Below, piece after piece: positions 1 through 64,000 of a stretch of 64,000 nt of DNA; the first letter of the stretch is position 1, and each line of letters begins with the position of its first letter. The DNA lies in the NCBI GenBank assembly GCA_965237905.1, contig OZ250172.1:1632001-1696000 (forward strand), read 5' to 3'. Position numbers and translations under genes: made by a program. The DNA is from Nitrospinaceae bacterium. Its GTDB lineage: Bacteria > Nitrospinota > Nitrospinia > Nitrospinales > Nitrospinaceae. The notes below the pieces were generated by a model. That model made no database searches. It saw only the letters and a program-made list of their open reading frames with translations, and was not told the DNA's origin.

Positions 1-45
1 AGGTCTTAGAATGTCGTTTCATCCGCATCCAAATTTTGGATTTAC

Positions 46-117
46 AGGCGCGTAGCTCAGGGGTAGAGTACTTGCTTGACATGCAAGGGGTCGGCGGTTC
101 GAAACCGCCCGCGCCTA
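46..117 (+). tRNA. tRNA-Val (anticodon GAC), CCA not encoded
   Basis: Cloverleaf: AGGCGCG/CGCGCCT acceptor stem, GCTC/GAGT D-stem, CTTGC-TTGACAT-GCAAG anticodon arm, GGCGG-TTCGAAA-CCGCC T-arm. Confidence 0.96.
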
Positions 118-214
118 TGGTTTCTCCGCTGTCCTTCACGGATCAATCCCAAATCCATTAAACAATTTCATCAGACCGTTCATTCGGTGCAGGTTCACAG
201 GTGTTTTTTATTAG

Positions 215-1969
215 ATGAGCAATCCGAATCAAAAGCAGTACGATCTCGATACCCTGCGTCACAGTTGCGCCCATTTGATGGCACAGGCGGTGAAACAACT
301 GTATCCGGAAACCAAGATCACCATCGGTCCGGTCATTGAAGACGGGTTTTTCTACGACTTCCAACGCGAGGAACCGTTCAAACCGGAAGACCTGGAAAAG
401 ATCGAACACCGGATGCACCAGATCGCCAAAAAGGGTCTGGATATCCAACGCGTTGAACTGTCACCCGAATCCGCCAAGAACATATTCAGCGCGATGGGTG
501 AAAATTTCAAGGTGGAGATCATCGAGGATTTCGCGGAAGGGGAAATCGTTTCCGCTTACACGCAGGGGGAATTCACCGATCTGTGCCGCGGTCCGCATGT
601 GGAAAATACCAAGGACCTCAAGGTATTCAAACTGCTTCACGCATCCGCCTCCTACTGGCGCGGGGACGAGCGCAACCCTGTGCTCCAGCGTATCTACGGT
701 ACAGCCTGGCACGACAAGAAGGAACTCAAGGCCTACCTCAACCGCCTGGAGGAGGCCAAGAAGCGCGATCACCGCAAGCTCGGCAAGGAGTTGGACCTGT
801 ACTCGATGTCAGAGGAAGTCGGACCGGGCCTGATCTTATGGCACCCCAAGGGCGCGCGCATCCGCTACCTGATGGAAGAGTTCTGGAAGCAGGAGCATTA
901 CAACAACGGCTATGAACTGGTGTACACGCCGCATGCCGCCAAGATCGATCTCTGGAAAACCAGCGGGCACATGGAGTTTTACAAAGAGAATATTTTTTCG
1001 CCGATGGAGATCGAGGACAAAGAATACATCATGAAGCCGATGAACTGCCCGTTCCATATTCAGATTTACAAAACCGGGCTTCGAAGCTACCGCGACCTGC
1101 CACTGCGTTGGGCGGAATTGGGCACGGTGTATCGCTACGAGCGATCGGGAGTCATGCACGGACTGTTGCGCGTGCGTGGCTTTACGCAGGACGACGCTCA
1201 TCTGTTCTGCCGCCAGGACCAGTTGGAGGACGAAGTCGCCAAGGTTCTCAAATTCGTGTTGTTTGTTTTGCGGTCGTTCGGGTTCTGGGAATACAAGGTG
1301 TTCCTGAGCACCCGGCCGGAGAAATCCGTGGGTTCCGATGCGGATTGGGAGACCGCTACGGTGGCTCTGGAAGCGGCGCTCAAGCGGTCTGAACTGCCTT
1401 ATGAGGAAGATCCCGGCGAAGGCGTGTTTTACGGTCCCAAAATCGATATCAAGATCAAGGACAGCCTCAACCGGTACTGGCAGGTGTCCACCATCCAAGT
1501 CGATTTCAACCTGCCGGAACGGTTCGAAATGACGTATATCGGAGAAGACGGCAACAAGCACCGACCCATCATGATTCACCGTGCATTGATGGGATCGCTG
1601 GAGCGGTTTTTCGGGTGCCTGATCGAGCATTACGCCGGGGCGTTCCCGGTGTGGCTGGCTCCGGTACAGGTGATTCTGCTTCCCATTACCGACAGCCAAA
1701 ACCCCTATGCCGAGCAAGTGGCCTCGCGCCTCAAGGAGGAGGGCATTCGCGTTGAAAAAGACTTGCGAAATGAAAAAATTGGGTTCAAGATAAGGGAAGC
1801 GCAACTCCAGAAAATCCCTTACATGCTGGTTCTGGGCGACCAGGAAATTCAGGCCAAAACCGTGGCAGTAAGGAAACGAAAATCCAAGGAAACCCGGGTT
1901 ATGCCGGTGGAGGATTTCCTTAAAGAACTTAATGAATTGATCGAAACCAAAGCGGTGGATTCCGAATAA
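215..1969 (+). CDS. thrS: Threonine--tRNA ligase (short form without N-terminal TGS domain)
   Basis: [36 protein letters not shown] motifs; precedes infC-rpmI-rplT. Confidence 0.98.
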
Positions 1970-1991
1970 CTTTTAACAAGGAGAAGACTGT

Positions 1992-2528
1992 ATCAAGAAA
2001 CAAAGAGTGAACACTATGATTCGTGTCAAGGAAGTATCCGTTATTGGCACGGACGGGGAGCAAATGGGAACCTTCCCCACCCGCGAAGCCATTGAATTAG
2101 CCCAGGATCAGGATTTAGACCTGGTCGAAGTATCACCCAATGCCAACCCACCGGTTTGCCGGGTCATGGACTGGGGCAAGCACAAATACAAGGCAAACAA
2201 ACGAGCCCACGAAGCCAAGAAAAATCAAAAGATTATCCACCTCAAGGAAGTCAAATTCCGGCCCAATACCGACCAGCACGACTTTGATTTCAAGGTCAAA
2301 CATGTGCAAAGGTTCCTGGAAGCCGGGGACAAAGCCAAAGTGGTGATCTTTTTCAAGGGCCGTGAAATTGTCCACCGGGATGGTGGCGAACGAGTATTGA
2401 AGCGTGTTGCGGAGGCCATGGAAGATTATGGCATCATCGAACAAAACGCTAAGCAGGAAGGTAGAACCCTGACCATGATCCTGGTCCCCAAGGGTAGTAC
2501 CAATAAAAAGGAAAGCAAAAGTTCCTGA
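1992..2528 (+). CDS. infC: Translation initiation factor IF-3, probable AUC start
   Basis: DLVEVSPNANPPVC and KEVKFRP motifs; in-frame ATC at 1992 lies 8 nt after AGGAG (1979-1983) and restores the N-terminus IKKQRVN. Confidence 0.95.
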   Translation: MKKQRVNTMIRVKEVSVIGTDGEQMGTFPTREAIELAQDQDLDLVEVSPNANPPVCRVMDWGKHKYKANKRAHEAKKNQKIIHLKEVKFRPNTDQHDFDFKVKHVQRFLEAGDKAKVVIFFKGREIVHRDGGERVLKRVAEAMEDYGIIEQNAKQEGRTLTMILVPKGSTNKKESKSS

Positions 2529-2593
2529 GAATCTGAGAGTTGACTCCGGGCCGATCTTGGGGTAGGATAGCCGGTCCCGATGGAGATTAAACA

Positions 2594-2788
2594 ATGCCAA
2601 AAATGAAAACTAACAGAGGTGCGGCCAAACGTTTCCGTAAAACGGCCACAGGTAAGATCAAGCGGAACTCCGCTTTTACCAGCCACATCCTAACCAGTAA
2701 AACGACTAAACGCAAACGGAATTTAAGGCAAGGCAGCATGCTCAAACCCGGGGATGCCAAGCGTATCCACGCGCTGTTGCCGTACTGA
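2594..2788 (+). CDS. rpmI: 50S ribosomal protein L35
   Basis: [14 protein letters not shown]; operon position. Confidence 0.98.
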
Positions 2789-2800
2789 TAGGAGAAAGTA

Positions 2801-3160
2801 ATGTCCAGAGCAATTAACGGGACCGTATCGAGAAACAGAAGGAAAAAAGTTCTCCGTATGGCCAAGGGGTTCCGGAGTGTCCGAAGCCGCGCATTCCGCA
2901 AAGCACGGGAATCGGTAGAAAAAGCCCTTTGTTATGCCTATCGAGATCGGCGTGCCCGCAAAAGAGATTTTCGGCGATTGTGGATTGCCCGCATCAACGC
3001 CGCCGTCCGGGCGGACGGGATGACCTACAGCCAGTTCATGCACGGCCTGAAAAAAGCCAATGTCGAACTCGACCGGAAAGTACTTTCCGATATGGCCATT
3101 CACAATGACCAATCCTTCAAAACTTTGATGGATACGGCCCGGGCGCAGTTGAGCAGTTAA
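2801..3160 (+). CDS. rplT: 50S ribosomal protein L20
   Basis: [32 protein letters not shown]. Confidence 0.98.
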
Positions 3161-3216
3161 CCATGGGGACTCTCCGGCCAGTGCGCCGCCCCAAAATCTT
3201 TCCGGAAAATTTAATC

Positions 3217-3249
3217 AGCTTGATTCCCACCGGGGATCAGGCTTTTTTT
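3217..3249 (+). terminator. Rho-independent terminator after rplT
   Basis: AGCTTGATTCCC / GGGGATCAGGCT stem followed by a T7 run. Confidence 0.7.
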
Positions 3250-3279
3250 GTTTAAACCTCATTTTCCTTTTCCCTGCAT

Positions 3280-4290
3280 ATGATCGAAAAAATTAAGCAA
3301 TATAAAGATGACTTCAAAAACCGAATCTCCGAGATCGGAATCGGGGATGAACTGCGGCAGTTGCGCACGGACTTTCTGGGGAAAAAAGGTCTGGTGACGC
3401 AGGTGATGAAGGACATGCGCGAGCTTTCTTCCGAACAAAAAAGGGAAGTGGGCCGGCACGTCAATGAGCTTAAAAACTGGATTGAAAATGAGATTAAAGA
3501 AAAAACCGACAAACTGAAAGGCGACTCCCCGGAAGGGAGCGACCGCACCTTCGATATCACCCTGCCCGGCCGCAAGGAAGCCCGCGGCTCGCTCCACCCG
3601 ATCACCCAGGTCATGGAGGAACTCATCGCCATCTTCGTCAGCCTTGGTTTTCAGGTAGCGGAGGGGCCTGAGGTGGAATCCGATTACTACAATTTTGAGG
3701 CTCTCAACATTCCCAAAGACCATCCGGCGCGGGACATGCAGGACACGTTTTATATCGGCGGCGAAAAAGTACTGCGCACCCATACCTCTCCGGTGCAAAT
3801 CCATGTCATGGAAAAACAGCAACCGCCGCTACGCATCATCGCGCCGGGCAAAGTGTACCGCTGTGATTCGGATATTTCCCACACCCCCATGTTCCACCAG
3901 ATTGAAGGATTGATGGTGGACGAAAATGTGGCGTTCAGCGATCTCAAAGGAGTGATGAACATCTTCGTGCACCAGATCTTCGGCGAAAAAACGAAAGTCC
4001 GGTTCCGTCCCAGTTTTTTCCCGTTCACCTGCCCCAGTGCGGAAGTGGATATCCAATGTGTCATGTGCTCAGGGAAAGGATGCCGGGTCTGTTCGCAAAC
4101 CGGTTGGCTGGAAATCCTCGGTGCCGGCATGGTGGATCCGGCGGTGTTCGGAGCCGTCGATTACGATCCGGAAAAATGGACGGGGTTCGCCTTCGGGATG
4201 GGAATCGAACGCATCGCGATGCTCAAGTATGGAATCAACGATATCCGCCCGTTCTTCGAGAACGACCTGCGCTTCCTCCAGCAGTTTTAA
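3280..4290 (+). CDS. pheS: Phenylalanine--tRNA ligase alpha subunit
   Basis: HPARDMQDTF, LRTHTSPVQ, FHQIEG, GFAFGMGIERIAM. Confidence 0.98.
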   Translation: MIEKIKQYKDDFKNRISEIGIGDELRQLRTDFLGKKGLVTQVMKDMRELSSEQKREVGRHVNELKNWIENEIKEKTDKLKGDSPEGSDRTFDITLPGRKEARGSLHPITQVMEELIAIFVSLGFQVAEGPEVESDYYNFEALNIPKDHPARDMQDTFYIGGEKVLRTHTSPVQIHVMEKQQPPLRIIAPGKVYRCDSDISHTPMFHQIEGLMVDENVAFSDLKGVMNIFVHQIFGEKTKVRFRPSFFPFTCPSAEVDIQCVMCSGKGCRVCSQTGWLEILGAGMVDPAVFGAVDYDPEKWTGFAFGMGIERIAMLKYGINDIRPFFENDLRFLQQF

Positions 4291-4312
4291 TCCAAACAAG
4301 AAAACCTATTCT

Positions 4313-4408
4313 GACAGGATAACAGGATAAAGTCTGAATAACCCGGAACAGGGAGTAGGGAACAAGGGAAATCTCCTCATTCCCTCTCTGTGTCCTCTGT
4401 GGTGAAAT
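4313..4408. repeat. Intergenic ATCCTG-type and CTCTGTGG-type short repeats
   Basis: GACAGGATAACAGGAT is the reverse complement of the unit at 24828 and 45762; CTCTGTGTCCTCTGTGGTGAAA resembles 24876-24897 and 45953-45969. Confidence 0.55.
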
Positions 4409-4435
4409 TATTCTTGGGTTTCAGTATCGTGCCGG

Positions 4436-5236
4436 TCAGGGCCGTTGGGATTTTTTGACGATGTCTTTGTCGAAGTAGTTGACGGACATGCCGGCGTCGA
4501 GGACGATGCCCTGGGCGTTGATACCGCTGGCGCGTTCGCTCAGCAGAAACACCGCCGTATCGGCCACCTCCTGGGTGGTCAGCGCCTGTTTGCGCAGGGT
4601 CGACTGTTCGGCGTGCAGGTAGGAATCGATATAACCGGGAATTCCCGCCGAGGCGGAAGATTTGAGCAATCCCGCATTAACGGAATTGAACCGCACCTTT
4701 GAAAAGGCGCTGAACGATTTGGCGAGAAAGCAGAGTGAAGAATCGAGCGCGGCCTTGGCCGGTCCCATATACCCGTAGTTCTCCGCCGCCATGCGCGTCG
4801 TGGAAATGGAGATGGTCACCACCGATGCGTTGGGATCGAACCGGTCCTTGAACGCATTGGCCAGGTTGATGAGCGAGTAACAGGAAATATCCACGCACTG
4901 CAGGAAATCTTTTTTCGACGTTTCGTGAAACGGCTTCAACCCTTCGGAAAAATTGGCGAAGGCGATGGAATGCACCAGACCGTGCAGAACATCGGTCTTT
5001 GCGGATACTTCCTTTTTCAGGCGGGCGATATCTTCGTCCCGTTCCACATCGCAGACAAACGTCCGGGCGGGGTCGATGAGTTTGGCGACACTGACTTTGC
5101 GTTCCTCGGAGCGAACGCTGTATAAGACGTTGGCGTTTTCTGCCTCGAGGGTTTTGCCGATATGATAAGCGACGCTTTTTTTATTGGCGACGCCCGTCAC
5201 CAGAATGGTTTTATTTTCCAGCCCGAGGAAACTCAT
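4436..5236 (-). CDS. fabI: Enoyl-ACP reductase, FabI-like
   Basis: [28 protein letters not shown] (YxxMxxxK), RFNSVNAG. Confidence 0.85.
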
Positions 5237-5661
5237 AGCTTCTCCTCCATGAGAATGACGGTGAACTCCACCGTCACCGCCGTCTGGCCGTCCACCTGCA
5301 CTTTGCCTTTCATATAATGTGCCGGACCGATGTTTTCCACATAGTCCGCCCTAATTTCTAAAACACTGCCGGGATATACGGGATTTTTAAACTTAACGTT
5401 TTGAATCCGCGACATGACGGGAACCTGGCCGTTGGGGGTGGGGAATTTTTCCGACATCAAAATCGCGCCGGTCTGGAACACGCATTCACAGACAAGAACT
5501 CCGGGCATGATCGGGAAATCGGGATAGTGGCCCTTGAAAAACGGTTCCTCCGGATCAATGCGCTTGCGGGTGACGATGTGGTCATCGGCTTGCTCGACAA
5601 TTTCGTCGACAAACAGAAAAGGAGGACGATGGGGTATGGCGTTCAGGATTTTTTCCTGCAT
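5233..5661 (-). CDS. fabZ: 3-hydroxyacyl-ACP dehydratase, FabZ-like
   Basis: [30 protein letters not shown]. Confidence 0.88.
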
Positions 5662-6404
5662 TATAATCCGCCTGTGATTTCCAAAACGGTGCCGTTGACA
5701 TAGGCGGAGTCGCGATCCGCCAGAAACAACACAGCCCGTGCCACTTCATCCACAGTACCGAAGCGTTTCATGGGCACCTGACTTAGGTATTTTTTCTTCT
5801 GATCCTCGGGAAGATCGGCAATGAAATCGGTATCGATAAATCCGGGCGACACACAATTCACCGTGATATTCCGGCTGGCCACTTCCTTGGACAGGGACCG
5901 GGTAAACGCCTCCTGTCCCGCCTTGCTGGCGGCATAATTGGCCTGCCCCGCGAACCCGTACCGGCCGATGGGGGAAGTGATATTAACGATCCTTCCGTAC
6001 TTATGCCGCATCAGATGTTGCACCGCTAACTTGCTCATATGGTACGTTCCCGTCAGGTTGGTGTGGATGACATCATCCCAATCCTCAACCGACATCATCC
6101 CGACCACGGAGTCGCGCCGTATCCCGGAGTTATTCACGAGAATCTCAAACTGTTTAAAATTTTCATCCACATACTTAAAAAACTCAACGACATCGTTATG
6201 CTCGGAAACATCAAATTGCCTGAGGTGGATGCGGTCCTTGTATTTTTCGTTGACTTTTTGAAACTTTTGCGCGGCCGAGGTATCGGAACGGTAAGTGGCG
6301 ATCACTTGAGCGCCGGTGGCGAGAAATGCTTCGGCTACGCCCCGACCGATTCCGCGCGTGCCACCGGTCACAATAACAGTTTGATCTTTGAAATCGAAAT
6401 TCAC
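5661..6404 (-). CDS. fabG: 3-oxoacyl-ACP reductase, FabG-like
   Basis: TGGTRGIG, LVNNSGIRRD, GQANYAASKAG, VSPGFIDT. Confidence 0.9.
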   Translation of the reverse strand: MNFDFKDQTVIVTGGTRGIGRGVAEAFLATGAQVIATYRSDTSAAQKFQKVNEKYKDRIHLRQFDVSEHNDVVEFFKYVDENFKQFEILVNNSGIRRDSVVGMMSVEDWDDVIHTNLTGTYHMSKLAVQHLMRHKYGRIVNITSPIGRYGFAGQANYAASKAGQEAFTRSLSKEVASRNITVNCVSPGFIDTDFIADLPEDQKKKYLSQVPMKRFGTVDEVARAVLFLADRDSAYVNGTVLEITGGL

Positions 6405-6480
6405 GATAAATGGATGGGAAAGAAGAAGGAAAGAGACAACAAAAACTTAACTTGTTGGATGGATTTTCCGTTCGCGCAAT

Positions 6481-7929
6481 TTATACGCTGACGGTTTCCA
6501 GTTCCGGTTTGGGTTCGCACACCGCGTGTAAGAATTTATCCACCTCATTGGCCGCAATCACTCCGTAATTGGCCGCACCCAACCAACCGGACATGATAAT
6601 CCCCACCGAACCGGCGTGGAACAACCCCGCAACCTGCTTGGGAAGATCCTTACTGATCGCGAGCCCTTCAAACTTGGTCCCGAAAGACACGCCACCCGGA
6701 TGCGCGGTGTAGCGTTTGAAGGTCATCGGGGTGGAAGCTTCCAGGTGACCTATTTTTTTGCGTACATCAGGGACGTATTTTTCCAAAGCGTCCAGCGTCC
6801 GGTCGATCAAATGTTTCTTTTTCTTATCGTATTCCTGACGGGTCAAATGAGCCCAGTCCTTGAACCGCGCATTGGTCGACGCCACAATGGAGTACATGTT
6901 CAAACCCGGCCGGGTTTCCGGATAATAAAAACTGAACGTCCGGCTGGTGGTCTCCGGTTCCAAGAGAGATGCCGAACTGAATTCCTTTTCCTGGGAGGTG
7001 AACAGCAGGTCTCCAACATTATCGATCTTCTCGCCTCTTTTAATGCCCATATACACTTGGCAACTGCTGTCATTCAACCGGACTTTTTTAACTTCATCAA
7101 GAAAATCCGGGGAAAAATGTTCGTCACTGGTCAATTTGTGTATGGTGCTTAATATATTGGAATTGGACAAAACCGTTTTGGCTGGGATCATACGCCCCTG
7201 AACTTCCACCCCTTGCACAGTTTTATCATCCACCACTACGCGATCGACCATGCAATGGGTACGGATGTCTACTCCATTTTTCAACAATTCCTTTTTCATC
7301 TTTTTGATCAATTCGCTCGTGCCGCCTTTAAAGGTGTACACCCCTTTGTCCATGAAGTTGGCAAACACGATCCCGTAAGTGATCGCCGGATCGTCCAAAG
7401 TAGAACCGTTGGCGTAAGTGATCGGTTCCATCAACAGGCGGTGAACATCGGTCCGGCCGGGAAAAAACTTTTCGAACAATTCGCGGGTGGTCATCGACAG
7501 GTCGTCGTAAAAATTCATCGCCCGCACGGTTTGGAAAAAGTCGTCGATGGTTTCTTTAACAATCCCGAACCGGTCCTTCATCAGACGGGTAAAATCGTTT
7601 TTATCAAAATTGGTCCAGAAGGAGAATTGAGGGTTGTCGAAGCGGATATTCTTGAGGCGAACGATGGAGTCGGCGATTTCCTGGGTCCAGTATTTTCGGC
7701 AGGTTTTGATCATACCGGTGGGAAAGCCGTGCAGAGAAATATCCAGAATATGGCCGCCTTTACGTTTGAACCACGTGGCCAGTCCACCCAGATTATAGTG
7801 ATGTTCGAGGATGAGGACCTTGTGTCCCAATTTGGCCAGCTTGTTGGCGGCGGTCAAACCCGCCAAGCCACTGCCAATTACAATCGTATCGTAAGCCGAC
7901 TTGATTCCCTTCAGCCAGTCTTTAGCCAT
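6481..7929 (-). CDS. FAD-dependent oxidoreductase, phytoene desaturase/CrtISO/RetSat family (paralog 2)
   Basis: GSGLAG Rossmann motif, [24 protein letters not shown]...GVSFG, GLFHAG. Confidence 0.85.
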
Positions 7930-9341
7930 TAAATTCTCCCGTATTCCGATTTGGCTTCTGCTTGCAAAATATGCAGGTTAGCCATTGAAATTCCGCTCAA
8001 TGTCGCACCAATGATACCCAAAAATCCCTGATCTGTCCCACAAATAAATAAGTTTTTTACAGGTGTCCGCCCACTCTTTATTTTGGTGGGAGAACCGTAC
8101 ACGGCACCATTGAGATGGCCGGTATATTTGAATATGGTCTTAGGCGTAAAAGAGTCAATGTATATAATATGATCGCTGAAATCGGGGAAATAAGTCAACA
8201 ACGCATTCACCCCCCGGTCCCGATACTCCTTTTTGGCCGCTCGGTAATCGGAGCGGGCCATGTCGTCCCAAAGCTTGAAATTCGCCTGGTTGGTGAGGCG
8301 GATCACCCCCTCGGACGGGGCCTCCGGGTACTGAAAGTTGCTGGGACAGCACAAAACACCACTGGTAACATCGGTCAAACCCTTGGGAACGCGGTACTTA
8401 AAGCGTGATTCGGTGCTGTAAAACACGATGCTCTTATCATATCCAACATCTTTCGGCATGCGATCCAGCACGAATATCGACTCGATAAACGACATTTGGC
8501 CGATTTCCAGGTCGGATTCTTCGACAATTCGCGGATGACACAGGCGTAAGGTCTCGACAATCCCGGCAGAAGAGAGGACCTTGTCCGCCACCAGCGTTTC
8601 GCCATTTTCCAGCTGGATGGATTGCAACTCGCCGTCTTTATGCGCGATGCTTTGCACTCCCGCGCCCATGCGTAATTCGCCGCCGAGACTCTTGTATTTA
8701 TCAACCAGCAGTTTCAGGATATAAGGCATCCCGCCGATGGGCTTGGCGAATCCTTCCATGAAAAGGCTCTTGAACATGATCACGAACTGGTAGAAATCCA
8801 TGTCGCCTTCCGCCGCGTTCCCGTAGTACATGATGGGACAATACAGCATGTCGATCAGCACCGGGTCGGTCAGGCAGGATTCCAGCACCTTGCGAGAGGA
8901 AATCCGTTGGCTGTCGTCCAGATCCAGCTCATTGAATTCGCGGATATGAGTGAGCAGTTTCTGAAACCCGTCAATTTGCTTGGGAAACTGCTCCGCGATT
9001 TCCTGTTCCATGAACTCGAATTGATTGGTGAACCGGATCGATTTGTCAGGGAAGCGGATTCCCGACATCTCCTGCGGACACAGGCGGAACTCGTCGTGCT
9101 TGAACCGCAGTTGCTTGAGAAGTTTGCCCAGCGGAGAACTACGCACACCCTTCGGCGTGTAATTGGTCATCGCGTGCAGGCCCACGTCGAACGTACGATG
9201 CTTGCGGGTATAAAAAGAATTGAGTCCACCAACCTCGACATGCTTTTCGACGATCAAAACTTTCTTCTCGAACATCGCCAGACGAATGCCCGCGGCTAAT
9301 CCGGACAGACCGGAGCCTATTATGATGGCGTCATAGTTCAT
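7929..9341 (-). CDS. FAD-dependent oxidoreductase, phytoene desaturase/CrtISO/RetSat family (paralog 1)
   Basis: [30 protein letters not shown]...[15 protein letters not shown]...GIIGATLSG. Confidence 0.85.
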
Positions 9342-9348
9342 GGTCTTG

Positions 9349-9377
9349 ATTGTAAATGAGGCTGGGGATCAAGTAAA
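9349..9377 (-). promoter_or_regulatory. Candidate internal sigma70 promoter, leaderless, for the flavoprotein-fabG-fabZ-fabI block
   Basis: Minus strand TTTACT-N17-TACAAT-N7-ATG(9341); no Shine-Dalgarno before the ATG. Confidence 0.5.
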
Positions 9378-9431
9378 CCGCATGAGCGGCAGGGGATCAC
9401 AAAGGAAGGCCGGGGAAATCCTGAAACGGCT

Positions 9432-9695
9432 TCAACGGACCAGTTCGTCGTCTTTCAGGCGCGGAAACAGGTACTCGACACTGCTCGCCATCGACACCAG
9501 TTCCTGGTAGTCCTTTTCAGGTACTTCCAGGTTGAAGCGTTTACGCAATTCCATCACGATATCGAGGAAATCCATCGAGTCCAGATCGAACTGGTCCCGC
9601 AGTTTCTCTTCGTCTTTGATGGTGCTTAAATCTTCGTCCGGAGCAATGTCGGAGATGATATTGAGGATGGCTTGTCGAACTTGTTCCCTGGTCAT
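9432..9695 (-). CDS. Acyl carrier protein, cluster-specific
   Basis: 87 aa, acidic, phosphopantetheine motif LDSMDFLDIVMEL; AGGAG RBS. Confidence 0.92.
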   Translation of the reverse strand: MTREQVRQAILNIISDIAPDEDLSTIKDEEKLRDQFDLDSMDFLDIVMELRKRFNLEVPEKDYQELVSMASSVEYLFPRLKDDELVR

Positions 9696-9749
9696 TCGGC
9701 GCGTTCTCCTAAAGTTTGATGGTAGGTCAAAACTACCTGAATTTCAATA

Positions 9750-10988
9750 CTATTTTTGATATTTGCGAACGATCAAAACGGAATTAATGCCGAACATTCC
9801 GAACGAATTGTTCATGATAATACTCACGTTGTCCAGCAGTTCCGGCGTATTCGCCACCAGATTATTGAGCTGGCATTCCGGGTCGATGGTGTCGAGGTTG
9901 ATGGTCGGGTGGACATAGCCATCCTCAAAGGCGGGCAGATTGCCGGTGAGCTCCAACGCCCCCGCCGCGCCCATGGTGTGCCCCATGTAACTCTTTGTAT
10001 TATTGATCCGTGTGCGGCCCTCCATGCCGAACACCTGGCGTACTGCCTTGCACTCCTGGATATCGCCCAGCTGAGTGGCGGTGGCATGGGTGTTGAGGAT
10101 GTCGATATCCTCCGGTTTCAATCCGGCCCGGTCCAGCGCCAGCCGCATGCATTCGGCCTGCCGCCCCGGCTCCGGTAGGATATAATCGTAAGCATCTGAA
10201 TTACTGGCGTATCCGATAATCTCTCCATAGATTTGAGCGCCCCTTGCCTCCGCATCCGGCAGGCGTTCGAGAGTGTAGACACACCCGCCTTCTGAACAGA
10301 CGATGCCGTTGCGGTTCTTGTCAAACGGACGGCTCGCCTTGGTCGGGTCTGCGTGCTCGGCCAGTGCGCCCTCGCTCTTGAAGCTGGCAAAAATGCCGAA
10401 GGTGTGAATGCTTTCGGAGACGCCGCCCGCCAGAGCCATATCGACCTCATTCAGCCGCAACATCTGGGCTCCCTGGATGATGCCCAGGTTGCCCGCCGCA
10501 CAGGCCGCGCCAATGGCGTAATGCGGCCCGGTGATGCCCATGTTCAATGTCACCTCGCCCGCCGGGTTGTTGGCCACCGTCCGTGGGTTGTGGTGGTGCG
10601 ACCAGTACTTGGTGTCGTAACCGTACTGGCTGATGGCGTAGACCTCGTTCTCCGTCTCCACGTTGCCGTGCTCGGTGGTGCCTAGATAGACGCCGACGCG
10701 CGATTTGTCGACCGTATCGAACGCGATGCCGGAATCTGCCACCGCCTCCTGCGCACAATAGATGGCAATCGATCCTGCCCGTGTGCCGCGTCGCAGGCTC
10801 TTCTTTTTTTGATACTTGAGCTCGTCGAAATCGCACACCCCGGCCAGCACCGCGCCCATAAAACGGGTCTCAAAGTGGGTGACGCCAGACCGGCCCTCCA
10901 GCAGACTCTTGCGGAATTCCTTCAGCGAGTTGCCGTTGGGGGCCGTCAGGCCGATCCCTGTAATGACAATACGGTCCTCAAGCGGCAT
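9750..10988 (-). CDS. Beta-ketoacyl-ACP synthase, FabF/FabB-like, divergent
   Basis: RIVITGIG; Cys-His-His triad in AACAAG, NTHATAT, KSYMGHTMGAAG; SRPFDKNRNG; NNSFG. Confidence 0.9.
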   Translation of the reverse strand: MPLEDRIVITGIGLTAPNGNSLKEFRKSLLEGRSGVTHFETRFMGAVLAGVCDFDELKYQKKKSLRRGTRAGSIAIYCAQEAVADSGIAFDTVDKSRVGVYLGTTEHGNVETENEVYAISQYGYDTKYWSHHHNPRTVANNPAGEVTLNMGITGPHYAIGAACAAGNLGIIQGAQMLRLNEVDMALAGGVSESIHTFGIFASFKSEGALAEHADPTKASRPFDKNRNGIVCSEGGCVYTLERLPDAEARGAQIYGEIIGYASNSDAYDYILPEPGRQAECMRLALDRAGLKPEDIDILNTHATATQLGDIQECKAVRQVFGMEGRTRINNTKSYMGHTMGAAGALELTGNLPAFEDGYVHPTINLDTIDPECQLNNLVANTPELLDNVSIIMNNSFGMFGINSVLIVRKYQK

Positions 10989-11361
10989 AGATAAGATCCA
11001 TAGGGTGCAAGTGTCGGGGATGGTTTGGATTCAAGCCCTGGACGGGTTGGCGTTGAACAACCAAGCGAAGCCAAAACTTCGGAATTAAGGAATTTAGCAT
11101 AAAAAGGGAGGGTTTGGAAGAGGGCCGGGGTCGTTCAAAAATATCGGATGAGATTATTTTTACACAGCAATGGCTTCTACCGAATGCTATTGATATAGGC
11201 AGGCTTGGAGGGCTTGTCGCCAAAAGTGTCAAAAGAAACAGGTATTTCCGGCGTTTCAGACGTATATTATTAGAATACAGGATGGTTGGGGGGCATTGCT
11301 TTAAGGACCTTTGAGCCGAAACCCTGCCGGGTTTGCCAGGCCGTTTCAATGGAGGTGTCCC

Positions 11362-11553
11362 ATGGGACTGACTTATGATGTTTTGAAGACCAAGGTAAAA
11401 TCTGAAGGCAAGTTCACGCTGGAAGAGTTGACGTGGATGCTGGACAAAATGAAGGAAATGGACCGCACACTCGACTCCCTCAAAACCACTATGGAGGAGC
11501 GATTGAGCCGGATTGAAAGCAAGGACGACGATCACATTCCGGGTGGTATTTAA
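11362..11553 (+). CDS. Small hypothetical protein, 63 aa, coiled-coil-like
   Basis: Strong RBS GGAGGTG at 11351; charged helical sequence MGLTYDVLKTK... Confidence 0.7.
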   Translation: MGLTYDVLKTKVKSEGKFTLEELTWMLDKMKEMDRTLDSLKTTMEERLSRIESKDDDHIPGGI

Positions 11554-11557
11554 GCCT

Positions 11558-11700
11558 CTCCTCCCCGGAGGGGGAACTGGCTGACCCTCTAACGAGGGAG
11601 GAAACTTGCTGATGGTTGACGGCAAAAATGGCTCGTGGAGCGCAATTCACGGTTTTAAATTACCAGCGGAGGTACCCCGCCCAGCGTCGTCACGCTGGCC
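11558..11700. repeat. Modular palindromic repeat cluster (modules C, F, E, D, A)
   Basis: CTCCTCCCCGGAGGGGGAACTGGCTGACC, CCCTCTAACGAGGGAGG..GGTTGAC, GAGCGCAATTCA, GCGGAGGTACCCCGC, CCAGCG..CGCTGG; each recurs elsewhere in the window. Confidence 0.75.
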
Positions 11701-11703
11701 AGG

Positions 11704-12186
11704 CTAAGCTTTTTCCACCAACGCCACGGCGTCGACGGCGATGCCTTCTTCGCGGCCGGGGAAGCCGAGTTTCTCGGTCGTCGTGGCTTTGACGTTGACC
11801 TGAGCGGGACCGATGGCGAGAGCCTTGGCAATGTTCTGTTTCATCTTGTCGACGTACGGAGCGAGCTTCGGATTCTGCGCGACTATGGTGGCGTCTGTAT
11901 TACTGATTTTATACCCCTCCTTCTTAACCACCTGCCCGACCTTTTCCAACAACAGAAGACTGGAAATACCTTTCCATTGCGGGTCGGTATCGGGAAAATA
12001 ATGACCGATATCCCCGGCGCCCACCGCACCCAACAGCGCGTCGCATACCGCATGGCATAGCGCGTCCGCATCGCTATGGCCGTCGAGGCCCTTGTCGTGC
12101 GGGATGACCACCCCGCCGAGGATCAGTTTGCGTCCTGCGACCAGGCGGTGCACATCGTATCCGTTCCCGATTCTGAATGCCGTCAT
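11704..12186 (-). CDS. ispF: 2-C-methyl-D-erythritol 2,4-cyclodiphosphate synthase
   Basis: [37 protein letters not shown]. Confidence 0.97.
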
Positions 12187-12223
12187 AGAATGAAAGTGTT
12201 TAGGGCTGAACCATTGTTATGCC

Positions 12224-12247
12224 CCCTTAGACAAGTTCAGGGTGACA
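12224..12247. repeat. Short intergenic repeat CCCTT.GACA.G.TCAGG.TGACA
   Basis: 20/24 identical to the reverse complement of 62628-62651. Confidence 0.6.
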
Positions 12248-12283
12248 GGGGAGTTTAATGTTTGGAGTAGAACCGTATCCCGT

Positions 12284-13435
12284 CTACAAAGTGACGGTGA
12301 TGAGTTTGCGGGCTTCTTCGCGGGCCCACCGGTCCGCTTCCAACACATCTTCGATGCAGATGATCGGCCGGGTGTCGTGATTGTGCATGGCCGTGCGGAT
12401 GATCTCGGGGATATCCTTGTAGGGGATCTGCTCGTCCAGAAAGGCCTGCACGGCGATCTCATTAGCGCCGTTGAGCACGGCGGGCATGGTCTGGCCGATA
12501 TCCATCGCATCCTTCGCCAACTGCAGACAGGGGAAGCGCGTGTAATCCGGCGGCTCAAACGTGAGTTTCGATAACGCCGACAAATCCAGCGAAGCCAGGG
12601 TGCAGTCGATCCGATCCGGGTACGACAACGCGTAAGCGATGGGCACGCGCATGTCGGGAATTCCCAGTTGCGCAATGATTGAGGTATCCACAAACTCGAT
12701 CATCGAATGCACGATGCTTTGCGCGTGCACGATGATGTCCACCTGCGTCTCCAGGCCGAACAACCATTTGGCTTCGATATACTCCAGCCCCTTGTTCATC
12801 ATGGTGGCGGAGTCGATCGTGATCTTGTTGCCCATGTCCCAGTTGGGATGGTTGAGCGCGTCCTTAACCGTCACATGCTCCATCTGTTCCAGCGTGTAGG
12901 TGCGGAACGGTCCGCCCGAAGCGGTCAGGATAATGCGCTTGATGCGGTCCCGGTTTTCGCCGTTCAATGCCTGCAAAATCGCGCTGTGTTCGCTGTCCAC
13001 GGGAATGATTTCGCATTTGCCTTGTGCCGCCTTGAGGACCAGCTCTCCGGCAACGACCAGAGTTTCCTTATTGGCCAGCGCCAGGGTTTTTCCGGCGTTC
13101 ACTGCGGCGTAGGCAGGGACCAGTCCGGCACACCCGACCACGCCCGAAACAACGAGATCGACTTCCGGAAGGGTCGCGACCTGTGTCGTCCCCGCTTCAC
13201 CGGTGACGATTTCCACTTTCTGACCACCGAGCAGGGCGCGCAGTTCTCCCACGCGCGACGCGTTGTGCAGGGAAATTATTTGGGGTTTGAATTTTCGGGT
13301 TTGTTGCGCGAGAACTTCGATGTTGTTGCCGGCCGCGAGGCCCCAGACTTCAAATTTGCCGGGGTTGCGGTCAATGACATCCAGCGTATTAACGCCGATG
13401 GATCCGGTCGAGCCGAGGATGGAAATTTTTTTCAT
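12284..13435 (-). CDS. dxr: 1-deoxy-D-xylulose 5-phosphate reductoisomerase
   Basis: LGSTGSIG, LANKE, PVDSEH, HPNWDMG.KITIDSATMMNKGLE. Confidence 0.98.
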   Translation of the reverse strand: MKKISILGSTGSIGVNTLDVIDRNPGKFEVWGLAAGNNIEVLAQQTRKFKPQIISLHNASRVGELRALLGGQKVEIVTGEAGTTQVATLPEVDLVVSGVVGCAGLVPAYAAVNAGKTLALANKETLVVAGELVLKAAQGKCEIIPVDSEHSAILQALNGENRDRIKRIILTASGGPFRTYTLEQMEHVTVKDALNHPNWDMGNKITIDSATMMNKGLEYIEAKWLFGLETQVDIIVHAQSIVHSMIEFVDTSIIAQLGIPDMRVPIAYALSYPDRIDCTLASLDLSALSKLTFEPPDYTRFPCLQLAKDAMDIGQTMPAVLNGANEIAVQAFLDEQIPYKDIPEIIRTAMHNHDTRPIICIEDVLEADRWAREEARKLITVTL

Positions 13436-13523
13436 AAGTGCCCGCGGTCAGTAGGTTCGGTAGTATCAGGTAACAGGATAAGCCACAATCTTACAAAAAT
13501 CTTAAAAAAATCTCACTTCTGGC

Positions 13524-14309
13524 TCATAAAAATAATGCGTGGTAGATGTAAAATGCGGGTCCGGCAAACATCAGGCTGTCCAACCGGTCCAGAACACCAC
13601 CGTGACCCGGGACCAATGATCCGGAATCCTTAACCCCGGCCCGGCGCTTGAAGAGGGACTCGGCTAAATCTCCTATTTGACCCATGATACCGCACAATAA
13701 GGCCATAATCAAACAATGGTTTAACGGAAGAATCTCGAAAAATAGGAAGTGGGCCGCGACCCCTCCGGCCACACTGCCGACCAATCCCGCACCTGAACCC
13801 TCGAGGGTTTTTCCGGGACTGATCCTGGGTGCAAGTGGGGTTTTCCCAATAGTTTTGCCGACATAGTAGGCGGCAATGTCGCCCGACCAGATCACCATAA
13901 AAAGATAAAAAAGAATATGGTTGCCCTGTTCCATTCCACGTAGAAGAATAAAATAACTCATCAGCCCGGACACATAAACCACACCCAAAAACGAATAGGC
14001 CACTTGGTTGAGAGCATCCTCCAGCGCGGACCCGGAAGCGTACCAGGTGATGAACAACGACATGAGACACACCGCAAGCCAAACCAGATAAAAATCGTTG
14101 CGGTAAAAACAAAAAACGAGGAACAGACACATAATCCCGCCGACAATGGGATTGATTTTAATTCCCATGTGGCGCAGTAACTTGACGTATTCCATCCATC
14201 CCACCAACACGGCGGCAGTTACGAGAGCCAAAAACAACAAAGGCGAACCGTATTGAACAACCCCCAGGACAACGAGAATGAGTACCAGCCCACTGAGCAC
14301 GCGCTTCAC
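13524..14309 (-). CDS. cdsA: Phosphatidate cytidylyltransferase
   Basis: Multi-TM; SPGKTLEG; GDLAESLFKR..GVKDSG..PGHGGVLDRLDS. Confidence 0.96.
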   Translation of the reverse strand: MKRVLSGLVLILVVLGVVQYGSPLLFLALVTAAVLVGWMEYVKLLRHMGIKINPIVGGIMCLFLVFCFYRNDFYLVWLAVCLMSLFITWYASGSALEDALNQVAYSFLGVVYVSGLMSYFILLRGMEQGNHILFYLFMVIWSGDIAAYYVGKTIGKTPLAPRISPGKTLEGSGAGLVGSVAGGVAAHFLFFEILPLNHCLIMALLCGIMGQIGDLAESLFKRRAGVKDSGSLVPGHGGVLDRLDSLMFAGPAFYIYHALFL

Positions 14310-14406
14310 TCGGCGTTCTCCTGTTTCAATTCATACGATGACCTGTGGAGGAGCGTCATAGAGTTCATCTCGGGAATGCATTTTGGGTATGCGTTTGGGG
14401 CAACGG

Positions 14407-15162
14407 TTAAGCTTTGACGATCTGGTCGCCGATCATGCCGAACCGCCGTTCCCGGCTCTGAAAATCAATGATAGCCTTGAGCAGATCGTCCTCTGTGAAC
14501 TGCGGCCACAGCACTTGGGTGTAATGCAATTCGGTGTAGGCCATTTGGTACAGAAGAAAATTGCTGATTCGTTTTTCGCCACTGGTGCGGATTAACAAGT
14601 CCAGTTCGGGAAGGTCATGGGTATACAAACTACTTTCCAGAACCGGAAAGTCGATATCCTCAATAGGGAGGCTCCCCTCCTGCACCTGCTTAGCAATTTT
14701 TTTGACCGCATCGACGATCTCCTGCCGCCCCCCGTAACTCAGCGCCAGGGTCAGAGTCAAACCATCATTGCTACGGGTAAAGTCTTCCGCATGACGGATG
14801 AGTTTTTGAATGGCCGGTGGCAGTTCGTGAATACGGCCAATGGTATTGAACCGGATGTTCTCCCGTTTCATACGCTCCAGTTCCTTGTTCAGATACTGGT
14901 CCAGAATTTTCATGAGTGCGTCGATTTCGGGACGGGGACGGTTCCAGTTTTCGTCGGAGAAGGAATACAGGGTCAGGGCCTCGATGTGCATCCCGGCGCA
15001 TAAAGTGACGATTTTATCGACGGTTTTGACGCCGCGGCGGTGGCCCTCCACACGCGGGAGCATTTTCTTTTTGGCCCAGCGTCCGTTGCCGTCCATGATG
15101 ATGGCGATATGGCGTGGCAGGCGCTTGAGATCAATTTGATTCATTAAGGCGGGATCAGACAA
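14407..15162 (-). CDS. uppS: Undecaprenyl diphosphate synthase
   Basis: HIAIIMDGNGRWA, FSDENWNRP, DLLIRTSGE.RISNFLL; start may be ATG at 15144. Confidence 0.96.
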   Translation of the reverse strand: MSDPALMNQIDLKRLPRHIAIIMDGNGRWAKKKMLPRVEGHRRGVKTVDKIVTLCAGMHIEALTLYSFSDENWNRPRPEIDALMKILDQYLNKELERMKRENIRFNTIGRIHELPPAIQKLIRHAEDFTRSNDGLTLTLALSYGGRQEIVDAVKKIAKQVQEGSLPIEDIDFPVLESSLYTHDLPELDLLIRTSGEKRISNFLLYQMAYTELHYTQVLWPQFTEDDLLKAIIDFQSRERRFGMIGDQIVKA

Positions 15163-15258
15163 AGGGGGATCTCCAGGGTCTCAGATTGATTCGGCAAAAC
15201 AGGGTCCGGCCAGCGGGACGGGCCTTTAGCTCAGCTTATCAATATTATAAGGCATCCA

Positions 15259-15813
15259 TCAACCTTCCAGGACATCTTTTTCCTTGCCCTGAACGATCTT
15301 ATCCACCTCCGCGACATACTTGTCGGTGGCTTTCTGAACCTCGTCATGACCCTTGCGCTCCTCGTCCTTGGAAATGGAGTGGTCCTTTTCCATGGTCTTG
15401 AGCTTGTCATTGAATTCACGCCGGACGTTGCGGATGGCGACTTTGCAATCCTCGCCATACTTCTTAACCACCTTGGTGAGCTGTTGCCGCCGTTCGGTGG
15501 TCAGAGGGGGAATGGTCAGCCGGATGACTTTGCCATCGTTGGAAGGGGTCAGCCCCAGGTCCGACCCCTGAATGGCCTTTTCGATCAACGGCAACATGGA
15601 AGTATCCCAGGGAGCGATGGTAATGGTTTTGCTGTCAGGTACCCCGAGCGTCGCGGTTTGTGCCAACGGGGAGGGGTTGCCGTAATAATCGATCTTGATA
15701 TCTTCCACCAAAGCAACCGAAGCACGGCCGGTCCTTACCTTGCCCAGATCGGTGTGCAGGTGATCGATGGAGGCTTTCATTTTGTGTTCCGAATCTTTAA
15801 TCAAATTATCCAT
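15259..15813 (-). CDS. frr: Ribosome recycling factor
   Basis: VRTGRA, IPPLTTERR, VAIRNVRR; ATG at 15813 gives 184 aa. Confidence 0.96.
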   Translation of the reverse strand: MDNLIKDSEHKMKASIDHLHTDLGKVRTGRASVALVEDIKIDYYGNPSPLAQTATLGVPDSKTITIAPWDTSMLPLIEKAIQGSDLGLTPSNDGKVIRLTIPPLTTERRQQLTKVVKKYGEDCKVAIRNVRREFNDKLKTMEKDHSISKDEERKGHDEVQKATDKYVAEVDKIVQGKEKDVLEG

Positions 15814-15814
15814 A

Positions 15815-16537
15815 TCAATTGGCCCCAACGGTGGTTCCTATTTTTTCTCCTAAAAGGACCCGCTTGATACTGTCTTTCTGCCCCACGTTGAAAATGACCA
15901 TCGGCAGTTTGTTATCCATGCACAAGGACACGGAGGTGGAGTCCATCACTTTGAGTCCTTTGTTCAGCAAATCGATGTAGGATAATTCGGCGAACTTGGT
16001 CGCTTTGGAATCTTTCATGGGATCGGCGGAGTACACGCCATCCACTTTGGTGGCCTTGAAGATAACCTGAGCTTCGATTTCAATGGCACGCAGGGAAGCC
16101 GCGGTGTCCGTCGTGAAATAAGGGTTTCCGGTGCCCGCGGCAAAAATCACCACCCGGCCCTTTTCCAGATGCCGGATCGCACGCCGCCTGACATACGGTT
16201 CGGCCACCTGCCGAATTTCCAGAGCGGTCAGCACCCGTGTCGGGACGCCGTTACTCTCTAAAGCGTTTTGCAGGGCCAGGCTGTTGATCACCGTGGCCAG
16301 CATACCCATATAGTCCGCGGTGACCCGCTCCATTCCCAGACTGCTGGCGGTGGCCCCACGCAGTATGTTGCCGCCACCGATGACGATGGCGATCTCCACT
16401 CCCATGTTCTTGGCTTCCGCCACTTCCGACGCAATACTATTGAGTGCCACCTGGTCGATCCCAAACCCGCCGTTTTCAGCGGCCAGGCTTTCGCCCCCCA
16501 GCTTTAAAAGAACGCGATCGTAAATGGGCTTGTCCAA
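15815..16537 (-). CDS. pyrH: Uridylate kinase
   Basis: [25 protein letters not shown]; probable TTG start at 16537. Confidence 0.96.
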
Positions 16538-16553
16538 AGAAACCCCCTGTGGT

Positions 16554-17147
16554 TTACCTGCTGATTTCAAAACGCGTAAAATCCCCGACTGTGATGTTTT
16601 CTCCCAGCTTGGCAATCTTCTGCTTGATCAATTCCTGAATGGTCATGTCGCCATCTTTGATGAACGTCTGATCCAACAGACAATTCTCTTCATAGAACTT
16701 TGACATTTTGCCGTCGACAATCTTGTCGATGATGTTATCAGGCTTGCCGGATTCGCGCGCCTGATGGGCGAAAATTTCCCGTTCCTTGTCCAGCACATCC
16801 TGCGTCACATCGTCACGCGTGGTGAACCGCGGTTTGGCGGCGGCAATGTGCATGGCGATATCTTTCAACAAATCCTTGAACTCATCGGTATTGGCAACAA
16901 AGTCGGTTTCGCATTGCAGATTCACCAGCACGCCGATTTTGTTCCCGGCGTGAATATAGGAACCGATCGCGCCGTCACCAGTACTCCGGTCGCCCTTTTT
17001 ATCGGCTTTCGCCATGCCTTTTTTACGCAGGTGAGTGATCGCCTCTTCAATATCGCCCTGGGTTTCCTTCAGCGCGTTTTTACATTCCATGATTCCCGCT
17101 CCGGATTGCTGGCGAAGCGTTTTTACCATATCTGCTGTTACTTCCAT
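16554..17147 (-). CDS. tsf: Elongation factor Ts, short 197-aa type
   Basis: [30 protein letters not shown]. Confidence 0.96.
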
Positions 17148-17367
17148 TCTCTCAATTCTCCTATGTCTATATACTTTACAAAAGATTGATTCAATCGGCG
17201 GCGGGCAAGTGGCCTGTCTCGCATCCATCCGTGGAGCGGTGAATTCAGGACGCGATGGATCAGGGTGACCGGTGACTCTGTTACCGGAATTCGCTGCCGT
17301 TCAATACCATTAATTGTGAAATAAGGATTTCCCCGGGCCCGAACCTGGGAATGATCCCGCCGTTTCC

Positions 17368-18411
17368 TCAGGCGGAAACGGGTTTTTCCTCAGCGCTTTC
17401 ACTGGAATCCGAATCCGAGTCGGCCTTGGCTGTTTCCTCAACGGCAGTCGGGATTTTGGCTTCCTCGACAGCAGGTGGGTTATCAGCCTTCTTCGTAGCA
17501 GTTTCCTCAACGGCCTTCGGGTTTTTGGCTTCCTTGACAGCGGGTGGGCTAGCAGCCTTCTTCGCAGCGGCTTTTTTCGGATCCGGCTTAGGAGGCTTTT
17601 TTGCAGCTGCGGCGGCTTTCTTGGCCGCGGCTTCTTTTTCTTTGGCCGCGGCTTCCTTCGCAGCGGCAGCTTCTTTGATGGCTGCTTCCTTGGCGGCCGC
17701 TTCCTGCTTTTCCTTTTGGACGGCTTTGTATATTTCCTGACCTTCGAGGCAAATGTCCGCAATGCGGCTGGCAAACAGGTCTATCGAACGAATCGCATCG
17801 TCGTTCCCGGGAATCACGTAATCAATCCCATCCGGATCACAGTTGGTGTCCACGATCGCCACCACCTTGATACCCAGCTTGATCGCTTCGGCCATAGCAA
17901 TGCGTTCCTTGCGGGTATCCACGACAAACATGATGTCCGGAAGGTCCTTCATGTGCTTGATGCCTCTTAGGAATTTGTTGAGCTTGGCGATTTCCTTGCG
18001 CTTTGACTGGGCTTCCTTTTTATGCAACTGTTCGAACTGGGTTTCCTCCTCCAACCGCTCCAATTCGAGGAGGCGCTGGATACTTTTTCGAATAGTGGCA
18101 AAGTTGGTGAGCGTGCCGCCCAGCCAGCGTTGATTGATGTAATACATCCCGGCCCGTTCAGACTGCTCGGCAATCAATTCCTGGGCCTGCTTTTTAGTCG
18201 CGACAAACAGAATTTTTTTGCCCTGTTGCGATGCGTTCTTTAAATACTTCTCCGCTTCCTTGAAAAGAGTCAACGTTTTCTGAAGGTTGACAATATGGAT
18301 TCCGTTGCGGGCCCCATAAATGTACTTCTTCATTTTGGGGTTCCAGCGCGTGGTCTGATGACCAAAGTGCACCCCGGCCTCCAGTAATTGACTCATGGTA
18401 ATGTCTGACAT
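17368..18411 (-). CDS. rpsB: 30S ribosomal protein S2 with long Ala/Lys/Glu/Pro-rich tail
   Basis: [43 protein letters not shown]. Confidence 0.98.
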
Positions 18412-18438
18412 ACATTCTCCTTAAGAATGGGTTGGATC

Positions 18439-18503
18439 CACCGCCACCTTCGTTCCGGAACAGAAACCTTGCGGTCACCCCTGTTCCAGTCCAGCGGCGT
18501 GTG
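18439..18503 (-). promoter_or_regulatory. Structured rpsB 5' leader, probable S2 autoregulatory element
   Basis: Nested stems CACGCCGC/GTGGCGGTG, GGAACAG/CTGTTCC and ACC-GCAA-GGT just upstream of the RBS. Confidence 0.55.
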
Positions 18504-18596
18504 AGTTAAATGCTTGTAAAATAGTGCTTTATAGTGATTTTAGTAAAATATAGAGCTGTGGCGATAGCTTACCACAACCCCAAAGGGGAGGCAAGT

Positions 18597-18794
18597 GCGG
18601 AGTACCTCCGCTGGTGGCATATAAACTCCGGCTGGCGAGAACCATTGATCGTCAGTACCATTCCGCTCCCGCGAAATTTGCACCGGGCCTTGCCCGGGTG
18701 GAGTGTCTCCACAGACAACAGGTAAAGTTTTCCCTAGTTATAATTCCCCCGGTAAAGCTAAAAGATAAATAATTTGGGTCCAGCGTCATGCTGG
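18597..18794. repeat. Modular palindromic repeat cluster (D, B, A)
   Basis: GCGGAGTACCTCCGC 18597-18611; CCGGGCCTTGCCCGG 18683-18697; CCAGCGTCATGCTGG 18780-18794 abutting the pfk stop. Confidence 0.75.
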
Positions 18795-19991
18795 CTAGTC
18801 GTCGCAGGACATGATGAAGAGGGGTTTGTTTTCGAAGCTTTTGTAGTCGGGGCGGAGACGGTCGGTCTGGTAATGCTTCTTTAAATTCACGCGTTTTTTG
18901 CTGGCGGTGACTTCCTTTAATTCGACATCTTTATATTTGCCGTCGCGCACAGCGACCAGCCGTCCGCTTTGGCCTTCCAACAACAGGTTGAGCGCCATGT
19001 TGCCGTAGGCTACGGGCACGATGGAGTCGATCGCATCCGGTTGACCCGACCGCACCAGGTATCCCAGCTTCTGGCTGATGATGCCCACCCGTTCGCCGTC
19101 GTTGTGCTTCGGCGACAGTTCCTTGAGACGCGCCGCCACCTGATCGCCGATACCGCCGAGCTTTTTATGTCCGTACGCATCGGCCTCCTCGCCTTCGAAC
19201 ACCATACCGCTGTCGGCGAACATGGCGCCTTCGGAAACGATGACGATGGAATAGTTGCTGGGGTTCCTCCGCCGATCTTCGGACAACAGTTCCGCCAGAT
19301 GTTCAATATCGAAAGGGTGTTCGGGAATGAGACACCGGTTGCTGGCTCCGGCCATGGCGGGCAAAAGCGCGCTGAATCCGGCATAACGCCCGAACACTTC
19401 GACCACCAGGAACCGTTCGTGCGATCCCGCCGAGGTCCGTAATTGATTGGCCAGCTCAATCGTACGCGTCACGCAGGTGCTGAAACCGAGGCAGTAATCG
19501 GTACCGGCCACGTCGTTGTCCATCGTTTTAGGGATCGCCACCACGGGGCACCCTTCCTGATGAAGGCGCAAGGCATAATTCAAAGTATCGTCGCCGCCGA
19601 TGGGAATGAGGTGATCGATGCCCAGGTGATCCAGATTCTGTATCACTTCTGGCGTCAGGTCGTTGGTCTCCTGCGCATACGTCTTTTGGAGAGGAACCGG
19701 CACTGCTTTCTTTTTCACCTTGGAAGGATTGGTACGTGAAGTATGAAGAAACGTGCCGCCGGTGCGGCCCACCTTGTTGACGATCTGCCCGGTCAACACC
19801 TGGCAATACTCCTGCTCTTCCACTGGGCGGTCGCGGTCAATGCGGATCATCCCTTCCCAGCCCTTGCGGATGCCCAACACGCGATAGCCTTCGCGCAGGG
19901 CGCGCACGGTAATGGCACGGATCGCCGGGTTGAGTCCCGGCACATCTCCCCCGCCGGTCAATATTCCAATTGTGCCTTTGATGGGGGCCAT
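18795..19991 (-). CDS. Phosphofructokinase, probably PPi-dependent
   Basis: TGGGDVPGLN, GGTFLHTSR, GGDDT, PKTMDND, VEVFGR. Confidence 0.9.
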   Translation of the reverse strand: MAPIKGTIGILTGGGDVPGLNPAIRAITVRALREGYRVLGIRKGWEGMIRIDRDRPVEEQEYCQVLTGQIVNKVGRTGGTFLHTSRTNPSKVKKKAVPVPLQKTYAQETNDLTPEVIQNLDHLGIDHLIPIGGDDTLNYALRLHQEGCPVVAIPKTMDNDVAGTDYCLGFSTCVTRTIELANQLRTSAGSHERFLVVEVFGRYAGFSALLPAMAGASNRCLIPEHPFDIEHLAELLSEDRRRNPSNYSIVIVSEGAMFADSGMVFEGEEADAYGHKKLGGIGDQVAARLKELSPKHNDGERVGIISQKLGYLVRSGQPDAIDSIVPVAYGNMALNLLLEGQSGRLVAVRDGKYKDVELKEVTASKKRVNLKKHYQTDRLRPDYKSFENKPLFIMSCDD

Positions 19992-20016
19992 ATCTTTTAT
20001 CTGTGGTTATCGAGGG

Positions 20017-21363
20017 TTAGTCTTGATTTTCAGGAGTGGCCACCAAATCGTAATCCAGTGCGGCAGTGATGCGCACGGGAACGATATCTCCGGGTTCGGC
20101 CTCGCATTGCTCCAGAATCACCTGGCCGTCCACGTCTGGTCCTTGAAACGGCAAGCGCCCCAGCATGAGGAAGCCGTCGTCGGAATCCAGCCCTTCCACC
20201 AGCGCCGAATGGGTTTGCCCGACGCGTTCCCTGTTTTTGCGGAGGACGATCTCTCTCTGCGCGGCCATCAATTGATCGCGCCGCGCCGAGCCCAGCGCCA
20301 GGTCTATCTTATCGGGATAATCGAATGCCGTCGTGCCCGGTTCGTCCGAATAAGCGAACACGCCAACGTGATCGAACTGAACCTCGTTTACGAAATCGAG
20401 CATGTGTTCAAAGTATTCTTCCGTCTCGCCAGGAAATCCGGTAATGAACGTGGTGCGCAACGCGACGCCGGGGATACGTTGGCGCAGTTCGTCGATCATC
20501 TTTCGCACGCCGGCTTCCGTCTCCTGCCGTTTCATGTGTTTCAACATGAAATCGTGCGTATGTTGCAGAGGCACGTCGATGTACTTGCAGACCTGATCGA
20601 TGCGTTGCACGGCGTCCATCAAATCCGTAGTCAGCACCGTTGGATAGTTGTAGAACAGGCGTATCCAGTCGACTCCTTGCACCTCTGCCATCACTTCCAA
20701 TAATTGAATGAGACCGCGTTTCATGCCCAGGTCGTAACCGTAAAGCGTGGTGTCCTGCGACACGAGATTGAATTCCCGCACGCCGCCTGCGGCCAGTTGT
20801 TTGACCTCATCGACGATGGACTCTACCGGACGGCTCTGTATCGGACCGCGCAGTTTGGGGATGATGCAGAACGCGCATTTGTTGGAGCATCCTTCGGCAA
20901 TTTTGACATATGCGGAATAAAACGGCGTGGTCAGGACACGGTTGCCGGGCGTATCAAAATACTGCGCCGGTTCATGCACATGGTTGCGCTGTTGGGAACG
21001 ACCGGAGCCGTTCAAGAGATGCTTCAGCAAGGGGTACTGTTTGGTGCCGAGCAGGTGATCGATTTCCGGAATCTCTTGCAGCAGTTCTTCGGGATGGCGT
21101 TCCGCCAGGCATCCGGTGACGACCAACCGTTCGCACCGGCCTTTTGTTTTGTGCCCGGCCATTTCCAGAATGGTGTCGATCGATTCCTTGACTGACGATT
21201 GCAGAAACCCGCAGGTGTTAACGATAATGACGTCCGCTTGCGACTCATCCGGCGTCATCTCATAGCCGGACATCCCCAGGTCACCGAGCAGAGCTTCGGA
21301 GTCGACCAGATTTTTGGGACAGCCGAGGCTGACCATTCCTATTTTTTTAGGCATTTGATCCAT
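20017..21363 (-). CDS. rimO: Ribosomal protein S12 methylthiotransferase
   Basis: SLGCPKNLVDSE; NTCGF; radical SAM CSNKCAFC; C-terminal TRAM domain. Confidence 0.95.
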   Translation of the reverse strand: MDQMPKKIGMVSLGCPKNLVDSEALLGDLGMSGYEMTPDESQADVIIVNTCGFLQSSVKESIDTILEMAGHKTKGRCERLVVTGCLAERHPEELLQEIPEIDHLLGTKQYPLLKHLLNGSGRSQQRNHVHEPAQYFDTPGNRVLTTPFYSAYVKIAEGCSNKCAFCIIPKLRGPIQSRPVESIVDEVKQLAAGGVREFNLVSQDTTLYGYDLGMKRGLIQLLEVMAEVQGVDWIRLFYNYPTVLTTDLMDAVQRIDQVCKYIDVPLQHTHDFMLKHMKRQETEAGVRKMIDELRQRIPGVALRTTFITGFPGETEEYFEHMLDFVNEVQFDHVGVFAYSDEPGTTAFDYPDKIDLALGSARRDQLMAAQREIVLRKNRERVGQTHSALVEGLDSDDGFLMLGRLPFQGPDVDGQVILEQCEAEPGDIVPVRITAALDYDLVATPENQD

Positions 21364-21486
21364 AATATTCTTAAAAAAGAGTTAATCCGGCATCATACAG
21401 TATACGAGGAAATATGGAAATGAAATGCCGGAGGAAAGGGGAGCAACATTACTGTATCCCCTTCTTCCAGGGGGAGGAATATTTTA

Positions 21487-21519
21487 GGTCCAGCGTTACG
21501 CTGGCCGGGCTAGGCCCGG
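21487..21519. repeat. Modular palindromic repeat (A+B)
   Basis: GGTCCAGCGTTACGCTGG fused to GCCGGGCTAGGCCCGG, directly abutting the stop codon at 21520. Confidence 0.75.
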
Positions 21520-22134
21520 TCATTTTCGGGCGGCACTGAGTTTCTTTTGCATACGCCGGAGGAGTTCGGAATAATCGTTTTTCTTGATTGTCTTGTAAAA
21601 CTGCGTGCGCAGGTTGTTGCGCATACTCACCCCGTCGAGGATGACGTCCACCACCCGCCAGCGGGCGGAATTTTGCTCCAGCACAAAATCGAGGCCGACT
21701 TCCCCCTCCTCCTTGTGAACCACGGTGATGGGAACGGTGGCAGTTTTCCCATCCATCTGGGTGGAGGCATATTTGATATTCATCTCGCCAAAGAATTTGG
21801 AGGAATTGGGGAAGGCCACATACCGGAAAATGTCCCCCAACAATTGTACAAACTCATCCTGCTCTTTTTTACTCCGCTCTTTCCAATACTTTCCCAGAGT
21901 TGTTTGGCTGACCTGACGGACATCCATAAGAACCACCGCCTGACGGGAAATCTTATCATTCGCCTGTTGTTGTTCCGGCGTCAGAGGCTTCTTGTGATGC
22001 AACTGAGTGATGGACTGTAATAGTTGCTGCACGGTATCTTTCGGGGCGTCCGCAAGGGCGGCATCCGGGGCGGGTCCGGTCAGCCCAATCAGAATAAAAA
22101 CGACGAACAGGTGTAAGGTTTTGAGAAGTTTCAT
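21520..22134 (-). CDS. MlaC/Ttg2D-family periplasmic lipid-binding protein
   Basis: Signal peptide; TLGKYWK..S..EQDEFVQL; WRVVDVILDGVSM..NLRTQF. Confidence 0.85.
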   Translation of the reverse strand: MKLLKTLHLFVVFILIGLTGPAPDAALADAPKDTVQQLLQSITQLHHKKPLTPEQQQANDKISRQAVVLMDVRQVSQTTLGKYWKERSKKEQDEFVQLLGDIFRYVAFPNSSKFFGEMNIKYASTQMDGKTATVPITVVHKEEGEVGLDFVLEQNSARWRVVDVILDGVSMRNNLRTQFYKTIKKNDYSELLRRMQKKLSAARK

Positions 22135-22222
22135 GACTGGAGATATGATACATTAACGAGTTAAAGATAGCTGATCCGCCAGCTCCCTCCGGCGTTGCAG
22201 GTCCTCCAGTATAACTTAAATC

Positions 22223-23003
22223 ATGAGCCGAACGACTCCAAAACTTGGATGCAGACTTCTATGGATTGTCGGGATTGCCGGAGCGGCGATTCTGATGCTG
22301 GGCTTTGCCGTGCCTACCGGGGCCATGGAAAACATCCCCCCCCTCGTGCAAAGTGTATACGGGTGAGGCCTCCCTGGAATCTCTAAAACAAAGGGAAAGC
22401 CATTTGAAAGATGAGTTTCTTCTTTCTTCATCGGCAGCCATCGGCGATCACTGTGAAATGGCGCATGTCCATTACAAGCTGGCTCGAATATTGCCCGACC
22501 AGCGGGTTCAATATCTGAATTCCTGTATCGATCATTCACAGAGAGCCGTTCTCCGGGACTCCCGTGCCGGGGGCGGTTATTTTTTCAAAGGACTGTGCCT
22601 CGGGCGGTTGGGGGAGTTGAAAGGTATGTGGAATAGTCTGAAAATCATCGGGCCATTCCGCGAAAGCATGGAAGCCGCGGTTAAAATAGATCCTGCAATC
22701 GACCATGGCGGACCGCACCGCGCGCTGGGCCGGCTTTATTTCAAGTTACCGGGGGTCCTCGGCGGCGACATCAAAAAATCCATTGACCATTTGTTGAAAG
22801 CCGTGGATTATGGACCCCAGTATTGGGAAAATCACTATTTTCTTGCCGAGTCGTATTTTGAAAATCGTCAATACCTGTTGGCCCGGACCGAACTTCAAAG
22901 AACAATAGAAATTGCGTCGCAACCGAACGACGATCCAGACAGCAAGACCCACGCGGTCGAGTTTCAGGCATTGATGAAATCCATCGAACGCAACCTGCAC
23001 TGA
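22223..23003 (+). pseudogene. Exported TPR protein, frameshifted in a C8 tract (22336-22343)
   Basis: ATG 22223 encodes a signal peptide (MSRTTPKLGCRLLWIVGIAGAAILMLGFAVPTGA) that joins the TPR frame only if one C is removed. Confidence 0.7.
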
Positions 23004-23009
23004 GGCCCC

Positions 23010-24701
23010 ATGCTTCAGGAAATCCGCATTACAAATTTCGCTATCATCGAAAACCTTGCCATTGAGTTTCATGCCGGCCTCAACGTATTGACCGGTGAAA
23101 CCGGCGCGGGCAAATCCATTATCATCGATGCGCTTAACTTGATTCTGGGCGGCCGCGCGGATACCGATACCATCCGTTCCGGCGCTTCTACCGCCACCGT
23201 TGAAGCTTGCCTCACCCTCGACGATCCCAAAACCCTGGCGATGATCGCCGATCTCGGTATCGAAGTGGAAAACGGGCAGGTGATCATCAAACGCATCATT
23301 TCCAACAGTGACAAAAACCGGACGTACCTCAACAACAGCAATCTCACCGTTGCCGCCCTGTCCAAAATCGGCGACCGGTTGATCGATATCCACGGCCAAC
23401 ACGATCATCAATCCCTGCTTCATCCGGAAACGCATGTCGATCTTCTGGATCATTACGGGAAACTGCTGGCCGACCGCGACGCGTTCCAAGAACACTACGC
23501 CGCTTACCAGAAAAAAATTCAAACCCTCAAGCAGATGCAGACGAATCAGGGCGAACGCCTGCAGAGGCAGGACCTGCTCAATTTCCAGATTGGCGAAATC
23601 GACAAGGCCGGATTATCTGTCGGCGAAGACGATGCATTGAAAAACGAAAAAAACAAATTGAACCACGCCGAAAAACTGCACCAGTCGGTACAAAACGCGT
23701 TGGACCTGCTGGCAGATGCGGAAGGGTCGGCGCTGGAGTTGTTGGGCCGGGTGGACCGCGAACTGCAAAGCCTTCCGGAAATCGATCCGGCTCTGGAAAT
23801 CCAGGCCCAGCGCGGGCAAACCGCTTATCTCGAGGCGCAGGAGCTTGCCGAGGAATTGCGCGATTACCAGAGGACGATCGAATTCAACCCGGCGCGCCTG
23901 GAAGAAATCGAGGACCGTCTCGCGGAAATCAACGGGCTGAAACGCAAGTATGGCAACGACATTACCACCATCCTCGAATACCGGGCGACCATCGGCAGTG
24001 AGTTGGAAGCGCTGTCCATGGGTGAAGAGTCCATGGACACGTTGAAGGCGGAGATACAAACTCAGCAGAAGGAATTAGCTGGACTCGCCGTCGAGCTGGC
24101 GAAGCAACGGGAACAGGCCGCAGACACACTGAAGAAAGATGTGGAGAAGGAGCTTCGTGACTTGAGTATGAAGCACGTGCAATTCGGCGTGCGCTTTCTG
24201 TACGAGCCGGACGCGGAAGGCTTCACCACTTATAAAAACAAGAAGACGCGGACCCATGCCAACGGCATCGGCGAAATCGAGTTTTTATTCTCGCCCAATC
24301 CAGGAGAAGAACTGCGCCCGCTGGCGAAGATCGCATCCGGCGGTGAAATCTCGCGGGTAATGTTGTCGCTCAAATCCATTCTGAACGAGCAGGACCCGGT
24401 ACCCGTTATGGTGTTCGATGAAGTGGACAGCGGCATCAGCGGTGGCGTGGCGGAAAAGGTCGGCGCCAAGTTGAAAAAAATTTCCAAGCAGAAACAGATT
24501 TTATCCATCACCCACCTGCCGCAAATCGCGGGCATGGCGGACTCGCACTACCGGGTTCACAAAACGGTTTCCGGAAAGCGCACCCGTTCCACCATCATCG
24601 AGTTGGATTACGAACACCGCGTGGAAGAAATCGCCCGCATGTCCGGTGGCGAAACCATCACCGAAACCACCCTCAAGTACGCGCGGGAAATGATCAAGTA
24701 A
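23010..24701 (+). CDS. recN: DNA repair protein RecN
   Basis: LTGETGAGKS; IHGQHDHQ; ASGGEISR; VFDEVDSG; ITHLPQ. Confidence 0.98.
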   Translation: MLQEIRITNFAIIENLAIEFHAGLNVLTGETGAGKSIIIDALNLILGGRADTDTIRSGASTATVEACLTLDDPKTLAMIADLGIEVENGQVIIKRIISNSDKNRTYLNNSNLTVAALSKIGDRLIDIHGQHDHQSLLHPETHVDLLDHYGKLLADRDAFQEHYAAYQKKIQTLKQMQTNQGERLQRQDLLNFQIGEIDKAGLSVGEDDALKNEKNKLNHAEKLHQSVQNALDLLADAEGSALELLGRVDRELQSLPEIDPALEIQAQRGQTAYLEAQELAEELRDYQRTIEFNPARLEEIEDRLAEINGLKRKYGNDITTILEYRATIGSELEALSMGEESMDTLKAEIQTQQKELAGLAVELAKQREQAADTLKKDVEKELRDLSMKHVQFGVRFLYEPDAEGFTTYKNKKTRTHANGIGEIEFLFSPNPGEELRPLAKIASGGEISRVMLSLKSILNEQDPVPVMVFDEVDSGISGGVAEKVGAKLKKISKQKQILSITHLPQIAGMADSHYRVHKTVSGKRTRSTIIELDYEHRVEEIARMSGGETITETTLKYAREMIK

Positions 24702-24782
24702 CAATCTTTTTGATTATCAAATAATGAAAATATATGTGGATGTTAATGTTGAGTGGCTGGGGCCAAAAGCCAAGGAATGAGC

Positions 24783-24897
24783 CCCCTCACCTTAATCCTC
24801 TCCCCTTGGGGGAGAGGAGATTTTTTGAATCCTGTTCATCCTGCTAATCCCGTTATCCTGTCTTCTTAGGGTTTTCTTCGCCTCCTCTGCGGTGAAA
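24783..24897. repeat. Intergenic repeat cluster: CTCTCCCC/GGGGAGAG hairpin, ATCCTG x4 unit, CTCTGCGGTG
   Basis: 24828-24862 is 34/35 identical to 45762-45796. Confidence 0.75.
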
Positions 24898-24919
24898 CTT
24901 TTACTTTCTCTTAAAAGAA

Positions 24920-25666
24920 TTATTTACCCTGGGCCTGTTGGGCAACGGCTTGCGCGGCTTTTTTCGCCGCTTCGGGGTCGCCCAGATAATAATGCTTTGT
25001 GGACTTCAGGTTTTCATCCAATTCGTAGACAAGTGGAATGCCGGTGGGGATGTTGAGTTCGGTGATGTCCTGTTCGCTGATGTTGTCGAGATGCATGACC
25101 AGTGCACGCAGGCTGTTGCCGTGGGCGCAGATCAAAACCTTTTTACCGGACTTGATGGCGGGTACAATCTCGTCGGACCAATAAGGCAGAAACCGCGCGA
25201 CGGTTTCCTTGAGTGACTCCGTCTGCGGCAGTTCTTTCGGGTCAACGTCCGCGTAACGCGGATCGTTGTGGGGCAGGCGGTCATCGTCATCGGGCAGGGG
25301 AGGCGGGGGAATATCGTAACTACGCCGCCAGATCTTTACTTGATCCGCGCCATGCTGTTCCGCGGTTTCCGTTTTGTTCAATCCCTGCAGATTGCCGTAA
25401 TGCCGCTCGTTCAACCGCCACGAGCGGTGCACCGGTATCCACATCAAATCCATCGCGTCGAGAGTGATCCATAACGTCCTAATGGCACGTTTGAGCACCG
25501 AAGTGTAAGCCACGTCAAAGGTCAACCCGGCATCCAGGATCGCTTTTGCGCCCTCCTGCGCTTCACTGCGGCCCTGATCGGTGAGATCAACATCCGTCCA
25601 ACCGGTAAAACGGTTTTCAAGATTCCAGATACTTTGTCCATGCCGCATCAGCACCACTTTGTACAT
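24920..25666 (-). CDS. gpmA: 2,3-BPG-dependent phosphoglycerate mutase
   Basis: MRHGQS.WN.ENRFTGW; LNERHYG; AHGNSLR; IPTGIP. Confidence 0.97.
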
Positions 25667-25902
25667 GCCATTGACCCTTCAAAAATTGAATATTCGAACC
25701 ACGGGCGGTGGCTCCGCAAGGAATCCGAATTGTAACCCATCCCCAATAAAAACGCGATTGGGAGTGCAAAAATTTTCCTGGTTTGAGTGGATAACCGCCT
25801 GTCGTCTAAAATTTAAGGCTCGCAAATCAGTCTATTGTGTACAGAGTGCCCATAAAGGTTTAAAATTTAATTATTGCTCGGAAAACGAAACAGGGACAGT
25901 TT

Positions 25903-26871
25903 ATGGCCGATTCCGAAAAAACGGAATTCAGACAGATTACGCATACTTTTTTCGAAAAAGAATGGCGGGAAGGCTTTGACATCTTCTATCAAGTCTCCAA
26001 CGATGGAGAGCAGAAATTTGTCAAATTCGCTGAATTCGATCCCCAGGATTACTCCCGCCTGGATGCCATTTTTAAAGAAAAGCAAAGTGAAGTTTTTTAT
26101 ATCAAGGAAACCGATCTTTACAAATATTATCAGTTCAATATTTTAAAACACCTGCTTTTGGAACTCGCGCAGGAAAACCTTTCCGCGTGGGAAGTCTTTC
26201 GAAAGGTGTATCCCGTTGCGATGCGCATTCTCCAGGATTATCTGGAAATCTCCGCCTCGGATGCATTTTTGGAACTGTTGGATGAAATTCCCGAGGTACT
26301 GGCGGGATCTCTGGGCCCGGAGAACCTGCCATTTTACGAATTGTACGGCATCACCTTGAAGGAAAATACGATCCATGCGCATTGCGTTAACGTGGGATTG
26401 TACTGCCTGTGTCTGGCCCGGGAACTGGAAATGGACTGTAAAGACCGTGAAGAAATCTGCCGGGGTGGCCTGCTGGCGGATATCGGCAAACAATTCATTC
26501 CCAGGGAAGTACTGCTCAAGGAAGGTGAGTTGACGGAAGAAGACCGGCAGACCATCCGGCGGCATCCCGCCTTCGGCAAAAAAGCGTTGAATGAATTGAA
26601 GCGTTATTCCAGCACCGTGCTCCGCATGACAGCGGAACACCACGAGAACTTTGACGGAACCGGTTACCCACTGAAGATCGCGGGAAACAATATCGACACC
26701 GCCGCGCGGATTTGCAAAATCGCAGATGTCTTCAACGCGCTGACCAGCCGACGGTCCTACGGCGAGGTGATGACACCCGAACAAGCCCTGACGTTTATGA
26801 AAGAAGATTTGAGGGGGCAGTTCGACCCTGAACTATTGACCGCTTTTTTTATATACGTGGACCGGCAATAA
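25903..26871 (+). CDS. HD-GYP domain protein with degenerate HD dyad
   Basis: HHENFDGTGYP and IADVF.AL...R.Y present; LLADIGK instead of LLHDIGK. Confidence 0.85.
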   Translation: MADSEKTEFRQITHTFFEKEWREGFDIFYQVSNDGEQKFVKFAEFDPQDYSRLDAIFKEKQSEVFYIKETDLYKYYQFNILKHLLLELAQENLSAWEVFRKVYPVAMRILQDYLEISASDAFLELLDEIPEVLAGSLGPENLPFYELYGITLKENTIHAHCVNVGLYCLCLARELEMDCKDREEICRGGLLADIGKQFIPREVLLKEGELTEEDRQTIRRHPAFGKKALNELKRYSSTVLRMTAEHHENFDGTGYPLKIAGNNIDTAARICKIADVFNALTSRRSYGEVMTPEQALTFMKEDLRGQFDPELLTAFFIYVDRQ

Positions 26872-26878
26872 CTCCGGG

Positions 26879-27451
26879 TTATCCCTGCGCGTCTTCCTGC
26901 CGAATAAAATTCCTGCCGGTGCGTTCCTCGGGTTCGCGGGACACTTCTTCCAACAGTAACTGACAGATGCGCGTTTTGCCGGGCGTCACTTCGATCGCAA
27001 AGGGACCATGATTAAACATTTCGAGGGTGATGATGCCGAGCCCGGTGCCACAATGGATCATCGGCGCCGTCATGTGCACCGAAAATCCCAGCCGTGCCAG
27101 ACTGCTTTTACCCTCGACTCGCCCCGCGAGCTTCGACCCGGCGGGGAAGCGGACTTTCCCCAAGGTGGAGCCGAGATAAACCCGGTTGGGTTGCAAAAGA
27201 TATTTGCCCGACGGCTCCTTATCCACCTCCACCTGATGGAGCTTGGAAAATCCCCGGTAGTTGTATTCGTCCAGATTGATTTTGAGCGTCTCGTTATCCG
27301 GCCGAGTCAGTTCGGGATCCCAGATCCACAAAGGCTCGCCCATATGCAGGTCGATAGAGGTGGTGTCGATTTGCTCCTTACCGGGGGCGGGCTCGATCAT
27401 CATCCGCCCTTCTGCCAACGCTTTATGAATATCGTCGCCGCTTAAAATCAT
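26879..27451 (-). CDS. dcd: dCTP deaminase
   Basis: MILS..DI; SIDLH; VEGKSSLARLG; ITLE; RICQL; ATG overlaps the tlyA stop (ATGA). Confidence 0.85.
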   Translation of the reverse strand: MILSGDDIHKALAEGRMMIEPAPGKEQIDTTSIDLHMGEPLWIWDPELTRPDNETLKINLDEYNYRGFSKLHQVEVDKEPSGKYLLQPNRVYLGSTLGKVRFPAGSKLAGRVEGKSSLARLGFSVHMTAPMIHCGTGLGIITLEMFNHGPFAIEVTPGKTRICQLLLEEVSREPEERTGRNFIRQEDAQG

Positions 27452-28244
27452 ACGCCCACCGTTTCCCGGATGAGGGTGTCGTCCACACCGCTCTCCGTAT
27501 TCTGTTGCATCCCATGAATGAGATACTCCTGGTTGCCCTTCTGCCCCTTGATGGGCGAACGGCACACCTGCGCCAGACACCAGCCCGATGCCTCAATGAA
27601 TTGTTTCAGCTCCAGCAATACCTTCATATGTTTGTTCAGGTCGGTGATGACGCCCTGGTTTTCGACTTCATCCTTACCGACTTCAAACTGCGGTTTGACC
27701 AGCGCGATCCACTGACCGCCCGGTTTTAATATTGGGAACACGGCGGGCAGGATCAGCTTGAGAGAAATGAACGCGACATCGATCACCGCCAGGTCCAACG
27801 GTTCACCGCCTACCTCGTCCAATGACAATTGGCGGGCATTCTTACGGTCGATCATCACCACCCGGTCGTCCGATTGCAGTTTCCAATCGAGCTGGCCGTA
27901 CCCGACATCGACGGCAAATACTTTTGCCGCTCCATTCTGTAAAAGGCAATCGGTAAACCCGCCGGTCGACGCGCCAACGTCCACCGCCGTCTGCCCCGAT
28001 GGATCGATTTTGAATTCCTTGAGCGCCTGTGCCAGTTTCAATCCGCCGCGGCTGACGTAGGGGTTGGGATCTTCCGCGACCGAAACGTCGGCATCCTCCG
28101 CTACCATGCGGCCCGGCTTGTCCGCCGGGGCGTCGCCGAGTCGCACCTTGCCCGCGAGAATCAGGCTTTGGGCGCGTTCCCGCGACGACACCAGTTTTTT
28201 TTTACCAGCAATTGGTCGAGGCGGATTTTTTTAGTCGTCGTCAT
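27448..28244 (-). pseudogene. tlyA: TlyA-family rRNA methyltransferase, frameshifted in an A9 tract
   Basis: YVSRGGLKL, DVGASTGGFT, LVKPQFE; N-terminus MTTTKKIRLDQLLV is one base out of frame at 28195-28203. Confidence 0.85.
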
Positions 28245-28485
28245 CCGCGTCATCCTCATCCGCATCGGCGGGAAACAGTTCCGCGACCAGTTCGCCCTTC
28301 TGGTTTTTGGTGAGCTTTTCAATTTTCTGTTCCGCTTCGTTCAGTTTCTTGGAACAAACGCGCGACATCTTGATCCCTTCCTCAAAAATTTCCAGGGACT
28401 TATCGATGTCCAGCTCGCCCTTTTCCAATTCCTCGACGATTTGTTCGATACGGTTCATCGCCTTTTCAAATTTGATTTCAGCCAT
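28231..28485 (-). CDS. xseB: Exodeoxyribonuclease VII small subunit
   Basis: FEKAM.RIEQIV.ELE.G.L...SL..FEEG. Confidence 0.95.
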   Translation of the reverse strand: MAEIKFEKAMNRIEQIVEELEKGELDIDKSLEIFEEGIKMSRVCSKKLNEAEQKIEKLTKNQKGELVAELFPADADEDDADDDD

Positions 28486-28502
28486 AGAGATTCTCCTGAT
28501 CC

Positions 28503-29879
28503 TTATTCTATCGTTTCATCGACCGTGGCGTCCAGTTGGCCTTTGGCCAAACGAATGCGCACGGTATCGCCTTTGTTAATCTGTTTGCTGGAGGTCACTG
28601 CCTTGCCGGTCTTTTTCGAGGTGGCGATGCTGTAGCCCCGTTGCAGTACGTTCAACGGGTTGAGCGCTTCCAGATTTTTGGCGGCACCCGCCAGTTTTTG
28701 CTTTTTAAGATCAATCTGCGATTCCAGACGCCGCACCAGGCGCGCCATCAAATCGTTTTGCCGCTCCGACAGGGTTTGTATTTTTTTACCGGGTGAAGCC
28801 TGGAATAAACGATGCACTATCTGCGTCAGGTTGCCGCGTTTGACCAGCACCCATTGGTCGAGGCCGCGCAGAAGACGCTGAACCATTTCGTCGAGGCGTT
28901 GCGTGGGGGCTTCCAGAATCTGGCGCGGTTCCCGGAAAAACCGGCGGTCGATCAGATAACGCAACCGCTCGCGGTAATCTTCGATGTCCTCCTCCATCCG
29001 TTCGATCATCTGATTGGTGAGGTATTGCAGGTCCTGCACGATGTCGTTCAGTTTCGGCACCACCAGTTCTGCCGCGGCGGAGGGCGTGGGAGCGCGCAGG
29101 TCGGCAACAAAATCGGCGACTGTGAAATCGATTTCGTGACCGACAGCGGATACCACGGGAATTCCCGATTGCGCGATGGCGCGGGCGACGACTTCTTCGT
29201 TGAAGGCCCACAAGTCTTCGATGGACCCGCCGCCGCGTCCGACAATGAGTACGTCAATATCCTTTCGTTTATTCAATTCCCTGATGCCCTGGGCGATTTC
29301 TTCCGCTGACCCCTCGCCCTGCACTTTGGCGGGATACAATAATATCGATGTCTTCGGGTTACGCCGTTGAATGACGTGGATCATGTCGCGGATCGCCGCG
29401 CCGGTGGGGGAGGTGACGATGCCGATCTTCCACGGAATTTCAGGGAGCTCTTTTTTACGCGACTCGTCGAACAGGCCTTCTTTCGCCAGTTTTTCTTTGA
29501 GCTGTTCAAACGCTTTCTGCAGGGCGCCCAGGCCTTTGGGCTCCATGGCCTCGACAATAACCTGGTAATCTCCACGCGCTTCGTACACCGTAACGCGTCC
29601 CAGCAGAAGTATCTGGTCGCCGTCCTCCGGTGTGAACTTCATACCCACGCGTTGTCCGCGGAACAGCACGCATTTGATCTGCGCTTTATCATCTTTCAAA
29701 ACGAAATAGGCATGGCCCGAGGCGGCCGTTCGGAAATTGGAAATCTCGCCTTCGATCCACGCCGTTTCAAACGCGGCTTCGAGGATAGCCCGCACGTCGC
29801 GCGTGATTTCGCTAACGGTGTAGACGTGCGGTTGTTCGACCGGGATGTGTCCCGCGGATTGTGGTTGCGCTTGAGTCAT
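28503..29879 (-). CDS. xseA: Exodeoxyribonuclease VII large subunit
   Basis: WIEGEISN; SGHAYF; RGGGSIEDLWAFN; SAVGHEIDFT; RAPTPSAAAE. Confidence 0.97.
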   Translation of the reverse strand: MTQAQPQSAGHIPVEQPHVYTVSEITRDVRAILEAAFETAWIEGEISNFRTAASGHAYFVLKDDKAQIKCVLFRGQRVGMKFTPEDGDQILLLGRVTVYEARGDYQVIVEAMEPKGLGALQKAFEQLKEKLAKEGLFDESRKKELPEIPWKIGIVTSPTGAAIRDMIHVIQRRNPKTSILLYPAKVQGEGSAEEIAQGIRELNKRKDIDVLIVGRGGGSIEDLWAFNEEVVARAIAQSGIPVVSAVGHEIDFTVADFVADLRAPTPSAAAELVVPKLNDIVQDLQYLTNQMIERMEEDIEDYRERLRYLIDRRFFREPRQILEAPTQRLDEMVQRLLRGLDQWVLVKRGNLTQIVHRLFQASPGKKIQTLSERQNDLMARLVRRLESQIDLKKQKLAGAAKNLEALNPLNVLQRGYSIATSKKTGKAVTSSKQINKGDTVRIRLAKGQLDATVDETIE

Positions 29880-29897
29880 AAGTTGTGAGGGATACGC

Positions 29898-30755
29898 TTA
29901 AAGATTATTGGCTTTTTTAAATGCGCTCAAGGTATTTTTCATCAGCATGGCGATGGTCATGGGTCCGACCCCGCCGGGTACGGGTGTGATGAACGCCGCC
30001 TTCTCTGCTACCGCATCGAAATCGACGTCTCCGACCAGTTTGCCGTCGACCCGGTTAATGCCGACGTCAATGACCGTTGCGCCTTCCCCCACCATGTCCG
30101 CTGTTACAAATTTGGGTTTGCCGATGGCCGCGACTAAAATATCAGCCGACCGCGCCACGGCGGAAAGATCGCGCGTGCGCGAGTGGCAAATGGTGACGGT
30201 GGCGTGGCGCTTCAACAATAGAGAGGCCATGGGCTTGCCGACGATGTTGCTCCGGCCGAGGATCACCGCGTGCTTGCCTTCGATACCGATCTTGTAAAAA
30301 TCCAGCATTTCAATAATGCCCACCGGGGTGCAGGGCGCCAGCGCATCGCCGCCGCTGGTCAGGTAACCGACATTGACCGGATGAAAGCCGTCGACGTCCT
30401 TTTTCGGATCAATCGCTTCCAGCACCTTTTGTTCGTTGATATGACCCGGTAGCGGCAGTTGCACGAGGATGCCGTTGACTTCCGGGTTGGCGTTCAATTC
30501 GGCGATCAATTTCAACAGTTTGGTTTCTTCGGTATCAGCGGCAAGAGTGTGCGAGAAATTCTGAAATCCCATCTTGTCGCAGGTTTTGTTTTTGTTTTTA
30601 ACGTACACCGCGGAAGCGGGGTCTTCGCCCACCAGCACCACCGCCAATCCGGGGACTTTCCCCATCTGTTGTTTCAATTTTTCGACTTCGTCGGCCACCT
30701 GTTCCTTGATATCCGCCGAAACTTTTTTACCGTCGATCAGGGTCATCACATCCAT
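29898..30755 (-). CDS. folD: Methylenetetrahydrofolate dehydrogenase/cyclohydrolase
   Basis: [35 protein letters not shown]. Confidence 0.97.
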
Positions 30756-30952
30756 CGCTCCACCGTTCTTATAATGAAGGTCAACAAGGTTTGCTCTAGC
30801 GGCCCCATCTTACCAGAACCGGGATTAAATGTGACGGGGGAAGTCGGAAGGGATTGTTTTTTCAGGATAAGGAAATCTGAAAACTTTGTATCAGGGATGA
30901 GATACGGCTCACAAGGTTTTGAAATACGGGAGGGAAGAACGACAGGGGACTA

Positions 30953-31810
30953 TTAAGAACCATCAAAAAACAGGCCGACAATTCCTTGGTACTGTTGGAT
31001 CACCTTGTCCTTCATGAATTCAAAATCGTCTGAATTGAGTCCGATGATCTCCCAACTTTTGGGATACAGTTGCGGCTCGCTGAACTCGGCATCGCTGGTC
31101 GCATGCAGAACGTGAACAATATAATCGGAGGTGTGGATAATAGCCGCATCGACGGGAAACTCTTTAGCAGTTTGAGGTTGATGGTGACAGCCCACCGCCT
31201 CGACCAGGCGCGGCGGCAGTTTCCAGGCCTTCAACAATTCCCGGCCGACATCCGCATGATCGAAACCCATCAATTCCCGCTCAGACAGGTATATGTTTTC
31301 CTGATGTTCTTTGCTCCGGTAAAAGGCGTCCCGCGCCAGAGCCGGCTCCTGTTTGAAAATCACCAACCGGCCGATGTCGTGCAGGATACCGGCCAGGTAG
31401 AACCGTTCGATATTTTTCTCGCTCCGAAACTCGGCAATAGACCGGGCCACCACGCCGCACGCTATACTGTGCCGCCAGAATTTTCCCATGTTGAACAGGC
31501 TGTTGGGAATACCCCGGAATTGATGAGTCACCAGGGTGGCCAAAGCCAGATCGGTGAGTTGATCCATGCCGATGATCGAAGTCGCATGGGAAATGGTTTC
31601 GATAGTTGATGGGAATCCGTAAAATGGACTGTTGACGATTTTGAGCAGACGCGCGGAGAGGGCAGGATCGAAACTGATGATATCGCCCAGGTCCTGGAAG
31701 GTTTTGTCGGGATTGCTCAGAGCTGACTGAAGTTCGAAATAGATCTTTGGCAATGAAAAGATGACTTCATCTTCTTCGCCGATCAAGTCTTGTGGGTGGC
31801 TCAAGCTCAT
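30953..31810 (-). CDS. Stand-alone HDOD domain protein
   Basis: DPALSARLLKIVNSPFYG; FWRHS; GILHDIGRL; GFDHA.VG..L...W.LP; HHQP. Confidence 0.9.
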   Translation of the reverse strand: MSLSHPQDLIGEEDEVIFSLPKIYFELQSALSNPDKTFQDLGDIISFDPALSARLLKIVNSPFYGFPSTIETISHATSIIGMDQLTDLALATLVTHQFRGIPNSLFNMGKFWRHSIACGVVARSIAEFRSEKNIERFYLAGILHDIGRLVIFKQEPALARDAFYRSKEHQENIYLSERELMGFDHADVGRELLKAWKLPPRLVEAVGCHHQPQTAKEFPVDAAIIHTSDYIVHVLHATSDAEFSEPQLYPKSWEIIGLNSDDFEFMKDKVIQQYQGIVGLFFDGS

Positions 31811-31869
31811 ACCGGTTCTCTATTCCAATTAAAGTCAGTGAAACACGTTGGGTAAAAGGGAGACGCGGA

Positions 31870-33357
31870 TCAGCTGATTCCCAGCTCCTTGATCAACCGG
31901 GAAAGGTAAGATCGCTGGACCTCCAGGATTTTTGCGGCCTGGGTCCGATTCCCCTTGGTCGATTGGAGAGTATTGAAAATGAACGATTTTCTGAAGGAGT
32001 CGCTGGCATCTTTCAAGGTGGAACCCACGTTGATTTCGATGGGCGACTGGGTGGACTCGATGGCAAAGGCATCCGGAGTCAACTCTTCTCCATCTTCCAG
32101 AACGATGGCCCGCTCGAGGGCATTTTCCAATTGGCGGATATTGCCCGGCCAACCATAACCTTCAAGGTATGCGATCAACCCCTTTTGAACCTTTTTGGGT
32201 TTCTCTCCGTCCGGGGTATGTTTCCTTACGAAAAAATTAACCAGATCGGGAATGTCTTCTTTGCGATCCCTGAGAGAGGGCAAATGAAGGTTGATGACAT
32301 TGACGCGGTAAAACAAATCCTGCCGGAACGTGCCTTCGCTCACCATTTTGTCCAGATCCTGGTTGGTGGCGGAAATGATTCTGACGTCCACCTCGGTGGG
32401 TGTGGTACCGCCCAGCCTTAAAAAAGATTCTTCCTGGATCACACGGAGCAACTTGACCTGCATATCGAGCGGCATCTCACCGATCTCGTCGAGAAACAGA
32501 GTGCCGCCGTCGGCCGCTTCAAACAAGCCGATCTTCCGGCTGTCCGCTCCGGTAAATGCCCCCTTTTCATGACCGAACAGCTCGCGCTCCAGAATGGAAG
32601 CGGGTAAGGCGCCGCAACTGATAGACACAAAGGGTTTGGTCTGGCGCAGACTGCGGTCGTGAATCAGATGGGCAAACAATTCCTTACCCGTGCCGCTTTC
32701 TCCGGTAATCAGAATGGACGCCTTGGAATTGGATACCTTTTCCGCTTGGGTGATGCACTTGCGAATTTGCGGACTTTCCCCCACGATGGTATAGCGCTGA
32801 CGGTACTTCTCCTGAAGCCGGTCAAATTCTTCTCCCAGTATCTCATTACTGCGGGTCACCTCGAAAAACATGGCCATGATCCTGGCAAAGCGGCTCAGGA
32901 CTTCCATGTCGCTTTCGGAATAGATACTGCCATCCAGCTTGTCCAGGAACTGAACGACACCGATGACCATACCATTCAGAGTCAGGGGATGACAGGCGAT
33001 GGCTTTGACATCCATCTCGGCCATTTCGCTGACTTTGCTCAACCAGCGTTTGTCGTTTTGCACATCATTGGATACAATAGCCTCGCCGGTTTCGGCCACA
33101 ATACCTGCGAGACCAACCCCTTGGGGAATTTCCACCAGTTTCAACTGTCCGGTCTCTTCACCGGAAGCTTGGTAAAACTGCAGTTTGTTGGTTTTTTCAT
33201 CCAACATGAGCAACGAGGCATTGAGCGCCCCGACGGTAACCTGCGCGGTTTCCAGAACAATGTTCAATAACTCATCTACATTCTTGAAAGTGGTTTTGAA
33301 CAGAGACGAGATTTTTCGCAGGGTCAGAATGTTGGCATATTCATTGATTTGTTTCAT
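31870..33357 (-). CDS. GAF-domain sigma54-dependent enhancer-binding protein
   Basis: N-terminal GAF; GESGTGKE; GAFTGA; LFLDEIGE; WPGNIRQLEN; Fis-type HTH. Confidence 0.93.
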   Translation of the reverse strand: MKQINEYANILTLRKISSLFKTTFKNVDELLNIVLETAQVTVGALNASLLMLDEKTNKLQFYQASGEETGQLKLVEIPQGVGLAGIVAETGEAIVSNDVQNDKRWLSKVSEMAEMDVKAIACHPLTLNGMVIGVVQFLDKLDGSIYSESDMEVLSRFARIMAMFFEVTRSNEILGEEFDRLQEKYRQRYTIVGESPQIRKCITQAEKVSNSKASILITGESGTGKELFAHLIHDRSLRQTKPFVSISCGALPASILERELFGHEKGAFTGADSRKIGLFEAADGGTLFLDEIGEMPLDMQVKLLRVIQEESFLRLGGTTPTEVDVRIISATNQDLDKMVSEGTFRQDLFYRVNVINLHLPSLRDRKEDIPDLVNFFVRKHTPDGEKPKKVQKGLIAYLEGYGWPGNIRQLENALERAIVLEDGEELTPDAFAIESTQSPIEINVGSTLKDASDSFRKSFIFNTLQSTKGNRTQAAKILEVQRSYLSRLIKELGIS

Positions 33358-33551
33358 AATTCGACGCGGACTGGACGGTGAAACCCTTAAAAGGTGAATA
33401 TTTGTTAAAAAAGAATACAGATCCGAAATTTATATCGATCTGTGGGCATCGCCTGAAATATTTATAAAATGGTGGTTTAGCTGTAAAAGGAGTACAAAGT
33501 TACGAGCAAACAGCTTCCTTGTTTATGAATTTTTTATATCATATTAACCAT

Positions 33552-33608
33552 TGTAAACATTTTTTGATATTTTTGGGGCGAAATATCTAATATTTTTAAA
33601 TGTTTACA
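33552..33608. promoter_or_regulatory. 11-bp inverted repeat in AT-rich divergent promoter region
   Basis: TGTAAACATTT (33552-33562) and AAATGTTTACA (33598-33608), 35-nt spacer. Confidence 0.4.
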
Positions 33609-33652
33609 CAACCTTATTTGGGGTATTTAAAACAGTCAATAAATCAAAGAGT

Positions 33653-35605
33653 ATGAAAACACCTCTGTTCAAAAATAATATTGTCACAGCCCTGATTTTG
33701 GTGGGGATAGGGTTTTTAGCCTATGCAGGAACTCTCCAATCGCCTTTTCTGGCTTCAGAAGTTCGAACGCTACTGGAAAATCCGATAATTAACGATTTCT
33801 CAAGGGTCAACGATATTGTCCGGATCGACCAGATTTTCAATGGCTCGCTTCCAAAATTATCCTTTTCCATTAACTATTGGATGGGGCACAGTACCCCCTG
33901 GGGTTATCACCTGGTGAACCTGTTGATTCACTTGGGGGTCAGTCTGGCCTTTTATTGGGTGGTCCGGGAGTGGTTGATCTTTTTTGATCAGAAGGACCCT
34001 CGCTATCTCAATTGGTTGCCCCTGGTCGCTTCCGGAATCCATCTACTCCACCCCCTGAACTCGCAAGCGGTCATTCTCATTTCCTCGCGCCCCATCCTTT
34101 TCGCAAGCCTGTTTTATCTGCTGACTTTTGGATTTTTGGCCCGTTTTCTAAGAGAATTTAGAGAGAACCCGAAAAAGGCCAAGGGCTCGATCGACCTTTT
34201 GATGGTTATGGCCTGTTTCGCGGTAGGGGGTACCAGTGACCCGACAATGGTCACTTTGCCGTTCATGGGATGGATATTTTCCCGATTCTATATGGCCTCT
34301 ACCCGGAAGATAGAAGGGGAGATATTTGCCATGGCGCTGATTCCCTGGATCATTTACCTGATTTACCAGCTCACAACCCCTGCTTCCGAACTGGTGGCCG
34401 GGTTTTCAGGTAAATCCGGTAATCTGGCTACTCTCTATTTTTTGACTCAGATGAAAGCTTTTATTTTTTATTACCTGCCCAAGGCCCTGTTTCCTATTCA
34501 TTTGAATCTGGATCCCGATTTCCGCATGGTGAGCGGGATAGGGGATTGGACATGGATGCTCTCTCTGGGCGCCATTGGGGCACTGTTCGCTTTGGTGCGG
34601 GTTACCCGGTCCAGTCTGGTGCAATGGGCTTTCCTCTGGGCCTTTTTAATTTTCATCAGTTTTTATGCATTAGGAATGGATGATCCGATAGTGTCTGAGC
34701 CCCGGTTTTACCTGCCGGGACTGGGAATCCATCTAATACTGGCAATAGGCCTGGTGGAATTGGGAATCCGCCACCCGATCGCCGGATGGTTGCGTGTGGG
34801 GGTGCCGGCACTTTTCATGATTCTCACGTTCAGCCGGGGTCAGGACTACCGGTCGGAGATATCCCTCTGGAAAGAAACCGCCCAAAGTTCACCCCACAAA
34901 CCACGGGTCCATTACGAACTGGGAAAGGCTTACCTGCAAGGTGGACTCACTGAACAAGCGGAACAGGAACTGATCACAACTCTGGAGCTCAATTCCAAAC
35001 ATATTCCGGCTTTGGTCAAGATGGGAGAGATTTATATTCAGCGAAAAGAATATGCGAAAGCATTGGAGTCCTACCAGGAATTGATCCGCCAGAATATCAA
35101 AGTCCCCGCGGTTCACTTTAATGCCGGTCTGGCCCTGTTGGAAATGGGACAGCCTAAAGATGCCATGCCGTATCTGGAAGAAGCGGTGGCCAAACAACCG
35201 GCTGTCGCCACCTGGCATTTGACCCTGGCCCAGGCTTATCGCAAATCACACCGGCCGCAGAAAGCTTTGAAACATTACCGCGCCAGTCTCCGGATCAACC
35301 CGGACCAGCCGGTGGCGCATAACGAAATGGGTTTGGTGTTCTGGGATTTGAATTCCTTTTTTTTCGCGGACACTGCTTTCCATAGAGCCTATCAATTGGA
35401 TAATCAATATGTAGACGCGTTGAACAATCTGGTCACCTCCAGCATATTGTTCAAACAATACGACCAGGCCATTGATTACATCAATCGCCTGCAGGAGATC
35501 AATCCGGATGACGATAACGCCCAACAATTACTGACGGCCGCCCAGCGATTCCAAAAACAACAGAAATCGCAACCTCCGCCGGCGAAGCTACAGGATTTCC
35601 ATTAA
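33653..35605 (+). CDS. Multi-TM plus TPR protein, TMTC/GT-C glycosyltransferase-like
   Basis: GYHLVNLLIH; HLLHPLNSQAV..ISSR; many TM segments; SLWKET followed by TPR array. Confidence 0.75.
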   Translation: MKTPLFKNNIVTALILVGIGFLAYAGTLQSPFLASEVRTLLENPIINDFSRVNDIVRIDQIFNGSLPKLSFSINYWMGHSTPWGYHLVNLLIHLGVSLAFYWVVREWLIFFDQKDPRYLNWLPLVASGIHLLHPLNSQAVILISSRPILFASLFYLLTFGFLARFLREFRENPKKAKGSIDLLMVMACFAVGGTSDPTMVTLPFMGWIFSRFYMASTRKIEGEIFAMALIPWIIYLIYQLTTPASELVAGFSGKSGNLATLYFLTQMKAFIFYYLPKALFPIHLNLDPDFRMVSGIGDWTWMLSLGAIGALFALVRVTRSSLVQWAFLWAFLIFISFYALGMDDPIVSEPRFYLPGLGIHLILAIGLVELGIRHPIAGWLRVGVPALFMILTFSRGQDYRSEISLWKETAQSSPHKPRVHYELGKAYLQGGLTEQAEQELITTLELNSKHIPALVKMGEIYIQRKEYAKALESYQELIRQNIKVPAVHFNAGLALLEMGQPKDAMPYLEEAVAKQPAVATWHLTLAQAYRKSHRPQKALKHYRASLRINPDQPVAHNEMGLVFWDLNSFFFADTAFHRAYQLDNQYVDALNNLVTSSILFKQYDQAIDYINRLQEINPDDDNAQQLLTAAQRFQKQQKSQPPPAKLQDFH

Positions 35606-35669
35606 AAAACCATTCCGCGCCTTTCCCCGTTGTCCTTTTTAGCCGGGTATGATAACTTTTCCCGATCAT

Positions 35670-35756
35670 GCCGAAGTGGTGGAACTGGTAGACGCGCTGG
35701 ATTCAAAATCCAGTGGGGGCAACCTCGTGTCGGTTCGATTCCGACCTTCGGCACCA
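35670..35756 (+). tRNA. tRNA-Leu (anticodon CAA)
   Basis: GCCGAAG/CTTCGGC acceptor stem plus ACCA; CTGGA-TTCAAAA-TCCAG; long variable arm; GTCGG-TTCGATT-CCGAC. Confidence 0.97.
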
Positions 35757-35766
35757 TAGAATTTTC

Positions 35767-35806
35767 AGGGGAGTTGTGGCTTGAGCCGCGACTCCCCTTT
35801 TCTTTT
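35767..35806 (+). terminator. Terminator after tRNA-Leu
   Basis: AGGGGAGTTGTGGC-TTGA-GCCGCGACTCCCCT followed by a T-rich run. Confidence 0.8.
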
Positions 35807-35902
35807 GTAGCCGACTATCCAGTAACAGATTTTCCAATTTCGGATGCCTTGCACTTGCTACCCCCAATTCTTGCCAGAATGGCAAGGAAAATGAGAAAAA
35901 GC

Positions 35903-36220
35903 TTATCGAGAGGTTTGCACTTCCAGTTGAACCCCTTCTTTTTCCTGGAGAGTGTGGATAATGCCGAACAGATTTTTTGCTGTAGGGTTGCCGCTGGGGC
36001 TGAACATGCGCATCAGGCTTTTAGGAGATTTATGCGTTACGGCACCCAGCTTTTCAAAACCAATGGTGGCGTTGATATAGTCACGCAGAATAACTTTCCC
36101 CGTCTCGGCATCACCGGCCAGCATATTTTCGATGCTTTCTTTGAGCAGGCCTGCGCGAAACTCAGGATCACGCAGGGCGCGGGCCTGAATGGTTTCTTTA
36201 AAAGTACGTGTAATTGCCAT
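35903..36220 (-). CDS. Addiction-module antidote-like HTH protein, no adjacent toxin
   Basis: RDPEFR..LL.E.I...L.GD...GK..LRDYINATIGF..L.....SPKSLMRMFSPSGNPTAKNLF. Confidence 0.75.
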   Translation of the reverse strand: MAITRTFKETIQARALRDPEFRAGLLKESIENMLAGDAETGKVILRDYINATIGFEKLGAVTHKSPKSLMRMFSPSGNPTAKNLFGIIHTLQEKEGVQLEVQTSR

Positions 36221-36265
36221 GGCACTGTTGTCTTCACAAAGGCATCCTTTAATCTCATTTATAAT

Positions 36266-36283
36266 AGTAACATATAAGTTACT
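36266..36283. promoter_or_regulatory. Palindromic operator AGTAAC-N6-GTTACT upstream of the antitoxin-like gene
   Basis: Perfect 6-bp inverted repeat overlapping a TACTAT -10-like hexamer on the minus strand. Confidence 0.5.
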
Positions 36284-36411
36284 TTAATGCGAGTAAAAAA
36301 TTCCAGATGTCTGTAATATTTCAATTCTCCTTTACTTGGAAGACATCTTCTCCGTAGAATGGCGATCCACAGAAATCAAATCGGCAATTTGGAAGAATCG
36401 GGAAAACCCTC

Positions 36412-37305
36412 ATGGCAAAAATCAGGAAAACCCTCATAGCAAAAATTCGGAAGCTGGACAAACAGGAAATCGAATCCCAAAAAAACCAGCTGGAAAGAGC
36501 CGAGTTGAACAACGCGGATCTGGAAGGCATCGATCTGAGCCATGGAGTCCTCAAGGAGGCGCAATTTCAAAAATCCAATCTCAAAAAAGCGAACTTTGAA
36601 CAGGCTGGGTTGAATGGGGCAGATTTTACAGGCAGTTTTCTGGTGGGTGCCAATTTCAAATCGGCACGATTGATCCGCGCCGACTTCACGAAAACCAATC
36701 TGAGCGGGGCGGACTTGAGCGGAACGGATCTCAGCAGTTCCTGGTTCAACAAGGCGGTCGCCCTGAAAGCCGATTTCCACGACTCCAATCTCAACCGGGC
36801 CGAACTAAACCAGGCTCAGTTGAAAGGCTGCGATCTCCGGAATGTGAATCTCAACAAAAGCGATTTGCGGGGGGCGCATCTGATGGAGTCCGACCTGTCT
36901 GGTGCCCGTATTCCCAAATCCCATCTCAGCAAAGCCAACTTTGCCGGGGCAAAGCTCGAAAACACAGATCTCAGCGGGTGCAACCTGAGCGGGTGCGACT
37001 TCAGGGACTCAAATCTCAAGGGAGCCGATTTCTCTGATTCGATTCTGAACCGGGTGTATTTCAAGGGAGCAGATTTGACGGACGCCAATCTGAGCGGTGC
37101 CAACGTCCGGGGTTCCGACCTGGGAGAGACACGCCTCACCCAGACCAACCTGACGGGCGCAGACCTCTCGCTGGCCACTAATCTTTCCAGTGACAATTTA
37201 AAGACGGCGCTTATCGACCGGAAAACCAAACTGCCGGACAACCTCGAAGTGACCTGGACTTCGGAAACAGAATTTGAATGCACCGAATCCGCCGTGGAGG
37301 AGTAG
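36412..37305 (+). CDS. Pentapeptide repeat protein
   Basis: Roughly 45 tandem A(D/N)(L/F)xx units. Confidence 0.92.
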   Translation: MAKIRKTLIAKIRKLDKQEIESQKNQLERAELNNADLEGIDLSHGVLKEAQFQKSNLKKANFEQAGLNGADFTGSFLVGANFKSARLIRADFTKTNLSGADLSGTDLSSSWFNKAVALKADFHDSNLNRAELNQAQLKGCDLRNVNLNKSDLRGAHLMESDLSGARIPKSHLSKANFAGAKLENTDLSGCNLSGCDFRDSNLKGADFSDSILNRVYFKGADLTDANLSGANVRGSDLGETRLTQTNLTGADLSLATNLSSDNLKTALIDRKTKLPDNLEVTWTSETEFECTESAVEE

Positions 37306-37378
37306 ACGCATCGGACCTGGCCGAACCATCCCTTATTGAATGGCAATTTTACCCGAATAAACTATTTTGAAATTTTTG

Positions 37379-37406
37379 TTGTGAAATGGGAAATCATGGC
37401 TATAAT
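37379..37406 (+). promoter_or_regulatory. Candidate sigma70 promoter for the DEAD-box helicase
   Basis: TTGTGA-N16-TATAAT, about 250 nt upstream of the start codon. Confidence 0.5.
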
Positions 37407-37658
37407 GAACCATCACATTAGGTGGTTGAAGCCGTCTAGAGAATTACTGGTGTCGAACCAGGGAATAGTTTCCTTATTGGTTGAGAAAAGTCCGACCCTC
37501 CGCAAGGCCTAAGTCTGAATTTCTCCCCCGTTTTTTCTCCATATTGCCCAATTTCCTCTAAAGCATAAGAAATCAATCACACCATTCAAACCGAAGCTTG
37601 AGCTTTGTGCTCAGATGATCTGCATGATGCAGCATCATTATTTTACTATGGAGAAAAC

Positions 37659-39029
37659 ATGTTAACCCAATCATTACCCTTGTCCAATCCAGGAGGATTC
37701 GACACTCTCAACCTCATCAGTCCCCTCTGCCGCGCGGTCAGCGAAGAAAAGTACACTCTGCCCACGCCTATTCAGATGGAAGCGATTCCACATCTGTTGC
37801 AGGGACGCGACCTTCTTGGATGTGCACAAACAGGGACCGGTAAAACGGCGGCCTTTGCCTTGCCCATTTTGCAAGGCCTCGCAAAACATAAAGAGAAACC
37901 GAGGCCCAAGGAGGTCCGGGCTCTAATCCTGACACCCACCCGCGAACTGGCGTTGCAAATCGACGAGAGTTTCCAGGTTTACGGACGTTATATAAAATTC
38001 AATCAAGCGGTCGTTTTCGGCGGGGTGAGCGCTAAAAATCAAATCCGCGCGTTATCGCGTGGCGTCGATGTTCTCGTCGCAACACCCGGAAGATTGCTCG
38101 ACCTGTTCAATCAGGGCTGTCTTCGCATGGACAAGATCGACGTGTTTGTCCTCGACGAAGCCGATCAAATGCTCGACATGGGATTTTTGCCCGACGTCAA
38201 AAAAATCTTCACCGCGATTCCGGCAACCCGCCAGACCGTGTTGTTTTCCGCGACTATGCCCGATGAAATCGTTCGCCTCACCCATAAGTTTCTCAACGAC
38301 CCGATCAAAGTCAGCGTTTCCCCTCCATCCAGAACCGTGGATAAAGTGGATCAGCGCATCATGTTTGTGGATCGGGAAAACAAGAGCGCTTTACTTGAAT
38401 CGATTCTCGAAGACGAAAGCGTCTATCGGGTTCTCGTATTCACGCGCACCAAGCACGGCGCCAACCGCGTCGCTAAAACTTTGACTAAAAAACGAATTCG
38501 GACCGAAGCGATTCACGGAAACAAATCACAATCGGCGCGTATGCAGGCATTGAATAAATTCCGCTCCGGACACGTTCGGGTTCTCGTTGCGACAGACGTC
38601 GCCTCCCGCGGCCTCGACGTAGATGACATCACCCATGTCATCAATTACGAATTGCCCAAGGAAGCAGAAAGCTATGTTCATCGAATCGGTCGGACCGCAC
38701 GCGCCGGAGCTACAGGCATAGCGCTTTCATTTTGCGATGCCGAAGAACGCGGTTATTTGCGGATGATCGAAAGAACTATTAATCAGAGTGTGACTGTGGA
38801 TAAGGATCATGCCTATCACTCCGACGCGATTGCATCCAGGTCAAGCCATCGAAGTGGGGATAACGGAAACGGGGGGAGAAGAGGAGCAGGAGCCGGAAAT
38901 AGAAATTCCAATAGGTTTTCTGCAAAGCCCGGTAGCAGACGGTCCTCGCAAAGAACCAACCCATCGGCTCCAGGCGGTTACGCTAAAAAGACCAAGTCTT
39001 TTCACGCCAAGCCACGCTCGGCTCGATAG
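37659..39029 (+). CDS. DEAD-box RNA helicase, RhlE-like
   Basis: PTPIQ, AQTGTGKT, PTRELA, TPGRL, DEAD, SAT, HRIGRTAR; basic Gly/Arg tail; GGAG RBS before ATG 37659. Confidence 0.95.
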   Translation: MLTQSLPLSNPGGFDTLNLISPLCRAVSEEKYTLPTPIQMEAIPHLLQGRDLLGCAQTGTGKTAAFALPILQGLAKHKEKPRPKEVRALILTPTRELALQIDESFQVYGRYIKFNQAVVFGGVSAKNQIRALSRGVDVLVATPGRLLDLFNQGCLRMDKIDVFVLDEADQMLDMGFLPDVKKIFTAIPATRQTVLFSATMPDEIVRLTHKFLNDPIKVSVSPPSRTVDKVDQRIMFVDRENKSALLESILEDESVYRVLVFTRTKHGANRVAKTLTKKRIRTEAIHGNKSQSARMQALNKFRSGHVRVLVATDVASRGLDVDDITHVINYELPKEAESYVHRIGRTARAGATGIALSFCDAEERGYLRMIERTINQSVTVDKDHAYHSDAIASRSSHRSGDNGNGGRRGAGAGNRNSNRFSAKPGSRRSSQRTNPSAPGGYAKKTKSFHAKPRSAR

Positions 39030-39033
39030 CCAG

Positions 39034-39070
39034 CCAGCGTGATGCTGGACCTGTGTTCTGAATTGCGCTT
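39034..39070. repeat. Modular palindromic repeat (A, E)
   Basis: CCAGCGTGATGCTGGACC 4 nt after the helicase stop; TGAATTGCGCT. Confidence 0.65.
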
Positions 39071-39077
39071 AAAAAAT

Positions 39078-39114
39078 AAACCCGGAAGATGATTACTCAT
39101 CTTCCGGGTTTTTT
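39078..39114. terminator. Bidirectional terminator between helicase and amt
   Basis: AAACCCGGAAGATGA-TTAC-TCATCTTCCGGGTTT with A and T flanks. Confidence 0.85.
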
Positions 39115-39136
39115 CTTTTTAGAAGGGGATTATGAA

Positions 39137-40369
39137 TCAGGAATATCTTGAGGTAACGTCTTCCGGATTCGACTCCACTTTGTGCACCGTGATGTCCGAG
39201 CCTTGCAGTTCATCGTCTTTTTCCAACCGGATGCCAAACAGGCTGTCCAGAGTTTTATAGACAATGAACCCGGCCACCAAAGCTACCGCCACCGCGGCCA
39301 GCGAGCCGATCAGCTGTGCCATAAAAGTGACGTCGCCTATCCCACCAAAGGACTTGAGCCCGAAAATGCCACAGGCAATGCCGCCCCAGGTTCCGCAAAT
39401 TCCATGCAGGGGCCAGACACCGAGCACGTCGTCGATCTTCAGTTTCTCCTGCTCCCAGGTAAACCCGTAAACGAAAATGACTCCCGCAATGCCGCCGATA
39501 AAAAAAGCGCCGATGGGATGTACTTGGTCCGACCCGGCGCAGATAGCCACCAGTCCCGCCAATGCACCGTTGTGGATAAAACCGGGATCGTTTTTGGAAA
39601 CGACCAGGGCAAACAGAATGCCACCGACCATGGCGAACAGGGAATTCATCGCCACCAGTCCGGAGATGCCCTTGATGGTAGCGGCGGACATGACATTAAA
39701 TCCGAACCAGCCGATGCACAACATCCATGCGCCCAACGCGAGAAAAGGGATATTGCTGACCGGGATGGGCCGGCTTCTGCCCTGCGAATCCCAGCGGCCT
39801 ATACGAGGCCCTAAAACAATAACGCCGACCAGTGCCAGCCATCCGCCCATGGAGTGAACGACGACTGACCCGGCAAAATCGTGGAAGGGAGCTCCGGCAA
39901 ACTTTTCCAACCAGGAACCTCCCTGACCCAGAAAAGTGATTTGCCCCCAGACCATGCCTTCAAAAAAAGAATACACCACGCCTACGAAAATTGCGGCGGC
40001 CACCGCCTGCGTCCAGAACTTGGCGCGCTCCGCGATACCGCCAGAGATGATCGCGGGAACCGCCGCGGCAAAGGTCAGCAGAAAAAAGAAATGCACCAGC
40101 TCATAGCCCTGTTTGTCAGCGACCAGGGTGTCGGCCGATTGATAAAAGTAAATTCCGTAAGCAATGGCATAGCCGATGGTGAAATAGATAACCGTGCTGA
40201 TCGCAAAGTCGACAATGATTTTCACCAAAGCGTTGACTTGATTTTTTTTGCGTACCGTGCCCACCTCAAGGAAGGCAAAACCGCCATGCATGGCAAATAC
40301 CATGGCCGCCCCCAACATCATGAATAGCACGTCTCCACTTTGCTCGAGAGCAAGGACATCATTTTCCAT
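39137..40369 (-). CDS. amt: Ammonium transporter
   Basis: IISGGIAER; HDFAGSVVVH; WFGFN; NGALAGLVAI; IDDVLGVWPLH (both conserved His). Confidence 0.95.
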   Translation of the reverse strand: MENDVLALEQSGDVLFMMLGAAMVFAMHGGFAFLEVGTVRKKNQVNALVKIIVDFAISTVIYFTIGYAIAYGIYFYQSADTLVADKQGYELVHFFFLLTFAAAVPAIISGGIAERAKFWTQAVAAAIFVGVVYSFFEGMVWGQITFLGQGGSWLEKFAGAPFHDFAGSVVVHSMGGWLALVGVIVLGPRIGRWDSQGRSRPIPVSNIPFLALGAWMLCIGWFGFNVMSAATIKGISGLVAMNSLFAMVGGILFALVVSKNDPGFIHNGALAGLVAICAGSDQVHPIGAFFIGGIAGVIFVYGFTWEQEKLKIDDVLGVWPLHGICGTWGGIACGIFGLKSFGGIGDVTFMAQLIGSLAAVAVALVAGFIVYKTLDSLFGIRLEKDDELQGSDITVHKVESNPEDVTSRYS

Positions 40370-40490
40370 AAGTTCCCCCTTTTTCTACTCGTCCTGAAAC
40401 CTGCCAAGAGTATAATGAATGTGCTCGAAGTATCGGCCGCCCTTGCATGCAAAGGTCCGAATTCACTTCCCCACCCGAGGCTCTGTTGAA

Positions 40491-42485
40491 ATGCCGCAAA
40501 TTATACAAGATTTAGCCCTCCTTTTGTTGGTTTCTTTGCCGATTAATGTGCTTTCCCATCGGATTCGCCTGCCCTCCATTATGGGATTTTTGATTGCCGG
40601 CATCTTGATTGGGCCCCACGGATTGGGAATGATTGGTAATCCTGCTTCAGTGGAAAACCTCGCTGAAATAGGGGTGATCCTGTTGCTGTTTATTATCGGT
40701 CTCGAGTTTTCAATTTCCCATCTGCTTAAAAATATGGCATCGATTACCGGAGCGGGTGTCCTGCAAATGGGTCTGACGATTGCGGCCTGGTATTTTATTC
40801 AAACGCATTACCTGGGAGACTCGGGATCGGTGGGCCTGGCGTTGGCCATGATCATTGCGCTCAGCAGTACCGCCATTGTTCTGAAGATGGTGACCGACCG
40901 TGCCGAACTGGATACCCTGCACGGCCGCACCTCCGTCGGCATCCTCCTGTTTCAGGACCTATGCGTCGTGCCTTTGATGTTGATGATCCCTTTGCTGGCC
41001 AACAGCGGAGAAACATCCGGCATGGATTTCGTCGCGGCCTTCGGTAAAGCTTTCGCCGCCGTGGCGGGAATCTTTTTTCTGTCCCGCCTGCTGGTTCCCC
41101 GATTTCTCGGCACCGTTGCGCGCATGGGAAGCAAGGAACACCTGACGCTTCTGGTGATTCTCATCATCCTGGGAACCGGATGGGTGTCGCACAAGCTGGG
41201 CTTGTCGCTGGCCATGGGCGCCTTTATCGCCGGACTGATCATCTCCGAGTCCGAGTACAGCCACCAGATCATCCTCGATATCCTGCCGCTGAGAGATTAC
41301 TTCAGCAGTATCTTTTTTATATCCATCGGTATGCTGTTGAACATCGGTAATTTTCTCGATGACTTTTCCACCATCCTGTTGCTCACTCTTGCCATCATCG
41401 TTTTAAAAATGGCCTCCGGTTTTCTCTCAGCAGTAGCGGTGGGAAATCCCGCGCGCATTTCTTTCATTGTCGGAATGCGCCTGGCTCAGGTTGGGGAGTT
41501 CTCTCTCATTCTTGCCGGCCTGGCCCTGGCTCAGGGACTGCTCACATCCAGCCACCACCAAATCTTTTTAAGTGTTTCGGTATTAACCATGCTGATCGCT
41601 CCGGTATTGATCCAGATTTCTTCTCCGGTATCCTATTTTCTTTTTTCCAAATGGGCTGGAGGGGGACCCCAGGAAGAACTGCCGGAACAACCGGGTGAAG
41701 AACTCAAAGCACATGTCATTATCGCAGGTTACGACGTCGTGGGCAGAAACCTGGCAAGAGTGCTCAAGGAAACCCACATCCCTTTCACGGTGGTGGAGTT
41801 GGATGGCGAGTTGATCAAACATGCGTTAACGGAGGAAGTGCCTATACTTTATGGAGACGCCAGCAACCGAGCCACGTTGGACCGGGCCGGAATCGCGCAG
41901 GCAAAAATTATCGTGTATTCCATACCCGATCATCAGGCCACCGGACAGTCGGTCCGGCTGGCGCGGACACTCAACCCGGATATCTTCATTATGGTGAAAA
42001 CCCGTTTCTCATCGCAGGTGGATGAGTTGAAGAAAGCCGGGGCTAATCAGGTCATCCCCGAAGAGTTTGAAACCTCCATTGAAATTTTTTCACGCGTGTT
42101 GAGGGAGTTTCGAATGCCCAACAACATCATCGAACAACAGGTGGAATTGGTTCGATTGGAAGGTTACGGGATGTTCCGGGGATTGTCTCTCAATATGGAA
42201 AGCATGCAGAATTTTTCCACCTACTTGACTGCGTCCCTCAGCCAATCGTATCAAGTTACAAAAGATTGCTGGTCTCACGGCAGGCAATTTGACCATTTGG
42301 AGCTGACCCGGAAAACCGGCGCCACGCTGATTGCTGTCGTACGCAACAACCATGCGGAACCCAATCCGCCCGGAGATTATCGTATCGAAACAGAGGATGT
42401 ACTCATTTTATTCGGACGGCACGCTCAAGTGGACCATGCGATGCGGCTACTGCGTTCAGGCCCTGGCGAAGCAACGACATCTTAA
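40491..42485 (+). CDS. CPA2/Kef-type cation:proton antiporter with TrkA-N and TrkA-C domains
   Basis: AEIGVILLLFIIGLE; LSSTAIV; GILLFQDL; LAQVGEF; HVIIAGY; YGDA. Confidence 0.92.
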   Translation: MPQIIQDLALLLLVSLPINVLSHRIRLPSIMGFLIAGILIGPHGLGMIGNPASVENLAEIGVILLLFIIGLEFSISHLLKNMASITGAGVLQMGLTIAAWYFIQTHYLGDSGSVGLALAMIIALSSTAIVLKMVTDRAELDTLHGRTSVGILLFQDLCVVPLMLMIPLLANSGETSGMDFVAAFGKAFAAVAGIFFLSRLLVPRFLGTVARMGSKEHLTLLVILIILGTGWVSHKLGLSLAMGAFIAGLIISESEYSHQIILDILPLRDYFSSIFFISIGMLLNIGNFLDDFSTILLLTLAIIVLKMASGFLSAVAVGNPARISFIVGMRLAQVGEFSLILAGLALAQGLLTSSHHQIFLSVSVLTMLIAPVLIQISSPVSYFLFSKWAGGGPQEELPEQPGEELKAHVIIAGYDVVGRNLARVLKETHIPFTVVELDGELIKHALTEEVPILYGDASNRATLDRAGIAQAKIIVYSIPDHQATGQSVRLARTLNPDIFIMVKTRFSSQVDELKKAGANQVIPEEFETSIEIFSRVLREFRMPNNIIEQQVELVRLEGYGMFRGLSLNMESMQNFSTYLTASLSQSYQVTKDCWSHGRQFDHLELTRKTGATLIAVVRNNHAEPNPPGDYRIETEDVLILFGRHAQVDHAMRLLRSGPGEATTS

Positions 42486-42525
42486 ACGGATCGGAAAAGT
42501 TGGAATCGGATAGAAAACGGTGGGG

Positions 42526-43167
42526 TTAAGCCGTCGTTCGCTGGGTGCCCGCTCCTTTTTGTGAAGCTTTTGCTTTCTTCATCGTGGAAGCAACGGACTT
42601 GATGGATCCACCCCGGCCGGCTCGGAACCGGGTTGGAATATGAGTGGGTAAAACAGGAAGCTGGCTCCCTTTAAAGTCAAACGCCTCTGTACGGGCAAAG
42701 GTGGCCAACAACTGGGCGGTATAATGCGCTTGAACAATATCTTCCATCGAGAAACAGTTGACTACCAGTTTTTTACCGCCGCCTTTAAGACCTTTCAAAA
42801 CCAGTTGCGGGATATACTGACCTCTTGCTCTACCCAACACATCCGCCATCACCGTGACTTTTTCCACCAGATTAAACGGAAGGATCTGGGATTTGCCGAA
42901 TTTGGTGATTCCGGACAGGTGAATTTTCCGGGTCCTGCCCGCCAATATAATGGTTGGCCTCCGCTTCAAGTACCATAACGTTCCCCACCACAATCCTCCG
43001 GTCAAGAGAACCCACCAAATGGCGGTACTGAATTCATAAGCGGAAAGAACAAAAGTGAGCAGAATCAGCCCTGCGCATTTGACGTACTTGACCATATCTT
43101 TCAATTCCTCGGTCACGCGAGTGGTCAAGAATACATCGGGATTTATATAATTGGTTTCAAGCGGCAT
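42526..43167 (-). CDS. Hypothetical membrane protein, two TM segments
   Basis: 213-aa ORF with two hydrophobic segments and a basic tail; no recognised motif. Confidence 0.6.
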   Translation of the reverse strand: MPLETNYINPDVFLTTRVTEELKDMVKYVKCAGLILLTFVLSAYEFSTAIWWVLLTGGLWWGTLWYLKRRPTIILAGRTRKIHLSGITKFGKSQILPFNLVEKVTVMADVLGRARGQYIPQLVLKGLKGGGKKLVVNCFSMEDIVQAHYTAQLLATFARTEAFDFKGSQLPVLPTHIPTRFRAGRGGSIKSVASTMKKAKASQKGAGTQRTTA

Positions 43168-43356
43168 AGTGGCAACAGATTTCCAGCATTTCTTAATAAA
43201 GGACTGAACGAAGGGTATCCTTTAAAGTTAAGTGATGCAATGGGGTTTGTCAAAGGGGTTTATCAAACAAACTTTGAGTGGTTTTCAATCCTTTGAAAAA
43301 CCCGGTATTTTATTGATTAGTTAGAGGTAATCCACTTCATATAATATAATAACTCT

Positions 43357-43896
43357 ATGAACTGTCCGGCGTGTCACCACGAATTGAAACTCCTGCAGAT
43401 TACGGGTGTTAAAGTGCATGCCTGTGAAGGCAGTTGCGGCGGTCTCTGGTTCGAGTGGAACCAGCTCAAAAAACTGAAGGACCGGAATGCGGCGGCAGGC
43501 GCCGAATTGCTCCACGTGGAACGGGCCGATGGTGTCCACGTTTTCAGGGATATTCAACATCCCTGCCCCAAATGCATACACACGTTGCTATACCGGCACT
43601 GTTTCAGCAAACCCTTCAATTATGAGGTCGACCAGTGCTCCAAGTGCGGTGGGTTCTGGCTGGATGTGGGTGCCCTGGCCCACCTGTCGCTGAAGTCGCC
43701 AACCGAATCGGATCAACAAACCGCAAAGGCGTATTTCAAAAGCCTGTTCGAGGAAAGTTTAAAGCCTGAAAACCTGACCCATCCGGATACCCAGGAAGCG
43801 GCACAAATCATTTACGATCTGTTCCGCTTCCTGACCCCGCAACCGCTGTTCCCGGCGGAGTACCTCCGCCTCCTACCCGGAGGGGGAACTAGCTGA
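43357..43896 (+). CDS. Tandem zf-TFIIB-like zinc-ribbon protein
   Basis: MNCPAC...CEGSCGGLWF and CPKC...DQCSKCGGFWLD. Confidence 0.8.
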   Translation: MNCPACHHELKLLQITGVKVHACEGSCGGLWFEWNQLKKLKDRNAAAGAELLHVERADGVHVFRDIQHPCPKCIHTLLYRHCFSKPFNYEVDQCSKCGGFWLDVGALAHLSLKSPTESDQQTAKAYFKSLFEESLKPENLTHPDTQEAAQIIYDLFRFLTPQPLFPAEYLRLLPGGGTS

Positions 43897-43973
43897 CCGC
43901 TAGGGACTAAAGAGATTCGCTGAGCGCAATTCAGAAATTGGGTCCCGCGTGACGCTGGCCTCCGGGGAGGAGC
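43855..43973. repeat. Modular palindromic repeat cluster (D, C, E, A, partial C) overlapping a gene 3' end
   Basis: GCGGAGTACCTCCGC; CTCCTACCCGGAGGGGGAACTAGCTGACC; GAGCGCAATTCA; GGGTCCCGCGTGACGCTGG. Confidence 0.75.
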
Positions 43974-44123
43974 TGGGGGATCAAATATTGAATGATCTAA
44001 ATCGCCGCCTCTTCTCTCTAAAGCCTTAAAATTCATCGCTGTGGAGCCTCTTGCCAACGGACACAACCCCTAATATTGATATCCAATTAATTGGGTAATA
44101 TCAGGAAAATCAAAGGTATAAAA

Positions 44124-44143
44124 AATACCCCTGTTGGGGTATT
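44124..44143. promoter_or_regulatory. Perfect inverted repeat upstream of the PilX-like gene
   Basis: AATACCCC-TGTT-GGGGTATT. Confidence 0.4.
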
Positions 44144-44332
44144 GTATGAGGTCGATTTGAGCGATACCCTTACATCATACATTTACCCCAGGCACTGTAA
44201 ATATACTTCTTTTGATTGGGTCCGTAGATTGCTTGCTTTTATTATGACCTGAGATTTGAATATTAGTTGTGATTTAAGAACTCAAAAGCTGAAATTTCAT
44301 TTCAATGATATTAGAAATTATCTGAATGGGAC

Positions 44333-45649
44333 ATGAGTATGAAAGCAGAAAATAAAAACAACTCTCACTTTACCCCCTCGCTCCGGAACGAATCCGGGAT
44401 CGCGATGATTTCGGCTCTGCTGCTCCTGGTTGTTATGGTTGCCATGGCGCCTATGGCCGTAAGATTGACAATGGGAGAAATAAACCGGGTTAATGAGTTC
44501 AAGGGAAGCAAGCAAGCGTTTTTTGTCGCCGAGGCGGGATTGGAACATGCCAAACTCTTGATCGAACAAAGTTCCACGGAAGCGGCTCTGTTCGGTCCGG
44601 ACGACGTTGTATCCGCAACGCCCGGTGATTCCGTCAATGACGATAACGGCACTTTCGGCGCCGGAACCTTGTTCACCGGAACCGATGGCAATGTCTACGA
44701 CGAAGTGGCCTTCAACGGCAGTACCTATTATATCCGCGCCTATGACAACGATGATGGTGATGGCGACCCGACGACTGATGCCGATAACCTCATTATGGTG
44801 TCCGCTGTGGGCGTTGTTGATGGCAACACCAGCACGGTGGAAGCTACCATTTATAGTCCTCCCGGAGTAGTAAATGCGGTCACAACCAACGGAAATCTCA
44901 ACATATCAAATCACTCTGACATACTTGGAGATTGTAGCGACATTCATGCCAATGGCGATTTGGATATTACGGGGGGGGTGACTATGGATGGGATTGGCAC
45001 CGCTACCGGAACCTACCAGTACGCCGGTTCAACCGTTTCTACGGGTGATCACGATATTGATGTCCCCTTTCTTGATCCCACTCAATATGAACAATATGCG
45101 GACTACAAACTCGCCGCAGACAGCAATGTCTATGACGCCAATGGTAACTTTGTCTCAAGTTCGCCCTGGAACGGTTGGAATCATTCAGGTTCCAAATGGT
45201 CCTTGTCCGACGACTTTCCCGCAGACGTGTCGCTCTATGTGGAAGGGGACGTCCAGATATCAAATAACCCGACTGGACCATGGGCGGTAACCATTATCGC
45301 CACAGGCTACATTGATGTCTCCAGTGGTAATGGCGAGTTCATAAACAAAAAGAATCCTTCCGATCCGGAAGAAATTCAAAATATATTTATGCTGGCGGGA
45401 ACCGATCTTAAGTTCAAAGGTAACAATATTCATACCATCGAGGGTCTGTTCTATGCCAAGGAACAAATAGACATGAGCGGGGATACCCGTATTGAGGGAG
45501 CCGTCATGGCCTATAATGGCTCTGCGTCAGAAAGTTTGGTAACTGCAAACAAGATCCGTGATGATGTCGCTATTACATATGGTTGTGGTTTGGTCGTACC
45601 GGGACTCTTGGGGCAAGTGAACGTAGTTTCGTGGAACGAGATAAACTGA
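44333..45649 (+). CDS. PilX-like minor pilin with large extracellular domain
   Basis: Prepilin-type NESG/IAMISALLLLVV; QAFFVAEAGLEHA; DNDDGDGD loop; Gly/Asn/Asp-rich beta region; C-terminal SWNE. Confidence 0.75.
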   Translation: MSMKAENKNNSHFTPSLRNESGIAMISALLLLVVMVAMAPMAVRLTMGEINRVNEFKGSKQAFFVAEAGLEHAKLLIEQSSTEAALFGPDDVVSATPGDSVNDDNGTFGAGTLFTGTDGNVYDEVAFNGSTYYIRAYDNDDGDGDPTTDADNLIMVSAVGVVDGNTSTVEATIYSPPGVVNAVTTNGNLNISNHSDILGDCSDIHANGDLDITGGVTMDGIGTATGTYQYAGSTVSTGDHDIDVPFLDPTQYEQYADYKLAADSNVYDANGNFVSSSPWNGWNHSGSKWSLSDDFPADVSLYVEGDVQISNNPTGPWAVTIIATGYIDVSSGNGEFINKKNPSDPEEIQNIFMLAGTDLKFKGNNIHTIEGLFYAKEQIDMSGDTRIEGAVMAYNGSASESLVTANKIRDDVAITYGCGLVVPGLLGQVNVVSWNEIN

Positions 45650-45726
45650 TTCGTACCCGCGAAATTCCGGCCCAATAAAAATGGCACAGCCGTTTGGGGC
45701 TGTGACCACGGACCGGAATAGGCATA

Positions 45727-46122
45727 ATCCCCCCCGTCCCCCCTTTACAAGGGGGGCTCAAAATCCTGTTCATCCTGCTGATCCCGTTATCCTGTCAAAG
45801 CCCCCGGTCCCTTCTTCGACAAGATCAAGACAGGCTGGCCCTGTTCCTCAGAATGACAAACCGTTTCCCCCTCCTTGAAAAGGAGGGGTTAGGGGTGGTT
45901 GATATCAACCCCTCCCAGCCTCCCCTTAAAAAGGGGAGGAGTATCTGGTTTTCTCCGTGCCCTCTGTGGCCGGGCAAGGCCCGGAGCAAATTTGGGTCCA
46001 GCGGTCACACTGGCCTCCGGGTAGAAAGCGGAGTACCTTCGCAAGTCACTTGAAGCCCTTGATCGCGCCCGGCGAATCTCTTTTGGCGGTAACGGTCAGC
46101 CAGCTCCCCTTCCGGGTAGGAG
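45727..46122. repeat. Dense mosaic of short palindromic intergenic repeats
   Basis: Three C-rich/G-rich hairpins, ATCCTG x4 unit, CTCAGAATGACA, CTCTGTGG, then modules B (45969), A (45998), D (46028), C reversed (46094). Confidence 0.8.
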
Positions 46123-46228
46123 CAAATTTTGCCCGATGGGTATTTCTTGCCCGATGATCCCAGGGAACAAACTTCTACCTCCCACCATAACGCACAAAAA
46201 ATCAATAATTTGAAAGATAACTTTTGTT

Positions 46229-46244
46229 TGGCACAGGGCTTGCT
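46229..46244 (+). promoter_or_regulatory. sigma54 -24/-12 promoter of fliK-flgD-flgE
   Basis: TGGCAC-AGGGC-TTGCT, consensus match 61 nt upstream of fliK. Confidence 0.85.
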
Positions 46245-46305
46245 CCCTATAAGTCGAATCATTACTCGAATTGTGTGTTTTGATCAATTTTAAGGGAATC
46301 AGTCA

Positions 46306-47970
46306 GTGGTAAATGGAAACAACATTCTAAGCGCAATCCTGGATATCCCGGTCAAACCGGAGCCGTCTTTCCAAGTGTCCCATTTGGAACAGAGCGCCAG
46401 TGAACGGTTTGACCACGTGTTCCAGGCCCGGACGGATTCCCATCAAAACGAGGCTCCTCCGGCTTCATCGCAATCCTTTGAAGCCAGGGAACGCCCGGCT
46501 CCAGAGCATCCAGCTCCGGTTGCAAGAGATGAACACACTCCTCCGCCGCACGCTGAGGATCAACACAACGATTCACGTCCCGTAACCCCGGACAGTGAAC
46601 GGCGAGGTCCGGCTCCATCGCATGTTGATGAGCCGACATCCAAAGCACCCATCAACCCCTTTGCATTACCGCTGGAACGATTGGAGCGGGATTTGAACGC
46701 GACCGATAGCGCTCCGGGTTTGGTTGGTAACACGAATCAAGCCGCGACCGATGTGTTGGCAGGCCTTTTTGATTCTCAGGGTTTGAATCTTGCGGAAACT
46801 CATGGTTTGAACACAGAGGGATCCCCGGCCATCGATATGCTTAAGGAATTGCTGGCGAGTTTGAATATCGATTCGGAAACCATCGACACACTGATCGAAG
46901 CATTGAATAACGGAGACGCGGCGGGCGTGCAAGGCATCCTCAACGCCCTGCGCGGTTTACTCCAGGCGTCTAATCAGGTGGCTCAGGCCCCTGTGGCGGA
47001 ACTCGTTGCTGAAGTTGCGGCGAACCGGTTGAACCAACCGGAACAACGGGCATTGGCCCTCCTGCAACGTGCCGGATTGACGCAGGAAGAAGCGCAACAG
47101 GTGATCCAACAAGTACGCGCCGGTACCACCGCACAACCCGCCACTGACAACTCAACGCAACTGGCAAAAACCGCCATTGATGCCATCGCGTCCAAACTGA
47201 ATTCAGAAAACTCCAACGGCTCCGGGAATCTGCAAAACGGCGACTCCAGTGGTTCCGCCAAAAATGCTTCTGAAGGCCCGCGCAATTTTACGGGACTGGC
47301 GGCGGAGCGGCTGGAAACACTGGCTTCTCTGATTGCACCGGATAAAGCCGGCAACGCGCAAACCAATCCGTTGATTGCAAAACTGTCCGCATCTCCCTTG
47401 TTGAATCTGAACGCATCCGGGCAACCGGCTCAGGGTGTTCTGGCAGAGGGGACGCAGGCTTCCGCAGCGGTAGCCGACGCGGCCTCCAAGGGTGTGGAAT
47501 TTGTGAAACTGGCGGTGACGGAAACGTACAACGGACGAGCATCGATGGATAAGCCCATCACTGCACAGATCATCGAAAAATTCAGCCTGCGGGGTTTTGG
47601 CAATCAGAGGGAAGTGCATATCAAACTGGACCCTCCCTCTCTTGGAACCATTCGCATGAATGTATCGACCAACGGTGAAACCGTGCGTGCCACGATCGTC
47701 GCGGAAAACAGTGTTGTGAAATCAATCATTGAAAACAATTTATCGCAGTTGAAAGACTCTATCACCCATCAGGGCGTCAAGATTGACAGTTTCAACGTAC
47801 TGGTGGGCGGCAATGCCAGCCATTCGGCGGAAGGACATAAATCCGCTTTGGGTTATCTTGGACAATTGGGACGGGAAGGGTCTATGGCCCATGAACAAGC
47901 AGAAGAAGTAGTGACTTTGCACCGACCCATTTTTTTGAATGAAAACCAATCCTTCAGCATCTTCGCCTGA
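46306..47970 (+). CDS. fliK: Flagellar hook-length control protein
   Basis: Low-complexity N-terminus; IKLDPPSLGTI..V.......V.A.I..EN..V...IE.NL..LK; precedes flgD. Confidence 0.88.
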   Translation: MVNGNNILSAILDIPVKPEPSFQVSHLEQSASERFDHVFQARTDSHQNEAPPASSQSFEARERPAPEHPAPVARDEHTPPPHAEDQHNDSRPVTPDSERRGPAPSHVDEPTSKAPINPFALPLERLERDLNATDSAPGLVGNTNQAATDVLAGLFDSQGLNLAETHGLNTEGSPAIDMLKELLASLNIDSETIDTLIEALNNGDAAGVQGILNALRGLLQASNQVAQAPVAELVAEVAANRLNQPEQRALALLQRAGLTQEEAQQVIQQVRAGTTAQPATDNSTQLAKTAIDAIASKLNSENSNGSGNLQNGDSSGSAKNASEGPRNFTGLAAERLETLASLIAPDKAGNAQTNPLIAKLSASPLLNLNASGQPAQGVLAEGTQASAAVADAASKGVEFVKLAVTETYNGRASMDKPITAQIIEKFSLRGFGNQREVHIKLDPPSLGTIRMNVSTNGETVRATIVAENSVVKSIIENNLSQLKDSITHQGVKIDSFNVLVGGNASHSAEGHKSALGYLGQLGREGSMAHEQAEEVVTLHRPIFLNENQSFSIFA

Positions 47971-48011
47971 CGGAATTGGAGACAATAAAGTTTTAGCAGG
48001 AGGCAGGACTC

Positions 48012-48671
48012 ATGATTGAAGGAATTATACCCAGCGCAGGATCAACCTCGTCAACCACCCCAACAAGTGCGCAATCGCCGTTGGGTAAGGAGGATTTCCT
48101 CCAGTTGCTGGTGGCCCAGCTCAGCGCTCAGGATCCGTTGAATCCAATGGACAGCCGTGAGTTCAGCGCTCAGTTGGCCCAGTTCAGCGCCCTGGAGCAG
48201 ATGACCAACATCAACACCACTTTGGAAGACCTGGTCAAGGCGCAACAGGCTATGGGTAATTCCTCGCTGATCAGCCTCATCGGCAAACTCGTCGACATCC
48301 CCGGCGATTCGTTTGAGCATACGCAGGGGAAGACGACCAACCTGACGTATAGCCTCAATGCGGAAGCCAGCACGACGAAAATTGAAATCTATAACAGCAC
48401 TGGAGCCCTTGTGAACACCCTCAACGGTCCCGGCGCGAAAGGCGGCAACCTGACCATTTGGAACGGACTCGACAGCCAGGGCAACCCTGTCGGTTCCGGG
48501 TTCTACACCTTTAAGGTTCAAGCAACGGATGCCGCAGGGAAAGTCGTCACTGCCGAGACATTCACCACCGGCTTGGTAACCGACGTGCTGTTTGAGGAAA
48601 ACGAAGCGTTCGCTGTGGTCAACGGTCAGAAACTGCCCGCTGAACAAATTACGAGAGTATCCATCAACTAA
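48012..48671 (+). CDS. flgD: Flagellar hook capping protein
   Basis: [34 protein letters not shown]. Confidence 0.95.
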
Positions 48672-48688
48672 GAAGCAGGAGAAAGGTT

Positions 48689-49945
48689 ATGTCACTTATA
48701 GGAACACTAACAACGGGCGTTTCGGGAGTTTTAACCAATTCCCGCGCACTGAATATCATTGGGGATAACATTTCCAACGTCAATACCACAGGATTTAAAA
48801 GCAGTAAGGCTGTTTTTGGCGACTTGTTCAGCACTTCGCTGTCCGGTGGCACCCTGACTTCGCAGGTGGGCAAGGGCGCTCAGTTACTGGGTTCCCTCCA
48901 ATCGTTCGAGCAGGGAGCCTTCGAAAATTCCACCAGCGCTTTGGACCTCGCTATTGACGGCAACGGATTTTTCATCGTCAACGACGGCACCGGCAACTTT
49001 TACACCCGCGCAGGGCAATTCCGCATAAACGAAAACGGATTGGTAGAAACCCTCACCGGTGAAGTCCTGCAAGGATTTCAAATTACCAATAATGTGGTGG
49101 GCACGACGCTGACGGATGTCAGTTTGACCGGCCTTCAATCCTCGCCCCAGGTCACGACGGCATTTATCCTGGGCGCGCAGTTGGACGGTTCGGAGGTAGC
49201 CGGGTTTACCTTCAACTCACCCATCCAGATTTTCAACTCGGTGGGTAGCCAGGATATTTTGAATGTCCAATTCACCAAGGTAGCCACTGCGGGTAATGAC
49301 TGGACCGTCGCAATCACGTCCTCCATCGGAGTTGTCGCGTCCACGGTCCCAGCTGGACCTTTAACGCTAAACTTTGACACTGCGGGTCAGCTGACAGGAA
49401 TCAACGGCGGCGCCTTGTCGGATGTGACAATCAACCTCACTTATATTGCATCCGCGCCTCCGGCCGCGGCCCAAGCCGTAGTCTGGGATTTGGCAGACGC
49501 TTCCCTCGTCCCCGTCAGCAATGGTGATATGACCGCGTTTGCCACGAGTTCGAGCAACAACTCGGTGATTCAGGACGGATTCGGGTCCGGTATCCTGATC
49601 GGCGTGGCGGTGGATTTCGATGGCACGGTTGCCGGATTATTCGACAACGGTCAATCGCAACCGCTGTTCCAGCTGGGTCTGGCGAACTTTTTGGCGCCGA
49701 CCGGTTTGACGCGGTTGGGACAAAACCTGTTCGGCGAGTCGCGCCTGTCGGGTCAGCCGATTATCTCCCTGCCGGAAACCGGGGCTTTTGGTTCCGTGCT
49801 GGGCAACACGTTGGAATTATCGAACGTGGACCTGGCCGAACAGTTCGTGCAATTGATCAAAACCCAGCAGGCCTTCCAGGCCAGCGCACGAATCATCAGC
49901 ACCACGGATGACTTGCTTACGGAAACGGTGAACCTGACGCGTTAA
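48689..49945 (+). CDS. flgE: Flagellar hook protein
   Basis: IGDNISNVNTTGFK; DLAIDGNGFF; YTRAGQF; LELSNVDLA.QFV.LI..Q.AFQA. Confidence 0.95.
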   Translation: MSLIGTLTTGVSGVLTNSRALNIIGDNISNVNTTGFKSSKAVFGDLFSTSLSGGTLTSQVGKGAQLLGSLQSFEQGAFENSTSALDLAIDGNGFFIVNDGTGNFYTRAGQFRINENGLVETLTGEVLQGFQITNNVVGTTLTDVSLTGLQSSPQVTTAFILGAQLDGSEVAGFTFNSPIQIFNSVGSQDILNVQFTKVATAGNDWTVAITSSIGVVASTVPAGPLTLNFDTAGQLTGINGGALSDVTINLTYIASAPPAAAQAVVWDLADASLVPVSNGDMTAFATSSSNNSVIQDGFGSGILIGVAVDFDGTVAGLFDNGQSQPLFQLGLANFLAPTGLTRLGQNLFGESRLSGQPIISLPETGAFGSVLGNTLELSNVDLAEQFVQLIKTQQAFQASARIISTTDDLLTETVNLTR

Positions 49946-49965
49946 TCGTCAACCTCACCAAATTT

Positions 49966-49996
49966 AAAACCCGGACCCCAGGGTCCGGGTTTTTTT
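49966..49996. terminator. Bidirectional terminator after flgE
   Basis: AAAACCCGGACC / GGTCCGGGTTTT hairpin with T7 run. Confidence 0.85.
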
Positions 49997-50825
49997 ATTG
50001 GGCGCAGCGGAAACCCTGCCAGACTTTGAAGACGTTGGGGTGTTCGTTGAGGCGATATGTGGTGCGCATGTAGTAGGCTTTGTAGTACCAATTGCCGCCG
50101 CGCAGGACTTTGCTGATTCCCGTTTCCGGGCCTTGCGGATCTTTTGCGGGCGAATGCTCGTAATAACTGTCTTCATACCAGTCCGCCGTCCATTCCCACG
50201 CGTTACCTGCCATGTGATGCACACCGTAGGGAGACTGTCCTGCGGGCAGGGTGTCGACCGGTTTCATGGCATCGAATCCGTATTTGGAAAACTTTCGGCG
50301 AAACGTGACGAAATCGTTGTGAGGAAATTGGTTGCCCCAGGGAAAAACCCTTTCATCGGTCCCGCGTGCGGCTTTTTCCCATTCGGCTTCGGTCGGCAGG
50401 CGCTGGCCCAGCGAACGGCAATAGGCATCGGCCCCATACCAGGACACCCGATTGGCAGGATGCTTCTCCAATCCCGGCCGTGGACGATACATGCCATCTA
50501 CTTTTTCGATGGTGACGGCGGTTCCCATTTCGATGTAGCGCTCTGCCTCATCGGAATGGGCGTTTAAAAAGTCAGCGAAGTCTTGAGCGGTCACCTCATA
50601 ACGATCGATGAAATATTCGCTGAGAGTGACTTCGTGGACTGGCTCTTCGTCGGTATCGCCCCACTCGTGTTCGTTTTCGATGACCGCACCCATGAGAAAG
50701 GGTCCGGCGGGAATACGCACCTTATTCTCACTCGAGGGCTGTGTCGGAGTTACTCCGTCACAACTCCAACTCCCGAGACAGAGCACGCATAAAATAAATA
50801 GTTTCCCGGATTCAATGATATTCAT
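49995..50825 (-). CDS. FGE-sulfatase (SUMF1/PvdO-like) domain protein, probable lipoprotein
   Basis: IPAGPFLMG; E.PVHEV; RLPTEAEWEKAARG; MAGNAWEW; RGG.W; GFRCA; lacks the catalytic Cys pair of true FGE. Confidence 0.88.
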   Translation of the reverse strand: MNIIESGKLFILCVLCLGSWSCDGVTPTQPSSENKVRIPAGPFLMGAVIENEHEWGDTDEEPVHEVTLSEYFIDRYEVTAQDFADFLNAHSDEAERYIEMGTAVTIEKVDGMYRPRPGLEKHPANRVSWYGADAYCRSLGQRLPTEAEWEKAARGTDERVFPWGNQFPHNDFVTFRRKFSKYGFDAMKPVDTLPAGQSPYGVHHMAGNAWEWTADWYEDSYYEHSPAKDPQGPETGISKVLRGGNWYYKAYYMRTTYRLNEHPNVFKVWQGFRCAQ

Positions 50826-50896
50826 TTGAACAATAGACCGGTAATTTATGGATCAAAGTAGGAAAAGATTGTAACAGGAAAGAAAGCGTGGAGAAA

Positions 50897-52699
50897 TTAT
50901 TTTTCGGGCGTCGCGGGCTGGGCGTCATCTGTCGTGGAATCGGAATTGCGAGGACTTAACAGGGAGCGTTCCTGTGGAAGAAAAACGTCGAAACAGGTGC
51001 CGCGGCCCGGCTCGCTTTCCACACCGATGTAGCCGGCAAACCGTTCCACAATCTGCCTGACCGTCGGCAGACCCAATCCCACGCCTTCTTCGCGAGTGGT
51101 GAAAAAGGGGTCGAAGATGCTTTCCAGTTCCTCCGGAGGAATGCCTCGGCCCTGGTCTTCCACGATGACCACCACTCCCCGCCGATTCGTTTCAAACTTC
51201 TTGTGTTGGTATCCTTCTACCTTTTTAATAGTCATCGTCAGGTTACCCGATTTATCCATGGCTTGGACTCCATTGATGCACAGGTTCCATATCATTTGCT
51301 TGATTTGGGCTTCTTCGCTCTGAATGATGATATGTTCAGGCGGAGCCACCAATTGGATATTAATACTCGGGTCATATTCATTACTGTTTTTCAGGAGAGT
51401 GACGATGTCCTGGAGCAATTGCGTTAAATCAATGACCGTGGCCTTGCTTTTCCGTGGCTGGGCATAGGACAGAAAATCGGTGACGATACCGTTGACCCGC
51501 TCTGTCTCCTTGAGAACAATATTCATCAACCGTTGCTGTTCTTCGTCGATTTTCAGAGTTGATTGCAGTACCTGAATGGAACCGCTGAGAGAAGCCAGGG
51601 GATTACGGATTTCATGGGCCAGGCCCGCAGAGAATTTCCCCACCGCCGCCAATTGCTCCGACTGTTTCATTTTCTCTTCCATATTATGGATCTCGGTCCG
51701 GTCTTCAAATACGCAAACATATCCTTCCACCTGCTGTTCCAGATTCTTTTTGGCATCCGCTTCCAGGCTTAACAGGTGACTGATTTTCATAGAGATCAAT
51801 ATGATTTCATCATCCCGCCTGACGCATTCTCCCTCCATATGATGGGGCATGGAGAATTGCTTTTCCTTATCCTTGAACAAATCAACCAACTCTCTCATGG
51901 GCAACAATTGATAACAATGCTTACCAATCGATTCATCCAGAGGAAATCCGGTAATACTTTCACAGGCAATGTTGACAGAAGTGATGCGTCCTTCAAGATC
52001 GGTGGTCATCAATCCGGTGACCATATTCTGGACCACATTTCGGTGAAACTCCTGAAGTTTTTTGAAATCGATATCTTTGGTCTGAAGTTCGTCTTTGATG
52101 AGTCTCAAGCGATTATTGAGGATACTACTGAGATACGCTACAGCAAAAAAGGAAGCGACATTGACCGCAATGGTGTAAAAAAGATAGGCCCCTTGAAAGG
52201 ACACAGTGGATTTGGGGAAAAAATAAATCGGTTGAATCACCCTGAAGTATTCCAGGTCAACCAGCAGGCCATAAATGATACTGGCTCCGGATGCGGTGAG
52301 ATAACTTGCCGCCCTGGGAAGCATGACGCTGGAGCCGACGATGACAAACAAGAACAAAAAGGAAAGAGGGCTTTCCACTCCCCCTGTCGCGAATATAATG
52401 CCACCGACCACGCACAGATCCCCCAAGACCTGGAACCAGGCTACCGACAGCAGATTCATTCCTATACGCAGGAAAAGGGCGCTGGTCAGCGCTAGGAAGT
52501 AAGCGGCGCACAGGACTGCGCTCAGGGGAACAATGGGGGTTTCCTGGAGGGAATTGCGCTCAAAGGCTATGACTAATAGAACGAACCCGGTCAGGAAAAC
52601 GATCCTCAAAACCATGGTCGTTTTGACCCGAAGGAGAAGTTCCTTATCCGGGTTTTCCCGCATTGGATTCATAGCGTTACCAGGCGGGAACAAAGCCAT
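50897..52699 (-). CDS. pilS: PilS-like membrane sensor histidine kinase with PAS domain
   Basis: Multi-TM N-terminus (TGG.ESP...L); AHEIRNPL; EDQGRGI; FDPFFTT; G.GLGL; follows pilC. Confidence 0.8.
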   Translation of the reverse strand: MALFPPGNAMNPMRENPDKELLLRVKTTMVLRIVFLTGFVLLVIAFERNSLQETPIVPLSAVLCAAYFLALTSALFLRIGMNLLSVAWFQVLGDLCVVGGIIFATGGVESPLSFLFLFVIVGSSVMLPRAASYLTASGASIIYGLLVDLEYFRVIQPIYFFPKSTVSFQGAYLFYTIAVNVASFFAVAYLSSILNNRLRLIKDELQTKDIDFKKLQEFHRNVVQNMVTGLMTTDLEGRITSVNIACESITGFPLDESIGKHCYQLLPMRELVDLFKDKEKQFSMPHHMEGECVRRDDEIILISMKISHLLSLEADAKKNLEQQVEGYVCVFEDRTEIHNMEEKMKQSEQLAAVGKFSAGLAHEIRNPLASLSGSIQVLQSTLKIDEEQQRLMNIVLKETERVNGIVTDFLSYAQPRKSKATVIDLTQLLQDIVTLLKNSNEYDPSINIQLVAPPEHIIIQSEEAQIKQMIWNLCINGVQAMDKSGNLTMTIKKVEGYQHKKFETNRRGVVVIVEDQGRGIPPEELESIFDPFFTTREEGVGLGLPTVRQIVERFAGYIGVESEPGRGTCFDVFLPQERSLLSPRNSDSTTDDAQPATPEK

Positions 52700-52739
52700 T
52701 CATTGATGGAGCCCCTTCCGGCCTTTGGATATGGAGGAA

Positions 52740-53933
52740 TTAAATGGTTTCGCCCATTTTGAAGATGGGAAGATACATCGCCACCACGATAAAACCAACT
52801 ATGATGCCCAGAAAAACCATCAGCGCGGGTTCGAGTAGAGCGGTCAAATTATCAACAGCGGTATCCACTTCTTCGTCATAAAAATCGGCGATTTTGGACA
52901 ACATGGCGTCCAGGGCACCGGCCGACTCACCGACATCGATCATCTGGATAACCATTGCGGGAAAAACGTTTTCACGGGCAAGCGGGGCGGCGATGGTTTC
53001 ACCCTCTTTGATGGCTTCAATCGTGTTCAAAATGGCCATCTCGACAATCTTGTTTCCCGAAGTCCGGGCACAGATATCCATTCCCTCAATCAAAGGAACG
53101 CCGCTGGAGATAAGGGTTCCCAATGTCCGGGCAAATTTGGCCGTCGATACTTTACGAATGAGTATGCCCACAACAGGAAGTTTCAAGAAAATCCGATCGA
53201 TTTCAATGTTACCCCGTTCTGTGGCATATACTTTTTTGAATAAAATGTAAAATAGAACAGGCCCGAAGAGAATGAAATACCATTGGTTCCTGAAAAAATT
53301 ACTGATGTTCATTACCAGCGCAGTGGGTCCGGGCAGTTCCGCACCTCCGCTTGAAAACATGGTGGCAAAAGTGGGAATAACGAAGTACATCAGAAACGCC
53401 ACAACTACGAAGGCAACCGTGACAATGGCTCCGGGGTAGACCATGGCGGATTTAACTTTCTTTTTCAGAGCCAGCGCTTTTTCAATGTAGTTCGCCAACC
53501 GGCTTAAGATGGTATCCAGAATACCCCCGGCTTCTCCGGCCTCCACCAGGTTGGCATATAAGGCATTGAACACTTTCGGATGCTTTCTCATGGCATCGGA
53601 AAGGTTACTGCCGGATTCAATATCGGTTTTAATTTTCATGATGACTTCGCCGAAGGACGGATTGTCGGATTGCTTTCCCAAAATTTCCAGGCATTGCACC
53701 AGGGGAAGGCCCGCGTCTACCATCGTGGAAAATTGGCGGGTGAAGATTACAATATCCCGCTCGGTAATCGGCTTTTTATTGCTGAGGAAATCGCTTTGAA
53801 ATTTCTTCTTAACGCTGGTGACCTTAATGTTCTTCTGCTTCAACTTCGAAATAGCACCCTGTTCGTCATCGGCTTCTATCTCGCCGCTTTGAACCTTTCC
53901 CTTGATCGTTGTCTTGTATTTATATGTCGGCAT
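52740..53933 (-). CDS. pilC: Type IV pilus platform protein
   Basis: FTRQFSTMVDAGLPL; AGEAGGILD; KVKSAMVYP; LLEP; AMYLPIF. Confidence 0.95.
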   Translation of the reverse strand: MPTYKYKTTIKGKVQSGEIEADDEQGAISKLKQKNIKVTSVKKKFQSDFLSNKKPITERDIVIFTRQFSTMVDAGLPLVQCLEILGKQSDNPSFGEVIMKIKTDIESGSNLSDAMRKHPKVFNALYANLVEAGEAGGILDTILSRLANYIEKALALKKKVKSAMVYPGAIVTVAFVVVAFLMYFVIPTFATMFSSGGAELPGPTALVMNISNFFRNQWYFILFGPVLFYILFKKVYATERGNIEIDRIFLKLPVVGILIRKVSTAKFARTLGTLISSGVPLIEGMDICARTSGNKIVEMAILNTIEAIKEGETIAAPLARENVFPAMVIQMIDVGESAGALDAMLSKIADFYDEEVDTAVDNLTALLEPALMVFLGIIVGFIVVAMYLPIFKMGETI

Positions 53934-53947
53934 ATCCTATTTGAATC

Positions 53948-54367
53948 CTAATGTTGCGATGAAAAAGAGGAAATAATACTACGCGTTTTCCCCAGTTCCA
54001 GACCTATCTTGGATAATTGGTCACTGGTATACCGCAACCGGTCGACCAGGGCTTTGACAATAGCCCGAACATCCTCTGGAAGTTTGGTTACAATAGCTTC
54101 AAATTGTTCTCTTTCAATCACCCCGATGGTCACGTTGCCCACCGCCACCACGCTGGCGCTTCTGACAGACTGGGAAATCAAACCCATTTCTCCAAATACC
54201 TCACCTTTGCTCAAGGTATTGATCAGAATACTTTTCTTGTCCACCTTTTTGGTGATGTTTACTTTTCCTTCAAAAATAATATAGGCATTATTGCTGACAA
54301 TACCTTCCGAAACAATAATATCGCCATTGGAGTATCTTTGAATATTTGGAGTTTCTTGAAATGACAT
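53948..54367 (-). CDS. Stand-alone cyclic nucleotide-binding domain protein
   Basis: GDIIVSEG; YIIFEGKV; GEVFGEMGL...VRSASVVA. Confidence 0.88.
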   Translation of the reverse strand: MSFQETPNIQRYSNGDIIVSEGIVSNNAYIIFEGKVNITKKVDKKSILINTLSKGEVFGEMGLISQSVRSASVVAVGNVTIGVIEREQFEAIVTKLPEDVRAIVKALVDRLRYTSDQLSKIGLELGKTRSIISSFSSQH

Positions 54368-54369
54368 GA

Positions 54370-55020
54370 TTAAAGTTTTCCGAGAGCAGTCATCGTTTCT
54401 CTATAAACTTTATAAAATGTATCATTATCTCCAATCGACTTCTTCAAAATCGTTTCCAGCTGGTCGAAATCACTTTGATTGATGGCCAAATTAACACTAT
54501 AGGCCAGGGCTTCCATATTATCCATGGTTTTAAAGTTTTCACCCACCATGACAACAAATGTCTTGCGCCGGGTATCCATGGACATATCCCTGATGAATTC
54601 ATAGAGAGGGCTGGTCTCTAAAGTAGAGTCCCCAAATTTTTCATGAAATGCAACCACATGATATTGATTGAATCTCAGCTTATGAACCGCATGTTCAGGG
54701 GATTTGGCTCTTTGAAGTTTATACTCCAATTCGGTTAAAGCAGTGGTCCAGAGATCGTCATTTTTCCGATCGAGAATAAGCGCGATCTTGTCGTGCTCGT
54801 CGTAGATTTCAATTTCTTCTTCGTCGTCCTGAAAATCCTCATCGACCAACATGGAGGTGGCATCCAAGGATCCAGGATCCGACGCCGGGGGCTTTAAATG
54901 CTGGTCCACCCGCATTTTGGTCTTGCAACTGGGGCAGGTCAGACTAAATGCCTGTCCTTTGGGGATTTTATTATCGGGTATATTGATTTCTCTGGCGCAA
55001 CTGGAACATCCTACCTGCAT
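54370..55020 (-). CDS. N-terminal zinc-ribbon protein with receiver-like C-terminal domain
   Basis: CSSC...IPDNKIP...CPSCKT; acidic linker; alpha/beta C-terminal domain. Confidence 0.65.
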   Translation of the reverse strand: MQVGCSSCAREINIPDNKIPKGQAFSLTCPSCKTKMRVDQHLKPPASDPGSLDATSMLVDEDFQDDEEEIEIYDEHDKIALILDRKNDDLWTTALTELEYKLQRAKSPEHAVHKLRFNQYHVVAFHEKFGDSTLETSPLYEFIRDMSMDTRRKTFVVMVGENFKTMDNMEALAYSVNLAINQSDFDQLETILKKSIGDNDTFYKVYRETMTALGKL

Positions 55021-55047
55021 ACCAATATCTCCAAAAGGCGGGCTCGA

Positions 55048-56250
55048 TCAGGCCCGTTTCCTCTTTTTAAGTTTAATCTTATTGGTGGTTGCTTTTGTAT
55101 AGCTTTCATCCATGGCAAGACCTTCAATATCCGTGGTTTTCTCACCTTTGCTGGCTTTGATACTGTCAATACCACGGGCCACTATCGCTCTACGGGTTGC
55201 GTAGCCTCTGGCCGTTCGCTCAGAAATCAGACCTTGTGCATACAACTTGACAATGTGCTGATCGAAGGTCCACATGCCGTAGGCATCGCCATCTCTAACG
55301 ATGTCATAAAAAGTTTTGTCTTCGGTTTCGCCATTCAGAATCGTATCTTTCACCCGCATATTGTTATTCATGATTTCGAGCAGAGCAATGCGTCCTCCGC
55401 CTTCTTTGGGCACCAGCCTTTGACTGATAACCCACTGCAAAGAATCGGCCAGGCGAATACGAATCGTCTGTTCCTCATCCTGGTTGAACATACCGATAAT
55501 CCGGTTAATGGTTTGACCGGCGTCAACGGTATGCAACGTACTCATGACCAAATGCCCGGTTTCGGCGGCGCTCATGCCGATTTCGACCGTTTCCCGGTCA
55601 CGCATTTCACCCACCAGAATGACTTTGGGCGCCTGACGCAAAGCGGCCCTGAGACCTGAGGAGAAGGTATCAAAGTCGCTCCCCAGTTCCCTCTGGTTGA
55701 AAGTGGCCTTAAGATGAGGGTGTACAAATTCCACCGGGTCTTCCAGGGTAATGATATGCACGGATTTTTCATGGTTGATCTTGTTGAGCAGAGCCGCCAG
55801 AGTGGTGGTTTTACCACTACCAGTGGCACCCGTTACCAGAACCAATCCGTTTTTCTCTTCCGCGGCTTTGCCAAACTGCGGCGGCAGTTTTAATTCTTCA
55901 ATCGAGGGAATCCGGGTTCCCAGTTTTCTTAAAACAATACTGTAACTGCCGCGTTGGGAAAAAATATTGACACGGAAACGGGCTTTGCCCTGGATAAAAT
56001 ACGAACAATCACAGGAGCCACTCTTAAGAATGATTTCCGTCAGCCGCCGGTCCGAGTTGATCAGGTTCAAGGCGATCACCTCGGCCTGAAATGGGGTTAT
56101 TTTCGGGACCGGAGGATGCACTTTGACTTGCGTTAACTTACCATTGGCTTCCACCTGGAAAGGCTGGCCGACGGTAATATTGAGGTCGGAGATGTTGCCA
56201 TAGGACTCCAACATGGTCGTCAAAAGGTAATCTACTTCTGCTTTTCTCAT
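55048..56250 (-). CDS. pilU: PilT/PilU-family retraction ATPase, PilU-like
   Basis: GATGSGKTT; TLEDPVE; LRQAPKVILVGEMRD; STLHT; no AIRNLIRE motif. Confidence 0.8.
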   Translation of the reverse strand: MRKAEVDYLLTTMLESYGNISDLNITVGQPFQVEANGKLTQVKVHPPVPKITPFQAEVIALNLINSDRRLTEIILKSGSCDCSYFIQGKARFRVNIFSQRGSYSIVLRKLGTRIPSIEELKLPPQFGKAAEEKNGLVLVTGATGSGKTTTLAALLNKINHEKSVHIITLEDPVEFVHPHLKATFNQRELGSDFDTFSSGLRAALRQAPKVILVGEMRDRETVEIGMSAAETGHLVMSTLHTVDAGQTINRIIGMFNQDEEQTIRIRLADSLQWVISQRLVPKEGGGRIALLEIMNNNMRVKDTILNGETEDKTFYDIVRDGDAYGMWTFDQHIVKLYAQGLISERTARGYATRRAIVARGIDSIKASKGEKTTDIEGLAMDESYTKATTNKIKLKKRKRA

Positions 56251-56257
56251 AAGTTTC

Positions 56258-57331
56258 CTATAAAAATTCCGGCGGCTCTTTCAGGAATTGGACAAACCGT
56301 TCTTTGACGATGGACTTGTCATAGGCGTCTTCCGGGCTGATTTTCTTGGCCTGCATGGCTTCCAGTATGGCGTCGTCCAAAGACTGCATGCCGTATTTTT
56401 TACCGGTCTGAATCACTGAGGGAATCTGGAAAGTCTTTCCCTCACGAATCAGGTTGGATGTCGCCGGAGTGACCACCAGAATTTCCAGGACCGCGATCCG
56501 GCCTTTCTTGTCGATCCGCTTGAACAGGTTCTGGGCCACTACTCCTTTTAAACTCTCAGACAGAGTGGTGCGAATTTGTGCTTGCTGGTTCGCAGGGAAT
56601 ACGTCGATCACACGATCCACGGTTTTGGCAGCGCTCTGAGTATGCAGAGTGCCGAAGACCAAGTGACCCGTGGAGGCCGCTTCCAATGCCAGTTCGATGG
56701 TTTCCAGATCCCGCATTTCACCGACCAGAATGATGTCCGGGTCTTCACGCAGAGCACCCCGCAACGCGGCTTTAAAACTTTGCGTGTGCATGCCCACCTC
56801 GCGATGGTTGACCACACAGCCCTGGCTTTTATGAACAAACTCGACAGGATCTTCAACGGTGAGGATATGGGACTTTTTATTCCGGTTGACATAGTCCATC
56901 ATCGCCGCCAGAGTGGTGGACTTACCGCTACCGGTGGGCCCCGTCACCAAAACCAATCCTTTGTGTAACATCGCCAGCTTATTGAGCACGGGCGGCAAAC
57001 CCAACTGCTCCGCCGTCAGAATTTCACTGGGAATTTCACGGAAAACCGCACCGATGCCCCACTTCTGCTGAAACAAGTTGCACCGGTAGCGGGCAAGATT
57101 GGGAACTTCGTAACCAAAATCGATGTCTCCCGTTTCTTCAAACACCTTGATTTTGTTTTCCGGACAAATCTCATAAAGAATGGCCTTCAGTTCGTCATTC
57201 TCCATGAGTTTGTATTTGACCCGTTCCAGTTCCCCATGAACGCGCAATATAGGTTGAGAACCGGAAACCAGGTGGAGGTCGGATGCCCCCTGATCATTCA
57301 TCAATTTAAAAAATGCGTCAATTTTTGCCAT
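56258..57331 (-). CDS. pilT: Type IV pilus retraction ATPase
   Basis: GASDLHL; GPTGSGKSTT; LREDPDIILVGEMRD; ATSNLIRE. Confidence 0.93.
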   Translation of the reverse strand: MAKIDAFFKLMNDQGASDLHLVSGSQPILRVHGELERVKYKLMENDELKAILYEICPENKIKVFEETGDIDFGYEVPNLARYRCNLFQQKWGIGAVFREIPSEILTAEQLGLPPVLNKLAMLHKGLVLVTGPTGSGKSTTLAAMMDYVNRNKKSHILTVEDPVEFVHKSQGCVVNHREVGMHTQSFKAALRGALREDPDIILVGEMRDLETIELALEAASTGHLVFGTLHTQSAAKTVDRVIDVFPANQQAQIRTTLSESLKGVVAQNLFKRIDKKGRIAVLEILVVTPATSNLIREGKTFQIPSVIQTGKKYGMQSLDDAILEAMQAKKISPEDAYDKSIVKERFVQFLKEPPEFL

Positions 57332-57337
57332 AGAGGG

Positions 57338-58324
57338 TTAATTCAGCTGTTCTGCGTTAACGGTTAGGTTTCGAATTACATTGTCCGGACTTTCCGGCAA
57401 ATCCAACTGCTGATCATTCAAGATCAATTGGGTGGCCCGCCGGTTGCCAATGGTCATCACGATCGCGTTTTTTGCCTGGATCGTTTTAGACCCACCCGGC
57501 GGCAAAATGAAATCCTGATCACGTTGATCATCGACCCTCAGGTTAAACCACGAATTCTCGTTCACCTGGATCACCAGTTTTAACGATGAATCCCCCATAG
57601 CTACCTCAGTAGCGGGTTCCATCAGCATCGGAACTGTTTGATCTTGAAGGTCTTTAATTATAACATCTTTTTCAGGAACTGTAACTGTATTTTTAATAGA
57701 CTCTTTGACCCCTGTGGCCTCGGCGGAAGCATTATCTGAGTTCACCTTTACCGGGGGTTCTGACGACCCGGCGGTATCCGTCTGGTTGGATTCGGGGGCG
57801 GGACCCGCTTCTGAAAGCGAGGCGCTTGCTTCCTCTGAAGCAGTGGATCCGGCCTCGCCTTCAATCTCTGGCAAACTGTTATCGATCATCGTTGGGGTTG
57901 CCAACCGGGTCTGCTCGGATTGCCCTGCATTATCAACATTTTCGGAGGTGATCCAGTAAACTCCACCAACAATAATCAATAACGTCGCCCCAAACCCTAG
58001 AATAGCCTTCATCGGGTACTCGAAGTGGCGTTCGGAGGGTTCCTCGGGAAGGGATATGGCAGTATGAGAGGTTTCGGTGTCTTGGCGCTTACTGCTGGAT
58101 TCATGGTAGGCCGCCAACAATTCGTCCACATTCGACCCTATTGCCTGGCCATAAGACCGGATAAACCCCTTAATAAACACTTCCCCCGGCAGATCCTCGA
58201 ACCGGCTTTCCTCGAGAGCCCGAAGAAAACGAATGCTGATTTTAGTGGATTGAGCGATCTCGTCCAGCGGAACCCCACGCAGTTCTCTCTCATGCTTTAA
58301 ATAGGATCCAAAATCTTCAGACAT
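57338..58324 (-). CDS. rodZ: RodZ-like protein (HTH, TM, DUF4115-like domain)
   Basis: FGSYLKHERE; TKI..RFL.ALE; LPG.VF.KGFIRSY; single TM; SWFNLRVD; IGN. Confidence 0.85.
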   Translation of the reverse strand: MSEDFGSYLKHERELRGVPLDEIAQSTKISIRFLRALEESRFEDLPGEVFIKGFIRSYGQAIGSNVDELLAAYHESSSKRQDTETSHTAISLPEEPSERHFEYPMKAILGFGATLLIIVGGVYWITSENVDNAGQSEQTRLATPTMIDNSLPEIEGEAGSTASEEASASLSEAGPAPESNQTDTAGSSEPPVKVNSDNASAEATGVKESIKNTVTVPEKDVIIKDLQDQTVPMLMEPATEVAMGDSSLKLVIQVNENSWFNLRVDDQRDQDFILPPGGSKTIQAKNAIVMTIGNRRATQLILNDQQLDLPESPDNVIRNLTVNAEQLN

Positions 58325-58325
58325 A

Positions 58326-59120
58326 TTATTTTTTTACGGACAATGTATTTAAGATTTTCTGCGAAGCCCTGGCCTGTTCACTCAAAGGTTCCAAATGGAT
58401 GACTTCACTAAAATGCTCCTTGGCCTTCCTAAATTTGTTACGTTTGTAGTAGATCTCGCCTAATGCAAAATGAGCGCTGGGCAACTTGGGGTTCATCTCC
58501 AACGCCTTCAGAAGAGAGGCTTGAGCCAAGTCCAGACGATTTCCTTCTTTGTAAATCAGCGCCAAATTCAAACGAACCTTGTCGTTGTCATTAATGTCCA
58601 ACGCCCTCAGCCAGGCCTTTTCTGCCTTGGACAGATCACCTTTCCGGTATTCACTGTAGGCCAGCCAATTATAAAGTTAAACGGGGTTGATCACATTGGG
58701 TTGATTCAAAGCCTGCATCAAATAATGAGTTGCATCGTTCCACTGGCCTTTCTGCATATACAATCGGCCCAGCATACGATAGGTGACCGTATATTGCGGA
58801 TCGGCTTTAATAGCGCTCAGGTACATTTTTTCAGCTTTATCAAGCTTCTCGTCTTTAAAATAGGCATCGCCCAGCCCGAGCCGATAGAGGGGTTCTTTCG
58901 GCGCCATCCGGATCGCCTCCATCAGTTTTTTGTATTTTTCTTTCTTCGAATTCCCGGGGTTTTGAGATTCTTCATACTTCAGCTGGGCCATAAGTCTTTT
59001 TTCTCCGGAACTGGTAGCGCAACCTCCTGACAACACGAGGAGTCCTGCTAAAACTGAAAGCGGGAACCAGATTCTCAATGGCAAAGCATTTTGGGAATGT
59101 GTATTCATAGATTTCCTCAT
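58326..59120 (-). pseudogene. PilF/PilW-like TPR lipoprotein interrupted by in-frame TAA at 58677-58679
   Basis: Lipobox-like LSGGC; TPR pattern continues in frame (NPV*LYNWLAYSEYRKGD...); directly upstream of rodZ. Confidence 0.75.
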
Positions 59121-59306
59121 ATTTGATATAAATAAATTAGATCAATTATATCAAATACTTAATAATATACAACCAATTCGAGGTACAGGTTGTGGAAATG
59201 TAAATATGATAATAGATTAACCGAAAATCCGGAAGGGGTGGAAATAAATTTTAAAGAAAAAACTCGCAGGGGAGTTCCCGAAAAAATAGCCCATACAAAC
59301 AAAAAT

Positions 59307-59332
59307 GCCCTCCCCATTTTGAAGGGGAGGGC
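59307..59332 (-). terminator. Terminator after hpnH
   Basis: GCCCTCCCC / GGGGAGGGC stem with T-rich tail on the minus strand. Confidence 0.6.
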
Positions 59333-59362
59333 TCATAATTCAATCGGCAATAAATTGGAGAT

Positions 59363-60370
59363 TTACGTCAAAACCGTCTTCGCGGAATAGATCATGTTCT
59401 GTAGCCCGTTGATGGAATCTTCCACCGCAGTGGCCTCATAACCGCAATGAGCCGTGCAGTCTTTACACTTTTCATGATTGCGATGGCCGTACTTTTCCCA
59501 TTCCGTCTCGTCCATCAGCTCCTGGAACGATTCCGCGTAACCTTCATCCAGCAGGTAACAGGGCTTCTGCCACCCCAGAACCGAATAGCTGGGATTGCCC
59601 CAGGGCGTGCAATCGTAATCGCGTTTGCCTTCCAGAAATTCGAGGTAAAAAGGGGAATGGTTGAAATTCCAGCGGCCGTTATCGTTTTTCGCCAATAACT
59701 CTTTGAAAAATTCCTGGGTCCGTTCCCGGCCGAAAAAATTATTCTGCGTAGGCGCATCCGGGTATTGAAAGGCGGAAGCCACCGTCATCCCGTCGATGTT
59801 CAAAGGCTGAACATGGTCGAGAAATTTTTCGGCTTCCTCCACCGTCACCCCGTCAAAAAACGTGGTGTTGGTAGTAACGCGAAACCCTTTTTGTTTGGCC
59901 AGTTTGATGGCGTCAATGGCTTTGTCGTACACGCCTTCTTCCGCACAGATATGATCGTGATGTTCCTGCATACCGTCGAGATGAATGGAGAACGTCAGGA
60001 GCGAGGTTTTGGGCATCTGGTCGATATAGCGGTCCAGTAACAGGGCATTGGTGCACAGATAAACGTAACGGCCCTGATCGACCAATCCCTTGACAATGTC
60101 CACGATCTCGGGATGGATCAGCGGTTCGCCGCCAGCGATCGACACGATCGGGGCGCCGCATTCGTTCGCCGCTTTCATACAGTCCTCAACACTCAGATAT
60201 TTTTTGAGTATCTCGTTGGGCTTCTGGATTTTCCCGCACCCGATACATTCCAGATTGCACCGGAACAACGGCTCCAGCATCAGCACCAGGGGATACTTCT
60301 TGCGCCTCTTCAATTTTTGTTTGAAAAGGTAAAATCCAACTTTAAGCGCTTGCCCTATAGGTATGGCCAT
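59363..60370 (-). CDS. hpnH: Adenosylhopane-forming radical SAM enzyme
   Basis: YPLVLMLEPLFRCNLECIGCGKI; SIAGGEPL; CTPWGNP; GWQKPCYLL; C..C.AHCGYE. Confidence 0.93.
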   Translation of the reverse strand: MAIPIGQALKVGFYLFKQKLKRRKKYPLVLMLEPLFRCNLECIGCGKIQKPNEILKKYLSVEDCMKAANECGAPIVSIAGGEPLIHPEIVDIVKGLVDQGRYVYLCTNALLLDRYIDQMPKTSLLTFSIHLDGMQEHHDHICAEEGVYDKAIDAIKLAKQKGFRVTTNTTFFDGVTVEEAEKFLDHVQPLNIDGMTVASAFQYPDAPTQNNFFGRERTQEFFKELLAKNDNGRWNFNHSPFYLEFLEGKRDYDCTPWGNPSYSVLGWQKPCYLLDEGYAESFQELMDETEWEKYGHRNHEKCKDCTAHCGYEATAVEDSINGLQNMIYSAKTVLT

Positions 60371-60613
60371 ATCTCATCACTTTCAATACATAAATTAGAA
60401 TTCAATAGTTTGATTTAAAAACACCGACTTAAAATCTGTTTGATCGCGCGCTCTAACCTGTTAAAATTCAATCAGGTCAGTTAGTATATACTGAGTCTGT
60501 GAAACCCATCAATAACTTACACATTAAATAAAATTGGGGCCGTGGGAAATAAAGCGATCATCAACCCTGGCAGGTTTTCAATCCCAGGGCGCCTCAAGCT
60601 GAGGAATGACACC

Positions 60614-60811
60614 TTGAAAAAATTTGCCGTCCTGATGGGCCTCATTATTCTTGCCCTTATCATCGACGGAACAATGAGTTACGATATTTTCGATTTCCAC
60701 ACGGAAACGATTAAAGTGTGGCTTGTTGTGGCCCTGATCGTCATTATAGGACTGGTCATCGTGATTGCCGACAGTTCTAAAACAAACAATAATCAGGACA
60801 ACTCCGAGTGA
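60614..60811 (+). CDS. Small two-TM membrane protein
   Basis: TTG start after GAGGA; two hydrophobic helices. Confidence 0.55.
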   Translation: MKKFAVLMGLIILALIIDGTMSYDIFDFHTETIKVWLVVALIVIIGLVIVIADSSKTNNNQDNSE

Positions 60812-61094
60812 TCCTGAACGCCCGCCCCCTTGCTCTCCGATTTCCAGTAACCTCATCAGAAATAAACACTTAATAGGTTGGGTTTTCCAATATAACCTCC
60901 CGGCAGGAATGGAGCAAGGGGTATTTTATACCCCTCCAAACAATTATTTTAAACAGGCTGAATTCAATTGGGAGGATGGCCTATTCGGACAAGGTCGGTT
61001 CCAGCTGATGGTTGGTCACCCGGCCAGCGTGACGGCGTCGAATCGCCGCAGATAAATTTAATACCTTATAAATCGCGCCCAACAATTTTCGCCA

Positions 61095-61251
61095 GCTGTC
61101 AACCGTCAGCAAGTAGCCCCTCCTGCTAAGGAGTTGCCTCCCTCGCTAGAGGGCCGGGCAAGGCCCGGAGCAAACTTTAAACTATGAATTGTGCTCAACG
61201 ATTAACGATGCGATAAAGCTGTCAACCAACTGCCTCCCTCGCTAGAGGGTC
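61095..61251. repeat. Modular palindromic repeat cluster (F twice, B, E)
   Basis: GCTGTCAACC...TGCCTCCCTCGCTAGAGGG twice, reverse-complement match to 11583-11623; GCCGGGCAAGGCCCGG; TGAATTGTGCTC. Confidence 0.75.
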
Positions 61252-62531
61252 ACCCGGCTCAGCAGGGCAAAGGGTTCCACGAGATCGGGACTGGGAATCC
61301 ACACGCACCCGTTGCCGCCATGCGCAACGGAGACTGATTCCCCCTTCTTATTTTCAATGGCTTCGATTTTGAAATAGCGCTGGCCGCCGGGTGAAATGTA
61401 TTCCACCTCGTCGCCCACTTCGATACGGTTTTTGACCTCCACCTCCATCCACCCGCCGTCGCGCTCGCCCTTCACCTGCCCGGCATACACCTGCGGCAAT
61501 TGGTCGTCCTGCGGCGAGTCGAACCGCTCGGTCTCGTGGTCCGCGTTGGGAATAAGGAACGCTGAGGTAAACCCCCGGTTGGCGGTTTTGTTGATTTCCT
61601 CGATCAATTGCGGATCGAACTTCATCCCCTTCGCCATGTCATCAATCGCCCTGCGGTAATTGCGCACCACCACGGACAGATAGTAAATGGTCTTGGAACG
61701 GCCTTCGATCTTGAACGAGCACACCCCGGAATCGCGCAACTGCCTGATAAACTCGATGGCCCGCAGGTCCTTCGAGTTCATGATGTAGGTGCCATACTCG
61801 TCTTCATCGATGGGCATCAACTCGCCGGGACGCTGTTTCTCTTCTATATAATAGTCACCCTGTATAACATCCGGGTTGTGAGTGCTCCGCAGGGGTGCGG
61901 TCTCATCCGCCTGGTTGAACAGATCGTACTCCCAGCGGCAACTGTTGGTGCAGGTGCCCTGGTTGGCGTCGCGGTGATTGAAGTAATTGGACAAGAGACA
62001 CCGCCCGGAGTAGGCGATACAAATCGCGCCATGCACAAAGGACTCCAATTCCATATCCGGCACATGCTGATGAATGTCCTCGATCTCCGTCAGCGACAAC
62101 TCGCGCGACAGGATAATGCGTTGGACGCCCAGCTCCTGCCAGAACTGCACCGACGACCAGTTGATGGTGTTGGTCTGCACCGACAGGTGAACGGGAATCT
62201 CCGGAAACTCTTTCAGCGCGAAGCGGATCATCCCCGGATCGGCCATGATAAAGGCGTCCGGTTTGGCCTCGGCGAAATACGCCAGCGATTTTTGAAACGA
62301 CTCGATCTTGCGGTTGGGCGGCAGGATATTGGCGGTGATGTAAATCTTCTTACCCAGCTGATGCGTCTTTGCGATCGCGTCTCTCAGCGTCGCGTCCTTG
62401 AATGGATTCTCCCGCGCCCGCAGGGAAAACTTCGGAATGCCCGCATACACCGCATCCGCACCATAGGCGAACGCGTAATCCATTTTCTCCGGGCTCCCCG
62501 CCGGAGCCAATAATTCCGGTACCATACTCAT
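61242..62531 (-). CDS. trhP: Peptidase U32-family tRNA hydroxylation protein, TrhP/YegQ-like
   Basis: PELLAPAG; FVHGAICIAYSGRCLLS; RDANQGTCTNSCR; MNSKDL; KIEGR. Confidence 0.85.
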   Translation of the reverse strand: MSMVPELLAPAGSPEKMDYAFAYGADAVYAGIPKFSLRARENPFKDATLRDAIAKTHQLGKKIYITANILPPNRKIESFQKSLAYFAEAKPDAFIMADPGMIRFALKEFPEIPVHLSVQTNTINWSSVQFWQELGVQRIILSRELSLTEIEDIHQHVPDMELESFVHGAICIAYSGRCLLSNYFNHRDANQGTCTNSCRWEYDLFNQADETAPLRSTHNPDVIQGDYYIEEKQRPGELMPIDEDEYGTYIMNSKDLRAIEFIRQLRDSGVCSFKIEGRSKTIYYLSVVVRNYRRAIDDMAKGMKFDPQLIEEINKTANRGFTSAFLIPNADHETERFDSPQDDQLPQVYAGQVKGERDGGWMEVEVKNRIEVGDEVEYISPGGQRYFKIEAIENKKGESVSVAHGGNGCVWIPSPDLVEPFALLSRVTL

Positions 62532-62627
62532 GCATTCCATCCTGTGATTTTCATTCGATGCCCTGATTATATAGAAATGCGCTCAAGAGTAAAACCCTTA
62601 ACCCACTTGATGAAAAGGAGGAGAAAT

Positions 62628-62651
62628 TGTCATCCTGAGCCTGTCGAAGGG
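62628..62651. repeat. Short intergenic repeat TGTCATCCTGAGCCTGTCGAAGGG
   Basis: Reverse-complement match to 12224-12247. Confidence 0.6.
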
Positions 62652-62669
62652 TGACGAAATTCGAAAAAA

Positions 62670-63344
62670 TTACCTTGGACAATCTCTGGCGGGGGTGAAG
62701 CCCATCTGCCGGGCCTGCTGGAGGCTATGGAGGATGAGTGCCTGTTGGGGTCGAGTCCGCCTGTAGTTCTTACAGGCGGGCCAGCGTACGGTTTTGGTGC
62801 GGCGGTGGCCGACAATCCCATAATGAAAAATCCGGTCGTAATCCACCTGGCGGACGGTCACCGGCAAATCCGGAATATGTGATTCGCGGCGGAACTCCCA
62901 CGGCGGGAGCGGTTCCTTCTCCACCCACAAGCCGAGCTTTTTGGTGAACGCATAATGCTCCAGCCTCTGCAGGCGTTGATTCCTGATGGGATTCACCCGG
63001 TAATACCAAGCGAGGCCGGCATGCACCAACTCCTCATTCAGTACTCCTCCGTCCTCGACGATCACTTCCCCGATCCGGCGGTCATGTCGGTCGATCATGG
63101 AAACATTCACCTGCACCCGGCGTCCCAGCACCCTTTGTTCCGTAAACTGGCGCGCCTGTTTGCCGAACACCTGTCCCATCTCCGGCGCATCGACGTCGGA
63201 CAACCGTACCTTATATAAAGAAGGGCCGCTCTGCACCGTCAGCGTATCGCCATCGTGCACCGCCACCACCTGACCCATCAATGGGTTCACAGGCGCGGCC
63301 GCAAGCCACATCGATAACAGAGCCCCTGTGAAATTCATAAACAT
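62670..63344 (-). CDS. Thermonuclease (SNase) family protein with degenerate Ada-like C-terminal domain
   Basis: VHDGDT; VRLSDVDAPE..Q.FG; LNEELV..GLAW; GLW....PPWEFR. Confidence 0.88.
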   Translation of the reverse strand: MFMNFTGALLSMWLAAAPVNPLMGQVVAVHDGDTLTVQSGPSLYKVRLSDVDAPEMGQVFGKQARQFTEQRVLGRRVQVNVSMIDRHDRRIGEVIVEDGGVLNEELVHAGLAWYYRVNPIRNQRLQRLEHYAFTKKLGLWVEKEPLPPWEFRRESHIPDLPVTVRQVDYDRIFHYGIVGHRRTKTVRWPACKNYRRTRPQQALILHSLQQARQMGFTPARDCPR

Positions 63345-63381
63345 CTAACCATTATAAATCACTTGGGAATATAATGGCGGC

Positions 63382-64000
63382 ATGAATATCCTTCTATATG
63401 GTGCGGGGGCGGTGGGACTGGGCCTGGCCTCCTGCCTGTTGAAAGCCGGGGAACAGGTCGACCTGATCGGCCGCAAGGAGACGGTCACCGCGCTCAAACA
63501 AAACGGATTGGAGCGCACCGGCCTCTTCGGTGACTTCACCGCCGCGCCCAAATCCTTCGGGGCGTATTCTTCTTTAAGCGAACTCCCGCAAAACGATTAC
63601 GACTTCATACTGGTCTGCACCAAATCGTTCGACACACGCACCGCGGCGGAACAAGTTGCAAGCCTCCCGTTTCTGAAAAATGCATCGACTGTGTTGTGCC
63701 AGAACGGCTGGGGCAACGCTGAAATCTTCGCCGAACACTTTCCCAAAGAGCGCATCAAAAGCGGGCGCGTGATTACCGGATTCCGCCGTCTGCAAAAACA
63801 TCAGGTCGATATCACTGTGCATGCCGACGCCATTCATTTAGGCTCGTTGTTCGATGACGATGTGTCCGGCCTTGAAAAGTTGAGCGCGGCCATCAGCGCA
63901 GGCGGCATCCCATGCCAAGTGACCTCTACCATCAGCAAAGACCTGTGGGCAAAGATGCTCTACAACTGCATGCTCAACGGACTCAGCACGGTGTTCGATG
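63382..64000 (+). CDS. panE: 2-dehydropantoate 2-reductase, runs off the window end
   Basis: Translated by hand: MNILLYGAGAVG; DFILVCTKSFD; CQNGWG; LWAKMLYNCMLNGL. Confidence 0.9.
   Translation, partial: MNILLYGAGAVGLGLASCLLKAGEQVDLIGRKETVTALKQNGLERTGLFGDFTAAPKSFGAYSSLSELPQNDYDFILVCTKSFDTRTAAEQVASLPFLKNASTVLCQNGWGNAEIFAEHFPKERIKSGRVITGFRRLQKHQVDITVHADAIHLGSLFDDDVSGLEKLSAAISAGGIPCQVTSTISKDLWAKMLYNCMLNGLSTVFD

Follow-up and report, generated by a model that had tools for sequence, protein, structure and literature searches.

A seven-gene type II fatty acid synthase cassette with two CrtI-fold flavoproteins as a candidate supplier of polyunsaturated chains to OleABCD

What could be made by a complete fatty acid elongation line that has its own acyl carrier protein (ACP) and that encloses two flavoproteins of the phytoene desaturase type? 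The question is raised by a gene cassette found in a stretch of 64,000 nucleotides from a Nitrospinaceae bacterium (the window). The cassette consists of seven open ORFs, all on the minus strand at window positions 4436..10988, in the order KS-ACP-FP1-FP2-FabG-FabZ-FabI (Table 1). As an earlier note on this DNA had described, the genes are co-oriented with overlapping stop and start codons (TAATG at 7929 and 5661, ATGA at 5233-5236); the remaining intergenic gaps measure 54, 90 and 76 nt. Profile searches place all seven ORFs in families that fit their assignments, and the catalytic residues of type II elongation can be read directly from the genes: a discrete KS with its Cys-His-His, the ACP serine, the YxxxK of the ketoreductase, the His/Glu of the dehydratase and the Tyr/Lys of the enoyl reductase. 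The dehydratase is thus distinguished from FabA enzymes, which carry a His/Asp pair. A check of ORFs and families found no fabD, fabH, plsX, chain-length factor (CLF), adenylation enzyme, radical SAM gene or crtB within the cassette, in agreement with the earlier note.

Table 1. Genes of the cassette, with positions in the window.
Gene	Position	Strand	Length	Features
KS (ketosynthase)	9750..10988	-	412 aa	FabF-like, own subfamily; triad Cys163/His301/His337 intact; without chain-length-factor partner
ACP (private acyl carrier protein)	9432..9695	-	87 aa	Ser40 within conserved LDSMDFLDIVMEL motif
FP1 (flavoprotein 1)	7929..9341	-	470 aa	CrtI/CRTISO fold; FAD-binding GxGxxG; predicted cis-double-bond-installing enzyme
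FP2 (flavoprotein 2)	6481..7929	-	482 aa	distant FP1 paralogue (25-27% identity); predicted second cis-installing enzyme
FabG-like ketoacyl-ACP reductase	5661..6404	-	247 aa	YxxxK at 157
FabZ-type 3-hydroxyacyl-ACP dehydratase	5233..5661	-	142 aa	His45/Glu59
FabI-like enoyl-ACP reductase	4436..5236	-	266 aa	Y-x-x-M-x-x-x-K intact

The cassette is not the sole fab set of its host, nor is it linked to plsX, fabH or fabD. A separate housekeeping locus, plsX-fabH-fabD-fabG-acpP-fabF, is located at C1:195725-201093, and a second fabZ at C1:1837858. The ACP is indeed the cassette's own, its motif being LDSMD where the housekeeping protein (acpP, C1:196993-197226) has ADSLD. The host genome contains only three KS, each of about 415 aa, and only two hot-dog dehydratases, both FabZ-type; no FabA was found in this dehydratase survey.

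In relatives, FP1 and FP2 lie side by side in 46 of 47 Nitrospina-type loci, and the complete set of seven genes is present in 23 of these 47, many of which run out at contig ends while some have the KS elsewhere. Because of these counts, the grouping of the cassette genes is not a matter of chance. FP2 is also present in Nitrospina gracilis and N. watsonii. Outside this group, FabG is absent from the cassette in many loci of Planctomycetota and Verrucomicrobiota. A KS-ACP-FP1-FP2-FabG-FabZ version without FabI is seen in loci L140 and L142-144, whose FP2 has relatives under the names Desulforhopalus and Desulfopila; both genera, relatives of Desulfotalea psychrophila, carry FP2 orthologues. 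A plasmid search returned full-length matches only at 21-25%. Supplements listing essential genes of Planctopirus hold no 'phytoene' or 'amine oxidase' entry, and the cassette genes could not be mapped onto them.

The destination of the product is indicated by a survey of 487 genomes from four phyla, in which identical samples were searched three times, for FP2, for OleA and for PfaD (TIGR02814, a marker of the PUFA megasynthase). Of the ole genes, OleA is the one searched genome-wide in genomes other than the host. OleA is present in 140 of the 147 FP2 genomes and in 27 of the 28 PfaD genomes. PfaD was found in none of the 147 FP2 genomes, the search control being positive in B. subtilis; FP2 and PfaD are both missing from 312 of the 487 genomes. 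Among 151 Planctomycetota, FP2 occurs in 30, OleA in 56 and PfaD in 25; OleA accompanies FP2 in 30/30 and PfaD in 25/25, the overlap is nil and 95 genomes have none of the three. The 141 Verrucomicrobiota comprise 27 genomes with FP2 (26 with OleA) and two with PfaD, again without overlap. All 25 FP2 genomes of the 121 Bdellovibrionota have OleA, and PfaD was found in none of the 121. Finally, 65 of 74 Nitrospinota have FP2 (59 with OleA), and the single PfaD genome (G485) has OleA and lacks FP2. There are exceptions: OleA was not matched in seven FP2 genomes (one of them, G475, is a single contig of 86% completeness), and 11 genomes have OleA but lack both FP2 and PfaD. Physical linkage points the same way: outside Nitrospinota, FP2 lies at most 21 kb from oleA in 52 of 81 genomes (Planctomycetota 17/30, Verrucomicrobiota 14/26, Bdellovibrionota 21/25), with oleABCD before, after or inside the cassette in at least five gene orders. 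Within the fetched DNA, no ole gene is near the cassette in any of the 47 Nitrospina-type loci. The link to ole and the exclusion of pfaD are thus direct observations.

The host genome (96% complete) has oleA, oleB, oleC and oleD, unlinked to the cassette, and no PfaD was found in it. Its oleA is frameshifted in the assembly. Contigs from two runs of one sample, possibly the source of this DNA, have one extra base, and the frame is open in 5/5 genomes of the same genus; the frameshift is an assembly error, and the idea of a dead pathway was rejected.

From these data, it can be proposed with little reservation that the product of the cassette goes to OleA. The explanation that we consider probable is that the cassette is a dissociated, type II polyunsaturated acyl-ACP synthase, a stand-in for Pfa supplying OleABCD for a C31:9-type hydrocarbon, in which the flavoproteins would install the cis bonds. 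The earlier note had proposed an ACP-bound, possibly O2-independent route to unsaturated chains. As a candidate route distinct from the housekeeping locus, that reading still appears sound; the co-occurrence counts add what it had overlooked, OleABCD as the likely destination and a probable replacement of the Pfa synthase.

How would such a synthase work? Loading, the chemistry of each round and a 16:4n-3 product belong to the model. Housekeeping FabD, FabH and AcpS would load the private ACP, and KS, FabG and FabZ would yield a 2E-enoyl-ACP in every round. For a target chain 16:4n-3 (4Z,7Z,10Z,13Z), FabI would have to reduce the chain at C4, C10 and C16, while the double bond would have to move from 2E to 3Z at C6 and C12 and to change its geometry from 2E to 2Z at C8 and C14. 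The latter step is uphill, and the selectivity of the KS would have to pull the reaction. Pfa synthase carries out both isomerisations with FabA-type domains. Since FabA is missing and the flavoproteins are the only non-standard parts of the cassette, FP1 and FP2 would be the isomerases, acting on enoyl-ACP with reduced FAD in a non-redox manner, either with one of the steps assigned to each protein or with both acting together. OleABCD would then join two 16:4-like chains into the C31:9-type hydrocarbon.

The same pathway and product could be obtained if FP1 and FP2 were instead FAD dehydrogenases or dienoyl reductases working on ACP-bound chains with a quinone acceptor; for example, conjugation would be extended and followed by 1,4-reduction. 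Delivery to OleA and a polyunsaturated, methylene-interrupted product are common to this variant and the isomerase model. The predicted structure of FP1 (pLDDT 93) has a CrtI-type FAD fold and matches best the carotenoid desaturase 4rep (Z 31.0, TM 0.73, rmsd 3.5, 438 aligned); the fatty acid isomerase 2b9w of P. acnes comes at rank 33 (Z 23.0). FP2 is placed in the fold by profile only. The solved structures nearest to the two proteins are desaturases (4rep, 4dgk), not isomerases. In addition, CrtI can use oxygen or quinone, and Rattray et al. (2009, PMC2649909) suggested a desaturation of already unsaturated chains. On the other side, CRTISO and CrtI isomerise using reduced FAD (for both properties, the available part of PMC3382138). 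The best NCBIfam match of FP1 and FP2 is an isomerase family, carotenoid isomerase TIGR02730 (carot_isom), though at 90 and 98 bits for a cut-off of 587. Moreover, FabZ provides one double bond per round, so that oxidation is unnecessary. The making of skipped cis bonds by FAD in an unactivated chain is hard. Given a polyunsaturated, methylene-interrupted product, isomerase chemistry is slightly favoured over dehydrogenase chemistry, and the redox variant, though possible, is the less likely of the two.

OleA might also receive another kind of chain, be it monounsaturated, conjugated, branched or short, and the resulting olefin would then not be C31:9. A quick tree of OleA, from which L227 was left out (no OleA past the filter), divides by partner: 21 of 22 Pfa-linked OleA are on one branch, the cassette-linked OleA occupy their own side, and three OleA lacking either supplier nest among the latter. 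Because of this division, the exclusivity of FP2 and PfaD is best read as the inheritance of two whole modules rather than as many swaps, related genomes not being independent. Fisher tests on such counts disregard kinship and are given no weight here. Cassette-type OleA may, by the same token, join a different chain than Pfa-type OleA. However, Desulfotalea produces C31:8/9 without Pfa (PMC2649909), ordinary chains require no private FAS, as seen with Xanthomonas (available part of PMC6463001), and a conjugated polyene fits poorly with the presence of FabI and the absence of CLF. Another chain is therefore rather unlikely, and the product is, with reasonable confidence, polyunsaturated and methylene-interrupted.

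It may also be imagined that the main role of the cassette is an oxygen-independent supply of unsaturated fatty acids to the membrane, as a substitute for FabA/FabB, its use by Ole being secondary. No FabA was found, the cassette is unlinked to ole in Nitrospina, and in Desulfotalea the C16:1/C18:1 isomers and the hydrocarbons carry a common isotope signal (PMC2649909). In addition, the host genome and four relatives (Nitrospinales) have no recognisable enoyl reductase other than the cassette FabI. As alternatives, FabK was rejected, PF03060 matches resembling GuaB and PyrD by eye and TIGR03151 not being found, while a FabV search of the genome gave zero matches with an equally silent control. 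FabI is probably shared with housekeeping fatty acid synthesis in Nitrospinales, suggesting that their primary lipid synthesis relies on the cassette locus. For this reason the cassette is not wholly dedicated: the earlier term 'dedicated' is overstated as regards FabI. Nevertheless, the co-occurrence with OleA, the frequent operon-level mixing with ole, the many genomes having neither FP2 nor PfaD, and an O2-dependent membrane desaturase encoded by the host make a primarily membrane role improbable.

Finally, that FP1 and FP2 are carotenoid, squalene or hopanoid enzymes lodged among fab genes is hardly credible despite their fold, their database names and one squalene/phytoene synthase family gene: this gene is at C1:737142, about 900 kb from the cassette, carotenoid families score far under cut-off (crtI_fam 60 and 78 bits for 238), the neighbours across phyla are KS, ACP and ole, and, by analogy, two anammox FAS-linked CrtI-like proteins failed to replace CrtI (available part of PMC4790861). 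The earlier view that these are not carotenoid genes is thereby strengthened.

The cassette names seven candidate genes for a question open since 2009, the synthesis of C31:8/C31:9 in bacteria without Pfa. From sequence comparisons, it is likely a second, oxygen-free way to the polyunsaturated chains of C31 hydrocarbons. If so, a new flavin chemistry would operate on ACP-bound chains, polyunsaturated lipid engineering would gain a modular set of 6.5 kb as an alternative to Pfa, which is far larger, a C31 polyene would be predicted in the major marine nitrite oxidisers of the genus Nitrospina, and the range of possible C31:9 biomarker sources would broaden. More tentatively, and with somewhat less than even confidence, one may envisage an uncharacterised type II PUFA synthase in which FP1 and FP2 are position-specific enoyl-ACP isomerases and 16:4n-3 is made without oxygen, FabA or Pfa. 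Such a synthase would add a third way of making skipped polyunsaturated chains to those of desaturases and Pfa, and it would be chiefly responsible for the C31:9 of marine nitrite oxidisers, many planctomycetes, Opitutales, Bacteriovorax relatives and Desulfocapsaceae.

How does the cassette compare with known systems? Polyene and aryl polyene type II PKS use a KS-CLF heterodimer and no enoyl reductase; the cassette, with a single KS having a full triad and with FabI, differs from them as anticipated. CrtI, CrtD, CRTISO (4dgk, 4rep) and 2b9w share the fold and the FAD site with FP1/FP2 and offer a family precedent for reduced-FAD cis-trans isomerisation (available part of PMC3382138). However, identity is about 20% or less, under every curated cut-off, and the context of FP1/FP2 is acyl-ACP, whereas that of CrtI, CrtD and CRTISO is isoprenoid.

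Anammox 'cluster I' (kuste3603-3608) has, like the cassette, a private ACP, FabZ, FabF and a phytoene-dehydrogenase-like gene (PMC10139942, bioRxiv 10.64898/2026.05.19.726425). It differs in that its flavoprotein is single and its FabF proteins form a KS/CLF-like pair, accompanied by a B12 radical SAM enzyme; the cassette combines two flavoproteins with a single KS, FabG and FabI. Neither the B12 radical SAM gene nor the catalytically dead second FabF is present in the cassette; a ladderane reading was rejected on this basis, and the distinction drawn earlier from ladderane routes is upheld.

The Pfa synthase (pfaABCDE) works with OleABCD towards C31:9 in Shewanella, Photobacterium and Geobacter bemidjiensis (PMC6463001, PMC3098273, PMC4882568). 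Like the cassette, it is a KS/ACP/KR/DH/ER line of its own that is coupled to oleABCD, and both fill one metabolic slot in alternative genomes. In contrast, Pfa subunits are multidomain proteins of 2000-3000 aa, whereas the cassette ORFs are single-function, of 87-482 aa, and comprise a single ACP, a single KS and two CrtI-fold flavoproteins but neither a CLF nor a FabA-type dehydratase. FabI takes the place of PfaD, and the OleA lineages are separate. Neither multidomain PfaA/PfaC, tandem ACPs, KS-CLF nor FabA-type dehydratases are seen in the cassette; in its host, the three KS are all of about 415 aa, and PfaD (TIGR02814) was not found.

The anammox link made in the earlier note between FAS genes and flavoproteins is weak, and a closer precedent is found in the same paper. 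Desulfotalea psychrophila makes C31:8/C31:9 without a PUFA polyketide synthase, and a new anaerobic PUFA route was proposed for its FASII clusters (Rattray et al., 2009, PMC2649909). There, as in the cassette, two consecutively numbered PF01593 flavoprotein genes (DP2405/DP2406) lie in a FASII cluster. This locus is probably the same cassette, DP2405/DP2406 being putative orthologues of FP1/FP2. That account precedes the Ole link, treats the locus together with clusters of the radical-SAM kind and takes desaturation for granted (PMC2649909). Relative to it, what is new is the link of the flavoprotein-FAS route to Ole.

All seven genes of the cassette (KS-ACP-FP1-FP2-FabG-FabZ-FabI, FP1 and FP2 being its flavoproteins) are present as uninterrupted minus-strand ORFs at the positions reported in the earlier note. 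The overlaps described there are recovered too, with the sequence ATGA at 5233-5236 and TAATG at both 7929 and 5661. Pfam and NCBIfam place the products in the KS, ACP, FabG, FabZ and FabI families and both flavoproteins in PF01593. The expected catalytic positions are occupied (KS Cys163/His301/His337, ACP Ser40, FabG YxxxK, FabZ His45/Glu59, FabI Tyr/Lys motif). FP1 and FP2 share 25-27% identity, and a distinct set of residues is invariant in each, over 66 and 55 orthologue rows, respectively. The two enzymes have thus been separate for long and are conserved independently. The cassette, which faces pheS on one side and is flanked by ispF/dxr on the other, is real and uncharacterised. The closest loci belong to Nitrospinaceae (95% for FP1). 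A co-oriented 80-aa ORF upstream of the KS has no Pfam or NCBIfam match.

The host genome, a single 3.09 Mb contig (C1) that is 96% complete, also contains an ordinary fab locus (Table), so that the possibility, raised in the earlier note, of the cassette holding the only fab genes is set aside. A further fabZ sits in the lpx region and there is one PPTase-family gene. A third KS, FabF-like and 418 aa long, is apparently stand-alone, with no ACP neighbour. Besides the cassette copy, neither a second FabI nor FabK was found in this genome, and FabV gave no match in a search whose control was equally silent. The cassette FabI is also the sole FabI in four further Nitrospinales genomes (G435, G446, G465 and G470), in the three tested of which FabK was not found; no other enoyl-ACP reductase was recognisable in any Nitrospinales genome tested. 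FabK is present, with no FabI match, in G484, a Nitrospinota genome devoid of the cassette. The cassette FabI therefore probably serves primary synthesis as well. A further gene of the host genome codes for a membrane fatty acid desaturase (PF00487) of 295 aa, which may provide monounsaturated chains in an O2-dependent manner.

The host's oleA is split by an apparent frameshift outside the window. At this spot, one additional base is present in contigs of two runs of a single sample, from which this DNA possibly comes, and oleA is intact in relatives; the break is therefore likely an assembly error and the gene intact. An SDR gene broken into two overlapping ORFs is possibly another assembly indel.

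Coordinates of features in the host genome (G000, contig C1) and in fetched loci (L numbers)
Feature	Location	Remark
80-aa ORF	window 11311-11553 (-)	upstream of KS
oleA/oleB	C1:35478-37407	
oleA frameshift	L224:1203, near C1:36002	
oleD	C1 at 85717	
Ordinary fab locus	C1:195725-201093	plsX-fabH-fabD-fabG-acpP-fabF
SDR gene	G000:C1:320562-321313	
oleC	C1 at 541126	
Third KS	G000:C1:1546084-1547340	
Desaturase PF00487	L076:1360-2247 (G000:C1:2576489)	
~210-aa regulator	L052:7864-8502	not in the window's cassette
KS displacement	L009, 7604-8596	

FP2 (E<=1e-40), OleA of the OleABCD hydrocarbon pathway (NF006720, E<=1e-60; 1e-40 in Nitrospinota) and PfaD, the marker of the Pfa PUFA megasynthase (TIGR02814, E<=1e-40), were searched in the same samples from four phyla; counts include four seed genomes, a miss means 'not found', and completeness figures are for the Nitrospinota sample only. 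Overall, OleA was found in 140 of the 147 FP2 genomes, in 27 of the 28 PfaD genomes and in 11 of the 312 genomes with neither; PfaD was found in 0/147 FP2 genomes. In Planctomycetota (n=151; FP2 30, OleA 56, PfaD 25), the FP2 and PfaD sets are disjoint and both lie entirely within the OleA set, with OleA alone in one genome and none of the three in 95. Two KS-bearing ORFs of ~2200-3050 aa adjoin oleABC in each of the four planctomycete PfaD genomes opened, out of 25. In Verrucomicrobiota (n=141; 27, 28 and 2), 26 FP2 genomes have OleA; the two OleA genomes without FP2 are one with PfaD and the seed genome bearing KS-ACP-FP1. OleA accompanies FP2 in 25/25 genomes of Bdellovibrionota (n=121; 25, 32 and 0) and is alone in seven small genomes. 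Nitrospinota (n=74; 65, 62 and 1) have FP2 and OleA together in 59 genomes; the sole PfaD match is in G485, a genome with OleA in which FP2 was not found. A small-genome Bdellovibrionota lineage (L228-L230; G300, G316, G323), where neither FP2 nor PfaD was found, has a compact oleABCD, whole in L228 and L229.

A quick OleA tree of 83 sequences divides by supplier partner, not by phylum. One branch (SH-aLRT 100) holds 21 of the 22 Pfa-linked OleA, from three phyla; 58 cassette-linked OleA lie on the other side, together with three that lack either supplier and a single exception on a long branch. There are therefore two alternative whole modules, each travelling with its own OleA. This pattern shows functional coupling; it is no proof of equal products.

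In a Bacteriovoracaceae locus, KS-ACP-FP1 leads directly into oleA, B, C and D homologues. OleABCD genes are placed between FP1 and FP2 in metagenome loci L114, L116, L118, L122 and L126, and before the cassette in L115 and L123; oleCD precedes it in L132 and oleAB follows it in L149. In L129 and L130, oleABCD is joined to half of the cassette, the other half being on the opposite strand. Further orders occur in Planctomycetota, Verrucomicrobiota and Bdellovibrionota, where FP2 is <=21 kb from oleA in 17/30, 14/26 and 21/25 genomes, respectively. None of the 47 fetched Nitrospina-type loci contains ole genes. Supply of the Ole pathway by the cassette is strongly supported, and the cassette product would likely be polyunsaturated.

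Several loci show additional features. Many cassettes of Bdellovibrionota and Planctomycetota (L052, L118, L130, L139, L180, L182, L186, L188, L190, L272) carry, just upstream of the KS, a conserved, putative DNA-binding regulator of ~210 aa with no NCBIfam match at 1e-20. In L114, L116, L122, L126 and L127, the cassette-ole operon has a divergent KS pair (26-31% identity to the cassette KS) immediately upstream, encoded on the other strand. In several Nitrospinales, part of the cassette lies apart from the rest: the KS in L009, where a transposase-like gene occupies its site, and KS plus ACP in L008 and L018. The L053 contig is duplicated in mirror image about FP1, which probably reflects an assembly artefact. 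Upon break-up, FP1 tends to remain with KS-ACP and FP2 with FabZ-FabI, which says little on pairing or step assignment.

As for the chemistry, every elongation round would give a 2E-enoyl-ACP. Reduction at C4, a 2E to 3Z shift at C6 and a 2E to 2Z flip at C8, repeated at C10/C12/C14 and followed by a final reduction at C16, would yield 4Z,7Z,10Z,13Z-16:4. Such a scheme would call for an enoyl reductase plus two types of step that form cis bonds, and would need no oxidant; it would be matched by FabI, the FabZ-type dehydratase and two, and only two, additional enzymes whose fold is capable of isomerising C=C bonds. Isomerisation of the 2,2- and 2,3-type is the work of FabA-type domains (PMC9702510), and reduced-FAD isomerisation with no net redox change is described for CRTISO and CrtI (PMC3382138). 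No FabA was found in the host genome. Isomerase chemistry by FP1 and FP2 is our favoured guess. Alternatively, both would use redox chemistry: the predicted FP1 model (pLDDT 93.1) is nearest to carotenoid desaturases (4rep, TM 0.73; Z 31.0, rmsd 3.5, 438 aligned). Because the modelled fold cannot tell a desaturase from an isomerase, redox chemistry stays a real rival to isomerisation.

Compared with known systems, the cassette fails as a member of the Pfa synthases, of the polyene type II PKS and of the anammox cluster (covered by PMC4790861, PMC10139942 and bioRxiv 10.64898/2026.05.19.726425), and FP1/FP2 fail as carotenoid enzymes. In the literature searched, which lay outside subscription journals, no account of the cassette as Ole supplier was found. 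According to the accessible parts of the following papers, OleA condenses the predicted 16:4n-3 of the Pfa synthase to 31:9 (Allemann 2019, PMC6463001), C31:9 is linked to pfa genes only (Shulse and Allen 2011, PMC3098273; Yoshida 2016, PMC4882568) and a C31 polyene is common among planctomycetes (PMC6995999). Rattray 2009 (PMC2649909) reports that D. psychrophila makes C31:8 and C31:9 without a PUFA polyketide synthase and that its FASII clusters, FabI being encoded elsewhere, contain the PF01593 genes DP1860, DP2405 and DP2406; the authors proposed that it uses a new anaerobic route to PUFA. A six-gene cassette form without FabI is present in L140 and L142-144 and may correspond to the D. 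psychrophila cluster with DP2405/DP2406; relatives of the L140 FP2 carry the names Desulforhopalus, Desulfopila and Desulfosediminicola. The cassette would work like a Pfa synthase feeding OleABCD.
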